A DNA stretch of 64,000 nucleotides from Pecten maximus (Eukaryota), in NCBI RefSeq assembly GCF_902652985.1, contig NC_047017.1, forward strand, positions 39,370,001 through 39,434,000, read 5' to 3'. Below, in pieces: positions 1-64,000 of this stretch (positions are counted from its first letter, which is position 1; the number at the start of each line of letters is the position of its first letter). The notes under the pieces were generated by a model. It saw only the letters and a list, made by a program, of their open reading frames with translations, had not been told where the DNA came from and did not search any database. The position numbers were made by a program, and so were the translations under genes.

Positions 1-2067
1 GCTTCTCTATGTTGTATTGGCAGTACATTTTTATTGCGTGCCTTAAAAATATATAAATTAAAATTAAAATTTGATTGAAGATTATTCTTTGTGTTTAAAG
101 CCTGCGACGATAGCATTAAGTCAATTTAGCATTTCACAAACTTGTTATTACTTCAATACACTCGTATTCATCCGATTGTTCTCTGTATTGTTCTCTGTAA
201 ACAATGAACCAATGTTGTCGTTCTAAAGTTCCGTTTGATATTGACTACTGGGGGGATTTTGCGATGAAGAGTCAGTCATTACATTACAGTAAGTGAGGAT
301 ACAACGAATTAATCAAGTTCTCGATAAATATAAAATCAATAAAGAAGACATAAAGAAAAGTTTTAAATGTTGTTGTATTGTTAACATTGTAGAGATAATT
401 TTTGGAACCGGGGATGTAATAAATGTAGTTAATTCCATTTGTGCGATATAAGGTTTGTCATTTTTCGTAACTTTCTATTCCTAGCTAACAATATTACGAA
501 TCCTTGAGAAATTGTACTGTACGTAATATGAATGATATTGTAGAAGTATTTCGATTTTGTTTCATTCTGAAATGCCAACGTTACTTTTATATGCATTTTG
601 AAAAGTTATTAGTTAAAAAGGCCAAGCATATTTTAGATTGATACAATTATGTAACGGTAAATACTATTTATCGTAAAGAAGAAAAAAAAGGCCAAAAGAT
701 ATAAAAGCGACTAATTAAAGAACTGTATTACCTTACTGTTTATGCTCTCCGACTGCACTGTCTTTCATGTTTTCATTGTTTACATTGTAAATATCAGGAG
801 AATGTGTATATAGTGTAAGAATGATGAGTCGGAAGACTCGAAGTTGATAAAGAACTTCGGAACTTAAACTTATGTAACTATAGCAGCACAACACGTAATT
901 CAAAGTATATGTTATGTATGTATAAAACCATAAATTATAGATAAATAAACCACAAACCTTTAAGAAACGATTCCTTGTTAGCATCGTCAGGCATCGCTGT
1001 TGTTTCCTTCGTAAACCCCAAACAGCTGGAACGTGCGTTGGTGTTGTAGATTAACAGATTAACGTCACGTCATGTTCATCTGAAAATATAACATATAATG
1101 ATGATGGTAGATCTATAATATACACAGTTGTTTGACTATATCACATATAATCACCTATATTTTACATATATAGAAGATATTACATTTTTTTCACGCTTTC
1201 ATACGTCAAAAATGAAAAATTCTGAGATACACTGCATTGATCCCACGCTAAATGGAAGCTCGCGTAAGATTCTGTACGAAATAACAATTTTAGTTTTGAT
1301 CAACAATTTTCATAAATGTGACATCTGTCACATGAGTGTTTCATGTCGTTTCATGTTTTACATATCTTTATTAGATCGATAATACACATAAATAACACAA
1401 ACCTGCTGTTACCTATATACATGGCCGATACTGATGATACATTTTGAATCAACTGTATTTAAAACAGATATATGTCATTTGTGCTACACATCACCTTTAT
1501 TTTCATCAACACCGGAAAGTACTGCCTGCCTCAGACATACTTTTAGTAGATCATAATATAGAATAGGCCAAGTATGTTGAAATATTAATAAACCAGCATT
1601 TATCGTTCTCCTTCATACTCGGCGTTTAAGAGATTGTGTTCACATAGATGTGTACAAGTCCCTGAGAAGACGAGACAGCTATTATCGTTGGGTTTAGGTT
1701 TCGAAAATGATGCTCCCTACAACATTGAAAATTATGAGTTAAAAGTTTCAAAACCTCAGATTTTTTTCGTCGCAGCCGAAACTGTTGTGCAGCAACAACA
1801 GATTGAAATCCTAGTCCCTTGGTTACAAGGACGACATTTCTAAGAAATACTAAACCATCTATAATACATTACATCTACTTTGCATCAGTAACTCTATCAA
1901 AATACTTAACAATGTACATACAAACAATAGCCTTTTCCTTTGACAACACTTCTCACATCCATCAAACCAACGTCAAGTGTACTTGTCCGTTATTTCGGCT
2001 CATGGCATCACAACGCGTCCTCTAGGAGAGATATAACATTGAGGGCCTAGAGAGTAACGAGAGAAAC

Positions 2068-4210
2068 CGCAGGTACACTAATTATCATATAGGGAACAAT
2101 AGGGGCACCAGGTACACTAATTATCATATAGGGAACAATAGGGGCACCAGGTACACTTATTATCATATAGGGAACAATAGGGGCACCAGGTACACTTATT
2201 ATCATATAGGGAACAATATGGGCACCAGGTACACTAATTATCATACAATGGAAAAAAGCACCAGGTACACTAATTAGTATATAGTGAAACAATAGAAGCA
2301 CCAGGTACACTAATTATCATATAAGGAAACAATAGAAACACCAGGTACACTAATTATCATATAAGGAAACAATAGAAGCACCAGGTACACTAATTATCAT
2401 ATAAGGAAACAATAGAAACACCAGGTACACTAATTATCATATAAGGAAACAATAGAAACACCAGGTACACTAATTATCATATAAGGAAACAATAGAAGCA
2501 CCAGGTACACTAATTATCATACAGGGAAACAACAGGGGCACCAGGTACACTAATTATCATGTAGGGAAACAATAGAAGCGCCGGGTACACTAATTATCAT
2601 ATAAGGAAACAATAGAAACACCAGGTACACTAATTATCATATAAGGAAACAATAGAAACACCAGGTACACTAATTATCATATAAGGAAACAATAGAAGCA
2701 CCAGGTACACTAATTATCATATAAGGAAACAATAGAAGCACCAGGTACACTAATTATCATACAGGGAAACAATAGGGGCACCAGGTACACTAATTATCAT
2801 ATAAGGAAACAATAGAAGCGCCGGGTACACTAATTATCATATAAGGAAACAATAGAAGCGCCGGGTACACTAATTATCATATAAGGAAACAATAGAAGCA
2901 CCAGGTACACTAATTATCATACAGGGAAACAATAGAAGCGCCGGATACACTAATTATCATATAAGGAAACAATAGAAACACCAGGTACACTAATTATCAT
3001 ACAGGGAAACAATAGGGGCACCAGGTACACTAATTATCATATAAGGAAACAATAGAAGCACCAGGTACACTAATTATCATATAAGGAAACAATAGAAACA
3101 CCAGGTACACTAATTATCATATAAGGAAACAATAGAAGCGCCGGGTACACTAATTATCATCTAAGGAAACAATAGAAGCAACAGGTACACTAATTATCAT
3201 ACAATGGAAAAAAGCACCGGGTACACTAAGTATCATATAGGGAAACAATAGAAGCACCAGGTACACTAATTTCCATACATAAGAACAATAGAAGCACCAG
3301 GTACACTAATTTTCATACAATGGAAAAAAGCACCAGGTACACTAATTATCATATAAGGAAACAATAGGGGCACCAGGTACACTAATTATCATACAGGGAA
3401 ACAATAGGGGCACCAGGTACACTAATTATCATATAAGGAAGCAAAAGAAGCGCCGGGTACACTAATTATCATATAAGGAAACAATAGAAGCACCAGGTAC
3501 ACTAATTATCATATAAGGAAACAATAGAAACACCAGGTACACTAATTATCATACAGGGAAACAATAAGGGCACCAGGTACACTAATTATCATATAAGGAA
3601 ACAATAGAAGCACCAGGTACACTAATTATCATATAAGGAAACAATAGAAGCGCCAGGTACACTAATTATCATATAAGGAAACCATAGAAGCACCAGGTAC
3701 ACTAATTATCATATAGGGAAACAATAGAAACACCAGGTACACTAATTATCATACAATGGAAAAAAGCACAAGGTACACTAATTAACATACCGGGAAACAA
3801 TAGAAGCACCAGGTACACTAATTATCACACAGGGAAACAATAGGGGTACCAGGTACACTAATTATCATACAATGGAAAAAAGCACAAGGTACACTAATTA
3901 ACATACCGGGAAACAATAGGAGTAACAGGTACACTAATTATCATACATAAGAACAATAGAAGCACCAGGTACACTCATTATCATACCGGGGAACAATAGA
4001 AGCACCAGGTACACTCATTTTCATACAATGGAAAAAAAGCACCAGGTACACTAATTAACATACCGGGAAACAATAGAAGCACTAGGTACACTAATTAACA
4101 TACCGGGAAACAATAGAAGCACTAGGTACACTCATTATCATACATAAGAACATAGAAGCACCGGGTACACTAATAAGCATACAGGGAAACAATAGAAACA
4201 CAAGGTACAT
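2068..4210. repeat. ~40-bp minisatellite, ~54 copies
   Basis: unit CACCAGGTACACTAATTATCATATAAGGAAACAATAGAAG. Confidence 0.97.
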
Positions 4211-6299
4211 ACATTATTACACAAGGAAACAGAAACTATAGACAGCACCGATCTGTAAACGAATCCGTGATTCTTAGTGGATATTGATAAACGGTGGTAA
4301 ACTATCAACAAAAACTAGATTAACACGGGGACCCTGGAAAGGCACAAGGAAACTTAGGCCAGGTGAAAGAGCAGGCACCATGTATCTCAAAATGAGAACA
4401 ATGATGATAACATCGGATCCACCATGCATGAGAACGAACAGGGCAGCAAAAACTGTCAAACTTGTGAATAGACTTCCTCAATATTCATTTTATGAAATCC
4501 ATGCTGTAATATTTCTCGTCAGTAGGTAAGAATGTTACTTAAAAAGAACACAATGAATTACTGTTTAGGTGGTATAGTCGCTGTGAGCTACCCTGCATGT
4601 GAATCGGACGGTCTATGGTCCCTGGTTCAAGTAAACCACGAGTGTCTACACCGTTACGTGACAGTTATTTCAAGCTAGGGGCGTACTGATATACTGATGA
4701 CTATACAAGGTTATGAACATGTCCTTATTAATCCAACTGAATGTTTGGAACATCAGACCTAAGTTAAAGTTAGTTTTATAGACAAAATCAACTTACTTGT
4801 TCAAGATCTGGTCATGCTGAGTGGCTCGCCCGTGTACAGCGCCCAGAGGACTCTCTGTTATAACGTAACGAAACAGTAGAGAGTAGACACACACGTACCC
4901 GAGTGACAGTTAACACAGCTGTATATATATCTACTTGTCCGACGGTACCTCTAAATGTCGTCTATTAACTTCTCTGGTTCGTAGATTGTTTTGAATGGGC
5001 GTATTCTCCTTTTTTTGTGAAATGCGTCTCAGTTCCAACAGAGAACTTTAACTGTATTCAATTCGTTTATAATGTTGTTATTGCGGATTGCACGCTACAC
5101 ACCTTTACTTAATATATTCTATATAAAAGAGTTATGTTGTATAGGAGACTTATAGTTTGGGTTACGACTAAGAGCACTGTAAAACAAATAATAACAATGG
5201 AAATTAGTCAAATAGGTTATATTAATCTATAAACAAACCTTAGTCCTATCGTATCAAAATCTGGTTGTCTTATATTCTCTCTTCACAACATGATTTTTGT
5301 TATTCAAATGTTTTCGTTTCCAGGACCAATATACATTTACAGCCTTCCAAATCTATATTATATCAAGCCACTACGCTCAAACCAAGTGATTTTTGTTTTG
5401 TCTTTCTTCAACGGAGATATTTTCGCAACATTTATCAGTACTTTTCTATGCCGAGATATTTCCCTCGTTTTCCTTTGTTCATTAAATTACAATAGATATT
5501 TTGTGTGTACACATTGGTGAAAGAATATATGATAACATATTTAATATCACGGTAAAACAACACATTTAAAGTAAAAGATTTTCTGTTTTTCTGGTTTTTT
5601 TTTTAAATTTTTATTTTTAAAAGTCCGTCTCTTTAAACATCTGATGAATATTCTGCGAATACGATTTCACGGTTTTACTTCATAGTGACGAATCTCTCAT
5701 GGATCATATATTGGCATTAGTAGTGCAGTTTATTTGATTTTCTTTATAACATTGAGAAGTGCAGTTTAAGATTCTAATTTATCCCTGAGTCTAGCCCGAT
5801 ACAACTAGGTTTACGAATGTTTAAGTTACTCGAAAGAAATTTAATTTCAGTTTTGTAAGATTTAATTTGTAAAGATTACAAAGATACATGCATAGGCAGT
5901 GAAAATATCGCCTTTCTGTGTTATCATTATCAGTGTTGGCGATGTAGTGACATTAGAACGAGGGAGGAACACACAGAATAAAGGAGTGCGTAAGTCAGTC
6001 ATGACGTTATAACGTTGGCTGGTCTGGCTCAAAACAAAGGCTCGTCTAAAGAACAAACTGTGGTTACAGGCCTTGGGACTACCATTGATTCTGTAACTTT
6101 TGTTGAAAATATTCGATTTGTTTGTTTGGAAGCGCGATACACAAGTCATGATATGATGAGCTATGTTTCAACTAGCCTGTAAGGGGTAAAACAAACCAGC
6201 AATGAACCATTCAATATAAAATATCTTAGAGTTAGATAAAGTATGGCTAAGAATGAATTAAATTGCATCATATACAATGTAGCTGTTTAACCGATATTA

Positions 6300-6963
6300 G
6301 ACTAAAGGAAACACAAAGTGTGCCGAAAAAAATGTCAAAATTTGGACGAAGAAGTGCAATAGCCCCATAATTAAAGAAATGTCATTATTCCAAACTTATT
6401 CCTAGTGTACTCTGAATTTCAAAAGAATGTCAAGAACGTGTGTATATTCTGAACCGTGTCACTAATCAAATGAATTAAAACCTGACATGCAGAATACGGC
6501 CAACTTTGGGGATATAAGTCCACCAGCAGTGTCAACCACATGGAATTTCAAAGGATTTTACAAAAGACACACGGTATTACGTTAATTTTGTGAGTTACAA
6601 ATGTTTATTATTTAGCAAAAAGTATTGATTTCCCAAGACATAATAGTCATAAATGCCCCCGCTGCCACGTGACACCCCGAATCAAATTTTGATGAGGATC
6701 GCATCAGCAGTTCCTGAGATTATCCTGAGATTATCGTGAGATGAGCTAGTTACATTGCATCGGGACGGGACGGTAACACTATATGCCCCCCTCCCAATTG
6801 TAATACTCTATGCCCCCTCCCCTCCCAATTGTAATACTCTATGCCCCCTCCCCTCCCAATGGTAATACTCTATGCCCCCCCTCCCAATGGTAATACTCTA
6901 TGCCCCCCTCCCAATTGTAATACTCTATGCCCCCCCCCCCCCCCCTTCGTGGCGGGAGTATAC
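6300..6963 (+). mobile_element. HINE-like element (partial second copy at 9829-10110)
   Basis: AAATGCCCCCGC subterminal motif, (GGGAC)n microsatellite, CTATATGCCCCC...GGCGGGAGTATA end with an internal ~29-bp tandem expansion (6775-6935). Confidence 0.5.
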
Positions 6964-6969
6964 AATTCT

Positions 6970-7400
6970 TAGAAATATTGACATCGAGAGGAGAGAGTCG
7001 GAAAACATCGGATAGAGCTGGAAAGAGTCTGATTTCCTAAAGAAAATATGGGCAAAATGGAGTAAAAGTTCCGGAAATTAAAAAAAAGTGAGATGAGTGA
7101 AGAGAGAGCATAGACCAATGGACGACAAACGTGGTCTGGAATCATGTCAGATTTAATTCTGGGGTAAGTGAACGACCTGCTGCCATCAAACCTCTACATA
7201 TGGGGATTGACGAAGGATACGAACTGCCCTCTGACAAACCAGGCAGTCACATTCTGTCTACAGGTATCGTCGCTCTCACTCAGGGACGCTACAGGCTACG
7301 GTATATTCGTGTTTGCGGTATATTCGTGTTTGCGGTATATTCGTGTTTGCGGTATATTCGTGTTTGTCTCCCAAGTTTTGAAAATGATGTCGACTTTATA
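6970..7400 (+). mobile_element. degenerate HERO-like (RLE-type non-LTR) retrotransposon fragment; its 3' end continues to ~11305
   Basis: DLLPSNLYIWGLTKDTNCPL and KPGSHILSTGIVALTQGRYRLR match the HERO zinc-knuckle region (LPSPxNLxxWG...C..C...HILSxCxxALxQGRYxWRH); FVSQVLKMMSTL matches the post-endonuclease segment. Confidence 0.65.
7299..7365. repeat. 17-bp tandem repeat x4
   Basis: CGGTATATTCGTGTTTG. Confidence 0.95.
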
Positions 7401-7402
7401 GT

Positions 7403-9825
7403 GCAGATGGCTATGGTGGGGACGACAAAGAAGGAGCTGTAGAATGATGGTCAGAGACGGTAGAGCAATCGTCCAGATGGCTATGGTGGGGACGACAAAG
7501 AAGGAGCTGTAGAATGATGGTCAGAGACGGTAGAGCAATCGTCCAGATGGCTATGGTGGGGACGACAAAGAAGGAGCTGTAGAATGATGGTCAGAGACGG
7601 TAGAGCAATCGTCCAGATGGCTACTGGTGGGGACGACAAAGAAGGAGCTGTAGAATGATGGTCAGAGACGGTAGAGAAATCGTCCAGATGGCTATGGTGG
7701 GGACGACAAAGAAGGAGCTGTAGAATGATGGTCAGAGACGGTAGAGAAATCGTCCAGATGGCTATGGTGGGGACGACAAGGAAGGAGCTGTAGAATGATG
7801 GTCAGAGACGGTAGAGAAATCGTCCAGATGGCTATGGTGGGGACGACAAGGAAGGAGCTGTAGAATGATGGTCAGAGACGGTAGAGAAATCGTCCAGATG
7901 GCTATGGTGGGGACGACAAAGAAGGAGCTGTAGAATGATGGTCAGAGACGTTAGAGAAATCGTCCAGATGGCTATGGTGGGGACGACAAAGAAGGAGCTG
8001 TAGAATGATGGTCAGAGACGGTAGAGCAATCGTCCAGATGGCTATGGTGGGGACGACAAAGAAGGAGCTGTAGAATGATGGTCAGAGACGGTAGAGAAAT
8101 CGTCCAGATGGCTATTGTGGGGACGACAAAGAAGGAGCTGTAGAATGATGGTCAGAGACGGTAGAGCAATCGTCCAGATGGCTATGGTGGGGACGACAAA
8201 AAAGGAGCTGTAGAATGATGGTCAGAGACGGTAGAGAAATCGTCCAGATGGCTATGGTGGGGACGACAAGGAAGGAGCTGTAGAATGATGGTCAGAGACG
8301 GTAGATAAATCGTCCAGATGGCTATGGTGGGGACGACAAGGAAGGAGCTGTAGAATGATGGTCAGAGACGGTAGAGAAATCGTCCAGATGGCTATGGTGG
8401 GGACGACAAAGAAGGAGCTGTAGAATGATGGTCAGAGACGGTAGAGAAATCGTCCAGATGGCTATGGTGGGGACGACAAAGAAGGAGCTGTAGAATGATG
8501 GTCAGAGACGTTAGAGAAATCGTCCAGATGGCTATGGTGGGGACGACAAGGAAGGAGCTGTAGAATGATGGTCAGAGACGGTAGAGAAATCGTCCAGATG
8601 GCTATGGTGGGGACGACAGGGAAGGAGCTGTAGAATGATGGTCAGAGACGGTAGAGAAATCGTCCAGATGGCTATGGTGGGGACGACAAGGAAGGAGCTG
8701 TAGAATGATGGTCAGAGACGGTAGAGCAATCGTCCAGATGGCTATGGTGGGGACGACAAAGAAGGAGCTGTAGAATGATGGTCAGAGACGGTAGAGCAAT
8801 CGTCCAGATGGCTATGGTGGGGACGACAAAGAAGGAGCTGTAGAATGATGGTCAGAGACGGTAGAGAAATCGTCCAGATGGCTATTGTGGGGACGACAAA
8901 GAAGGAGCTGTAGAATGATGGTCAGAGACGGTAGAGCAATCGTCCAGATGGCTATGGTGGGGACGACAAAAAAGGAGCTGTAGAATGATGGTCAGAGACG
9001 GTAGAGAAATCGTCCAGATGGCTATGGTGGGGACGACAAAGAAGGAGCTGTAGAATGATGGTCAAAGACGGTAGAGCAATCATCCAGATGGCTATGGTGG
9101 GGACGACAAGGAAGGAGCTGTAGAATAATGGCCATAGACAGTGGGGAAATCATCTAGATAGCTATGGTAGGGACGACAATGAAGGATCTGTAGAATGATG
9201 GTCAAAGACGGCGAGAAATCGTCCAGATGGCTATGGTGGGGACGACAAAGAAGGAGCTGTAGAATGATGGTCAAAGACGGCGAGAAATCGTCCAGATGGC
9301 TATGGTAGGGACGACAAAGAAGGAGCTGTAGAATGATGGTCAGAGACGGTAGAGAAATCGTCCAGATGGCTATGGTGGGGACGACAAGGAAGGAGCTGTA
9401 GAATGATGGTCAGAGACGGTAGAGCAATCATCCAGATGGCTATGGTGGGGACGACAAGGAAGGAGCTGTAGAATAATGGCCATAGACAGTGGGGAAATCA
9501 TCAAGATGGCTATGGTAGGGACGACAATGAAGGATCTGTAGAATGATGGTCAAAGACGGCGAGAAATCGTCCAGATGGCTATGGTGGGGACGACAAAGAA
9601 GGAGCTGTAGAATGATGGTCAAAGACGGCGAGAAATCGTCCAGATGGCTATGGTGGGGACGACAAAGAAGGAGCTGTAGAATGATGACCATAGACGGCAG
9701 AGATATCGTCCAGATGGCTATGATGGAGACGAAATGGAAGGAGCTGTAGAATAATGACCATAGACAGTGGGGAAATCATCTAGATGGTTATGGTAGGGAC
9801 GACAATGAAGGATCTGTATAATGAT
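7403..9825. repeat. 70-bp minisatellite, ~35 copies
   Basis: GTAGAGAAATCGTCCAGATGGCTATGGTGGGGACGACAAAGAAGGAGCTGTAGAATGATGGTCAGAGACG. Confidence 0.97.
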
Positions 9826-10269
9826 TTAACAAAAGACACACACGGTATTACGTTAATTTTGTGAGTTACAAATATTTATTATTTAGCAAAAAAGTATTGA
9901 TTTCCCCAGACATAATAGTCATAAATGCCCCCGCTGCCACGTGACACCCGAATCAAAATTCGGTGAGGATCGCATCAGCAGTTCCTGAGATAAGCTAGTT
10001 ACATTGCATCAGGACGGGAAGGGACGGGACGGGACGGTAACACTATATGCCCCCCTCCCAATGGTAATACTCTATGCCCCCCCCCCCCCCTCTTTATGGC
10101 GGGAGTATAAAATGCTTAGAAATGTTGACATCGAGACGAAAGAGTCGGAAAATATCGGATAGAGCTGGAAAGAGTCTGATTTCCTATAGAAAATATCGGG
10201 CAAAATGTAGTCAAAGTTCCGGAAATAAACGTGGTCTTGCATATGGAATCATCTGGGATGGAAAGGAGA

Positions 10270-11190
10270 ATCTAGTGGTGAAGGACAAAGAAGGAGCTGT
10301 AGAACGATGGTCAAAGACGGCGAGAAATCGTCCAGATGGCTATAGTGGGGACGAAAAGGAAGTAGCTGTAGAATGATGGTCAAACACGGTAGAGAAATCG
10401 TCCAGATGGCTATAATGGGGACGACAAGGAAGGAGCTGTAGAATGATGGTCAAAGACGGTAGAGATATCGTCCAGATTGCTATGGTGGCGACGAAAAGGA
10501 AGGCGCTGAAGAATGATGGTCAAAGACGGTAGAGATATCGTCCAGATTGCTATGGTGAGGACAAAAAGGAAGGCGCTGAAGAATGATGGTCAAAGACGGT
10601 AGAGATATCGTCCAGATGGCTATGGTGGGGACGGCAAGGAAGGAGCAGTAGAATAATGGCCATAGACAGTGGGGAAATCATCTGAATGGCTATGGTGGCG
10701 ACGAAAAGGAAGGCGCTGAAGAATGATGGTCAAAGACGGTAGAGATATCGTCCAGATGGTTATGGTGGGGATAAAATGGAAGGAGCTGTAGAATAATGGC
10801 CATAGACAGTGGGGAAATCATCTAGATTGCTATGGTGGGGACAAAGAAGGAGCTGTAGAATGATCGACAAAGACGGTAGAGAAATCGTCCAGATGGCTAT
10901 GGTGGGAATGACAAAGAAGGAGCTGTAGAATGATGGTCAGAGACGGTAGAGAATTCGACCAGATGGCTATGGTGGGGACGGAATGGAAGGAGCTGTAGAA
11001 CAATGGTCAGAGACGGTAGAGAAATCGTCCAGACGGCTATGGTGGGGACGACAAGAAGGAGCTGTAGAATGATGGTCAGAGACGGTAGAGAAATCGTCCA
11101 GACAGCTATGGTGGGGACGACAAGGAAGGAGCTGTAGAACAATGGTTGAAGAAGTTAGAGAAATCGACCAGATGGCTATGGTAGAAAAAA
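10270..11190. repeat. second, more diverged block of the 70-bp minisatellite, ~13 copies
   Basis: same unit with more substitutions. Confidence 0.95.
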
Positions 11191-11989
11191 GGCAGCAGCC
11201 GAGGGTCATCTACAGATGGGTAGTAATTCATCAAATTATTGTTGACTACAGTACAGGTGTCAAAACGCCCCGTGACAGGTCAAAAGCTTGGTTGATGACG
11301 TCTATGGGGCAACAATTCAGTGATTGTATTCCGGCCAGCTATATTTCGTGTATTATGCATAGTCGCAATCCCGAAAAGATATACTTTCTCTGCTCTTTTT
11401 TTTAAAGAATATACACGATTTAAATTCGCCGACCACTTCTTACCAATTTATTCTTCTCTTTCAGACATTGTCCCTTTCAGACTACTTCCTCTTCAGAGTC
11501 TTACTGGTTGAATGACGTTTGATTTTCCCGTGGTGATCCTATGGTAGACAAGGAGCTGTTATCTTATATAGTAAACGGTAACTTTAATGAGGTCTTTATG
11601 ATTTTACAATAATCATTTGCCATCTTTACAATTGTACAGCTTATCAACGCATGACAGTCACACTGTTATCAGATCAGAACAAGACGACAAAACGCCGGTC
11701 AATATGTATAGTATTTTAATGAAAACATTAGAAGACAGCTAACAAACGACCTGTAAGCATCACATATAACATCACAGTTGACATCATTGATATGAATATT
11801 AAATTGTGTGACCATTCTGGGCATAAAATGCAGGAGCAGTTTGTCATTCGCGTTTAAATTAAATTACAATGCTGATTAATTGATTTTGTAGAATTGGGAT
11901 TTCAATATATATATGAAACCTCTAATGTGACCTCCTTAATTCAACTCTGAATACATCAACATACTATTCTTCTCTTCTCATCTCTCAAC

Positions 11990-12980
11990 ACACTTAACCC
12001 TAACCACGCCACCTTCTCTACTAAACCCTAACCAAGCCAACCTTCTCTACTCAACTCTAACCACGCCACCCTTCTCTACTCAACCCTAACCACGCCACCT
12101 TCTCTACTAAACCCTAACCAAGCCAACCTTCTCTACTCAACTCTAACCAAGCCAACCTTCTCTACTCAACTCTAACCACGCCACCCTTCTCTACTCAACC
12201 CTAACCACGCCACCCTTCTCTACTCAACCCTAACCACCCTTCTCTACTCAACCCTAACCACGCCACCTTCTCTACTCAACCCTAACCCTAACCACCCTTC
12301 TCTACTCAACCCTAACCACGCCACCCTTCTCTACTCAACCCTAACCACGCCACCCTTCTCTACTCAACCCTAACCACGCCACCTTCTCTACTCAACCCTA
12401 ACCACGCCACCTTCTCTACTCAACCCTAACCACGCCACCCTTCTCTACTCAACCCGAACCACGCCACCCTTCTCTACTCAACCCGAAACACGCCACCCTT
12501 CTCTACTCAACTCTAACCACGCCACGTTCTCTACTAAACCCTAACTACGCCACCCTTCTCTACTCAACTCTAACCACGCCACCTTCTCTACTCAACCCTA
12601 ACCACGCCACCTTCTCTACTCAACCCTAACCACACCACCCTTCTCTACTCAACCCTAACCACGCCACCTTCTCTACTAAACCCAACCACGCCACCCTTCT
12701 CTACTAAACCCTAACCTCGCCACCTTCTCTACTAAACCCTAACCACGCCACTTTTCTCTACTCAATCCTCAAAAAAACATCCTTTTCTACTCAACCCTAA
12801 CCTCGCCACCCTTCTCTACTCAACCCTAACCACGCCACATTCTCTACTCAACCCTAACCACATCACCCTTCTCTACACAACCCTCAGCACATCACCTTTC
12901 ACTACACAACCCTCAGCACATCACCCTTCACTACACAACCCTCAACACACCACCTTTTCTACTCAACTCTCAACATGCAA
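11990..12980. repeat. 29-30-bp minisatellite containing CCCTAA
   Basis: CTACTCAACCCTAACCACGCCACCCTTCT. Confidence 0.95.
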
Positions 12981-13110
12981 CTCTTCTCTTTTCAACCCTC
13001 AACACAATCATCATTGTCCTTCTCTACTCAGGCAAAACACACTACCTTCCCCTTAGTACACAATCCTTCATTATTCATATGAGTCTGTCCACACGCCACT
13101 CTTCCCTACC

Positions 13111-14200
13111 CAATAGAGTCCTGTGTTACTGACATAACACAATAGTCGTGTGTTACTGACATAACACAATAGAGTCCTGTGTTACTGACATAACACAATA
13201 GAGTCCTGTGTTACTGACATAACACAATAGAGTCCTGTGTTACTGACATAACACAATAGAGTCCTGTGTTACTGACATAACACAATAGAGTCCTGTGTTA
13301 CTGACATAACACAATAGAGTCCTGTGTTACTGACATAACACAATAGTGTCCTGTGTTACTGACATAACACAATAGAGTCCTGTGTTACTGACATAACACA
13401 ATAGAGTCCTGTGTTACTGACATAACACAATAGTGTCCTGTTATGACATACCCCAATAGTCCTGTGTTACTGACATAACACAATAGAGTCGTTGTGTTAC
13501 TGACCATAACACAATAGGTCCGTGTGTTCACTGACATAACACAATAGTGTCGTGTGTTACTGACATAACACAATAGAGTCGTGTGTTACTGACATAACAC
13601 AATAGTGTCGTGTGTTACTGACATAACACAATAGAGTCGTGAGTTACTGACATAACACAATAGAGTCGTGTGTTACTGACATAACACAATAGTCGTGTGT
13701 TACTGACATAACACAATAGAGTCGTGTGTTACAGACATAACACAATAGAGTCATGTGTTACTGACATAACACAATAGAGTCGTGTGTTACTGACATAACA
13801 CAATAGAGTCGTGTGTTACTGACATAACACAAGAGAGTCGTGTGTTACTGACATAACACAATAGTGTCGTGTGTTACTGACATAACACAATAGAGTTCTG
13901 TGTTACTTACATAACACAATAGAGTCGTGTGTTACTGACATAACACAATAGTGTCGTGTGTTACTGACATAACACAAAAGAGTTCTGTGTTACTTACATA
14001 ACACAATAGTGTCCTGTGTTACTGACATAACACAATAGAGTCCTGTGTTACTGACATAACACAATAGAGACCTGTGTTACTGACATAACACAATAGAGTC
14101 CTGTGTTACTGACATAACACAATAGAGTCCTGTGTTACTGACATAACACAATAGTGTCCTGTGTTACTGACATAACACAATAGAGTCATGTGTTACTGAC
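13111..14200. repeat. 29-bp minisatellite with internal hairpin, ~37 copies
   Basis: CAATAGAGTCC-TGTGTTA-CTGACA-TAACA(CA). Confidence 0.97.
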
Positions 14201-15559
14201 TAATTGTTTTTAGATGAAAAAGAGGACCATGCTTAAAGAACTGTCTGGCTTAAATAACATGATCAATGTCTTAATGCCAAATATACATCAATTTAATGCA
14301 TATACACAAAAAAAAATAGTCATTATCATATTTTGTTTGATAATAAAATCCATGTGTATATATGACTATTACAGCATTATTTTTTTTCAAAATCAGATTG
14401 CATTGATATTTTCCATAAGAGCAACACATTAATTCAAATTGCCTATCAATAATAAAAGATCCCATTAAAGCCATACATATGTAAAATAATAAAAGCCATA
14501 TATGTGTAAATAATAAAAGATCCCATTAAAGCAATACATATGTAAAACTGTAAGAGAGCAAGGAGAGAGATCCAAGTTTATTGCATTTTTGCCTGTGAAA
14601 TATAGATAATTTATCAAACTAATAAAACTTATATTTTCACTGCAGCAATGAGCAGTGAAAATATAAGATTTTGCAGTGAAAATATAAGTTGTTTTTTTCA
14701 CCAATCTGAGCGAACTGTTGTATTCACCTCATTGAAACTTGCCGAATTTTCCAAAGCGAAGATAGATAAACTGATTATTTTGCTGTATTTCTGAAATATT
14801 CAGACTAGTTTTTGACAAAACATTCACTTGATGTAAGCTATTCATGCACAGATTCTCCAATAGCAGCAGAAAAAGCTTAAATTGCGCTGATCAGTCCTTT
14901 CAAAATGGCGCCCTCAAGTCTATGTGAAGTAAGGTCACAAAGAGATGACGTCATGAATTATGTTACTGATTCTCGCATTTTTTTTACACTATTAATTTTT
15001 CAATGTTTTTAATTTTGTTTTTAAGTATATAAAATTCAATAAAAAGAAAATTGAATGGTTTCCCATTTAATATAACATATACATTGTACATGTATTTCAT
15101 TCGTATGACAGAATATTTCGATATTTTTCACTTGTGCTACGAGTCGAATATCGATATTATGTCATTCTCGTGAAATATATGTTGTATTAGACGAGAAACC
15201 ATTCAATATCCTCTATGTATTAAACAGACATCAACTTACACTACAATACAACAGAATCCTGGGGATTTAGAGTTAGGCTAGGACAGTTATAACAGTACTG
15301 ACATAACAAGTGTACACACAACACTCAGTGGAGTAACCATCACAACCGCATGTTAAATAAATTCTACTCCAGAATTATTATTTAACAGTAAAATGGACCC
15401 TTTGTTGATCTGTCTGTTATCATCGTTGGGAGTTCAACATTCACAAATGAATTATCTGAATAAAACTGACATCACAAAAACCAGATTCTCAGTTTATTAG
15501 TTCAAAAATGTTTAAAAAATTGATATTTAAATACAAATATATATTTATAGAAACCAGCT

Positions 15560-15930
15560 AAGAGATTCCAATACAATATGATACAGCAGAGATTCCAATA
15601 AAATACAGCAGAGATTCCAATAAAATATATTAGAGCAGAGATTCCAATAAAATAGTACAGAGATTCTAATACAATATATTAGAGCAGAGATTCCAATACA
15701 ATAGAGCAGAGATTCCAGTACAATAGAGAAGAAATTCCAATACAAAATATTAGAGCAGAGATTCCAATACAATAGATTAGAGCAGAGATTCCAATGAAAA
15801 AGGACAGAGATTCTTATACAATATATTAGAGCAGAGATTCCAATACAATAGAGCAGAGATTCCAGTACAATAGAGAAGAAATTCCAATACAATAGAGCAG
15901 AGATTCTAATACGATACAACAGAGATTCCA
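15560..15930. repeat. degenerate 22-27-bp tandem repeat
   Basis: AGCAGAGATTCCAATACAATAG variants. Confidence 0.9.
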
Positions 15931-17221
15931 GTGTAAAAACATTTGTGGCCTCTTCTGGAGCACAACTCGAGTAAAAATAAAAATAAAGATTGTAGACGAA
16001 TAGTGCTGATACATGTATTAGATATAAACAATAGGTTCACAGAATAAATCAAAGTGAGGACTCATATATTTGTGGGTATATCTCCACCTACCCATATTGG
16101 TAATTAATTATGTTTCTATTTGACTCTCTAATAATGGGAAATGACATCCAGTATGTATTTATCACATATCTGGTCCATTCTACCATGTCATAAACATCGT
16201 AAGACATGCAATAACACTATTGTGAGGTCACAAATACTTTTGGATACACAATGAGTCGGTGACATCCCACAATTGTCTGCAGAAAAAAATGCACTGTCTG
16301 AGTCAAAACTCACCTGTCTTGTACAGAAATCAATTTGGAAGTTTTTACTTATATTCTTATACACACAAGCTATGTGATCAACAGAATCTTGTAGCTATAT
16401 AATATTGAATTAATTTAACTCCTTAGATAATTTAATATGTGACAAGCCTTGATATTAGTGAACTTGATTGATAAATTCCTATTATATAACCACTCAAGTA
16501 AGATCATCAATTTCTAGTTTGACTGATGTTTCCATACCTGGATACTATATAATTATTGCAGATAATTAATCTATTATAATTCAACGTAAATCTGACTACA
16601 AATGTAAGTCCGACACATGGCTACTCCAACATTTACATATTAAGTACAGTCAACACTGAGGACAAAAAATACAGAAAGGGATCCCAACTGAGCGAGAAGA
16701 TCCCAGACAAGTATAAGATACTGATAAATAGAACGGGCACAGACTCATTTAAAATCATTCTACCCAAAAGCTGGAGAGGAAAGCACAACTCTATAACATG
16801 TTGAAAAAATACATGTTATATTTATACAATGTATATAAATGTATAGTATTAAGCATCAGAATAATCTAGCTTTGAGTCTACTGTTTTGTATCAACATCAG
16901 AGAATACTACATGTAATATTGGCTTACTATTGATTGGTACAATCAATGACAAAGTGATAATTATTACTAATCTAAATAATGTAAATTGTAAAGTGTGTAT
17001 TACCTTATTATTATTATATATATGTATGGTAACAATTACAAAGTTTCCTTACACTTACAAAGTATTACTATGTTAATTAATGTAAGTTGTTTGTATAAAA
17101 AACAAAAAACAAAAAACAAAAACAAAGACAAAAACAAAATTATAAAAAGTGTGCATTATTCTTATTATAATAACAATTGCACAGTTTCCTTACTCTCACA
17201 GAAGGGATACAGCACCCCCCC

Positions 17222-17252
<31 letters not shown>

Positions 17253-19134
17253 CCACACACACACACTTAAATCAAAAACAAATACCAAAAACAATAAAGG
17301 TTACTACAGAAGAAAATGAGTCCCCATGATGACAATGATAAGGGACAAATCAAGATTTCCAATGTGGTTATTATATGTTAATGAAAATAAAAATGGATAG
17401 ATATAATGGGACTTTCAAAACTTGTAAATGGATATTTTTTTGTAATATTTAGATTTTTTTGTTTATGCTATCCTTACCAATATGAATGTCCCTGTATCCA
17501 ATAACTACACCCTGTAGTTATTCAGACAATTGTGGCTCAAACAAAATATACAATTCTACAATAAATACATAATCATGCTCTTTATATCAGCAATATACAT
17601 GTAATGATGGCATGGGGACAAACACTTGAAGTCCTCCTTCAAAGTTTGACATTAACTTTTACAATATATGTTATATTTTTTGTTAACAACAAAATGTCAT
17701 GTATTTTTAAATTTTTTTTTATCTATAACAATATTAAAGATATGGACAGGTTCTCCACATATTTGATATGTGGTTTATATACCTACAAATGTCTCACTAC
17801 TCTCCAGTCTTAAAGTATATGCTTACACAATATCTACTACTGTAACATTTATTTATTAAAATAATTTTGATAAAATATACAGCGGCAATACCAGCACATC
17901 TCGGTTATGGTATATACAAATTAATCATCATATTTATTTCAACACATTAATGTATCACTTTTATTTAATTAGTAGGCTAAAGATGGTATAATGCGGAGAC
18001 TGACCTAGTGCCACAAAGTGGCCTCATGTTTTTTTCAGACTTGTATTTTAGCAAACGCTTTCACAGTCAGTAATATCTATCATAATAAAAACACCATCAT
18101 TCACATCCAAAAACATTTTTAAGTACACAAGCTTTTAGTTCTGCATAAAAAGTCTAAAAGTGAAATACAGTATTTAGAGTATCATTACAGTAAAGTAACC
18201 AGGTGTTTGTTTTCTGATTTTTTTTCTTTTCTATTCTTATATTTTTTTTGATATTGTTTTTTTAATACATGGTCAGTACAATAATTTGGAGGAAAATTAA
18301 ACCTTGAAAACATGTATTGGAGATCATCAAACATACTGAAATATTTTTCCAATGTGTAATTTAAATGATTTACACCAAGATGATGACGTAATGACTTTAA
18401 GTAACAATGTTACAGTGAGTAGCTGTATTACCTAAGTTTTGGATTCTGGTATGGAATGATCAGATAAATATTAATAGTTAAACTACATAAATATCAATAT
18501 GCAATATCATCAGATAAAATTTACATACAGAAGGATGAATAAAAAAAAAAGTTCAACCTGACTAAGTGTGTTTATTTTAAAAATAAACCAAAATAAGATT
18601 TTCAAAAAAGATTGCTTGTTTCAATAATGGCACAAATATTTGAGAACTTCATAAAACTGACACCAGGTCATCTATCAAACATGACATCATGGCATTTATA
18701 CAATTCTACTGACTAAAGCAGACTGGTACTGTAACAGTTGCTTACGTAACAAAACCATTATCACAAGCAATTTCACAAACAGTTTTCTATAAATTGTGAC
18801 TACGTAAGAGTATATTTGAGGAACGAGAATATCACAAACTTTAACATACAAATGTATTATCATCATGTCAGTCAATCCTGGATTTATCTGATTTTAAAGG
18901 TAACAATAAACAGAACTGGGGGCAATAATGCTAAAGTCTGCCTTCCACACAAACTAAACTTTTATAATCATCTGTTTTTGTGACCCTGTTCCAATACAAC
19001 GTTTCTATAAACGTAACAACTTTAGAAGATGTAGTCCCCCATCAACCAATCCCTTGAGGCTATCTCTATTGATTCTTTGAGACCTATTCCCCAAATTGCT
19101 TGCGACCTTTTCACCCAATTCCTTTGGATCATCT

Positions 19135-22100
19135 CCCGATACTTCATGATTTATCTGCTGTCCGATACCTTATGATTTATCTGATGTCTGATACATCATG
19201 ATTTATCTACTGTACGATACCACGAGATTTATCTGAAGTATGATACCTCGTGATTTATCTGCTGTCCGATACCTCATGATTTATCTGCTGTACGATACCA
19301 CGAGATTTATCTGAAGTATGATACCTTGTGATTTATCTACTGTCCAATACCTCATGATTTATCTACTGTCCGATACCTCGTGATTTATCTACTGTCAGAT
19401 ACCTCGTGATTTATCTGATGTCAGATACCTCGTGATTTATCTGATGTCAGATACCTCGTGATTTATCTACTGTCTGATACCTCGTGATTTATCTGATGTC
19501 AGATACCTCGTGATTTATCTGATGTCAGATACCTCGTGATTTATCTACTGTCCAATACCTCGTGATTTATCTGATGTCAGATACCTCGTGATTTATCTAC
19601 TGTCCGATACCTCGTGATTTATCTACTGTCCGATACCTCATGATTTATCTACTGTCCGATACCTCATGATTTATCTACTGTCCGATACCTCATGATTTAT
19701 CTACTGTCCGATACCTCATGATTTATCTACTGTCAGATACCTCGTGATTTATCTACTGTCCAATACCTCATGATTTATCTACTGTCCGATACCTCGTGAT
19801 TTATCTACTGTCCGATACCTCATGATTTATCTACTGTACGATACCTCATGATTTATCTACTGTCCGATACCTCGTGATTTATCTGATGTCAGATACCTCG
19901 TGATTTATCTGATGTCAGATACCTCGTGATTTATCTACTGTCCGATACCTCATGATTTATCTACTGTCCAATACCTCATGATTTATCTACTGTCCGATAC
20001 CTAATGATTTATCTACTGTCCGATACCTCATGATTTATCTGATGTCAGATACCTCGTGATTTATCTGAAGTATGATACCTCGTGATTTATCTACTGTCCG
20101 ATACCTCATGATTTATCTACTGTCCGATACCTCATGATTTATCTACTGTCCGATACCTCATGATTTATCTACTGTCCGATACCTCATGATTTATCTACTG
20201 TCCGATACCTCGTGATTTATCTGAAGTATGATACCTCGTGATTTATCTACTGTCCGATACCTCATGATTTATCTACTGTCCGATACCTCATGATTTATCT
20301 ACTGTCCGATACCTCGTGATTTATCTACTGTCCGATACCTCATGATTTATCTACTGTACGATACCTCTTGATTTATCTACTGTCCGATACCTCGTGATTT
20401 ATCTGAAGTATGATACCTCGTGATTTATCTACTGTCCGATACCTCGTGATTTATCTACTGTCCGATACCTCTTGATTTATCTACTGTCCGATACCTCGTG
20501 ATTTATCTGAAGTATGATACCTCATGATTTATCTACTGTCCGATACCTCATGATTTATCTACTGTCCGATACCTCATGATTTATCTACTGTCCGATACCT
20601 CATGATTTATCTACTGTCCGATACCTCGTGATTTATCTACTGTCCGATACCTCATGATTTATCTACTGTCCGATACCTCGTGATTTATCTACTGTCCGAT
20701 ACCTCATGATTTATCTACTGTCCGATACCTCATGATTTATCTACTGTCCGATACCTCGTGATTTATCTACTGTCCGATACCTCATGATTTATCTACTGTC
20801 CGATACCTCATGATTTATCTACTGTACGATACCACAAGATTTATCTACTGTCCGATACCTCGTGATTTATCTACTGTCCGATACCTCATGATTTATCTAC
20901 TGTACGATACCTCATGATTTATCTACTGTCCGATACCTCATGATTTATCTACTGTACGATACCACAAGATTTATCTACTGTCCGATACCTCGTGATTTAT
21001 CTGAAGTATGATACCTCGTGATTTATCTACTGTCCGATACCTCGTGATTTATCTACTGTCTGATACCTCATGATTTATCTACTGTCCGATACCTCGTGAT
21101 TTATCTACTGTCCAATACCTCATAATTTATCTACTGTCCGATACCTCGTGATTTATCTACTGTCCGATACCTGGTGATTTATCTACTGTCCGATACCTCA
21201 TGATTTATCTACTGTCCGATACCTCGTGATTTATCTACTGTCCGATACCTCATGATTTATCTACTGTCCGATACCTCGTGATTTATCTACTGTCCGATAC
21301 CTCATGATTTATCTACTGTACGATACCTCTTGATTTATCTACTGTCCGATACCTCGTGATTTATCTGAAGTATGATACCTCATGATTTATCTACTGTACG
21401 ATACCACAAGATTTATCTACTGTCCGATACCTCGTGATTTATCTGAAGTATGATACCTCGTGATTTATCTACTGTCCGATACCTCGTGATTTATCTACTG
21501 TCTGATACCTCATGATTTATCTACTGTCCGATACCTCGTGATTTATCTACTGTCCAATACCTCATAATTTATCTACTGTCCGATACCTCGTGATTTATCT
21601 ACTGTCCGATACCTGGTGATTTATCTACTGTCCGATACCTCATGATTTATCTACTGTCCGATACCTCGTGATTTATCTACTGTCCGATACCTCATGATTT
21701 ATCTACTGTCCGATACCTCGTGATTTATCTACTGTCCGATACCTCGTGATTTATCTACTGTTCGATACCTTATGATTTATCTGATGTCAGATACCTCGTG
21801 ATTTATCTGATGTCAGATACGTCCTGATTTATCTACTGTCCGATACCTCATGATTTATCTACTGTCCGATACCTCATGATTTATCTACTGTCAGATACCT
21901 CGTGATTTATCTACTGTCCAATACCTCATGATTTATCTACTGTCCGATACCTCGTGATTTATCTACTGTCCGATACCTCATGATTTATCTACTGTACGAT
22001 ACCTCATGATTTATCTACTGTCCGATACCTCGTGATTTATCTGATGTCAGATACCTCGTGATTTATCTGATGTCAGATACCTCGTGATTTATCTACTGTC

Positions 22101-24810
22101 CGATACCTCATGATTTATCTACTGTCCAATACCTCATGATTTATCTACTGTCCGATACCTAATGATTTATCTACTGTCCGATACCTCATGATTTATCTGA
22201 TGTCAGATACCTCGTGATTTATCTGAAGTATGATACCTCGTGATTTATCTACTGTCCGATACCTCATGATTTATCTACTGTCCGATACCTCATGATTTAT
22301 CTACTGTCCGATACCTCATGATTTATCTACTGTCCGATACCTCATGATTTATCTACTGTCCGATACCTCGTGATTTATCTGAAGTATGATACCTCGTGAT
22401 TTATCTACTGTCCGATACCTCATGATTTATCTACTGTCCGATACCTCATGATTTATCTACTGTCCGATACCTCGTGATTTATCTACTGTCCGATACCTCA
22501 TGATTTATCTACTGTACGATACCTCTTGATTTATCTACTGTCCGATACCTCGTGATTTATCTGAAGTATGATACCTCGTGATTTATCTACTGTCCGATAC
22601 CTCGTGATTTATCTACTGTCCGATACCTCTTGATTTATCTACTGTCTGATACCTCGTGATTTATCTACTGTACGATACCACAAGATTTATCTACTGTCCG
22701 ATACCTCGTGATTTATCTACTGTCCGATACCTCATGATTTATCTACTGTACGATACCTCATGATTTATCTACTGTCCGATACCTCATGATTTATCTACTG
22801 TACGATACCACAAGATTTATCTACTGTCCGATACCTCGTGATTTATCTGAAGTATGATACCTCGTGATTTATCTACTGTCCGATACCTCGTGATTTATCT
22901 ACTGTCTGATACCTCATGATTTATCTACTGTCCGATACCTCGTGATTTATCTACTGTCCAATACCTCATAATTTATCTACTGTCCGATACCTCGTGATTT
23001 ATCTACTGTCCGATACCTCGTGATTTATCTACTGTCCGATACCTCATGATTTATCTACTGTCCGATACCTCGTGATTTATCTACTGTCCGATACCTCATG
23101 ATTTATCTACTGTCCGATACCTCGTGATTTATCTACTGTCCGATACCTCATGATTTATCTACTGTACGATACCTCTTGATTTATCTACTGTCCGATACCT
23201 CGTGATTTATCTGAAGTATGATACCTCATGATTTATCTACTGTACGATACCACAAGATTTATCTACTGTCCGATACCTCGTGATTTATCTGAAGTATGAT
23301 ACCTCGTGATTTATCTACTGTCCGATACCTCGTGATTTATCTACTGTCTGATACCTCATGATTTATCTACTGTCCGATACCTCGTGATTTATCTACTGTC
23401 CAATACCTCATAATTTATCTACTGTCCGATACCTCGTGATTTATCTACTGTCCGATACCTGGTGATTTATCTACTGTCCGATACCTCATGATTTATCTAC
23501 TGTCCGATACCTCGTGATTTATCTACTGTCCGATACCTCATGATTTATCTACTGTCCGATACCTCGTGATTTATCTACTGTCCGATACCTCGTGATTTAT
23601 CTACTGTTCGATACCTTATGATTTATCTGATGTCAGATACCTCGTGATTTATCTGATGTCAGATACGTCCTGATTTATCTACTGTCCGATACCTCATGAT
23701 TTATCTACTGTCCGATACCTCATGATTTATCTGATGTCAGATACCTCGTGATTTATCTGATGTCAGATACCTCGTGATTTATCTACTGTCCGATACCTCA
23801 TGATTTATCTACTGTCCGATACCTCATGATTTATCTGATGTCAGATACCTCGTGATTTATCTGAAGTATGATACCTCGTGATTTATCTACTGTCCGATAC
23901 CTCGTGATTTATCTGAAGTATGATACCTCGTGATTTATCTACTGTCCGATACCTCATGATTTATCTACTGTCCGATACCTCATGATTTATCTACTGTCCG
24001 ATACCTCATGATTTATCTACTGTCCGATACCTCATGATTTATCTACTGTCCGATACCTCATGATTTATCTACTGTACGATACCACGAGATTTATCTACTG
24101 TCCGATACCTCGTGATTTATCTACTGTACGATACCTCGTGATTTATCTACTGTCTGATACCTCGTGATTTATCTACTGTCTGATACCTCATGATTTATCT
24201 ACTGTCCGATACCTCGTGATTTATCTACTGTCCGATACCTTGTGATTTATCTACTGTCCGATACCTCATGATTTATCTACTGTCCGATACCTCGTGATTT
24301 ATCTACTGTCTGATACCTCATGATTTATCTACTGTCTGATACCTCGTGATTTATCTACTGTCCGATACCTCGTGATTTATCTACTGTCCGATACCTCATG
24401 ATTTATCTACTGTCCGATACCTCACGATTTATCTACTGTCTGATACCTCATGATTTATCTACTGTCTGATACCTCATGATTTATCTACTGTCTGATACCT
24501 CGTGATTTATCTACTGTCCGATACCTCATGATTTATCTACTGTCCGATACCTCACGATTTATCTACTGTCTGATACCTCATGATTTATCTACTGTCCGAT
24601 ACCTCGTGATTTATCTACTGTCAGATACCTCATGATTTATCTACTGTCCGATACCTCGTGATTTATCTACTGTCTGATACCTCATGATTTATCTACTGTC
24701 CGATACCTCACGATTTATCTACTGTCTGATACCTCATGATTTATCTACTGTCCGATACCTCGTGATTTATCTACTGTCTGATACCTCAAGATTTATCTGC
24801 TGTCTGGTAC
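19135..24810. repeat. 26-bp satellite, ~218 copies, immediately 3' of and overlapping the aminopeptidase stop
   Basis: GATTTATCTACTGTCCGATACCTC(A/G)T. Confidence 0.98.
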
Positions 24811-24960
24811 ATGTAAGATGTTTTTAGGATTATTTAACCAGGTAGTCACAATGTCTTCATTGTTTTCTAGCCAATCAATATTCATCCTGATATTCTCCAA
24901 ACTTGAGGCTACAGACATGTTGACAGATGCCGAATCATGGGAATTGAAGAATGCAGACAC
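24793..24960 (-). CDS. aminopeptidase exon 19 (last coding exon)
   Basis: VSAFF...[12 protein letters not shown]...VTTWL...VPDSR*; TAA at 24795-24793. Confidence 0.93.
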   Translation of the reverse strand: MSAFFNSHDSASVNMSVASSLENIRMNIDWLENNEDIVTTWLNNPKNILHVPDSR

Positions 24961-27900
24961 CTGTGGATGAAAAAAAACATAAATGACTAATTGTAATAAG
25001 TCAATGGAGGCACTGTGGTCTAGTGGTAGGACCGCATACGCTGCTACTTTGAGGCCCATCACAAGTACTGTGTTGTATCCTTGAACATGATACTTGACTC
25101 CGTTTAAATGTTGCTACTGACCCTAATTTTCTGTTCAGCATGTTTGGCAAATAAAAAAACAAAATAAAAAAACAACACACATGTTACTTAGAATCTCTAT
25201 TGATTTCGCTCCGGTTGCTGGCCACCCGACAGCGCAAGCAGTACTGGTATTATAAGAAAAAATTCACATACGACGGCCAAAACATTTATACAGATTGATG
25301 TCAAACAATCTCTCGATGCCTATCTGAGAAAATGTCAGTCACCATTTCATGATCGATTTGTTTCAGTTAAAATTTATAAAATGCACACACACACGCATGA
25401 AATAAATATCAAGACTGTAATTCCCAGCAATAACTTATGTCCAATATACATGTAATTGAAATCTATCACAACTCAATGGGAAAAAATAATGACTGTGGCT
25501 GTGTTTGTAAGTACCTGTGTACAGAAGCCAACAGCAGATTGTCAGTGAACGATATTCAGCATGATAAATGTCTCATGATATAGAGACACTCACCTAACAC
25601 ATGGAAATCAACCATTCCCTATTTAATATGTTATTTGAGAAGTCTGTGTCAACAGCAAGCAAGTTTAAACAAATTTTTCAGTCCCTTCTTAGACAGAAAT
25701 CACATTTTTTGGGCCTAACCAAAAGTAGTGGAATGAACAAGCTCAAAAGTCTTAGTTCTTACACATGCTACATTTAATTTCACCTTATATCTTAACAAGG
25801 AAATTTTACTGGCATTCTAAAGTTCTAGGAATGTCATCATATATGTACCAGATTTTACTGGCATTCTAAAGTTCTGGGAATGTCATCACGTGTACCAGGT
25901 TTTACTGGCATTCTAAAGTTCTAGGAATGTCATCACGTGTACCAGATTTTACTGGCATTCTAAAGTTCTAGGAATGTCATCATATATGTACCAGATTTTA
26001 CTGGCATTCTAAAGTTCTGGGAATGTCATCACGTGTACCAGATTTTACTGGCATTCTAAAGTTCTAGGAATGTCATCACATGTACCAGATTTTACTGGCA
26101 TTCTAAAGTTCTAGGAATGTCATCACGTATACCAGATTTTACTGGCATTCTAAAGTTCTGGGAATGTCATCACGTGTACCAGATTTTACTGGCATTCTAA
26201 AGTTCTAGGAATGTCATCACGTGTACCAGATTTAACACAAACACAGAAAACAGGAAAGACAAAGAGCTGTTCCTTGGGGTATTCTTCTCTCTAGCTGTTA
26301 CTTAAATAATAAATCTGCTATCCCACTGGAAATAACATTCAACTGTCTATATACATGTATATACAATCAAACATTATTCTCTGATAACTCAAACATTTAA
26401 CTAGAAGTAAGCATTCAGGTCTGACAGTAAAACTCTGTGTGAAATATGCTCAGTTACCTCAAATACTCAGAATATTTCAAGTTTTTTTCATGTTCATTGA
26501 CTTAGAGATAATGAATTTAATTGTAATATGCCAGTAGCACCAAACTGTTGTATACAAACAATTGATATGTTTGTGCCATGAGAACAAAGCATATGGATAA
26601 AACAAGTATTTATAATATAAACTTAAAAATACCATACCTCTTCATAATCAAATTCTGTAGAGAATGATGATGTGGTACTCTTCACAAGATTGGGCAGGAT
26701 AAATGATGAACTGCCAAACCTAGGTAAAAAAAACATACACTATCAGGTAAACTGGGTCATACAAAACATACAGGTAATCTGGGTCATACAAACACATACA
26801 GGTAATCTGGGTCATACAAAAACATACAGGTAATCTGGGTCATACAAAACATACAGGTAATCTGGGTCATACAAAAAACAACAGGTAATCTGGGTCATAC
26901 AAAAAAATACAGGTAATCTGGGTCATACAAAAACATACAGGTAATCTGGGTCATACAAAAACATACAGGTGATCTGGGTCATACAAAAACATACAGGTAA
27001 TCTGGGCCACACTAAAACATATTTTTTCATTAACTAGATATTCACAGGAGTTATCCAATGTTACTGTTGGTGAGTATATAAATGGATCAAGATGGAAATA
27101 TAGGCATCTTTTTTTCAACAGGTTCAAAGTTTGGACAATGAGAGCTAGAACTGAACCCACCAAATCGTCAAATTAAAGCTCTGTTTAATATCCCAGCTAT
27201 ACAATAATGAATATTGAAACAGTTTCTTTTTCAAAATTATTCTTACCATTTCACGAATTTCTTCCAATTTTGCTGTACAAATCTCCATGCCAGAATTTGT
27301 CCATTAGTGTTGATGGAAACAACACTAACTACTGTGGTCAGGTCTTGGTGACGAATGTTTTCGCCCTTAGCAGCTTCCTCTAAAAGTCTGAAAACACATA
27401 AAATTATGCTTTTCAGCAAACAGAAAAAAAACACTGAACACAAAGCAACATTGCAAAAGTGAATTGCCTTTTTAGACTATAAGTTAAATAGATACCAAAC
27501 TGTACCTTGTCAAGTAAAGCACTACCAAATTCTACCTTGTCAGATAAAATACTATAAAACTTACCTTGCAAGATGGTTGGTGTCCTGTGTGCGACAGAGT
27601 GCGATTAACAGTTTATGTTTTTCCGATGGAACAATAGCATTGAGGTACTTTTTCCAGATAAAGTCCCATTCAGGAAGTCCTCCATATTGTACCCCAGCTC
27701 TATAAATCACACTCTTCAAGTTCAGGTTTACTCTACAAAAGAACAGTAATGGCATAAGATCCCAACCTACAACGGGATATGTCTGGTATAAACTAGGTCC
27801 CACTCAACAACAGGACATGTCTGGTATAAACTAGGTCCCACTCTACAACAGGACATGTCTGGTATAAACTAGGTCCCACACTACAACAGGACATGTCTGG

Positions 27901-30900
27901 TATAAACTAGGTCCCACTCTACAACAGGACATGTCTGGTATAAACTAGGTCCCACCCTACAACAGGACATGTCTGGTATAAACTATAGGTCCTACACTAC
28001 AACAGGACATGTCTGGTATAAACTAGGTCCCACTCTATAACAGGACATGTCTGGTATAAACTAGGTCCCACACTACAACAGGACATGTCTGGTATAAACT
28101 AGGTCCTACACTACAACAGGACATGTCTGGTATAAACTAGGTCCCACACTACAACAGGACATGTCTGGTATAAACTAGGTCCCACTCTACAACAGGACAT
28201 GTCTGGTATAAACTATAGGTCCCACTCTACAACAGGACACGTCTGGTATAAACTTGGTCCCACACTACAACAGGACATGACTGGTATAAACTAGGTCCCA
28301 CACTACAACAGGACATGACTGGTATAAACTATAGGTCCCACTCTACAACAGGACATGTCTGGTATAAACTAGGTCCCACACTACAACAGGACATGTCTGG
28401 TATAAACTAGGTCCCACTCTACAACAGGACACGTCTGGTATAAACTAGGTCCCACTCTACAACAGGACATGTCTGGTATAAACTAGGTCCCACTCTACAA
28501 CAGGACACGTCTAGTATAAACTAGGTCCCACTCTACAACAGGACATGTCTGGTATAAACTAGGTCCCACACTACAACAGGACACGTCTGGTATAAACTAG
28601 GTCCCACTCTACAACAGGACATGTCTGGTATAAACTAGGTCCCACACTACAACAGGACATGTCTGGTATAAACTAGGTCCCACTCTACAACAGGACATGT
28701 CTGGTATAAACTAGGTCCCACACTACAACAGGACATGTCTGGTATAAACTAGGTCCCACTCTACAACAGGACACGTCTGGTATAAACTAGGTCCCACACT
28801 ACAACAGGACATGTCTGGTATAAACTAGGTCCCACGCTACAACAGGACATGTCTGGTATAAACTAGGTCCCACTCTACAACAGGACACGTCTGGTATAAA
28901 CTAGGTCCCACACTACAACAGGACATGTCTGGTATAAACTAGGTCCCACTCTACAACAGGACATGTCTGGTATAAACTAGGTCCTACACTACAACAGGAC
29001 ATGTCTGGTATAAACTAGGTCCTACACTACAACAGGACATGTCTGGTATAAACTAGGTCCCACTCTACAACAGGACATGTCTGGTATAAACTAGGTCCCA
29101 CTCTACAACAGGACACGTCTGGTATAAACTAGGTCCCACACTACAACAGGACATGTCTGGTATAAACTAGGACCCACTGATCTACAACAGGACATGTCTG
29201 GTATAAACTAGGTCCCACACTACAACAGGACATGTCTGGTATAAACTAGGTCCCACTCTACAACAGGACATGTCTGGTATAAACTAGGTCCTACACTACA
29301 ACAGGACATGTCTGGTATAAACTAGGTCCCACACTACAACAGGACATGTCTGGTATAAACTAGGACCCACTGATCTACAACAGGACATGTCTGGTATAAA
29401 CTAGGTCCTACACTACAACAGGACATGTCTGTTATAAACTAGGTCCTACACTACAACAGGACATGTCTGGTATAAACTAGGTCCCACTCTACAACAGGAC
29501 ATGTCTGGTATAAACTAGGTCCCACACTACAACAGGACATGTCTGGTATAAACTAGGTCCCACTCTACAACAGGACATGTCTGGTATAAACTAGGTCCCA
29601 CACTACAACAGGACATGTCTGGTATAAACTAGGTCCCACTCTACAACAGGACATGTCTGGTATAAACTAGGTCCCACACTACAACAGGACATGTCTGGTA
29701 TAAACTAGGTCCCACTCTACAACAGGACATGTCTGGTATAAACTAGGTCCCACACTACAACAGGACATGTCTGGTATAAACTAGGTCCCACTCTACAACA
29801 GGACATGTCTGGTATAAACTAGGTCCCACTCTACAACAGGACATGTCTGGTATAAACTAGGTCCCACCTACAACAGGACATGTCTGGTATAAACTAGGTC
29901 CCACACTACAACAGGACATGTCTGGTATAAACTAGGTCCCACTCTACAACAGGACATGTCTGGTATAAACTAGGTCCCACTCTACAACAGGACATGTCTG
30001 GTATAAACTAGGTCCCACACTACAACAGGACATGTCTGGTATAAACTAGGTCCTACTCTACAACAGGACATGTCTGGTATAAACTAGGCCCTACACTACA
30101 ACAGGACATGTCTGGTATAAACTATAGGTCCCACTCTACAACAGGACATGTCTGGTATAAACTAGGTCCTACACTACAACAGGACATGTCTGGTATAAAC
30201 TAGGTCCCACTCTACAACAGGACATGTCTGGTATAAACTAGGTCCTACACTACAACAGGACATGTCTGGTATAAACTATAGGTCCCACTCTACAACAGGA
30301 CATGTCTGGTATAAACTAGGTCCCACTCTACAACAGGACACGTCTGGTATAAACTACGTCCCACTCTACAACAGGACATGTCTGTTATAAACTATAGGTC
30401 CCACTCTACAACAGGACATGTCTGGTATTAACTAGGTCCCATGCTACAACAGGACATGTCTGGTATAAACTAGGTCCTACTCTACAACAGGACATGTCTG
30501 GTATAAACTAGGTCCTACTCTACAACAGGACATGTCTGGTATAAACTAGGTCCTACAACAGGACATGTCTGGTATAAACTAGGTCCTACTCTACAACAGG
30601 ACATGTCTGGTATAAACTAGGTCCTACTCTACAACAGGACATGTCTGGTATAAACTATAGGTCCCACACTACAACAGGACATGTCTGGTATAAACTAGGT
30701 CCCACACTACAACAGGACATGTCTGGTATAAACTAGGTCCCACACTACAACAGGACATGTCTGGTATAAACTAGGTCCCACACTACAACAGGACATGTCT
30801 GGTATAAACTATAGGTCCCACTCTACAACAGGACATGTCTGGTATAAACTAGGTCCCACACTACAACAGGACATGTCTGGTATAAACTAGGTCCCACACT

Positions 30901-33900
30901 ACAACAGGACACGTCTGGTATAAACTAGGTCCCACACTACAACAGGACACGTCTGGTATAAACTAGGTCCCACACTACAACAGGACATGTCTGGTATAAA
31001 CTAGGTCCCACACTACAACAGGACATGTCTGGTATAAACTAGGTCCCACACTACAACAGGACATGTCTGGTATAAACTATAGGTCCCACTCTACAACAGG
31101 ACATGTCTGGTATAAACTATAGGTCCCACTCTACAACAGGACACGTCTAGTATAAACTAGGTCCTACACTACAACAGGACATGTCTGGTATAAACTAGGT
31201 CCTACACTACAACAGGACATGTCTGGTATAAACTAGGTCCTACACTACAACAGGACATGTCTGGTATAAACTAGGTCCTACAACATGACATGTCTGGTAT
31301 AAACTAGGTCCCACACTACAACAGGACACGTCTGGTATAAACTATAGGTCGCACTCTACAACAGGACATGTGAAAACATTGGCACGCGAATATTTCCACC
31401 AAATAAACTAAATACACTAATATCTAAGAGGCAAGTTCCTGGTAGTAAACCATGTCGTCCGTGATGTGTAACGCTGTATGGTCGGTCATGTGTTTGAGAC
31501 ATGGCTATACTAATTGGAGTAATGAGTGAACTGATAGTATTTTATCTTATTTAATGTTGATTGATCAATAAACTTTATACATTGTGTACCTACAGGCCCC
31601 AAAACAGCACACATTTCATTTGTGACAAAATAGATAAACTTGCTTGTATTAGAAATGTTAATGCTGAGTCTCCATGTGGTTATATGTTTTATTTGAATCG
31701 GAAACTATCGATAGTTAACTCTAATGAATGGTCCGTTTAATATATTGAAAATACGAAAGATCTGCTGTAGAAATAGGTCTATATATGTTGGTAAAATTAG
31801 GTCAGAAGATCAATATGTCTGCTTTTAAATTGCCAATTCGTATTAAATTACTACTAAACTTATTTGATACCTGCAAAATTAACTATCGCTAATTGAGACA
31901 CCTGAGATTGATTTGACTAGACATGAATGCTTATCACTTCACTCGGCATGACAGGACAGCTGATCCTTTCAACTTGACCGCGAGCGACTCCTCGCGTGGC
32001 CTGTCTACCTAGCTTGAAGGAGCAGGTTTACAGGTAATAATTTGATTGGAAATAATTAAGAGGTGTTCAGTCGCAATTAGATAATCAAAATACTTATTTA
32101 ACACAGCATTTGATAATATACGGATGATTTCTTAATTAACCATACAGTACGAGTACTGATAACATATCTTCAATGTAAAAAACTGAATCAATGCTAAAAT
32201 ATCTAATATTTATTAAAAAAAAAATTTCTGTCACATAGACGTAATGCAATGATCACACTTACGACCAATTAACCTAAACGTGTCTGTTGAATTTGGTATA
32301 TTTACTGGACCTATCGTTGCGAGCTTTCAATGGAGTTTGCCGAAAATTTTTACTTAATGTACATGGCCAATGACATCGAAGCACAAAAATATATTTTCAT
32401 CATGACTGACAGTGCGAAAATATCCACACTGTGAACAGTTTGGAGGCTGACTACGCGAAAATTTCAACGCGCGAAAATATCCACTTTTTCAGTATCCTAT
32501 TTTTGTGGATCTTCTTAGACTGTACAACATACACAAATAAAATGTGGCTCCTCATATATAATTTTGATAAAATTTGCACAATCTTTTTAAAGATATAGGG
32601 TTTCATATGACAGATGGATACTGTTTAAACATAAACTTCCAGAGCCGTTGGCCATGCTTAATCATATCAACAAAGTGTAAAATGCCTTCAAACCAACTTC
32701 TTTCCCCTAATCCCCATAATCTTCATGTGAAGCAAAACAATATCAAAATCAACAACATAATACAACAATTCTTTTCATAATAACATTATTTAACAAAGTA
32801 TTTCATGAAATAATAACTTACTTTTCATAACGATACATCCAATTTTCAAAAATGTGTTTGCCATTTTCAATAGTTGGTTTATGCCCAAATGCTAATGCTT
32901 GGTTAATCACTGCTGCTCGCAGAAATCTGGAAGACAACAAAATTAAGCCATTACCTGTTCATGAGAGATGACCTGTCACTCTAACTAATGTCCTGTCACA
33001 CTGATCTATGTCCTGTCACTCTGTCCCATGTCCTGTCACTATGTCCCATGTCCTGTCACTATGTCCCATGTCCTGTCAGTCTGACCCATGTCCTGTCACT
33101 CTGTCCCATGTCCTGTCACTATGTCCCATGTCCTGTCACTCTGACCCATGTCCTGTCATACTGACCCATGTCCTGTCACTATGTCCCATGTCCTGTCACT
33201 CTGACCCATGTCCTGTCACTATAACCCATGTCCTGTCACTCTGACCCATGTACTGTCACACTGATCTATGTCCTGTCACTCTGTCCCATGTCCTGTCACT
33301 ATGTCCCATGTCCTGTCACTATGTCCCATGTCCTGTCACTATGTCCCATGTCCTGTCAGTCTGACCCATGTCCTGTCACTCTGTCCCATGTCCTGTCACT
33401 ATGACCCATGTACTGTCACTCTGACCCATGTCCTGTCACACTGACCCATGTCCTGTCACTCTGTCCTGTCACTATGTCCCATGTCCTGTCAGTCTGACCC
33501 ATGTCCTGTCACTCTGACCCATGTCCTGTCACTCTGACCCATGTCCTGTCACTCTGACCCATGTCCTGTCACTCTGACCCATGTACTGTCACACTGACCC
33601 ATGTCCTGTCACTCTGACCCATGTCCTGTCACTCTGATCCATGTCCTGTCACTATAACCCATGTCCTGTCACTCTGATCCATGTCCTGTCACTATAACCC
33701 ATGTCCTGTCACTCTGATCCATGTCCTGTCACACTGTCCCATGTCCTGTCACTCTGACCCATGTCCTGTCACACTGTCCCATGTCCTGTCACTCTGACCC
33801 ATATCCTGTCACTCTGTCCCATGTCCTGTCACTATAACCCATGTCCTGTCACTCTGATCCATGTCCTGTCACTATAACCCATGTCCTGTCACTCTGACCC

Positions 33901-36900
33901 ATGTCCTGTCATTATGACCCATGTCCTGTCACTCTGTCCCATGTCCTGTCACTCTGACCCATGTCCTGTCATTATGACCCATGTCCTGTCACTCTGACCC
34001 ATGTCCTGTCACTCTGATCCATGTCCTGTCACTATAACCCATGTCCTGTCACTCTGATCCATGTCCTGTCACTATAACCCATGTCCTGTCACTCTGACCC
34101 ATGTCCTGTCACTCTGTCCCATGTTCTGTCACTCTGACCCATGTCCTGTCACTCTGACCCATGTCCTGTCATTATGACCCATGTCCTGTCACTCTGACCC
34201 ATGTCCTGTCACTCTTACCTATGTCCTGTCACTCTGACCCATGTCCTGTCACTCTGTCCTGTCACTCTGTCCCATGTTCTGTCACTCTGACCCATGTCCT
34301 GTCACTCTGACCCATGTCCTGTCATTATGACCCATGTCCTGTCACTCTGACCCATGTCCTGTCACTCTGACCCATGTCCTGTCATTATGACCTATGTCCT
34401 GTCACACTGACCATGTCCCTTCACTCTGACCCATGTCCTGTCACTCTGACCCATGTCCTGTCACTCTGACCCATGTCCTGTCACTCTGACCCATGTCCTG
34501 TCACTCTGACCCATATCCTGTCACTCTGACCCATGTCCTGTCACTCTGACCCATGTCCTGTCACTCTTACCTATGTCCTGTCACTCTGACCCATGTCCTG
34601 TCACTATAACCCATGTCCTGTCATTCTGACCCATGTCCTGTCACTCTGACCCATATCCTGTTACTCTGACCTATGTCCTGTCACACTGACCCATGTCCTG
34701 TCACTATAACCCATGTCCTGTCATTATGACCCATGTCCTGTCATTATGACCCATGTCCTGTCATTATGACCCATGTCCTGTCACTCTGACCCATGTCCTG
34801 TCACTCTGACCCATATCCTGTCACTCTTACCTATGTCCTGTCACTCTGACCCATATCCTGTTACTCTGACCTATGTCCTGTCACACTGACCCATGTCCTG
34901 TCACTATAACCCATGTCCTGTCACTCTGTCCCATGTCCTGTCACTCTGACCCATGTCCTGTCACTCTGACCCATATCCTGTCACTCTGACCCATGTCCTG
35001 TCACTCTGACCCATGTCCTGTCACTCTGACCCATGTCCTGTCACTATAACCCATATCCTGTCACTCTGACCTATGTCCTGTCACTCTGACCCATATCCTG
35101 TCACTCTGACCCATATCCTGTCACTCTGACCCATATCCTGTTACTCTGACCTATGTCCTGTCACACTGACCGATGTCCTGTCACTATAACCCATGTCCTG
35201 TCACTCTGACCCATGTCCTGTCACTCTGACCCATGTCCTGTCACTATAACCCATATCCTGTCACTCTGACCCATGTCCTGTCACTCTGACCCATGTCCCT
35301 TCACTCTTACCTATGTCCTGTTACTCTGACCCATGTCCTGTCACTATAACCCATATCCTGTCACTATAACCCATATCCTGTCACTCTGACCTATGTCCTG
35401 TCACTCTGACCCATGTCCTGTCACTATAACCCATATCCTGTCACTCTGACCGATGTCCTGTCACTCTGACCCATATCCTGTTACTCTGACCTATGTCCTG
35501 TCACACTGACCCATGTCCTGTCACTATAACCCATGTCCTGTCACTCTGACCCATGTCCTGTCACACTGACCCATGTCCTGTCACACTGACCCATGTCCTG
35601 TCACACTGACCCATGTCCTGTCACTATAACCCATATCCTGTCAATCTGACCCATGTACTGTCACTCTGACCCATGTCCTGTCACTCTGTCCCATGTCCTG
35701 TCACTATAACCCATGTCCTGTCACTAATACCCATGTTAGTCTTCTACATATTAGCTAAAATCTTTCAATGTAACTCCATGTACATGATAAGCTTGATGCA
35801 TCATCATTTATAGTTACTGTACTGCCAAAGTCACATATTGACATGAATTTTATAAAAACAGATTTCTCCACACTTAAAAGCAAAGCAGTCTCCCCATATG
35901 ATCCTGGTGCAACATTTACAACCAGGGGGAACCGCATAAACCCAGGAACATCACATAGACCCAGGGGAATAACATAAACCCAGGGGAATCACATAGACCC
36001 AGGAACATCACATAGACCCAGGAACATCACATAGACCCAGGAACATCACATAGACCCAGGGGAATCACATAAACCCAGGAACATCACATAGACCCAGGGG
36101 AATCACATAGACCCAGGAACATCACATAGACCCAGGAACATCACATAGACCCAGGGGAATCACATAGACCCAGGAACATCACATAGACCCAGGGGAATCA
36201 CATAGACCCAGGAACATCACATAGACCCAGGGGAATCACATAAACCCAGGAACATCACATAGACCCAGGGGAATCACATAGACCCAGGAACATCACATAG
36301 ACCCAGGGGAATCACATAGACCCAGGAACATCACATAGACCCAGGGGAATCACATAAACCCAGGAACATCACATAGACCCAGGAACATCACATAGACCCA
36401 GGGGAATCACATAAATATATATACTAGTATGTGTGTCTTTTTGTTTACACATTGTTACAACTTAGTAACTTCAGGTTATACAATTTGTTTTCATTTCTGT
36501 GAAAATGGAGAAAATTCTTATGAGTGAAAGTGATGTTTCACTTCAAGAGTGTTAATCACTAGTGAAAGATACACTTTCCAGACAACTACTATGAAAACAC
36601 AGATGACTGTATATAATAAGATCAGATACCTTGATACAAAAGGATATGGAATATATCAGTATTGCTAAACTTGCAAATCTGGACACATTTTACATTTTCA
36701 CGAAGATGCAGTGTAGGTAATATCTTGTTGGCATTATCAACAGTCAGATACGTATAGTGTCAGAATACTTACTTGTCCAGCTGTGGCCCTGTGTCCTGCC
36801 AGCCAAGTTTTTCCAGTACATGTTTCATCAAAGCTTACAGTGTATTTCTGCAACATATAGCACACATAGACTAGTTATTTTATTAACTTTTAGTTTCTTT

Positions 36901-39900
36901 ATGTGACAATCTTAGAGTGTATGTCTGTGATTACACAGTCAACATCTAACACCTATGTTAATTGCAATGTATTACTACATACATTTATTTCTTTAAACTC
37001 TTACTGCCTTTGGTACACTCAAAATATCTCCCACAAAAAATAATAATCAATACATGTACATGCATACAGAAACAACAATTAGTGGAACCATGGTTTCAAA
37101 CTTTTCGAGACTTTTTCCAAAGTAAATTAATGAACTTGTCCTTTAAATTGAATATAACATGAACAAGAATGTAAGGTCTGTTTTAGAAAAGATTTGTTTT
37201 TTGTAAACCTTAAACAAACCTAATCCAAGTTTTCTATGCAATTCTAGAGATCATAAGAATATACTTTGACAAAAAGTTTAGTAACATCAATTTCATTCTG
37301 AATCCTAGATTAATAGTAGTCAGCACATACTGAAGCTATCGATAGGATGTAAAGACTGGGGTATGTAATGTTACAACAGAACAAACCTGGAGCTTGTCAT
37401 AAACAGCTTTACTTCGGAGACGTTCTCCAATGTAATTCAGACAATCAAGTGCTACACTCCAGGGGAGATAATCCTGTTCATTTAGAAGGTACTTAGTCAT
37501 GTCTAAGGCAAGGGTTTGTGGTACCTTTTTAGCCCTTGAATGTAAAAAGTGATAAAAACCAAAATGTATCATAATTAATATAAATCAGTATTATGATAAA
37601 TTACCAAAACAATCGGACCATATAATTTATATTATTTGCAAGTACAGTATGAGAGCCCTCCTGTGTGAGGACAACACTATTGTTCGGGGAGATGAACCCA
37701 GGGCTCCCCAACCCTGGCAACTATCAAATACAGAAGTGTGTATACAATTACTGCTTAGCCATAAATGTATACACACATCTAGGATATTTCCAGCTAGGGG
37801 AATAGGATTTTTGTACCGTGAAAAAAAAAAAAAAAAAAAAATCAATTGGACCCATAAATGGAGGCACTTCCATGTAACTGATAAGTAGTTATATGACTTC
37901 ATATCAAGGTGACCAGCGCACATCAGTCACAAGTGGTTTCTTATCAAAGCCTGGTTTCTTTGAAATCAATAAGTTTGTGAAATTTTATTTAATAAACACC
38001 ATTTTACTACAGATCATGATAATGCTTACCTGGCCAGGTTACACACATCATCTATTAGACCTGCTCGGTCAGCTGCTGAAAACACCTGGAAAACGATCAC
38101 ACGATTATTAATCATTATAATTCAAAATGATGTCAAATCTTTGTGAACAAGGTGCATGAAGCATCTCCAGTAAAAACCATTAAGAGAGAATACAGATTTA
38201 TATAAATCCCTTTTAGCTTGTCAACTCCACCAAATGTTACACAATCTACTCTGGTGAATTTGATCTTGTACAGCTAAAATTAAAATATTCAGGCTCATAC
38301 TTACTGTAAAGTGCTTATATTTCGTGGGGGTTTATATTTTGCTATATTCGTAGTTTGCTGTCAAAGCCCAAATTCAAAACCTCAGCGAAAATTGTGTTTA
38401 TAGGTCAGCCATTTTCACTATCAATATTTGATGAGCGTACGATGTATACCAATGAACTCGTACCTCCTATTGTGTTTGTATACATGCACACATGATTTTG
38501 TCTTCAATAATTCATATACTGTAGATCTATTATAAAATACACAAGGTTTGGTTTTAAATCCCAATTTGCACCGTTTCGAAACCGATGTAGCGCAAAATTA
38601 AGACCCCATGAATAAGTTCCTGGTACAAAAATGCGAAAATTTGACACAGCAAAAGTAAAGCACTTTACTGTAACAGTATGTGAAAGCATGCTACTATAAA
38701 AAGCTTTGTGACATCAATACACTGTCAACAAGAGTGCATATTATCCATGTAAAATTTCATTACTAAATTTTAAATTAGACTATATGAGTTATGGAGCTAT
38801 TGTATAGTTCTAAAAAAAGACTTTGACCTTGACATACTATATTCTTTGCTAACAGTGACATACCGTGTGGTTTTCATTGAGTTGTTTTATAAGAGCTCGC
38901 CAGTTTCTCTCCTCGTAGTTGACACGGTAGTAACCATACATCCCATAATTACCCTTCAGCCATTTTACTTGGTCATGATCAGCTGGAAACTTCACTGCAA
39001 ATAAAATGTTATCATTCTATGACATAGAGATATTGTTTACACTTTTTATATTAAGTATACTGATTCCATATTTATCCTACATCCAAACCAAGGTGAGAAC
39101 ACCTGACTTCCCAGAGTTTTATTACTTGGATTATTATAGGACAATGAATTACACTTGTTGATAATTTTACTTTACATCAATATAATTATATGGGTGGACT
39201 TATCACAGGACAATAACTTATGAAATTACATTAGTTGATAATTATATGGGTGGACTTATCACAGGACAATAATTTATAAAATTACATTTGTTGATAATTT
39301 TACTTTACATCAATATAATTATAGGGGTGGACTTATCACAGGACAATAATTTATGAAATTAAATTTTGTTGATAATTTTACTTTACATCAATATATATGT
39401 GTAAACTTAAAATTATTACCAGACAGGTTCTATAATAATCAGATTTATAACATAACCCAGAGAATCATGAAGACTTTTGGAACACTTCTTTATCTTTGGT
39501 CCTGAATCGATCCTCATCATATCTCCACCAACTAATTGGATATTTTGTTGTTAGGAAAATTCATTACTTTTTGGTCAAAATGAGGTGTTAACTTGGTTGC
39601 TAGGATGGAATAACTCTATTTCACATACTCCACAAGGTAATCATGTGGTTGCCAGGGATGGAATAACTCTATTTCACATACTCCACAGATGATCATGTGG
39701 CTGCTAGGGATGGGATTAATAGAATCTTTCCCCCCTTTTGGGGTGAGATAGGGGATCTCAACCTGAGGAGGAGATTGTTAAATTCCCAAACACGAGGCTT
39801 GCCGATATAATTATAATTAATACCTAATTTAATTTAAACATTTTCACTATGTTTTAAAGCTTCCCCAAAGAGTATGCACTACTGTAGATATTTATAATAT

Positions 39901-42900
39901 ATTTACTGACCTCCAGAGTCTGGGTGTATGGTGAGGAGTTGGTTGGAGATACCACTTGTCTTTGCCACAGCATACCTGAATGGTATATTCCACTTGTAAC
40001 TGTCAATATCAAACACACATACAGTGTTATCAAACAGTTAACTTAGTAGTAAGTAAAACACACATACAGTGTTATCAAACAGTTCACTTAGTAGTTAGTA
40101 AAACACACATAGTGAAGTAGTTAGTAAAACAACATGTGTTATCAACAGTTAACTTAGTAGGTAGTTAAAACACACATACAGTGTTATTTCAAACAGTTCA
40201 ATTAGAGTTAGTAAAACACATACAGTGTTCAAAACAGTTCACTTAGTAGTTAGTAAACACACATACAGTGTTATCAAACAGTTAACTTAGTAGTTAGTAA
40301 AACACATACAGTGTTATCAAACAGTTAACTTAGTAGTAAGTAAAACACACATACAGTGTTATCAAACAGTTCACTTAGTAGTTAGTAAAACACATACAGT
40401 GTTATCAAACAGTTAACTTAGTAGTTAGTAAAACACACATACAGTGTTATCAAACAGTTAACTTAGTAGTTAGTAAAACACACATACAGTGTTATCAAAC
40501 AGTTAACTTAGTAGTTAGTAAAACACACATACAGTGTTATCAAACAGTTAACTTAGTAGTTAGTAAAACACATACAGTGTTATCAAACAGTTAACTTTGT
40601 AGTTAGTAAAACACACATACAGTGTTATCAAACAGTTAACTTAGTAGTTAGTAAAACACACATACAGTGTTATCAAACAGTTAACTAAGTAGTTAGTAAA
40701 ACACACATACAGTGTTATCAAACAGTTAACTTAGTAGTTAGTAAAACACACATACAGTGTTATTAAACAGTTAACTTAGTAGTTAGTAAAACACACATAC
40801 AGAGTTATCAAACAGTTAACTTAGTAGTTAGTAAAACACACATACAGTGTTATTAAACAGTTAACCAAGTAGTTAGTAAAACACACATAGTGTTATCAAA
40901 CAGTTAACTTAGTAGTTAGTAAAACACACATAGTGTTATCAAACAGTTAACTAAGTAGTTAGTAAAACATACATACAGTGTTATCAAACAGTTAACTTTG
41001 TAGTTAGTAAAACACACATACAGTGTTATCAAACAGTTAACTTAGTAGTTAGTAAAACACACATACAGAGTTATCAAACAGTTAACTTAGTAGTAGTTAG
41101 TAAAACACACATACAGTGTTATCAAACAGTTAACTTAGTAGTAGTTAGTAAAACACACATACAGTGTTATCAAACAGTTAACTTAGTAGTAGTTAGTAAA
41201 ACACACATACAGTGTTATCAAACAGTTAACTTTAGTAGTTAGTAAAACACACATACAGTGTTATCAAACAGTTAACTTAGTAGTTAGTAAAACACACATA
41301 CAGTGTTATCAAACAGTTAACTTTGTAGTTAGTAAAACACACATACAGTGTTATCAAACAGTTAACTTTGTAGTTAGTAAAACTTTGTCAGTGATTCATG
41401 CATCTAGATGGGTTTTATTATTCTTGTTTGAAGAAGATATTTCAAAAAAAAAAAATGGTTAAATTTGCAAAAATCTTGACTTTTTTCTCTTTAATTAATA
41501 ACACCAAGGCAAATCATGTGTTAAACTATAGATCCTGACTAACAAAGTTGTGTAGTAGATTTTTAATATTTGTTTACTTGAATGGGCTTGGGTATTTCTC
41601 TTTCGTCTTAACATCTGAGCTTAGAAGGAATCGCTCTTGTGTGACCTGTACAAACTCTCCAGTGTGGTTCATTGTGATGACTGGGTAACCCATCTGTTTG
41701 GTCCAGGTATCCATTGTGGTGGACACGTTAATCTGTGTGAAGTCCTGAAAATATTCAGTTAGTGTGTTATCAAATTACAGGAAAGAAAGATATGAAAACC
41801 TTGCGTTGTTTTCACCTTACACTAGTGCTTCCTTCACAATATGATATGTATCGTGATACTTGTCTCACGGTACGATACGTATCACGGTACATTTACAGCA
41901 TGACCCATGAGTTTATCCTGTCAGGGGTAAAATGTAACGTTACCCCTCCTCTGAAAATTGGAGGGATTCAAACATAAATCAAGGAGTACTATCACGAATT
42001 CACTTATCAAGGTTACTTATTTGTACAAATTTAGCCATCACATTACAGCTGTAATTATAAAAATGTTAATAAAATTTAATTTTAAAAAGATTGACTCTTA
42101 GAAGTTTTGACATGCTTATTATTAGCAATTAGGCATTTTGACAATTGTCACATTGGGTTAATATATGTTTTACAAAGATTAATTGTTTTTCTTCTTAAAT
42201 TATCTAATTTAAATCTTAAATTATTTTGTTTTCAATTATAATTCTACTCAATTTCCAATTGATATGGGTCTGTTCATTTGAGGACAAACCGGTCCGTCAG
42301 TATTTGAATGTAATATTTCAAACATATACAGTCCCATCTTAACGGACTTGCAAATGTTAATACAGGCCTAAGAAGTCTTTGTCAAGGCTCATCAGAAAGT
42401 AATATAAAATCACCAGGTCTGTCTTTATTTCATAAACTAACAACACTGGTCAAACTGTTAGGACCACAAAAAACGAAAACGGTCCTCATATTCATGAATG
42501 AACATTTTTCTTATGTGGACGGCTCCAGGATTTACGCAGCATAAACATGACTGGTGTACGCTGTACGATCTGTAGCAAAATTACGCCTTTAATGAAGTAG
42601 CAAGAAACATAATTCAGGTTAGGAAATAATCAGCCAATCAAAATACAGGATTCCTGACAGTAGATGGAGAAGACTTTGTCTCAACAATTTTGATTCTTAA
42701 ATGATTTTAAATAAATCTAAACCACCTGTTTCAGTTACAAGGATCTAGAGAAGTTTCTATGTACGTACACAATGTATATGTAATTTAAATGAGTGATACA
42801 AATTTCAGTGCAGATAATCGGAAATGGCCTGAACAGTGCACGTACCGTGATGCGAGATCAAAATACCATGAACCGAACCGTGCCATTTATACCGCGATAT

Positions 42901-45900
42901 ATCGTACCGCAGATTACCGTTGCAGCACTACCTTACACAATAGATAATTAAACTTAACTCTTAAATGTTCTCACAATCTGCACACGATTATTGTAGATAA
43001 TTGATATAAGGGTAAGATTTGAGAGATCATACAAAAAGAGCAACAGTAATCTAACTTCATGAATACATTCTGCTCTCCCTAACACCTTGTGTGATATTTT
43101 TGTTTCGTCATAAATCTTAGTGATGAAACAGATTATGTCATGTGACAGTTATGTTTTGTCATGTGACACGTCCAGATAATGTAACATGTTGGGTCATATG
43201 ACATGATTAAGTAATAGGTTCACTTACCGTGAGGATATCCCACAAGTCCTCTGTTCTAGCGTTGCCATACTTGTATGTGTTGAGATATTTTCTTATTCCA
43301 TCTTGAAACTTTTCCTTGCCCATAAAGTCACTCAGCATACGGATTAAGGATGCTCCCTAGATAAAACATTTTAAGTATAGAATTTACACACAGAATATGA
43401 TTAGCAAACATGTGGTGCAGAATACATCATGTGCAACATAATCATGATGCAGCAGGGTTTGCACTGGGCATTTCATAAATAGGCTCCTTTTCAGATAAAA
43501 TGGGGGTCCCTGTGAATACTTTGAATGGAGCTTCCAGAAAAAAATGGGGTCCTTTCAATTTTCTATGCTTCAAAAGGCTATGGGGATGGCTTCAATGCGA
43601 ACCCTGTGCAGGTTACCTTGCTGTAGGAGATGGCATCGAAAAGTTCATCAATCTCAGCAGGGTCCTTCACATCTACTGTGATAGGGTGTGAACTCTGGAC
43701 ACAGTCTCTGGACATCGCTCTCATCAGGTCACTCAACACAAACTGATCCATCTACAAACAAACCAGTTAATCATATCTTTACCTAAAACATACATGACTA
43801 ATAAATTCAAATTACATTAGGTAAGATGTGCTGTACAACAGACTTGTAATCAACTACCTGTTTTTCTGTCTGTCCTATTGTACCTACCATAGAGAAGGAG
43901 GGGTCAGTTTCATTTGCCCCCAAATACTCTACAAAAGATGCAAAACCTTCATTCAACCAAAGGTCATTCCACCACTTCAAGGTCACCAAATTACCGAACC
44001 ACTGAAAAAAACATGCAATAGGTAAGTACATTGGAAAATATATTATGTACACTTATATGTCTATTGTATATTTTTCTATATTTGTAAATGTAGATTCTAA
44101 TTCTATTTAAACTAACATAATTGTATTTTGTTCATTACAGAAAACATAGCCAAATAGATGGAACAGTAATTTTAAAAGTTGTCCAGATGCCGTACTGGTA
44201 ACAACTATGATGTCATAATGTCAAAATGGTCACACAATGGAATATACAGTATGACAAATACCACAGATTTTTCTATGGTTCGCATATATAAAATGTTATA
44301 CTAAAGTAAATAGATTAATATAGTGTGAGAGGATGTTTACCTGGTGTGCTAGTTCATGGGCAATCACTATGGCAACATACTGTCGGTCACGAGCAGACGA
44401 CACTTCTGGGTCATATAAAATTGTGGTCAGACGATATGTGATCAGACCCCAATTCTCCATAGCACCAGCAGCAAAATCGGGAATAGCCACAAGATCTATG
44501 ACAAAGATAGCAAATCCTTCTAATTAGCATTGTAATACAAGCAAAATTGGAACAGATATTATAATCCTAAATAAAAGTAAAAAGTTTGATGAAAACAAGC
44601 AGCTTCTAGAGCACTGAACATAGAACATAGATTACTAAAGGTAATGGTGATCTTGACCTTGACCTTACATCTCTGAAATCGGATTTTGTCTGATGTATTA
44701 TGGTCCTTTTTGAGTGTGTTATGTTTACTCAGAATCACTCCTTTATCATGGTTCATGCAGACTGCGAGTCATTAAATTCAAAGACTTTTCTAGGACTTTT
44801 CAGGGGTGTCCTGGGCAGAGTGAAACAGAAATGTAAGCTTAGGTTTGTTTGAATCAAATCTTGACCTTCCCCATTAACAACCAGGGTCATTGCCAGCGAA
44901 CATGATAGTCCTTGACCTTTGAACTCAAATGACCTTGACTTTTGAACCCAAATGATCTTGACCTTTGACCCAATGACCTTCATATTTGGTCAGCTGATTA
45001 CTCCTTTATTTCAAACCAACTTTGTTTTATCATGTCATAATAAACTCACTTTGTAATTCTCACCAAGTTTCCTTCATCATGTCATAAAATGCTCATCAGT
45101 ATAAAAGATGCAAAATTTTATCTTCACCTTTGGAATTAATTACCTTGATCATGAAATTGACGGACACTGTGAGTACTATAGGGCACCTACAGTAGGGGCA
45201 CTAAAAATGAATATAGAAACTAATCTTGGTGATTTGAATAACCCACCATCTGTAGATGGTGGACTAATAACATTGTATCACTGGACAAATCTAATTCTGT
45301 TGATAGGTTCATTTTCCAGAGATGGTTTTGACATTTTCAGTAATGGTGACATTGACATCTGGCCCCCAGTAAAACAATCATGAGCAACACTAAAGAGTTC
45401 TAGAAGGTAGTGAGTGAAGTTTGAGTTTGATCCACTAGATCTACTAGCTACTAAATGGAAATGGTGATCTCAATAGATGGAATGATGGACAGGATTACAA
45501 TTTGAACAGTTAGTTAGAGGTTCAGATAAGTTAACAAATACGTACCCATGGTATGTCATAGCCTAGAATTTATATACTATAATGATTTCAAAATCAATAT
45601 ACACTGTATATGTTAAATGATAATCAAATATATTGACACTTTCATTTGTAATTATGTAGGGCCCAAAATAGTATATACTTACCCTGTTTAGGTAGAGGGT
45701 AGTTGATACCAAACAGTTTGTTGTAGAAGTTGAGAACTTTGATGGCTGTGTCCAAGGCAAAGTTTGCTTGGTTAATCTGGTGGGGTGGCGCATACACACT
45801 CACCTTAATTGGGAAAAACAAAGTCATAAGACTCATCAATCTAGAGCACAGTTAATCTTAACTTTACATGTTTAATAGATGATGGTCTTAGCCTCTCTGT

Positions 45901-48900
45901 AGTAATCATAATTTGCAGATAAATCATTTCCAAGTAAAAGATTATTTTCTACCATATATTTCAGAAGCAATAAACTAACATTATGCACATTTCATGAAAA
46001 AAAAGACAGGAAAACCTGATTTTCTATTTCAAGCATGTTTATACGAATTTCAACTTGATATTTGTCACAATACTTTCTTGTATCATTATCTGTGATTCCA
46101 TTTAATCCTTTTTTATAAAACACAGATATCTTGGGAACATGTTTAAGATGTCAGTATATGTGGAAACACATTACCTTTGTGCCTTGTTCAGTGGTCCCAT
46201 TTACCCTATCATAGTCACACACAATGAAGGCTACGAGGTAGGTACTCATGGCAACGCTCTGCTGGAACTTGTCAACAATGAGACCCATGGACTTATCATA
46301 TGGGGTTGAAGTAAGACGTGGCATGTTGGACAGCGAGATCTTATTCTGGTCACGAACGAGGGACATGGTGAACTTAGCTTTCATGTCTGGTTCATCAAAG
46401 CAGGGAAATGCCTCTCTTGCACCTGTTGACTCAAACTGGGTTGTGCCGAGATACCTACCAAAACAATAGTAGAGTACTTTGTTATAACAACTACGGAGAG
46501 GTTTATAACTCAGTGGAAATCTGTGAAGCAGAGGAAAATATTAGGACTCAAATCTGCTGGGCTATCTTTTACCATGTTATGACTTCTGCCATGCAGGTTA
46601 TACAATTAGTCTTCCATTACAGTGCCATGAAATATCAATATAAGGCCTCATTTTCAATCTCTTAGCAACAACAATTTAAGTCACATTTCTTTTAAATTAA
46701 AATTCTATCATCAATAAATGACTATAGCTACAGTAACTGTATAAATACATAACAGTCAAGACATTACTGGACACATAGTCATACAGGCAGAATGAAGTTA
46801 TTACTTAATAATAAAGTTATAATTGTGTTCAGGCCTTGGAAAGATATCAAAGGTACAGGGACTGTACCGAAATGATAACCTCACAGAAACTCTTACTTCA
46901 CTTCTCCTTCTGGTGTCTTGTAGCTACTGAGGTAAAACCCTGATAGTTTTTTCACCAACATGCCATCAAAGTTCAAAGTCACTGTAACTTCAGTTTCCTC
47001 CATTAGCGTTTCAGCCATCATAAGAACATACATCTGAAGCTTTTCACATTTCAGCTGCATTTTTACATCACATTTTCGCAGCAGACCTCCATCTTTATGC
47101 TGAATCTGCACAGTGACGTTTGTTATGGTCAAATCTTTCACATGAAAAATTATCATCTCTGTCTTTTTCATAACCACTGCCTTGATCCGGACACTACCTT
47201 TGAACGTTTTCCTTTCTGTGAGAAAATCAGGATGAATCATCACATCATACTCTAAAGGGATGACAGACCTAGGCAGTCTAATCTGTTGCCATGGAAACAC
47301 TTCTCCATCTGTTGCCAAGTACTTTGTTTCGTTAGGTTTAGGGGAAACCTGGGGCTGATCAGTTGTTGGTGCGGCATGAGGCTGGAAACATGGTTGAGGA
47401 GGCTGGGATCCAGGCCTCGCAAATGCTGCAATGAGTGTGATCACTAGAATGAAGATCGCAATGCAGACAACAATTGCTGTAGCTCGACCCTTCCCCAAAA
47501 CAAGTTGGCGACACTTTTGTTTAACAGATGGCTCATACACAGCTTTCCGGTGTAGACTATCACCTGCAACACATAATCATTCAAACTCATCAAGTCATTT
47601 AACAGAATTAAGGAAGAAATTATGTAACAGAAGTCCTTAAAAATAATATCTCTTTCAATGGTGTAGAAATAAATGAGATCCAGAACCTCTGACTTTCTAG
47701 ACTAATGCTCTACCAAATGTGCTGAACAGAAATTCTCCCTGGACAAGTCAGCAGGAAGCAGATAGTATTTACCAGGGTTACATATAAACAAACTCATCCA
47801 CAAGTTTTTTCATGAGTAACAGAGATGTGCGTGGAGTAATGCCGAGTATTTGCCCATAGAGGTCCATGAATCATATTTACTCTCAAGATCACATGATCTC
47901 TATTATCCCTGAAAAATCAAGGACAATGTCTTTCCTGGAGAAAGAGTATGCAACCCTGGTAAATACTTACCACTTTATACTGATCAGCTAGAGAGAACTT
48001 CTCTGTAGCTTAATTGTAAAACTTATAAGCAAGAGGTCTCAGGTTCAATACCTAGCAGAGGTATTGAAATAAATATGACTATTAATTACGTACCTCTCTT
48101 TCAATCTACTATATATATATTATGTAAAAATTAATCACTCTCTTCTTAGCCTGAATGGCAGCATGCAACAGTTCTAGTATGGAGGAGGCGACACACAACA
48201 CAAGGTCAGATTGTAGCTGAATAAGGCCCATACAAATGTAACAGAATTCAAGAAATACAGATGTACAATGTACAGATCCTAGTAAAAGCTTTTTTTTTTA
48301 AATATGTGCATTTGATGCAATAACGTTTTAATGTAGTTAAGGCCAAATAAAAGTCACGTTTTTGTTACATGTAAAGTTTAGGATATAATACATGGTAGGG
48401 AAATAAATAATTGGTAGGCGATATTTTCCAGGTATTGAAATTATCTTAATAACTTTTATAGAAAGGTGATTATGATATTTTTAATAGTGCATCTTAGAAA
48501 GTTGCAATAAAAAGGGAATGCATGAAAACCAGATGGCCAATGGTCGTCCTGTATTGTACATCAGAACACTTCGATGAAACTTGACATCACATGCTACTGG
48601 TACGATATCATTTGAACAAATATCGTAGAATTTCATCCTACTGGTCCATTGTCGTGAATTTGAGATCCTTACTTACCTTTAGGAGAAAAAAAAACAACAT
48701 TTTTTAATAGAAAAAATCATCAACCCCAGAAAATTTCTGAATGCTGTCCCCACCATTTTTGAGGGAGGATCATGTTTTCTTGAAATTTTGTTTTATTAGT
48801 TTTTCTGGGGTTTTTTTTTCAAAGCGGTGCAAATTCAGAAAGTGTACATGTATTTCAATAATCATTTACAAAGTTAGCAAATTCTAGCTGTTTTGGTTGG

Positions 48901-50253
48901 ATATCGATAAGGCTGTTGATGATTTTATACAGCATCACATGCTACACCCTGTTCTTGACCGTGGATAGAGTAGGTCATGACCAAGTGATCCCTCTTCTTG
49001 CAATTGGTTATCCAGATGACAGCACATTTCTCTCGGTTGAAGCTCATGATCATTTGCCATCTATCCAGCCGGTCTCATTCCTGTTGTCTGTCCAGACCTT
49101 GTTGTAGTTGTTCAGAGTCATCACAAGTTAAAAGACATGTAACTCATGAGCAGTCATTGGAGAACATGTGTGGAATGGATGTTACACAATAGGGGAGATA
49201 ATTGATGAAGACCAGGAATAGTAGAGGTCCGAGGACAGTCCTTGAGGGACTCCTGATGTTACTAAAGATGTTGTTGGCTCTCAAGGACAACTTTCTAAGT
49301 ACAGTTGGATTGGAAGCTTTCAATCCACTTGAGAATGTTTCCTCAGACAACATAGTGGTGGAATTTGCACAGAATTCTTTGGTGCAGGACCATGTCAAAT
49401 GCCTTATTTCATATCACCACGAGAACTAAATGATCTGCCTCTTATTATGTTTTCTTAATTTCAGCCATGCATATATTAATTGAAACAATAAATATAAATG
49501 TACTATATATGAAATTATATTTGGCTGCTTGGATATAAAGGAAAATTAAGAAATATCTTTACTATTAACGTTAAAAGTACAGAAGTATCCAACTTCGCCA
49601 GCTATGCTCATGTACCGAAAGTGACGAAACCTCTGGGTGCAGAAAAGTTAAAAGACTTAGTAGAACGTCGGACTGGTCAATAATCAACAACCAGATAGCT
49701 TGACTGGTAGAGCATCTACATTAGAGCTAATGTTCTGAGGCCCGTATTTGAACCCCAGTCTGGCTGCTGCATTTTCTCCTGTTACAAAATTTGCGAGCTT
49801 GTCAACCCTTGTTTAAAGCATTGGGAGTACACTTAAATATAGTGAGGGGATATTCGAACTTGTGGTGTTCGGAGGCAAAGACTTGAAAAAAGGAGGGAGG
49901 AATCTAGCGGAACTGGACTGGGTCGACCATCTGTGACCAGGTAGCTCAATTGGTAGAGCATCCGGCTAGTGTTCGGAGGTCCCGGGTTGGAACCCCGGTC
50001 TGGCAGCTATATTTTCTCCTGTTACAATAGAGTCTTGTGCAGAAATATCGTTTATAATTAACTGATTTAATATTCTCTATAAATATTTAATATCTGTCAA
50101 GTTGGGGAAAGCACAACCAGCAATATGCATTGAACAATATACTTAAAATATAGTAACATTCATGATTTGGACCTATTTATCATGTCAGTAGTGCTATAAA
50201 CAAACAAAATACAAACCTGGCAGAAACGATACATCTTCCACATCATCCGACAT
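24793..50253 (-). CDS. M1-family zinc aminopeptidase, type II membrane (ERAP/LNPEP/glutamyl aminopeptidase-like); 19 exons, ~988 aa if the exon-14 frameshift is corrected
   Basis: All introns are GT-AG and phases are continuous except at exon 14. Features: N-terminal cytosolic tail plus TM helix ([21 protein letters not shown]), [56 protein letters not shown] (HExxH-x18-E), [11 protein letters not shown], and an ERAP1_C-like C-terminus. Exact paralogue cannot be assigned by eye. Confidence 0.95.
25006..25100 (+). mobile_element. degenerate tRNA-derived SINE fragment
   Basis: GGAGGCACTGTGGTCTAGTGGTAGG A-box head followed by CORE-like GTTGTATCCTTGAACATGATACTT. Confidence 0.5.
25803..26233. repeat. 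47-49-bp tandem repeat x~9
   Basis: TTTTACTGGCATTCTAAAGTTCTAGGAATGTCATCACGTGTACCAGA. Confidence 0.95.
26638..26719 (-). CDS. aminopeptidase exon 18
   Basis: [27 protein letters not shown]; 82 nt. Confidence 0.93.
26745..27007. repeat. 27-29-bp tandem repeat x~9
   Basis: ACAGGTAATCTGGGTCATACAAAAACAT. Confidence 0.95.
27247..27387 (-). CDS. aminopeptidase exon 17
   Basis: IRHQD...[13 protein letters not shown]; 141 nt. Confidence 0.95.
27565..27732 (-). CDS. aminopeptidase exon 16
   Basis: [26 protein letters not shown]...[10 protein letters not shown]; 168 nt. Confidence 0.95.
27760..31370. repeat. 38-bp minisatellite, ~95 copies (intron 15)
   Basis: GGTCCCACTCTACAACAGGACATGTCTGGTATAAACTA. 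Confidence 0.98.
32822..32926 (-). CDS. aminopeptidase exon 15
   Basis: [15 protein letters not shown]...FENWM; 105 nt, phase 2-2. Confidence 0.9.
32970..35735. repeat. 20-bp minisatellite, ~138 copies (intron 14)
   Basis: CCCATGTCCTGTCACTCTGA. Confidence 0.98.
35920..36415. repeat. 19-bp minisatellite with two alternating variants, ~26 copies
   Basis: GACCCAGGAACATCACATA / GACCCAGGGGAATCACATA. Confidence 0.95.
36773..36847 (-). CDS. aminopeptidase exon 14 (one extra base: 75 nt where 74 is needed)
   Basis: ttgcag|AAATAC...GACAA|gtaagt; the conserved [20 protein letters not shown] reads in a frame shifted relative to the exon start. Confidence 0.85.
37387..37534 (-). CDS. aminopeptidase exon 13
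   Basis: [21 protein letters not shown]; 148 nt. Confidence 0.93.
38030..38085 (-). CDS. aminopeptidase exon 12
   Basis: [19 protein letters not shown]; 56 nt. Confidence 0.93.
38302..38678. mobile_element. MITE with TACTGTAAAGTGCT-type terminal inverted repeats
   Basis: Left TACTGTAAAGTGCT and right AGCACTTTACTGTA/ACAGTA; subterminal TTTCG/GCGAAAA motifs. A related right end lies at ~32430-32494. Confidence 0.65.
38864..38994 (-). CDS. aminopeptidase exon 11
   Basis: [28 protein letters not shown]; 131 nt. Confidence 0.95.
39911..39999 (-). CDS. aminopeptidase exon 10
   Basis: YKWNIPFRY...; 89 nt, phase 2 to 1. Confidence 0.9.
40005..41382. repeat. 45-bp minisatellite, ~30 copies (intron 9)
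   Basis: ACACACATACAGTGTTATCAAACAGTTAACTTAGTAGTTAGTAAA. Confidence 0.97.
41578..41744 (-). CDS. aminopeptidase exon 9
   Basis: [13 protein letters not shown]...TQERFLL...SPF; 167 nt. Confidence 0.95.
41823..42930. mobile_element. non-autonomous hAT-type DNA transposon
   Basis: TAGTGCT...AGCACTA termini; exact 8-bp TSD CCTTACAC at 41815-41822 and 42931-42938; subterminal CGGTAC/GATACG-like repeats. Confidence 0.85.
43228..43356 (-). CDS. aminopeptidase exon 8
   Basis: GASLIRML...[16 protein letters not shown]; 129 nt. Confidence 0.95.
43453..43606. mobile_element. 154-bp MITE, 10 nt from the exon 7 donor
   Basis: CAGGGTTTGCA...TGCGAACCCTG inverted termini, flanked by TGCAG on both sides. 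Confidence 0.55.
43617..43751 (-). CDS. aminopeptidase exon 7
   Basis: MDQFVLSDL...[26 protein letters not shown]; 135 nt. Confidence 0.95.
43888..44001 (-). CDS. aminopeptidase exon 6 (third Zn ligand)
   Basis: [26 protein letters not shown]; 114 nt. Confidence 0.97.
44341..44495 (-). CDS. aminopeptidase exon 5 (GAMEN, HELAH)
   Basis: [22 protein letters not shown]...IAHELAHQ; 155 nt. Confidence 0.97.
44610..45205. mobile_element. HINE-like element with TGACCTT-rich internal repeats
   Basis: Clustered TTGACCTTTGA motifs and a CTATAGGGCACC...GGGGCACTAAAAA end; boundaries approximate. Confidence 0.45.
45683..45803 (-). CDS. aminopeptidase exon 4
   Basis: VSVYAPPHQ...[10 protein letters not shown]; 121 nt. 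Confidence 0.95.
46175..46454 (-). CDS. aminopeptidase exon 3
   Basis: [26 protein letters not shown]...[13 protein letters not shown]; GT-AG bounded, 280 nt. Confidence 0.95.
46897..47563 (-). CDS. aminopeptidase exon 2 (TM anchor, stalk, domain I)
   Basis: ttgcag|GT acceptor, AA|gtaaga donor; contains [17 protein letters not shown] and LSGFYLSSY. Confidence 0.95.
47645..48065. mobile_element. degenerate foldback element with inverted arms containing tRNA-like sequence
   Basis: AGTATTTACCAGGGTTACATA (~47764-47784) is the reverse complement of TATGCAACCCTGGTAAATACT (~47947-47967); each arm continues outward into A-box/B-box-like sequence. Confidence 0.5.
48890..49425 (-). mobile_element. 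degenerate CR1/L2-type LINE reverse transcriptase fragment
   Basis: [42 protein letters not shown] (FADD-equivalent), [14 protein letters not shown]; frameshifted. Confidence 0.85.
49659..50026 (+). mobile_element. TRIM-like non-autonomous LTR element with tRNA-derived terminal direct repeats
   Basis: Direct repeats ~49659-49786 and 49903-50026, both ending ATTTTCTCCTGTTACA and containing tRNA A/B-box sequence; polypurine tract GAAAAAAGGAGGGAGGAA at 49885-49902; ~115-bp internal region. Confidence 0.7.
49935..50006 (+). pseudogene. tRNA-like (Thr-AGT-like) sequence inside the terminal repeat
   Basis: GGTAGCTCAATTGGTAGAGCA A-box/D-arm; TCCGG-CTAGTGT-TCGGA anticodon arm; GGTTGGAACCC (B-box with a C-to-G change); imperfect acceptor stem. 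Confidence 0.65.
50217..50253 (-). CDS. aminopeptidase exon 1 ([12 protein letters not shown])
   Basis: ATG at 50253; 37 nt; donor G|gtttgt; phase 1 joins exon 2 in frame. Confidence 0.8.
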
Positions 50254-50800
50254 ATTCGCTAGCTCAACAATTTTGTCGTTATGTAGAAAGCTAGTCAGTA
50301 TTTTCGTTCCAATCTGTTCTCTAACAGGATGCGTAGAGGTGAACGATTAATTAAGTAGTGCCTTTACCACAGTGCGGCTACATAATGCCCTCGGGTGGCG
50401 TTTTTACGATGAAGCGAGCTTTTAATATATGTGTTTACATCTGCAGATTCAGCTTCCGGTAAACCCGGTGCATTCGTTTCGTGAATCAGGGACTTTCTAA
50501 AGGAGTTTGGATTCGTTTCTTGAATCTCTGACAAATTGTATCTAATGAAGTTCCGACGATGCCTTTATTTCATTGATGTGCAGTTGAATTAAATTAATCG
50601 TATTAAGTATTTAAATTTACAATATTACATACATAATAAAACATCTAATATTATATATCAAATTCCGGATTCTAGTTGGGTACGAAAAACTTTTAGAACA
50701 TTTATTTAAATCCATGCCACCAGAGGGCGCTAAAAAGGCGGGCAGCTCAAACTCCAAAACAACAGCCCGATGTAGTCTTGGCATTTGAAGGTATTTTTAA
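50254..50800. promoter_or_regulatory. putative bidirectional promoter with ETS-like and CTCF-like sites
   Basis: CpG-richer patch between divergent genes; CTTCCGGT (ETS/GABP-like) at 50453-50460; TGCCACCAGAGGGCGCTA (CTCF-like) at 50715-50732; possible non-coding KNL1 exon donor AAG|gtattt at 50790. Confidence 0.55.
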
Positions 50801-52482
50801 AGCTGTTTTAGACAGTTTGACATCATTCACTAATCACAAGAAAAATATGTATGTGAAATAGCCGCTTCTGCATACAGCCATAACCAGACATCATGTTAGT
50901 TGGCTCCATCCTTTGGGCTCGCAGGGGCATCTACATTCATGTACTGTCACTATTATAAGAATTAAAATTACTGTTCCTGCTAACGTCAGAACCGTTCGTA
51001 TTACTGTTTGATACAGTAGACTAGTGCATATTATCTCTACCTTATAGTAATTTCTTGCCATTCATATCATATCAGTGTGAGACATGTTTTTTTAAAGACA
51101 TTTCCCTGCCCCTATCGGTTTCCTTGTGTCCCTAGCTAGACTCTTGACAATGAAACTGAAAGGGTGAAACAATAAGCATACTTAATGTTTCCGACAATAC
51201 TGCAGTTCAACCGGCGAGAAATTTTGACAGGCGTCCCAGATCCCCTAATGCATTCTAAATGCAATCAGACTGACTAAGGTCTCATATATATCAAAGGTCC
51301 TATATGTTCTCGTCCTATTCATGATATTTGCATCCTCACTTTTTTGTTGTTGACAATGACCATATCATGCCATTATCTTCAACTTGTTGAAGTTGGTCTA
51401 CAATTTAGAAATATATGTGGTTATCATTCTCTTCAGTGTTCAGGGACTCTGGCTCCGTCGACATTGACGATTATATATGTCCTTGGGGGTCCTGACATAG
51501 AGGTGTAAAAAAGGATTTATTTACGGTGATATTTTTGTGTGTGCATGTATAAAGGCAATAACAAGCATATATATATGTTAAAGTGTGTGATGATGGCTTC
51601 AAAGGCTGCGAGTAAGCATTACACTTTGAATACTAAGTATCTGTCTCTAAAGACAATAAAAGGTAAAAAATACTATATAGCTTGTAATTATACCATAAAT
51701 ATGCTATACATTACTTAAACACATATATATTAAACACAAACGACTGAGACGAAGACCTATATATTAAAGAGATATCAATCAATTGGAAGAAAAATAGACA
51801 ATAAATATGAAACAAATAAATAAGTAGTTTGGAATAAATAAATAATAATCTTTATAAGTAATTTATATCAGCATAGATGTAGAAATATAATTCCTTAAAC
51901 TTACTCCGTGTATGGCACAAAGGACATAATTTACTCCTTGGAAAAAAATTGATGTCTGCCTGGTTCAAATCCAAATAAGAAGTATGAAAAGGAAGAAAGA
52001 ATTAGACAGCGCACATTATGTAAAGGGCTCATTTTCTAAAGCTTTAAGCTTTTAAGGCTGTTCCTGGATCATGCTGGAAAGGGAAATGACTGATGAATGT
52101 CAATTGATGCTTAAATGTGTGGCTGTACGTACTACAAAGAGCAAAAAGTAGGCTCAAAGTGTTGTAGAACCTTTTATCATAATTACTATCCAACCTCAAG
52201 CATAATGTCGGGTGATAGAACAACAGGTGCATGGTCATTTAATTAACTTAAATTAACATGATGCAAATATTCTGGCTTTCGATTTTCTAAAACTGTAGCC
52301 TTTTCTAGCTACAACCTACATGTATCCTAAAAAAAGGAGTTGTGGACTACAAGGTTCATCAATGAGACCGGGCAAATTATTTCTAAGGCCACAATTCGCT
52401 GCCAAAAAACTTTGGGAAATTTCTTTTTTTTTTTGTCATCAAGATGGAAATGAATGAAGGTTTTTAATTTTTTTTTCCAGAA

Positions 52483-52505
52483 ATGATGGAGGAAGAAACA
52501 GAAAG
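52483..52505 (+). CDS. KNL1: KNL1 first coding exon (MMEEETE)
   Basis: ttttttccag|AAATGATG...GAAAG|gtaaga; phase 2 matches the next exon. Confidence 0.65.
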
Positions 52506-55500
52506 GTAAGACAGTTTTGCTGGAACCCTTTTCAATATTACTAAATTAAATATAGGTTAGCATTAAGTTACATAGCTATCTGCTGATGACTTATTTAGGT
52601 TAAATAAATATCCATACAAGAGCTGAAAATGCAATTTAAATTTTAGCCATTAACAGATATTATAGAACAATATTTATTTACAGAACTTGGAAAGAAATAC
52701 ACAGTCCCCCCACTATAAACCAATTTTGGGGAGGGGGGTGTTAATTTGTCAAGTGTCTCAGTTCTGTAAATAAATGAAATTTTCAGCTTCTCAAAAAACA
52801 GAATTAATATTAAATTTACATAAAAACCATCCATGACAGTTAAAACATAAATCCAAAATAGTATGATTGCTATGTTTGGCATATCAATATTACTCTAGAT
52901 TATTAATATGATAAATATCAGGGAATAATAACCTGTAATTCACAGAATTGCTAAATATAAATCATGGACATTGGTGATGAAATAGCAGAGGTTTTCAAGG
53001 AGTTTATTTGATCTGGCTTATGTGCACAATATAGTCTTTTGAATCTGTTGTTAACTTGCATATGAAATCTTGCTGAAATGTCATTGTTTTTTTATTGCAG
53101 ACTTACATTAAACTTGAATTCCAAGAGGAGGTCTAAAAGGAGATCCTCATCTGTGAGTACATGTATATGAAGTTTGGGAACCATGTCTATAAAATATTGG
53201 TGTGTATCCACTGACATTTGCAGATTGAAGAGTGCTGATTTATTAGCTCACACTGCCCTAAGGGCCGGTGAGCTTATGTGGCACATTGTCTGTTGTCCTC
53301 CATCCAGCATCCGTCAACATTTCATTTAAATCCCTATTAGTTCTGAACACCTGAATGGATTTTGATGAAATTTGGTCTGGAGCATCATTGGGCAAAGAAA
53401 ATCTAACATTGTATAAACGGAAATAAAATAGAGAAAATTGAAGTAAATACAAATCCTACCAGTCCTGAACGCTTGCATGGTTTTTCATGAAATTTGGTCA
53501 GGACCATTATATTGAGCTAATGTACATGTCAAATAACTGAAGGATGTGGCACTCTTGGGGCTGGAGAAAATGAGACTAATAGGGGAAATAATGCAACAAA
53601 AATACTTTAAAAATCCCTTTTTCTTTTCAAAGAATGACAGGATTTGGTTCACCTGTAGTTTGAACCGTTGTTGGGAGAGGCAGTTCAAAAGTAGGAAAAT
53701 ATTTAAAATTTAACTTAAGTTTGAGTATTTTCCCGTAATTACTGATATATCTGGGTATTCTGGGCCTCTTCTTTCTCAATATGATTTATTAAGCACATAC
53801 GTACTAAGACATTGTGGTATCATGACAATGAGTTACTTTCACATTGATAAACTATTTGCCTTGCTCCTCAACAACAGCAAAAAAGAGATGTAGGAAGGGA
53901 TGAAACCTGTGGCTGCAAATGTAAAACATTATTGTGATAGGTGAAAGGGAAAACAATTCTTTATATATTCTTTGATTCACAAGGAGCTCACCACGGTAGA
54001 AAACTACAAAATGTGTGTTGGAAAAGCTCATTAAAGTTTAATTTAAACTAAGGTGGGAGCCCATAATTAGATAATGGTCTGTCTGTGTAATTACTGTTTT
54101 GATGACATGTTTTGTGGGTTTTTCTTTTGTCTATACCTAGTAAAGTGTCCTTCTCCCCCTAACTCTCCACTTTTATACACTCACAAATACACCCCTTTCT
54201 ATATATCTGGTAAAAGGAAAAATTATTAAATAGATACACCTGTAAACAAATTAAAAAGAACACTTCCTGTAACCAGTAACATATCAACATCACTGAAAAA
54301 TTGACAAATACACAAAACACAATAATTAACAGTATGACATATTTGTAATATTATTTATAAGGTGTCGTTTTTTGTGTTTAGAATACCTATTTATGTCCCA
54401 TTCATGATCAATTTATGTTAAAAAAAATCTTCACCCTTTCAGATTTTGAAGACAACGATAGGACCATTATTGGACATTGATCCTAATAAACAGGTAAGAC
54501 GTCGACACATTTGACCAGATATAATGATTTTTGGCTCACATGGTACAATGAGTCATTAGGTCTTTCAGTTGTTTTGACAGTTTTTATTTCTTTATAACTT
54601 CAAGTTGCCTTTCACATATGCCAAAATTTCAGGTTTGAAACTATAAATAGGCATATCCTTAGTTAAAGAGAGTATTATTAATTTTGTTCCAATTAATGTG
54701 CTCGAGTCTGAAAATAATGTAAATTATTATATTGAATTATTTCTCATCAAGAGATCAAATTAAAGTATTAAAATTGCATGGGAAGAAAATAAATGGTAAT
54801 AAAATGGAAATATTCTTGTTTACCTGTCAGGATGGATGCAATGTTCCACTCAAGAAATCTAGACCATCATTATCAAAAAGAGTCAGCTTTGCTAGACTCC
54901 TTGAAGTCAAGTAAGTTGTTCAAAGAGTACACAACAATAGTGCTTTTAAAGTTTCAAATTATTAAGGGACCTATTACTACCTACACCTTAATATAAAAAT
55001 TCACAAGTCTATGCTTGGGCTTGGATCATACTTTTACACATTAAGTCATATATGTCATGTTTAACCCAAGTTATCAATTTCTGCATATATTAATCTTGCA
55101 TGAAATTATTTCTTCAAACCTATATAAAATGATGACTTCTCTCAATTTAGTCACACTCAATTCTCCCTCATACAGATCCCCCACTTATGTTTAAGGGCAA
55201 AATCTTGTTTCCTAAAATGTACTTCCATATACTTTACTGAAGTACTTTACTTTACTGCAGAATGTGCCTGGAACTGGCCTGGCTCAAAGACTAACAAAAA
55301 AAAAAACCCAACTAAAATGTGCTTTAAATTTGATGATGATCACATCAGGGCATTCAGTAGACCCTTGGGAGCATGTTTTTGTCTTTTTGATTTCCAAATA
55401 TTCAGATTTGGATTTTGGGATTGAAGGGAAATATTTTGTCTTTCAGATTTCTAAGAAATGGTGATTTGACTTATGAAGTTGCTTAAAGTCAAGTGTCAGC

Positions 55501-58500
55501 TGGATGCATTGAACATACAAATGTATATAAAAATTGCTTTTATGATGCAATTACAATATAAATATCAAATTTATACATATACCTGATACAATAACAATAT
55601 AGAGATCAAATTTATAGATATACCTGATACAATTACAATATATCAAATTTAAATGGGGCAAAGAAGTAATTCAAACAGTGTGGACAATGAGGCTTGTTAA
55701 ATTTTCGAGGCAATCCGCCCCTTTATCAAAACACAAAAAATACAAATACAATCACATAATATATATAAGATGTACTGGAAATACAATAAAATACAATAAG
55801 AATAATGTTTAAGTAACTGGAGAAACAACAATGAACCCTTCGGCAAACGTGGGCCGAAGGCGGATACTAGCGTGACTGTATCATGTTCAACACAATGCGA
55901 CCAACGGCAGAGATATTTTGAATTCTCCCGCACGTGAAAGTATATCGAAGAGTTCAAAGACGATTCGTCCCTAAAAACTTACAGAATAGGTAAGTAAAAA
56001 ATTAGTGGACGACATTGCGTTGATATCAGATTTCAGAATAAAAGTGTTGCATTATCGTCTCTACAGTGATTGATTAAATATCGTGTACAAAGTCTGAAAA
56101 ACTTTTGAAAAATATCTTTTAGATAATTAGAATTATAGAGAGTGGTGTGAAAAAAACTACTACGAATATTTATCAAGACTGAGAATATAAGAAATACGAA
56201 TGCCGAAGTGTCCCTACAGGACGCTATGGGAAACAGACGGTTCGGGCCAAATCGGACCAAGATGCTGTTGATGGCGGGAGGCGACTAAATGTGAGTCTCA
56301 AAGAGCAACAATGAATTGATGCCCAAAATTACAGCAATTATGAAAATTTTAATAAATTGAATAATTAACTACATGAATTGTCAAATATAATGGTCACATG
56401 GAGAATACACCCAGAAGAGGTCCTTCAACGTTCGTTCATACCCCGAGGGTAGCAGGTTTGGAGATTGGTAATCCAGTATCTTTCTCTGGAACGACGCTTC
56501 GTTTCATTCCAGGTAGGACAGTGATCAATGACGACCACCTGCATATCCTTCCAACTATGACTAGGTAAATTGAAATGCCTTGCCACAGGAAAGTCTGGTC
56601 TGTTTTGCTTGATGGAGTAACAGTGATTGTTGATTCTGATGTTGAGCTTTGTGCTGGTTTCTCCAACATACTGCATTTTGCATTTTTTGCAGGAGAGGAG
56701 ATATACAACATTGGCTGATGTGCTTGTCAGTGTTTGTAAAATGTGATAAACACGGTTGTTTATTTCACATTTTAACGTGTCTGTGGACTCAGTGTATGGG
56801 CAAAATTTGCACATTTTTTTTGCTGCATGTGTTGAAGGAGCCTGTTGTAACGACAGAGGCAGATGAATGTAATTTGCTGCTCACCACCAGATCTCTTACG
56901 TTTTTTGGTCTACGATAGGCCAATAACGGTGGTTCTGGAAAGATCCGTTTGAGTGTAGCTGACGACTCAATGATGCGCCAATGATTATGTAAAATGGAAG
57001 AAATTGACGGCAAGTTAGGATGGAACGTGACCCACAAGGGACCCTTTGTGTCGGAGTTCTGACTTTGTATTCAAGAAGGCTGGCTCTGTCAAGTACCCTG
57101 ACTTTGTCTAGTTCCTGATCTATCAAAGTAGATTTATATCCTCTAGCAAGAAGGTGTGATTTAAGTTCTGAGCATCGATGTTCGAAGACTATCATCGGAC
57201 ACTATCCGTCAGATACGTAGAGCTTGGGAATAGGGAATGCTCTTCGTTGTATGCGAGGGATGACAGCTGGACGGGCGGAGATACTGGTACGTGTCCGTTG
57301 GTTTGGAATAGAGGTCTGTGTTTATTTTTCCGTCAAGTAAGGTTGAACTGGTTCAAAGACGATTCGTCCCTAAATACTTACAGAATAGGTAAGTAAAAAA
57401 TTAGTGGACGACATTGCTCTCTAAAAATTATTGGACGACAGTACTCTTCGATATACTTTCACGTGCGGGGTAATTCAAAATATCTCTGCCGTTGGTCGCA
57501 TAGTGTTCTAGTGTTGAACATGATACAGTCACGCTAGTATCCGCCTTCGGCCCATGTTTGCCGAAGGGTTCATTGTTGTTTCTCCAGTTACTAAAACATT
57601 ATTCTTATTGTATTTTATTGTATTTCCAGTACTTCTTATATATATTATGTGATTGTATTTGTATTTTTTGTTTTTTTTATAAAGGGGTGGATTGCCTTGA
57701 AAATTTAACAAGCCTCATTGTCAACACTGTTTGAATTACTTCTTTGCCCCATATAATCATTACAAGTAATTCGTATCCTCCATACATTTATGTGATGTTC
57801 CAGTGTTTTCTGGATTATACTGTTTATATTACTTCTTTGACCCATATCAAATTTATAGATAACCTGATACAATTACAATATAGAGATCAAATTTATAAAT
57901 ATACCTGATACAATTACAATATATCAAATTTATAGATATACCCGATACAATTACAATATAGATATCAAATTTATAGATATACCTGATACAATTACAATAC
58001 ATAAATCAAATTTATAAATATACCTAATAATTATGCACTCATATTTAGTTGTTGAAATAACAAGATGTCTTAATATGTTTCTTGACACCACGTAATTGTG
58101 TAATTGGTCCGAGGTATATTTCGGTTGTCTTCATAATATTTGTCACAAACTACTGCAGATCCAACTCCAAGCATTGTATACATGTTATAAATTCAAATGC
58201 CTCATCTTTAACTATCAGCAGGGCATTTCAGTATTGTTCTGGTGCTGTGAGGCATTGTATTCTTTTAATTATAACAGTGTTTACTTATATTTGATATATA
58301 TACATATATACAGCGCATGCATGTATTTATAAATATGCATTGTGCTTTTTCTCTGTTATTTTTCAGAGAATTCCCACGAGACTCGCCACGTAGGTGTGAG
58401 GATTCTCCAGGTACTGTATGAACTTTATACATTGTGATAAAATATTCTTGTTTGCTACCAGAAACAAATTAGTTGCAGTATCTTTCAATAAACCTCTACT

Positions 58501-61500
58501 CTATTTACTTAAATTGCATAAAAGAAACTGGTTAATTTGATTATCCCTCAACTTCACTTAGCTGTCTTTTAGTCTTGTGTGTTAGTCTGATAACTAAAAC
58601 ATTCTTGCTGAACTTAAAGCACATTGTAGTTGCCAAGTGACATCAGAGGTGGGCAGAGCTTGTTACTGAATTCACTGTCTTTTGCCAAGCAAGGCGGCAG
58701 GTTGACAGAGCTTGTTACTGATCCTGCCTGCTATGGGTAGACAACAGTTTATTCTTTCTTTTTGGCGCTGTCATGGTTTTCTGAAACAAATAAAAGGTAG
58801 TCCAAAAGATACTGGAGAGCACAAAATCATTGAAGGCATCCATTGTCGTTATGGGATAAAATAGACCAGATTGATAGATGTCAGGTTAATAATTACAATC
58901 AAATATTACGAAAATTTTATGCTCAGAATGGGGATGTGCATTATTGTATATCCAAGTCTGGCATTATGTTACAAAATCACTTATTCGGACATGAAACTGG
59001 AGTATCATCAATGGCAGATTATTTTGCCAATTCAAATTTCCGGTCATGCAGTTACTCTTGTGAAATTTTTAAAGTGAAATATAGTCACCACATAGCCTGT
59101 ATATTTCATTTCAGTCAGGTTGCATTGGTTTCATTGCCATCTCAATGACTGGACACAGGTATAAAGACTGTGTTTAACAAATAAAAATATCTCTCTGGTC
59201 TGCATGATAAAATGGTTAAAGGGTTGAGGATATATAGCAAGCTTCTGGTTTCCCTCGACCATGCCTATTTCCCTCGGCTTCACCTTGAGAAATAGACCTG
59301 GTCTCACGGAAGCTAACTATATCCCTCAACTTAAACAGTATAATAATCTAATAAATAGCAACCATTCTAAATATACTAACAGGTATAGATGTATAGGTAT
59401 GTTAAACACAGTAATTTTTCTCAAACTATATTACTGAATCATCTAGCAAAGAAATAAATATCCATAGCTACTATTCTTTGCTATGACTTTCCTATAAAAG
59501 AAGGTTTTGATGGTGTGCTAAATAACCTCATGGTAATACCCTTGACATGGTCAAAGTGGTAACTTGTCATTTAAATGATACGAATATAATGTAAATACAA
59601 ATTTTTCAATACAATATGTGTACAATTTTCAGATCATTTCATCCTAAGGTTTGTATGTAGAGGAACTATAATGATTAGATATCCTGTGTTTATGTAATAA
59701 AGTTCTGTTCCTTTATTCAACAGCACAAGAACCAGCAACAGACACAGGGTATGTTCTTATTGTAAAACGGATATTTTTTTCCAGTTTATCCACACTGACA
59801 ACAATAAGCAGTTAATACAATGTATTAACTGATATGATGTGTTATTGTCAGATGTATGTACAGCTAAAAAACATTTTGATATCAGTTCACATTTTTTCAT
59901 ATCATTGAAATTGGAAATGTCAAGAGAAAAAAAAGTATTTTATCGTGAAAAATCAGGTAACAAGTTCGTCTCATTCTGAAAATGGTTGTTCCGCCTGGTT
60001 TATAGAGCTGTGACAAAATTTGAAAAATTTGTAAAGTGAAAATAGGAAGAAGCAATGAAAAATTACCTGCCCTCCCTAGTGCTTAAACTGGTGATTTCTA
60101 ACTGCTCTGTCAATTACTGGACTTGAGGGAAATTTCTACAAGCCAGAGCTTGTAAGGTGACTTACACCAGAATTTAAACAAAACTATGGAAATTATGAAT
60201 GGGCCATGCTATCCTAATTTGTGCTTTGATGTTCTTTTTCTATTTCCTGCTTCAGAAATGACACAGTACCTTTGACAAATCCAGTTACAATTCAGCAAGA
60301 TCAGCATGGTAACTTTTGTCCTTATTTTCATTCATTTTGTGTAGATTTATAATATATCAAAGTACATTATACAAGGTATACCAGGTATTTGAAAAGGTAG
60401 TAAATAAACTGGTTAATACCTAATTATATTATTAAGAATTAAGTTTATGAATATTAGATGAGAAGTTTCCTAAACTATAGGTCATGATCATTACTATGTA
60501 CTTATCATGAAGTTATTTCAGTTCACCTTGTTAACTGTAATAATATGGAGCAAGTTGAGAAGTTGAATATTAAGAACATAATGAAAGTCACCAGATAAAA
60601 CAAAGATTAAATTTCTAGTAAACATGTTAATATTTCGAAACCCGAAATTTTCAGAGGCACCAACAGAGTTCAAGTTAAACTTGCATCTTTTTCTTTTCTC
60701 TTTTTGTTTTTTTTTACTTTATAATAATTTGTTTTTATTTATTTGTTTTTTTCAGTGACAAATGTCTCGGAAGGTCAGCTTGAAGGGTAAGAGAAACATG
60801 ATTCTTCCCACTAGGCTTTATACATATGATAATGCATCAGTGATATGAAAGAAATGATTTTATCCTGGTATGAATCATAATCAGAGCTTCTGATTTTCTG
60901 AGTTCCTTGAATACCACATTATAAAAGGTAGACAATGTCGATCTATTGGAGTTAGTGATGGGATAGCAATCAGCTATAAGTGACTAATTACTCTTTTAAC
61001 ATCAACTAATAGATGCGATTATTGATTATAATTTTTCATAACCTTTGATGTACTTGGTTTCCTGTTTTTTTTTTTATAAAACTCATTCCATAGCCTACAT
61101 AGAGTGCATTATAATGTTATTTGGCAGCAAATTAGAGATTAGGGAAGCATTTTTGGTTTGTTAAAGTAAAACATGACTGCAACAGAAAATGCAAAATTAC
61201 ATCTATGGGTTTATTGGGTTTGAAATGAATTGATTATGTTCTTGGGTGTATGTGATACACCCCATCCCCATGTTTTCTGAAACAGCCCTAACTTTACTAT
61301 AGCTTTATCAGTGTAGTGAAGGTACAACACATATATAGATACTATGCTTCAAAATAACTGATTCAGTGATATAAAGTTCCCATGTGATTAATTTTTGTGA
61401 TGATTGCATATAAGAAGAATTGTTAAAAATAACAACAAAAAATTGAAAATCTGTGTTTACATTTTCTTTCAGTTCTCGGATGCCTCTGCTGCCAAGTATG

Positions 61501-64000
61501 TCTGCCCCTCATACAGAGAATGATTTTGATAAATACTCACAGCACTTGAATCCATTAATTCCAGCCATGGTTGAGACTTCTGGGATTGCTGGCACTGCTG
61601 TCAGCTCCAGACAACCACAGATATGGAGACAGGAGTCTAAGATTGATGGCAGTTCATTACTGAAATCAATTACAGGAACAGGTACGCAACCTAGAGAAGG
61701 AATGGAATTGGGGTACCACACACAATCTAGTGAGACCTCTAGCCTAGTATCTAAAGCTGCTGGCAGTGATACAAAAGTTGATGGCATGGCCTTGTTACAA
61801 GCTCTTGGTGGTGGGGCTTCAAACACTTCTGCTGAGCCAGAACTACTGCCATCTTACAGTGTCGGGGATAATCCCAAAGAACAGTCAGTTCAAAATACAA
61901 GGGCCATGATGTTTTCAGAAAGCAGGTACATGGACCAAACCAAAGCACTCACATGTCACACTCAGCTACGGGAGGCAGAAGCTTGTCTGAAAGGTTTAAG
62001 AGAGCGCACTCCACTGATGGCACTGAAGGACCAGGCTGTTGATAATGTTCGTTACGGAGTACTGAATGATGACCCAGGTGACAAGACGATTGTGTTTACT
62101 CAAGGGGATGATATGCAGCAGACAGAAGTGCTGCCAGTCGGATTACAATTAAACTCCCAACCTTCTGACGGGGAGGTTTCTTGTCTGTCTGGACATGTCA
62201 ACAGACAGAGCCTTCTACGGTCCTTAGGCGGATCTGATGAAACTGACAGCCCTGAGGTATTATTTGCAAAGAAGTTTGAAACATCAAATTCAAATATTGA
62301 GAGACCACCATTCAAGGGATATGATACAACACATCAGAGAGAGGCGACCATTGTGTTTCAACAAGGACTGGAAATGGAGGAAACAGGAGTTATACATGCC
62401 CAAATTGATAGACAAGATGAGTTTTTGTGTGCAAATACATCTGACAATGGAAAAGTGCAATTTTACCTTGGGAGTGACTCGGAGGAAATACAATCTGCAG
62501 ACATGCCAATGTACAGACCAGTGGAACAAAAAACTGTCAACAAAACATTGATTTATCAAGATGGTGCAGACATGGAACAAACTGAAGTACTGGATAGTAA
62601 TATAAACCACAGATCGCTGGCACAACCTCCTATCAACCAAACGATGATACAGGGGGCAGACATGGATCAAACTGAAGTACTGGATAGTAAAATAAACCAC
62701 AGATCGCTGACACAACCTCCTATCAACCAAACACTGATACAGGGGGCAGACATGGATCAAACTGAAGTACTGGATAGTAAAATAAACCACAGATCGCTGA
62801 CACAACCTCCTATCAACCAAACGCTGACACAGGGGGTATCCATGAAACAAACAGGAGTTATATCCAACAATATTTTATCAAACACATCAACTTTCCAAAG
62901 GTCAGATAGCAAAACTCTAATATTTCAAGATGGCGCCGATATGGAACAAACAGGAGTCATATCCAACAATATTTTATCAAATACATCAACTCTCCAAAGG
63001 TCAGATAGCAAAACTCTGATATTTCAAGATGGTGCCGATATGGAACAAACAGGAGTCATATCCAACAATATTTTATCAAATACATCAACTCTCCAAAGGT
63101 CAGATAGCAAAACTCTGATATTTCAAGATGGTGCCGATATGGAACAAACAGGAGTCATATCCAACAATATTTTATCAAATACATCAACTCTCCAAAGGTC
63201 AGATAGCAAAACTCTGATATTTCAAGATGGCGCCGACATGGAACAAACAGGAGTCATATCCAACAATATTTTATCAAATACATCAACTCTCCAATGGTCC
63301 GATAGCAAAACTCTAATATTTCAAGATGGCGCAGACATGGAAGAAACTGGAGTCATTGATACTAAATTTATTAACCGATCATTGGTACGACCAGTCAACC
63401 AAACCGTGATGGATGGGGCTGCCATGGAAGAGACTGGTGTCATTGATGCTAAAATTACCAACCGATCATTGGTACGACCAGCCAACCAAACCGTGATGGA
63501 TGGGGCTGCCATGGAAGAGACTGGTGTCATTGATACTAAGATTACCAACCGATCATTGGTACGACCAGTCAACCAAACCATAATGGATGGGGCTGCCATG
63601 GAAGAGACTGGTGTCATTGATACTAAATTTATTAACCGATCATTGGTACGACCAGTCAACCAAACCGTAATGGATGGGGCTACCATGGAAGAGACTGGAG
63701 TCATTGATACAAAAATTACCAACCGATCATTGGTACGACCAGCCAACCAAACCGTGATGGATGGGGCTGCCATGGAAGAGACTGGTGTCATTGATACTAA
63801 ATTTATTAACCGATCATTGGTACGACCAGCCAACCAAACCGTGATGGATGGGGCTGCCATGGAAGAGACTGGTGTCATTGATACAAAAATTACCAACAGA
63901 TCATTGGTACGACCAGCCAACCAAACTGTGATGGATGGGGCTGCCATGGAAGAGACTGGTGTCATTGATACAAAAATTACCAACAGATCATTGGTACGAC
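52483..64000 (+). CDS. KNL1: KNL1/Spc105/CASC5 kinetochore scaffold, 5' part (runs off the window end)
   Basis: Exons 52483-52505, 53101-53152, 54443-54493, 54831-54910, 58367-58410, 59724-59748, 60256-60308, 60756-60786 and 61473->64000 splice GT-AG with continuous phase. They give MMEEETERLTLNLNSKRRSKRRSSSILK...SKRVSFARLLEVKEF...: SILK and RVSF PP1-docking motifs, KI-like motifs, and TxxF/Y + MELT-like repeats. Confidence 0.88.
53101..53152 (+). CDS. KNL1: KNL1 exon (LTLNLNSKRRSKRRSSS)
   Basis: ttattgcag| ... TCT|gtgagt; supplies the S of SILK. Confidence 0.85.
53238..53771. mobile_element. non-autonomous Helentron (HINE)-like element
   Basis: TTTATTAGCTCAC...GCCC-TAA-GGGC...GTGAGCTT hairpin end, then a (C/T)GTC-like microsatellite, repeated ATGAAATTTGGTC units and a TGGGCCTCTT end; layout typical of bivalve HINEs (recognised from family knowledge). 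Confidence 0.6.
54443..54493 (+). CDS. KNL1: KNL1 exon (ILKTTIGPLLDIDPNKQ)
   Basis: ctttcag|ATTTTGAAG...CAG|gtaaga; completes SILK. Confidence 0.85.
54831..54910 (+). CDS. KNL1: KNL1 exon with RVSF motif
   Basis: ctgtcag|...KRVSFARLLEV...|gtaagt. Confidence 0.9.
55652..57845 (-). mobile_element. 5'-truncated, degenerate Penelope-like retroelement (RT C-terminus + Cys-rich linker + GIY-YIG endonuclease; Neptune-like) with inverted terminal repeats
   Basis: Minus strand 57350-56425 reads TDLYSKPTDTYQYLRPSSCHP...LLARGY...AYRRPKNVRDLVV...CKFC...VVYLLSCKKCKMQYVGET...RERYWITNLQTCYPRGMN, with a stop and frameshifts. 55653-55953 is inverted at 57443-57752, and 55952-56018 is repeated directly at 57351-57417. 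Confidence 0.92.
55695..55733 (-). ncRNA. minimal type I hammerhead-ribozyme-like motif (U3-A8 variant) in the Penelope terminal repeat
   Basis: Minus strand UGUU-UUGAUAA-A-GGGGC(GGAUU)GCCUC-GAA-AAUU-U-AACA: stem I UGUU/AACA, 5-bp stem II, palindromic AAUU stem III. Degenerate copy on + strand at ~57672-57710. Confidence 0.6.
58367..58410 (+). CDS. KNL1: KNL1 exon (EFPRDSPRRCEDSP)
   Basis: tttttcag| ... CAG|gtactg; gives VKEF after RVSF. Confidence 0.75.
59724..60786 (+). CDS. KNL1: KNL1 small exons 59724-59748, 60256-60308 and 60756-60786
   Basis: Each is GT-AG bounded. Phases run 1-2, 2-1, 1-2 and link exon 58367-58410 to the large exon without stops. Low-complexity peptide, so less certain. 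Confidence 0.6.
61473..64000 (+). CDS. KNL1: KNL1 large exon with KI-like motifs and MELT-like repeat array
   Basis: ttttctttcag| acceptor; stop-free frame of >840 codons to the window end; M-x-x-T motifs preceded by T-x-x-F/Y (e.g. DSKTLIFQDGADMEQT). Confidence 0.9.
62572..64000 (+). repeat. coding tandem repeats in KNL1: 90 bp x3, 99 bp x5, 87 bp x7 or more
   Basis: Motif ATGs at 62572/62662/62752/62842 (period 90), 62941/63040/63139/63238/63337 (period 99), 63424/63511/63598/63685/63772/63859/63946 (period 87). Confidence 0.95.

What the first reader, a model, noticed from the sequence alone, without database searches (positions are those of the whole stretch)
52483..64000. Hidden KNL1 kinetochore scaffold gene not shown by the ORF track
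Seen: eight exons of 23-80 nt splice in phase to give RRSSS|ILK (SILK split by an intron) and KRVSFARLLEVKEF, followed by a >840-codon open exon. The track missed the large exon because it has no stop inside the window, and reported antisense shadows instead. Known: N-terminal SILK + RVSF (PP1 docking, Aurora B regulated) followed by MELT repeats is the diagnostic KNL1/Spc105 architecture, and the protein diverges fast enough to be often left unannotated.
Basis: partly seen in the sequence, partly recalled or inferred. Interest (0 to 1): 0.75.

Follow-up and report, generated by a model that had tools for sequence, protein, structure and literature searches.

The report
Scallop KNL1 kinetochore scaffold gene

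Summary
Observation confirmed, interpretation supported. Eight GT-AG exons (23, 52, 51, 80, 44, 25, 53 and 31 nt, window 52483-60786) splice in phase into a 3,554-nt exon starting at 61473. That exon stays open for 842 codons to the window end and ends 1,026 nt beyond it. SILK straddles the exon 2/3 junction and RVSF lies in exon 4. A database protein predicted on the same contig (P0001, 1,883 aa, 22 coding exons) is exactly this model.

Contigs of three runs (kind on record only as a guess at RNA) join exons 5 to 9 at these sites, and their overhang reads the RVSF-coding end of exon 4. Pfam MELT and Spc7 pass their cut-offs. The Knl1_RWD_C HMM misses, but the predicted C-terminus superposes on the human KNL1 tandem RWD domain (Z 18.7; next unrelated 8.5). 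Proteins found with the C-terminus alone include records named KNL1, CASC5 and Spc7-like, and 12 of 20 carry N-terminal SILK and RVSF.

So this is a pectinid KNL1 orthologue, single-copy as far as tested, hidden only from a prokaryote-style ORF track. Its relatives are mostly labelled "uncharacterized". Mildly notable: all 23 repeats read ME[EQ]T-like rather than MELT, a shift shared with an oyster, and arrays are homogenised species by species. Both patterns are already described for KNL1. The exon 1-4 junctions were not checked against run data.

The parts
52483..52505 (+). Coding exon 1 (23 nt), start codon ATG at 52483; encodes MMEEETE plus 2 nt of the next codon
   Evidence: Read. P0001 residues 1-8 map here. 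GT donor at 52506. There is an in-frame TAA at 52465-52467 upstream. Not checked against run data.
53101..53152 (+). Coding exon 2 (52 nt): basic patch KRRSKRR and the SSS that ends with the S of SILK (53150-53152)
   Evidence: AG acceptor at 53099-53100 and GT donor at 53153-53154. Identity to the Mizuhopecten orthologue is 16/17 and to the Argopecten orthologue 13/17.
54443..54493 (+). Coding exon 3 (51 nt): begins with ILK (54443-54451), which completes SILK across intron 2
   Evidence: Identity to the two other scallops is 17/17 and 15/17. A SILK-type motif is found in 12 of 20 proteins that were retrieved by the C-terminus alone.
54831..54910 (+). Coding exon 4 (80 nt): RVSF at 54879-54890, followed by ARLLEV and 2 nt of the K codon
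   Evidence: The overhang of contigs from X1, X2 and X6 just upstream of exon 5 reads the 3' end of this exon, RVSF codons included (table 7).
58367..58410 (+). Coding exon 5 (44 nt)
   Evidence: The joint 58410/59724 is GT..AG in the contigs of X1, X2 and X6 (table 5).
59724..59748 (+). Coding exon 6 (25 nt)
   Evidence: The joints on both sides are present in X1, X2 and X6.
60256..60308 (+). Coding exon 7 (53 nt)
   Evidence: This joint is therefore not in table 5.
60756..60786 (+). Coding exon 8 (31 nt)
   Evidence: The joint 60786/61473 is GT..AG in X1, X2 and X6.
61473..64000 (+). Window part of coding exon 9. The whole exon is 3,554 nt and ends at extended coordinate 65026. It encodes the disordered middle region with the MELT-like repeat array.
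   Evidence: Open frame. Pfam MELT PF19221 scores 47.6 bits against a cut-off of 30. Contigs of 4 of 4 runs lie on it. It is the only locus in the genome by DNA and by protein search.
62113..64000 (+). MELT-like units. 18 of the protein's 23 units start inside the window: three singletons, then tandem blocks of 90 nt (62566-62836, 3.0 copies), 99 nt (62842-63356, 5.2 copies) and 87 nt (63325-64000, 7.8 copies in the window, continuing beyond it).
   Evidence: The motifs are MQQT, MEET, MEQT, MDQT and MKQT; none is MELT. TxxF/Y lies upstream of 7 of the 20 M[ED]x[TS] motifs.

Best explanation
Window 52483-64000 holds the 5' two thirds of the KNL1 (Spc105/Spc7/CASC5) orthologue of a pectinid scallop. 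The gene has 22 coding exons and an 1,883-aa product, and it ends about 16.6 kb beyond the window.

Shown here: the exon structure; splicing of exons 4 to 9 in contigs of public runs; the N-terminal basic patch with SILK at residues 25-28 and RVSF at 59-62; 23 MELT-like units in one large exon; an Spc7-type helical region; and a C-terminal tandem RWD fold.

Inferred from what is established for KNL1 in human, yeast and worm, and not tested here: the SILK/RVSF pair docks PP1. The threonine of each ME[EQ]T unit is phosphorylated by MPS1 to recruit BUB3-BUB1 for the spindle checkpoint, and the docked PP1 reverses that. The coiled coil and RWD domains fix the protein to the Mis12 complex (Nsl1) and to Zwint at the outer kinetochore.
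For: - **Gene model.** Database protein P0001 (1,883 aa, on a contig of 53,454,838 bases, the length of C3) is 100% identical to exon 9. All its residues map onto the window plus L007-L008 as 22 GT-AG exons.
- **Expression and splicing.** One contig in each of X1, X2 and X6 (three studies) carries exons 5 to 9 joined, with an overhang that reads exon 4. X10, on record as RNA, covers parts of exon 9.
- **Domains.** MELT scores 49.8 bits (cut-off 30) and Spc7 35.4 bits (cut-off 34.5) at residues 1434-1585.
- **RWD.** The best PDB sequence hits of the C-terminal profile are 4NFA_A and 4NF9_A, 'Protein CASC5', at E 0.002. The model has mean pLDDT 81.5. The Foldseek top 5 are all human KNL1/KMN entries, E 1e-11 to 4.7e-9 and TM (target) 0.63-0.76. 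VIA-align gives Z 18.7, 18.2, 17.3 and 15.9, with the next chain at 8.5; model residues 279-481 align to human 2105-2311.
- **Orthology.** A C-terminus-only profile found 21 proteins at E <= 0.001 among 1.84 billion. Of the 20 looked up, 5 clusters hold a record named KNL1, CASC5, kinetochore scaffold 1, spc7-like or Knl1 RWD-containing. Twelve of the 20 have SILK/GILK plus RVSF in their first 200 residues.
- **Copy number.** There is one locus in the genome by DNA search and by protein search with the first 362 codons of exon 9.
- **Family criteria.** The criteria that Tromer et al. 2015 used to accept KNL1 orthologues (SILK/RVSF, MELT-like repeats, RWD, coiled coil; passage seen) are all met.
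Against: - The Pfam Knl1_RWD_C model (PF18210) finds nothing, either in the genome or in P0001-P0003 at E <= 1.
- Spc7 passes its cut-off by under 1 bit here and fails in the two orthologues (30.0 and 21.8 bits). MELT also falls below its cut-off in them (26.1 and 17.5 bits).
- No unit is a canonical MELT: 0 of 20 M[ED]x[TS] motifs has a hydrophobic third residue.
- Junctions E1/E2, E2/E3 and E3/E4, including the one that creates SILK, were not seen in run data. Only 30 letters of the overhang are shown.
- X1, X2 and X6 are labelled 'RNA?' (a guess), and contigs cannot show strand or level.
- Exon 4 alone finds no KNL1 peptide in the PDB; the best hit is a ribosomal protein at E 0.72.
- 8 of 20 C-terminal relatives lack the N-terminal motifs by my regular expressions. 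Six of these are short or partial records, and two are full-size (P0009, P0019).
- No function was assayed.
Confidence: 0.94

Rival explanations
1. It is a repeat-rich mucin-like or other low-complexity protein that only happens to contain MELT-like and RVSF-like strings, not a kinetochore protein.
For: NCBI names four amphioxus records of a related cluster 'mucin-22-like'. A weak Extensin_1 match at E 0.048-0.12 overlaps the repeats. 15 of 20 related clusters have no functional name.
Against: The same amphioxus cluster also holds a record named KNL1. The C-terminus folds as the KNL1 tandem RWD with Z 18.7 against 8.5 for the next family. The Spc7 and MELT models pass their cut-offs. The N-terminal SILK/RVSF pair recurs in 12 of 20 proteins that were found by the C-terminus alone.
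Confidence: 0.01
2. The gene is KNL1, but exons 1-3 are not part of the main transcript. The real 5' end would lie elsewhere, so the SILK made by splicing would be an artefact of gene prediction.
For: The junctions E1/E2, E2/E3 and E3/E4 were not observed in run data here (one search covered 58300-62560 only). P0001-P0003 are computer predictions.
Against: The X1 contig has 308 letters upstream of its exon-5 piece. Exons 1-4 need about 202 of them, and the 30 shown are exon 4. Exons 1-3 are 7/8, 16/17 and 17/17 identical to Mizuhopecten and 6/8, 13/17 and 15/17 identical to Argopecten. SILK lies 25-48 residues before RVSF in the 12 of 20 distant relatives that have both, and that spacing needs these exons. 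All the sites are GT-AG and in phase.
Confidence: 0.04
3. It is a decaying or silent duplicate of KNL1, and the working copy lies elsewhere.
For: The repeats are unusual (no canonical MELT). One unit has lost its threonine (MEEI at residue 1061).
Against: No frame break occurs in any of the 22 exons. Spliced contigs come from three studies. There is only one locus in the genome by DNA and by protein search. The same non-canonical motif is kept in two other scallops and an oyster.
Confidence: 0.01

Closest known systems
Human KNL1 (CASC5); C-terminal structures 4NF9, 4NFA, 8PPR and 8Q5H
   Same: Same order of parts: N-terminal SILK then RVSF, a long disordered array of MELT-type units (some preceded by TxxF/Y), a coiled coil, and a C-terminal tandem RWD. 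The RWD model superposes on human residues 2105-2311 with Z 18.7, rmsd 2.6 A and 23% identity.
   Different: Sequence identity is only about 20-23% even in the RWD, and the Pfam RWD_C model does not fire. The repeats read ME[EQ]T rather than MELT/MDLT-type. I saw no SHT-type motif in the units printed; Tromer et al. call that motif vertebrate-specific (passage). KI motifs were not looked for. The positions of the human N-terminal motifs were not checked here.
Mizuhopecten yessoensis LOC110457786 isoform X2 (P0002) and the Argopecten irradians protein (P0003), both named 'uncharacterized protein'
   Same: Direct orthologues with the same N-terminus, the same first three repeat units and the same C-terminus (82% and 79% identity over the last 490 residues). 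The motif type is ME[EQ]T in both.
   Different: Each species has multiplied a different unit: 29-, 30- and 33-residue units here, mostly a 30-residue MEQT unit in Mizuhopecten, and a 29-residue MEET unit in Argopecten. 50 of 62 units have their nearest unit in the same species.
Fungal Spc105/Spc7 (Pfam PF08317)
   Same: The Spc7 model matches residues 1434-1585 above its cut-off. MELT-type phospho-docking units and an RVSF-type PP1 site are the family's hallmarks (passages of PMC4558858).
   Different: The match is marginal (35.4 against 34.5 bits). The array is longer and recently homogenised. Fungal proteins did not appear among the 21 profile hits.
Rapidly reorganised KNL1 repeat arrays of drosophilids and vertebrates (Tromer et al. 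2015, PMC4558858)
   Same: Block multiplication, species-specific homogenisation and consensus switching. The paper names 'MELT to MSLT/MEET' as a recurrent parallel change (passage).
   Different: Its main text mentions no mollusc: 0 occurrences of Lottia, Crassostrea, mollus- or lophotrochozoa-.

Membership tests
KNL1 / Spc105 / Spc7 / CASC5 | N-terminal [SG]ILK PP1-docking motif | tested here: met
   SILK lies at residues 25-28. The S is the last codon of exon 2 (53150-53152) and ILK is 54443-54451. It is conserved in both scallop orthologues and present in 12 of 20 C-terminus-retrieved relatives. The exon 2/3 joint itself was not seen in run data.
KNL1 / Spc105 / Spc7 / CASC5 | RVxF-type PP1-docking motif (RVSF) shortly after SILK | tested here: met
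   KRVSF lies at residues 58-62, with RVSF at window 54879-54890. The contig overhang in X1, X2 and X6 reads these codons joined to exon 5.
KNL1 / Spc105 / Spc7 / CASC5 | Array of MELT-like repeats in the disordered middle region | tested here: met
   Pfam PF19221 scores 47.6 bits on the window part of exon 9 and 49.8 bits on P0001, against a cut-off of 30. There are 23 units. Caveat: the motif is ME[EQ]T-like, with 0 of 20 having a hydrophobic third residue.
KNL1 / Spc105 / Spc7 / CASC5 | C-terminal coiled coil / Spc7 region | tested here: met
   PF08317 scores 35.4 bits against a cut-off of 34.5 at residues 1434-1585. One exon piece alone scores 15.9 bits. The model has long helices at residues 47-90, 107-190 and 197-280 of the 490-residue stretch. 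The HMM evidence is marginal.
KNL1 / Spc105 / Spc7 / CASC5 | C-terminal tandem RWD domain, by HMM (Pfam Knl1_RWD_C, PF18210) | tested here: not met
   There is no match in the genome at E <= 10 and none in P0001-P0003 at E <= 1. The genome search works exon by exon and the domain is split over six exons, so it had little power. The scan of whole proteins has no such excuse.
KNL1 / Spc105 / Spc7 / CASC5 | C-terminal tandem RWD domain, by profile and by fold | tested here: met
   The best PDB sequence hits of the profile are 4NFA_A and 4NF9_A at E 0.002. The Foldseek top 5 are human KNL1 entries at E 1e-11 to 4.7e-9. VIA-align gives Z 18.7 with 188 of 207 residues and rmsd 2.6 A, and the next family scores Z 8.5.
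KNL1 / Spc105 / Spc7 / CASC5 | Single orthologue per genome whose relatives are KNL1 | tested here: met
   There is one locus by DNA and by protein search (only the best candidates are scored). 5 of 20 related clusters hold a KNL1-type name. The other 15 are named uncharacterized or hypothetical, and the only other functional name is 'mucin-22-like' inside one of the 5.
KNL1 / Spc105 / Spc7 / CASC5 | Kinetochore localisation, PP1 binding, phospho-dependent BUB3-BUB1 recruitment | not testable with these tools
These functions are inferred from the family.

The most novel reading that the evidence does not exclude
Pteriomorph bivalves (three scallops and the oyster Saccostrea) have replaced the hydrophobic third residue of the BUB3-docking motif throughout the array, from ME[LMF]T to ME[EQ]T. 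The counts of hydrophobic third residues are 0/20, 1/19, 0/19 and 1/13 in these four. In gastropods they are 12/14, 15/19, 6/7 and 4/5, and in amphioxus 16/18.

If this is not neutral drift, bivalve BUB3-BUB1, or the kinase that writes the mark, may have co-adapted to an acidic or polar residue next to the phosphothreonine. That would be a natural re-specification of the checkpoint's docking code. In addition, only about a third of the units keep the TxxF/Y element, so two classes of unit may recruit BUB proteins differently.
Probability: 0.15. Interest if true: 0.45.

Novelty: new member of a known kind. Interest (0 to 1): 0.15.

Why it matters
The result gives a correct name and a full domain map to a scallop gene whose relatives are labelled "uncharacterized protein" in most invertebrate annotations (15 of 20 clusters looked up) and in one case "mucin-22-like". 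It shows that hand-splicing from raw sequence recovered a real gene that a prokaryote-style ORF track cannot show.

Biologically it is the expected essential kinetochore scaffold. The only added value is a further, clean example of species-specific KNL1 repeat homogenisation, together with a clade-wide MELT to ME[EQ]T switch in bivalves. That switch could serve as a natural test of how BUB3 reads the motif.

Tried and rejected
- **Genome-wide Pfam searches.** Knl1_RWD_C found nothing. Spc7 gave only sub-threshold coiled-coil hits on other contigs, best E 0.94. These exon-by-exon searches were too weak to find the domain.
- **Downstream open-frame pieces against Pfam.** Of nine pieces scanned, 7 were blank. 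One gave Spc7 at 15.9 bits together with DASH_Duo1 at 19.9 bits, both below their cut-offs, and one gave a chance-level DUF match.
- **Word-indexed protein searches.** Both found only the three scallop proteins. The exhaustive profile search was needed to reach other phyla.
- **Exon 4 against PDB sequences.** No KNL1 peptide was found. Exons 1-3 and 5-8 encode fewer than 20 residues and could not be searched singly.
- **Joined model.** The small exons were judged by mapping the database protein P0001 onto the DNA and by per-exon identity to P0002 and P0003.
- **Papers.** KNL1 with scallop gave 1 irrelevant paper. KNL1 with oyster gave 4 papers holding both terms, 3 of them listed, none on bivalve KNL1. 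KNL1 with a guessed species name gave 0. One badly built five-term query returned only shellfish papers. So I found no description of a bivalve KNL1 in the held library. Subscription papers and supplements were not searched.
- **How much of each paper I saw.** For PMC4558858 I saw the listing, the start of the abstract and passages by 'find'. All other papers were seen in listings only. Petrovic 2014 and Primorac 2013 were seen only as entries in its reference list.
- **Antisense ORFs as genes.** Rejected.
Full report
**What is there**

The window is G000:C3:39370001-39434000, plus strand, of a 918-Mb genome in 3,983 contigs. From 52483 onward the plus strand carries eight short exons of 23, 52, 51, 80, 44, 25, 53 and 31 nt. 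Each is bounded by AG and GT (read, mapped). Together with the first base of the next exon they make exactly 120 codons.

The ninth exon starts at 61473. Its frame is open for 842 codons to the end of the window. I fetched 30 kb of downstream DNA. The frame stays open for 1,204 codons in all, and a GT donor ends the exon at extended coordinate 65026.

The local stop-codon probability is 0.073, so 842 open codons have a chance of about 1e-28. The longest stop-free run elsewhere in the window is 227 codons.

The mechanical ORF list leaves the frame out, because ORFs that run off the source are not listed. It shows antisense ORFs inside it instead. Those have no credible family match. One gets a 29-bit summed score for Arcadin_1 with no stretch that passes on its own, which is what a repeat produces.

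**An existing gene model**

A search with exon 9 alone returned three proteins. P0001 is 1,883 aa, 100% identical, and was predicted on a contig of 53,454,838 bases, the length of C3. The other two are P0002 from Mizuhopecten yessoensis and P0003 from Argopecten irradians, both named "uncharacterized protein".

All of P0001 maps onto the window and loci L007-L008 as 22 coding exons, ending at extended coordinate 80634. The genome is therefore that of a pectinid scallop, and the gene was hidden only from the ORF track, not from eukaryotic gene prediction.

Only exon 4 and exon 9 are long enough to be searched singly. The small exons were judged through P0001 and through per-exon identity to the two other scallops: 7/8, 16/17, 17/17, 21/27, 12/14, 7/9, 7/17 and 7/11 to P0002.

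**Run data**

Twenty-four runs were listed for exon 9, and 18 of them hold part of it. I laid four runs from four studies on 58300-62560. X1, X2 and X6 each have one contig that carries exons 5, 6, 7, 8 and 9 joined.

Three of these joints are listed as GT..AG skips at exactly the predicted sites. The exon 7/8 joint is visible in the contig pieces but is not tabulated, because a T-rich repeat next to it was skipped. Upstream of exon 5 these contigs run on with letters that are the 3' end of exon 4, including the RVSF codons. In X1 that overhang is 308 letters long, enough for exons 1-4 (about 202 nt) plus a 5' untranslated part.

X10, the only run of the four on record as RNA, covers pieces of exon 9 only. 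X1, X2 and X6 are labelled RNA by guess. The spliced form itself, together with the absence of a second locus in the genome, argues that they are RNA.

**Domains and family**

- **MELT.** The Pfam MELT model scores 47.6 bits on the window part of exon 9 and 49.8 bits on P0001, against a cut-off of 30.
- **Spc7.** The model scores 35.4 bits against a cut-off of 34.5 at residues 1434-1585. It falls below the cut-off in the two orthologues.
- **Knl1_RWD_C.** This model finds nothing.
- **Sequence profile.** I aligned the last 490 residues of the three scallop proteins (A1). Against PDB sequences the two best hits are human KNL1 C-terminal chains, 4NFA_A and 4NF9_A ("Protein CASC5"), at E 0.002 over the second RWD half.
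- **Exhaustive search.** Against 1.84 billion representatives the profile finds 21 proteins at E <= 0.001, nearly all matched at their own C-terminus. Looked up by name, the 20 beyond Mizuhopecten come from a brachiopod, amphioxus, oyster, freshwater mussel, gastropods, hemichordates, echinoderms and cnidarians.
- **Names.** Five clusters hold a record called KNL1, Protein CASC5, Kinetochore scaffold 1, kinetochore protein spc7-like or Knl1 C-terminal RWD domain-containing protein. The other 15 are uncharacterized or hypothetical.
- **Independent N-terminal motifs.** Although these proteins were retrieved by the C-terminus alone, 12 of the 20 carry SILK (or GILK) and RVSF within their first 200 residues. 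Six of the eight without them are short or partial records.

**Structure**

With a 25-row alignment (A2), AlphaFold gave a model of mean pLDDT 81.5. It has three long helices followed by two alpha/beta modules.

The five best Foldseek matches are all human KNL1 or KMN-network entries: 8PPR chain K, 4NF9 chains B and A, 8Q5H chain K, and 4NFA. Their E-values run from 1e-11 to 4.7e-9, and the next hit is at 2.2e-3.

VIA-align gives Z 18.7 (rmsd 2.6 A, 188 of 207 residues, model 279-481 on human 2105-2311), then 18.2, 17.3 and 15.9.

**Mechanism**

The architecture is shown. The mechanism is inferred from the family (passages of PMC4558858):

- PP1 docks on SILK and RVSF at the N-terminus.
- The threonines of the repeats are phosphorylated to recruit BUB3-BUB1, and the docked PP1 removes the marks.
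- The coiled coil and RWD pair anchor the protein in the KMN network.

All four criteria that Tromer et al. used to accept KNL1 orthologues are met.

**The repeats**

The protein has 23 units, 18 of which start inside the window. Three singletons are orthologous across the scallops. They are followed by blocks of 30-, 33- and 29-residue units, corresponding to 90-, 99- and 87-nt periods with 96, 96 and 93% matches.

No unit is MELT. The motifs are MEET (12), MEQT (5) and MDQT (3), plus MQQT, MKQT, MAET and a decayed MEEI. Across 20 proteins compared, the hydrophobic third residue is nearly absent in the three scallops and the oyster (0/20, 1/19, 0/19, 1/13). It is the rule in gastropods, the brachiopod, amphioxus, the hemichordate and echinoderms, and in two of the three cnidarians; the coral has it in only 1 of 4.

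Fifty of 62 scallop units have their nearest unit in the same species, which indicates species-specific homogenisation. Both behaviours, including "MELT to MSLT/MEET" switches, are already described as recurrent in KNL1 (passage).

Two earlier notes of this scan on the same window say the same about the motif and the three blocks. My counts agree with them.

**Verdict**

This is an ordinary, intact and single-copy KNL1 orthologue, expressed as far as the contig evidence can show. Novelty is limited to naming a gene that annotation leaves unnamed, and to a bivalve-wide motif switch that may or may not be functional.

Noticed in passing
window 55649-57756 (intron 4 of the gene): A roughly 2.1-kb insert bounded by about 300-nt inverted repeats (arms 55649-55953 and 57443-57756, 91-98% complementary). 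On the minus strand it has an ORF (56425-56814) with a GIY-YIG catalytic domain (PF01541, 38.8 bits against a cut-off of 22.6). From memory, this looks like a truncated Penelope-like retroelement. It sits inside a 41-bp minisatellite (55543-55642 and 57846-58029).
   Followed up: partly
window 62113-64000 and P0002, P0003, P0028: ME[EQ]T replaces ME[LMF]T in the KNL1 repeats of three scallops and an oyster, but not in four gastropods, a brachiopod or the deuterostomes. Only 7 of the 20 M[ED]x[TS] motifs here keep an upstream TxxF/Y.
   Followed up: partly
window 52444-52467: A 7-codon upstream ORF (ATG to TAA) lies 16 nt before the start codon, and its stop is in frame with the main ORF. The X1 contig implies about 100 nt of 5' untranslated sequence. 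I could not see whether this stretch is in it.
   Followed up: no
window 62066, 62159, 62190, 61702: The contigs differ from the assembly. 62066 A>T appears in 4 of 4 runs and would turn an Asn codon (AAT) into Ile. 62159 A>G and 62190 T>C appear in the 3 runs that cover them. 61702 A>T appears in 2 of the 3 runs that cover it. The sequenced individual probably carries minority alleles.
   Followed up: no
window 59391-59657 and 58649-58783 (introns): Run X6 has a 272-letter contig inside intron 5 with 7 differences. Run X2 has a contig that touches intron 5 only in two short pieces. These could be unspliced RNA, DNA carry-over or a dispersed repeat.
   Followed up: no
P0005 cluster (amphioxus): One 90%-identity cluster holds a record named KNL1 and four RefSeq isoforms named 'mucin-22-like'. 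This is an example of repeat-driven misnaming of KNL1 orthologues.
   Followed up: no
extended coordinates 72400-75000 and 84100-93500 (L007-L009, beyond the window): Long tandem arrays lie in an intron of the gene and downstream of it. Their units give open frames in several phases, for example a 61-residue unit repeated from about 72742 to about 74378. They were not analysed.
   Followed up: no

What the first reader, a model, noticed from the sequence alone, without database searches (positions are those of the whole stretch)
61930..64000. All MELT-type repeats are non-canonical (MDQT, MQQT, MEQT, MKQT, MEET)
Seen: 19 M-x-x-T motifs, none with the usual hydrophobic residue before Thr (Q or E instead). 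Early and 99-bp units keep TxxF/Y (KTIVF, KTLIY, KTLIF), while the 90-bp and 87-bp units lack the aromatic (QTLIQ, QTVMD). Known: Mps1-phosphorylated M[ED][LIVM]T binds Bub3-Bub1, and TxxF/Y boosts repeat activity. Inference: a lineage-specific rewrite of the spindle-checkpoint docking code, possibly co-evolving with Bub3/Bub1 or compensating weak sites by copy number.
Basis: partly seen in the sequence, partly recalled or inferred. Interest (0 to 1): 0.7.

Follow-up and report, generated by a model that had tools for sequence, protein, structure and literature searches.

The report
Scallop KNL1 with MEET-type checkpoint repeats
This scallop's chromosome-attachment protein KNL1 has a polar residue where most animals have a greasy one in every checkpoint docking repeat, a switch shared with oysters and already reported in print, and since the partner protein's binding pocket is unchanged the repeats likely still dock it, probably more weakly.

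Summary
There are 19 M-x-x-T motifs at 61930-63957, all with Q or E before Thr; 8 of them carry TxxF/Y. The gene is a spliced, apparently single-copy KNL1 (SILK, RVSF, Spc7, RWD fold). Beyond the window it has five more units (3 MEET, MEEI, MAET) and no canonical MELT. The change is not species-specific. Two other scallops (18 of 19 and 17 of 18 motifs E/Q) and an oyster (11 of 13) share it. Gastropods, a brachiopod, deuterostomes and sea anemones keep a hydrophobic residue. MELT-to-MEET switching and array homogenisation are published (Vleugel 2013; Tromer 2015), and Pacific oyster MEET repeats are in that dataset. All nine Bub3 positions near the MELT peptide match those of MELT-using animals, so no Bub3 co-evolution is visible. 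Copy number (20 M[ED]xT) is ordinary for animals (1-25). The Bub1 loop could not be compared. Most likely these remain Mps1-primed Bub3-Bub docking sites of lower affinity; binding is untested. Verdict: a new example of a known pattern, useful as a natural test of what the Bub3 pocket tolerates.

The parts
52483..52505 (+). KNL1 first coding exon (start Met)
   Evidence: exact placement of P0002 aa 1-8; GT..AG joint in run X1
53102..54493 (+). Exons 53102-53152 and 54443-54493; the PP1-docking SILK motif is split by the intron (S / ILK)
54832..54910 (+). Exon with the KRVSF PP1-docking motif (54876-54890)
58367..60786 (+). Four small coding exons (58367-58410, 59724-59748, 60256-60308, 60756-60786)
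61473..64000 (+). Large repeat exon of KNL1 (P0002 aa 121-1305); continues past the window to about 65028 in window numbering
61639..62232 (+). Three KI-like motifs (KIDGSSLL, KVDGMALL, HVNRQSLL), kept in three scallops, with Leu where other animals have Phe
   Evidence: pattern drawn after seeing the sequences; function untested
61930..62583 (+). Four old, non-tandem units (MDQT 61930, MQQT 62113, MEET 62374, MEQT 62572); each is closer to its counterpart in another scallop than to any unit of this protein; units 2-4 carry TxxF/Y
62566..62836 (+). 90-bp tandem array (30 aa; MEQT, then two MDQT without the aromatic)
62842..63356 (+). 99-bp tandem array (33 aa; MKQT, four KTLIF-MEQT, one KTLIF-MEET)
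63325..64000 (+). 87-bp tandem array (29 aa; QTVMD-GAA-MEET, no aromatic); 7 units in the window, 11 in all, mean pairwise DNA identity 94%

Best explanation
This is the repeat exon of the scallop's spliced KNL1 gene; its MELT-family repeats carry Glu or Gln before the Thr, as in other scallops and oysters, and they likely still work as Mps1-phosphorylated docking sites, probably of lower affinity, for a Bub3 whose pocket is unchanged. Shown: gene identity, splicing, motif census, distribution across animals, unchanged Bub3 pocket, an intact Bub3-binding (GLEBS) motif in the Bub gene, and an Mps1 kinase exon. Inferred steps: (1) The switch was fixed once, before scallops and oysters split. Unequal crossing-over then amplified a different unit in each scallop genus. 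(2) Mps1 still phosphorylates the Thr, because its known determinant, an acidic residue at -2, is kept in 20 of 24 units. (3) Bub3's basic patch binds the -2 Glu and the phospho-Thr, and Met(-3) fills the hydrophobic pocket. The lost -1 contact would lower affinity. It may be offset by the hydrophobic +3 residue (22 of 22 units), which would face Lys181/Tyr182, and possibly by Glu(-1) meeting Lys268. (4) The 8 units with TxxF/Y are likely the stronger recruiters; the aromatic-less units are likely weak.
For: KNL1 identity: SILK and KRVSF, Pfam Spc7 35.4 bits (cut-off 34.5) and MELT 49.8 (cut-off 30). The model of the C-terminus matches human KNL1 structures 8ppr, 4nf9, 8q5h and 4nfa as the only Foldseek hits at E<0.001. 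Seven of 8 upstream introns are seen as GT..AG joints, five of them in contigs of three studies. One locus only for a repeat-exon DNA query and for a C-terminal exon, so no canonical-MELT paralogue was found. E/Q at -1: this species 20/20, Mizuhopecten 18/19, Argopecten 17/18, Saccostrea 11/13; at most 2 per protein in the 17 non-bivalve proteins counted. These four form one side of a 98/99 branch (the oyster branch is long). Old units are conserved in place across three genera, e.g. KTIVF..MQQTEVLP and TIVFQ.GL.MEETGVI, which fits purifying selection on the polar form. Bub3: the nine positions that Primorac 2013 lists at the peptide, mapped through yeast 2i3s, are K181 Y182 R204 Y221 F223 K224 R227 W263 K268. 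Eight are identical in 40 of 40 named animal Bub3s; Y182 is Y in 37 and F in 3. Bub gene spliced in four runs with an intact GLEBS motif. Mps1 exon (E 1e-20 to human TTK). Mps1 prefers acid at -2 (PMC5268738). Mussel embryos have an Mps1-dependent checkpoint (PMC7290841).
Against: In the yeast structure the -1 side chain is buried in a deep hydrophobic pocket, so Glu or Gln there should cost binding. My searches returned no binding measurement for an MEET or MEQT phosphopeptide. In human KNL1 TxxF/Y is critical for BUB recruitment, and 16 of 24 units lack it. Mussel KNL1 was not retrieved, so the mussel checkpoint result may concern a canonical-MELT protein. The 87-bp array is too young to show selection: 10 of its 13 variable codon positions change an amino acid. 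The Bub3 set was retrieved by similarity to the scallop exon, which favours conserved sequences.
Confidence: 0.65

Rival explanations
1. Only the few old TxxF/Y-bearing units recruit Bub; the large aromatic-less tandem blocks are mostly neutral products of unequal crossing-over that act as spacer.
For: Each scallop genus amplified a different unit. Only 8 of 22, 5 of 20 and 2 of 18 scallop units keep TxxF/Y, against 12-17 in most canonical animals. 10 of 13 variable codon positions in the 87-bp array are non-synonymous, including one Thr to Ile. In human KNL1 only 6 of about 20 repeats recruit detectable BUB (PMC4558858).
Against: All three independent expansions kept Met, acid, E/Q, Thr and the +2/+3 hydrophobic pair. 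A sea anemone has repeats almost without TxxF/Y (1 of 8), so the aromatic is not universal.
Confidence: 0.3
2. One reading: the docking code was rewritten together with compensating changes in Bub3 or in the Bub1 loop.
For: One Bub3 column (Gly280; Ser in 12 of 12 MELT-type species) separates scallops and oysters from the rest. The scallop Bub has four short repeats just before GLEBS. Tromer 2015 notes the Bub1 loop diversifies fast.
Against: All nine listed pocket positions are unchanged. Gly280 is not a listed contact and is the only such column of 328; it is Ser in pearl oyster and mussel, whose KNL1 type is unknown.
Confidence: 0.1
3. Recruitment has shifted to the Bub TPR domain reading TxxF and KI-like motifs, as in C. 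elegans, leaving the M-x-x-T position free to drift.
For: In C. elegans phospho-TF motifs, not MELTs, are essential for BUB-1 localisation (PMC10996584). The old scallop units keep TxxF/Y, oyster units mostly keep it (9 of 13), and three KI-like motifs are conserved in scallops.
Against: Scallop arrays mostly lost the aromatic. The KI-like motifs have Leu for the Phe that is indispensable in human KI1. Position -1 did not drift: it is held at E/Q across scallops and oysters.
Confidence: 0.12

Closest known systems
Pacific oyster (Crassostrea gigas) KNL1 repeats in Vleugel 2013 (PMC3871444) and Tromer 2015 (PMC4558858)
   Same: Bivalve KNL1 whose repeats read MDET/MEET (first 400 residues visible in the supplement). 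[quoted passage not shown]
   Different: Oysters keep TxxF in most units and one MELT near the N-terminus. This scallop has no canonical MELT, uses Gln as well as Glu, and lost the aromatic in 16 of 24 units.
MEET repeats of anopheline mosquitoes, MDET/MEET of the choanoflagellate Salpingoeca rosetta, ExxEED of drosophilids (Tromer 2015)
   Same: Parallel replacement of the hydrophobic -1 residue by Glu; the paper names 'MELT to MSLT/MEET' as recurrent.
   Different: Independent origins. Drosophilids also lost the Thr, whereas scallops keep it. A Gln-dominated consensus (MEQT/MDQT) was not seen in the text or in the truncated supplement that I could read.
Homogenised KNL1 arrays of lamprey, Blumeria graminis and drosophilids (Tromer 2015)
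   Same: Recent species-specific tandem amplification that overwrites the array.
   Different: Here three different unit lengths (90, 99, 87 bp) sit side by side in one exon.
Yeast Bub3-Bub1-phospho-MELT complex (PDB 4BL0, Primorac 2013) and human TxxΩ-MELT-SHT modules
   Same: Same reader with the same pocket chemistry; Met(-3), acid(-2) and Thr kept.
   Different: The buried -1 hydrophobic residue is absent, and there is no SHT after the motif.

Membership tests
KNL1/Spc105/CASC5 | N-terminal SILK and RVSF PP1-docking motifs | tested here: met
   SILK at aa 25, KRVSF at aa 58, on spliced exons
KNL1/Spc105/CASC5 | Array of MELT-like repeats | tested here: met
   Pfam PF19221 49.8 bits, cut-off 30; 24 units
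KNL1/Spc105/CASC5 | C-terminal coiled coil (Spc7) | tested here: met
   PF08317 35.4 bits, cut-off 34.5; long helices in the model
KNL1/Spc105/CASC5 | C-terminal tandem RWD domain | tested here: met
   Pfam Knl1_RWD_C does not hit P0002, but the model (pLDDT 83) matches human KNL1 RWD structures at E 8e-12 to 5e-9
Canonical phospho-MELT (Bub3 ligand) | Hydrophobic residue at -1 (M[ED][LIVMF]T) | tested here: not met
   0 of 20 M[ED]xT in P0002; none in the gene span
Canonical phospho-MELT (Bub3 ligand) | Met at -3, acidic residue at -2, Thr acceptor | tested here: met
   20 of 24 units; exceptions MQQT, MKQT, MAET, MEEI
Canonical phospho-MELT (Bub3 ligand) | Phosphorylation by Mps1/Plk1 and phospho-dependent binding to Bub3-Bub1 | not testable with these tools
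   needs biochemistry
TxxΩ-MELT module (human type) | TxxF/Y upstream of the MELT-like motif | tested here: inconclusive
   present in 8 of 24 units, absent in 16
Bub3 MELT-reading pocket | Equivalents of yeast R217, F236, F238, R239, R242, W278, R283, K193, Y194 | tested here: met
   9 of 9 are the general animal residues

The most novel reading that the evidence does not exclude
Scallops lost the hydrophobic anchor of all three known Bub-binding motifs of KNL1: the -1 residue of MELT, the aromatic of TxxΩ in most units, and the Phe of the KI-like motifs. Bub3's pocket stayed the same. The repeats would then dock Bub3-Bub by a different geometry, or be read by another surface or protein, which would be a second checkpoint docking code in animals.
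Probability: 0.12. Interest if true: 0.6.

Novelty: new member of a known kind. Interest (0 to 1): 0.27.

Why it matters
MELT-to-MEET switching was noted from sequence a decade ago, but my searches returned no test of how such repeats bind. This case narrows the options. The switch is shared by scallops and oysters, complete in this species, and came without change in the listed Bub3 contacts or any unusual repeat number. Scallop peptides and Bub3 are therefore a clean reagent pair for asking what the Bub3 pocket tolerates at -1. As a discovery it is modest.

Tried and rejected
Complex prediction (Bub3 P0199 + Bub GLEBS exon + unphosphorylated KNL1 aa 726-760) gave no verdict: score 0.50 against an unrelated control at 0.40; it is used neither for nor against. 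Word-index homologue searches with the repeat region and the C-terminus each found only three scallop proteins; distant homologues came from the HMMER library search (21 hits). Three of those 21 (P0136, P0137, P0144) are C-terminal fragments without repeats and were left out of the motif counts. A full-length member (P0156) stood in for P0136, both oyster records are listed, and P0144 was not named. No mussel, clam or cephalopod KNL1 repeat region was recovered, so the origin of the switch within bivalves is open. ESM Atlas gave no usable hit. A genome-wide MELT family scan found no second array, but it barely scored the true one (17.1 bits), so it is weak. One of two matches to the Bub3 pattern (C11) is not Bub3, and the reversed control pattern also matched once. 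Rejected: assembly artefact or non-coding satellite (the exon's 5' part to 62600 is in spliced contigs, and other scallops have equivalent arrays); species-specific rewrite; copy-number compensation.

Full report
Observation. The frame opening at 61474 runs to the end of the window and holds 19 M-x-x-T motifs from 61930 to 63957: MDQT 3, MQQT 1, MEET 9, MEQT 5, MKQT 1. None has a hydrophobic residue before Thr. Eight of 19 have TxxF/Y upstream; the QTMIQ/QTLIQ/QTLTQ and QTVMD units do not. Arrays of 90, 99 and 87 bp are confirmed. Shuffling residues 121-1305 gives 0.17 such motifs on average (maximum 3 of 2000 shuffles) against 22 observed.

The gene. The window is G000:C3:39370001-39434000. 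A database protein identical to this locus (P0002, 1883 aa) maps exactly onto 22 exons from window position 52483 to about 80634. It has SILK and KRVSF, Pfam MELT (49.8 bits) and Spc7 (35.4 bits), both over cut-off. Pfam's RWD model misses it, but an AlphaFold model of the C-terminus finds only human KNL1 structures at E<0.001. Contigs of runs X1, X2 and X6 (three studies) show GT..AG joints for 7 of the 8 upstream introns, five in all three runs; X7 shows none of these joints. DNA and protein searches of the genome each gave one locus. The nearest relatives are scallop proteins. The genome's Bub3 exons match 327 of 328 residues of a record labelled Pecten maximus.

Downstream test. Past the window the exon adds MEET x3, MEEI and MAET, then a TxxF-LDET unit. 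No M[ED][LIVMF]T exists in any + frame from 52 to 82 kb. The protein therefore has 24 units and no canonical MELT. MGIT and LGIT in the next exon have a hydrophobic -1 but no acidic -2.

Distribution. An HMMER search with the scallop C-terminus returned 21 proteins, named. Counts of E/Q at -1 among M[ED]xT: this species 20/20, Mizuhopecten 18/19 (one MELT), Argopecten 17/18, Saccostrea 11/13. Against these: Haliotis 1/13, Lottia 0/5, Littorina 0/6, Gigantopelta 0/15, Lingula 0/7, two lancelets 1/16 and 0/7, Ptychodera 1/17, six echinoderms 0-2 of 17-25, three cnidarians 0 of 1-8 (the coral Stylophora has 1 hydrophobic and 3 other of 4). Scallops and oyster group at 98/99 support, with a long oyster branch. 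One origin before their split is the simplest reading; it is not proven. Units 1-4 are closer to their counterparts in other scallops than to any unit of the same protein, while the tandem units are closest within the species. An old polar motif has thus been re-amplified separately in each genus. Repeat number is ordinary: 18-20 in scallops and 13 in oyster, against 13-25 in many canonical species.

Bub3 is one gene on C12. Primorac 2013 (PMC3779320; section 8 and passages read) lists the yeast residues at the peptide. Mapped through the PDB alignment they are K181, Y182, R204, Y221, F223, K224, R227, W263, K268. Eight are invariant in 40 of 40 named animal Bub3s, from coral to seal; Y182 is Y in 37 and F in 3. 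The 120 search hits agree, but they were chosen by similarity. Only one of 328 columns separates five MEET-type from twelve MELT-type species: Gly280, not a listed contact. No Bub3 co-evolution is visible. The Bub gene on C1 is spliced in four runs, with TPR, an intact GLEBS motif (E 1e-4 to human BUBR1) and kinase-like exons. Its loop could not be compared with other species. An Mps1 kinase exon is present.

Mechanism (inferred). Mps1 prefers an acidic residue at -2 (PMC5268738, passages); 20 of 24 units keep that residue and the Thr. Bub3's basic face and the Met pocket can still be engaged. The buried -1 contact is lost, so lower affinity is expected. Every scallop unit has a hydrophobic +3 residue (22 of 22, 20 of 20, 18 of 18), the position that stacks on yeast Lys193; this is common but not universal in other animals. 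In human KNL1 TxxF/Y is critical (PMC3871444, passages and section 11), so the eight units with it are the best candidates for strong sites. In yeast, weak motifs trade checkpoint strength for faster silencing (PMC7292645, passages). C. elegans shows an alternative in which the BUB-1 TPR reads phospho-TF motifs (PMC10996584, sections 9 and 13). Mussel embryos have an Mps1-dependent checkpoint (PMC7290841, passages), but mussel KNL1 was not recovered. In flies the ExxEED region contributes to MAD1 and probably BUB3 recruitment (10.1101/2024.08.21.608908, passages), so acidic variants are compatible with function.

What is known. [quoted passage not shown] Tromer 2015 (PMC4558858; main text parts 1-4 of 5 read) reports MEET in anopheline mosquitoes, names MELT to MSLT/MEET as parallel events, describes homogenisation, and already proposes Bub3 or Bub1-loop adaptation. 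Its supplement (parts 1 and 9 of 10 and two searches; sequences cut at 400 letters) shows oyster MDET/MEET, Salpingoeca MDET/MEET and Aplysia MEIT/MELT. Figures and logos, including Fig. S6, were not visible and may already show details I treat as unreported. Searches for bivalve, scallop or oyster with KNL1 returned 0, 1 and 1 papers, none on this topic by title. A search for MEET with KNL1 and Bub3 returned Tromer 2015 as the only title on repeat evolution. Subscription journals are mostly not covered.

Verdict. A real feature, correctly described, and a new example of a published pattern. What this work adds is small: a fully non-canonical array, Gln as well as Glu, loss of the aromatic in the amplified units, an unchanged Bub3 pocket, and ordinary copy number. 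Interest 0.27.

Noticed in passing
window 61639-62232 (P0002 aa 176-373): Three KI-like motifs conserved in three scallops. Similar motifs with Phe occur in abalone, Gigantopelta, lancelet, hemichordate, starfish and cnidarian KNL1 (12 of 19 proteins match a post hoc pattern), although Tromer 2015 says KI motifs are not conserved beyond vertebrates. One literature search gave two papers, which I did not read.
   Followed up: partly
L021:4693-4907 minus (G000 C1, about 31.015 Mb): The Bub exon just before GLEBS holds four short repeats of the form Q-x-[FYH]-N-[DN]-E-N-x-[NK]-P. They resemble ABBA motifs by recalled consensus; untested. Four codon-level differences in this and the next exon plus one more are seen in run X1 only.
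   Followed up: no
L012/L015 (G000:C312:158-1213): Second copy of the Bub TPR exons on a small contig, with a stop inside each match; haplotig, intron read-through or pseudogene, not examined.
   Followed up: no
window 55700-57850: Repetitive element in KNL1 intron 4, on the minus strand, with a GIY-YIG endonuclease frame at 56428-56880 (38.3 bits) and mutually inverted-looking ends; Penelope-like by recalled architecture; many diverged copies in the runs.
   Followed up: partly
P0199 position 280 (G000 C12 Bub3): Gly in scallops, oysters and Tegillarca, Ser in nearly all other animals (Thr, Ala in three); not a listed MELT contact.
   Followed up: partly
L002, window numbering 65418-65681: D-x-G-[IM]-T repeats (MDMGIT, LDLGIT) in the exon after the repeat exon, conserved in three scallops; role unknown.
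   Followed up: no
window 2070-41383: Dense run of unrelated tandem arrays (units 19-70 bp, up to 218 copies) covering much of the first 41 kb.
   Followed up: no
G000:C3 about 39469571 onward: The next gene downstream of KNL1 begins MFTPRG...; it looks like nucleoporin Nup133 from recall, not tested.
   Followed up: no
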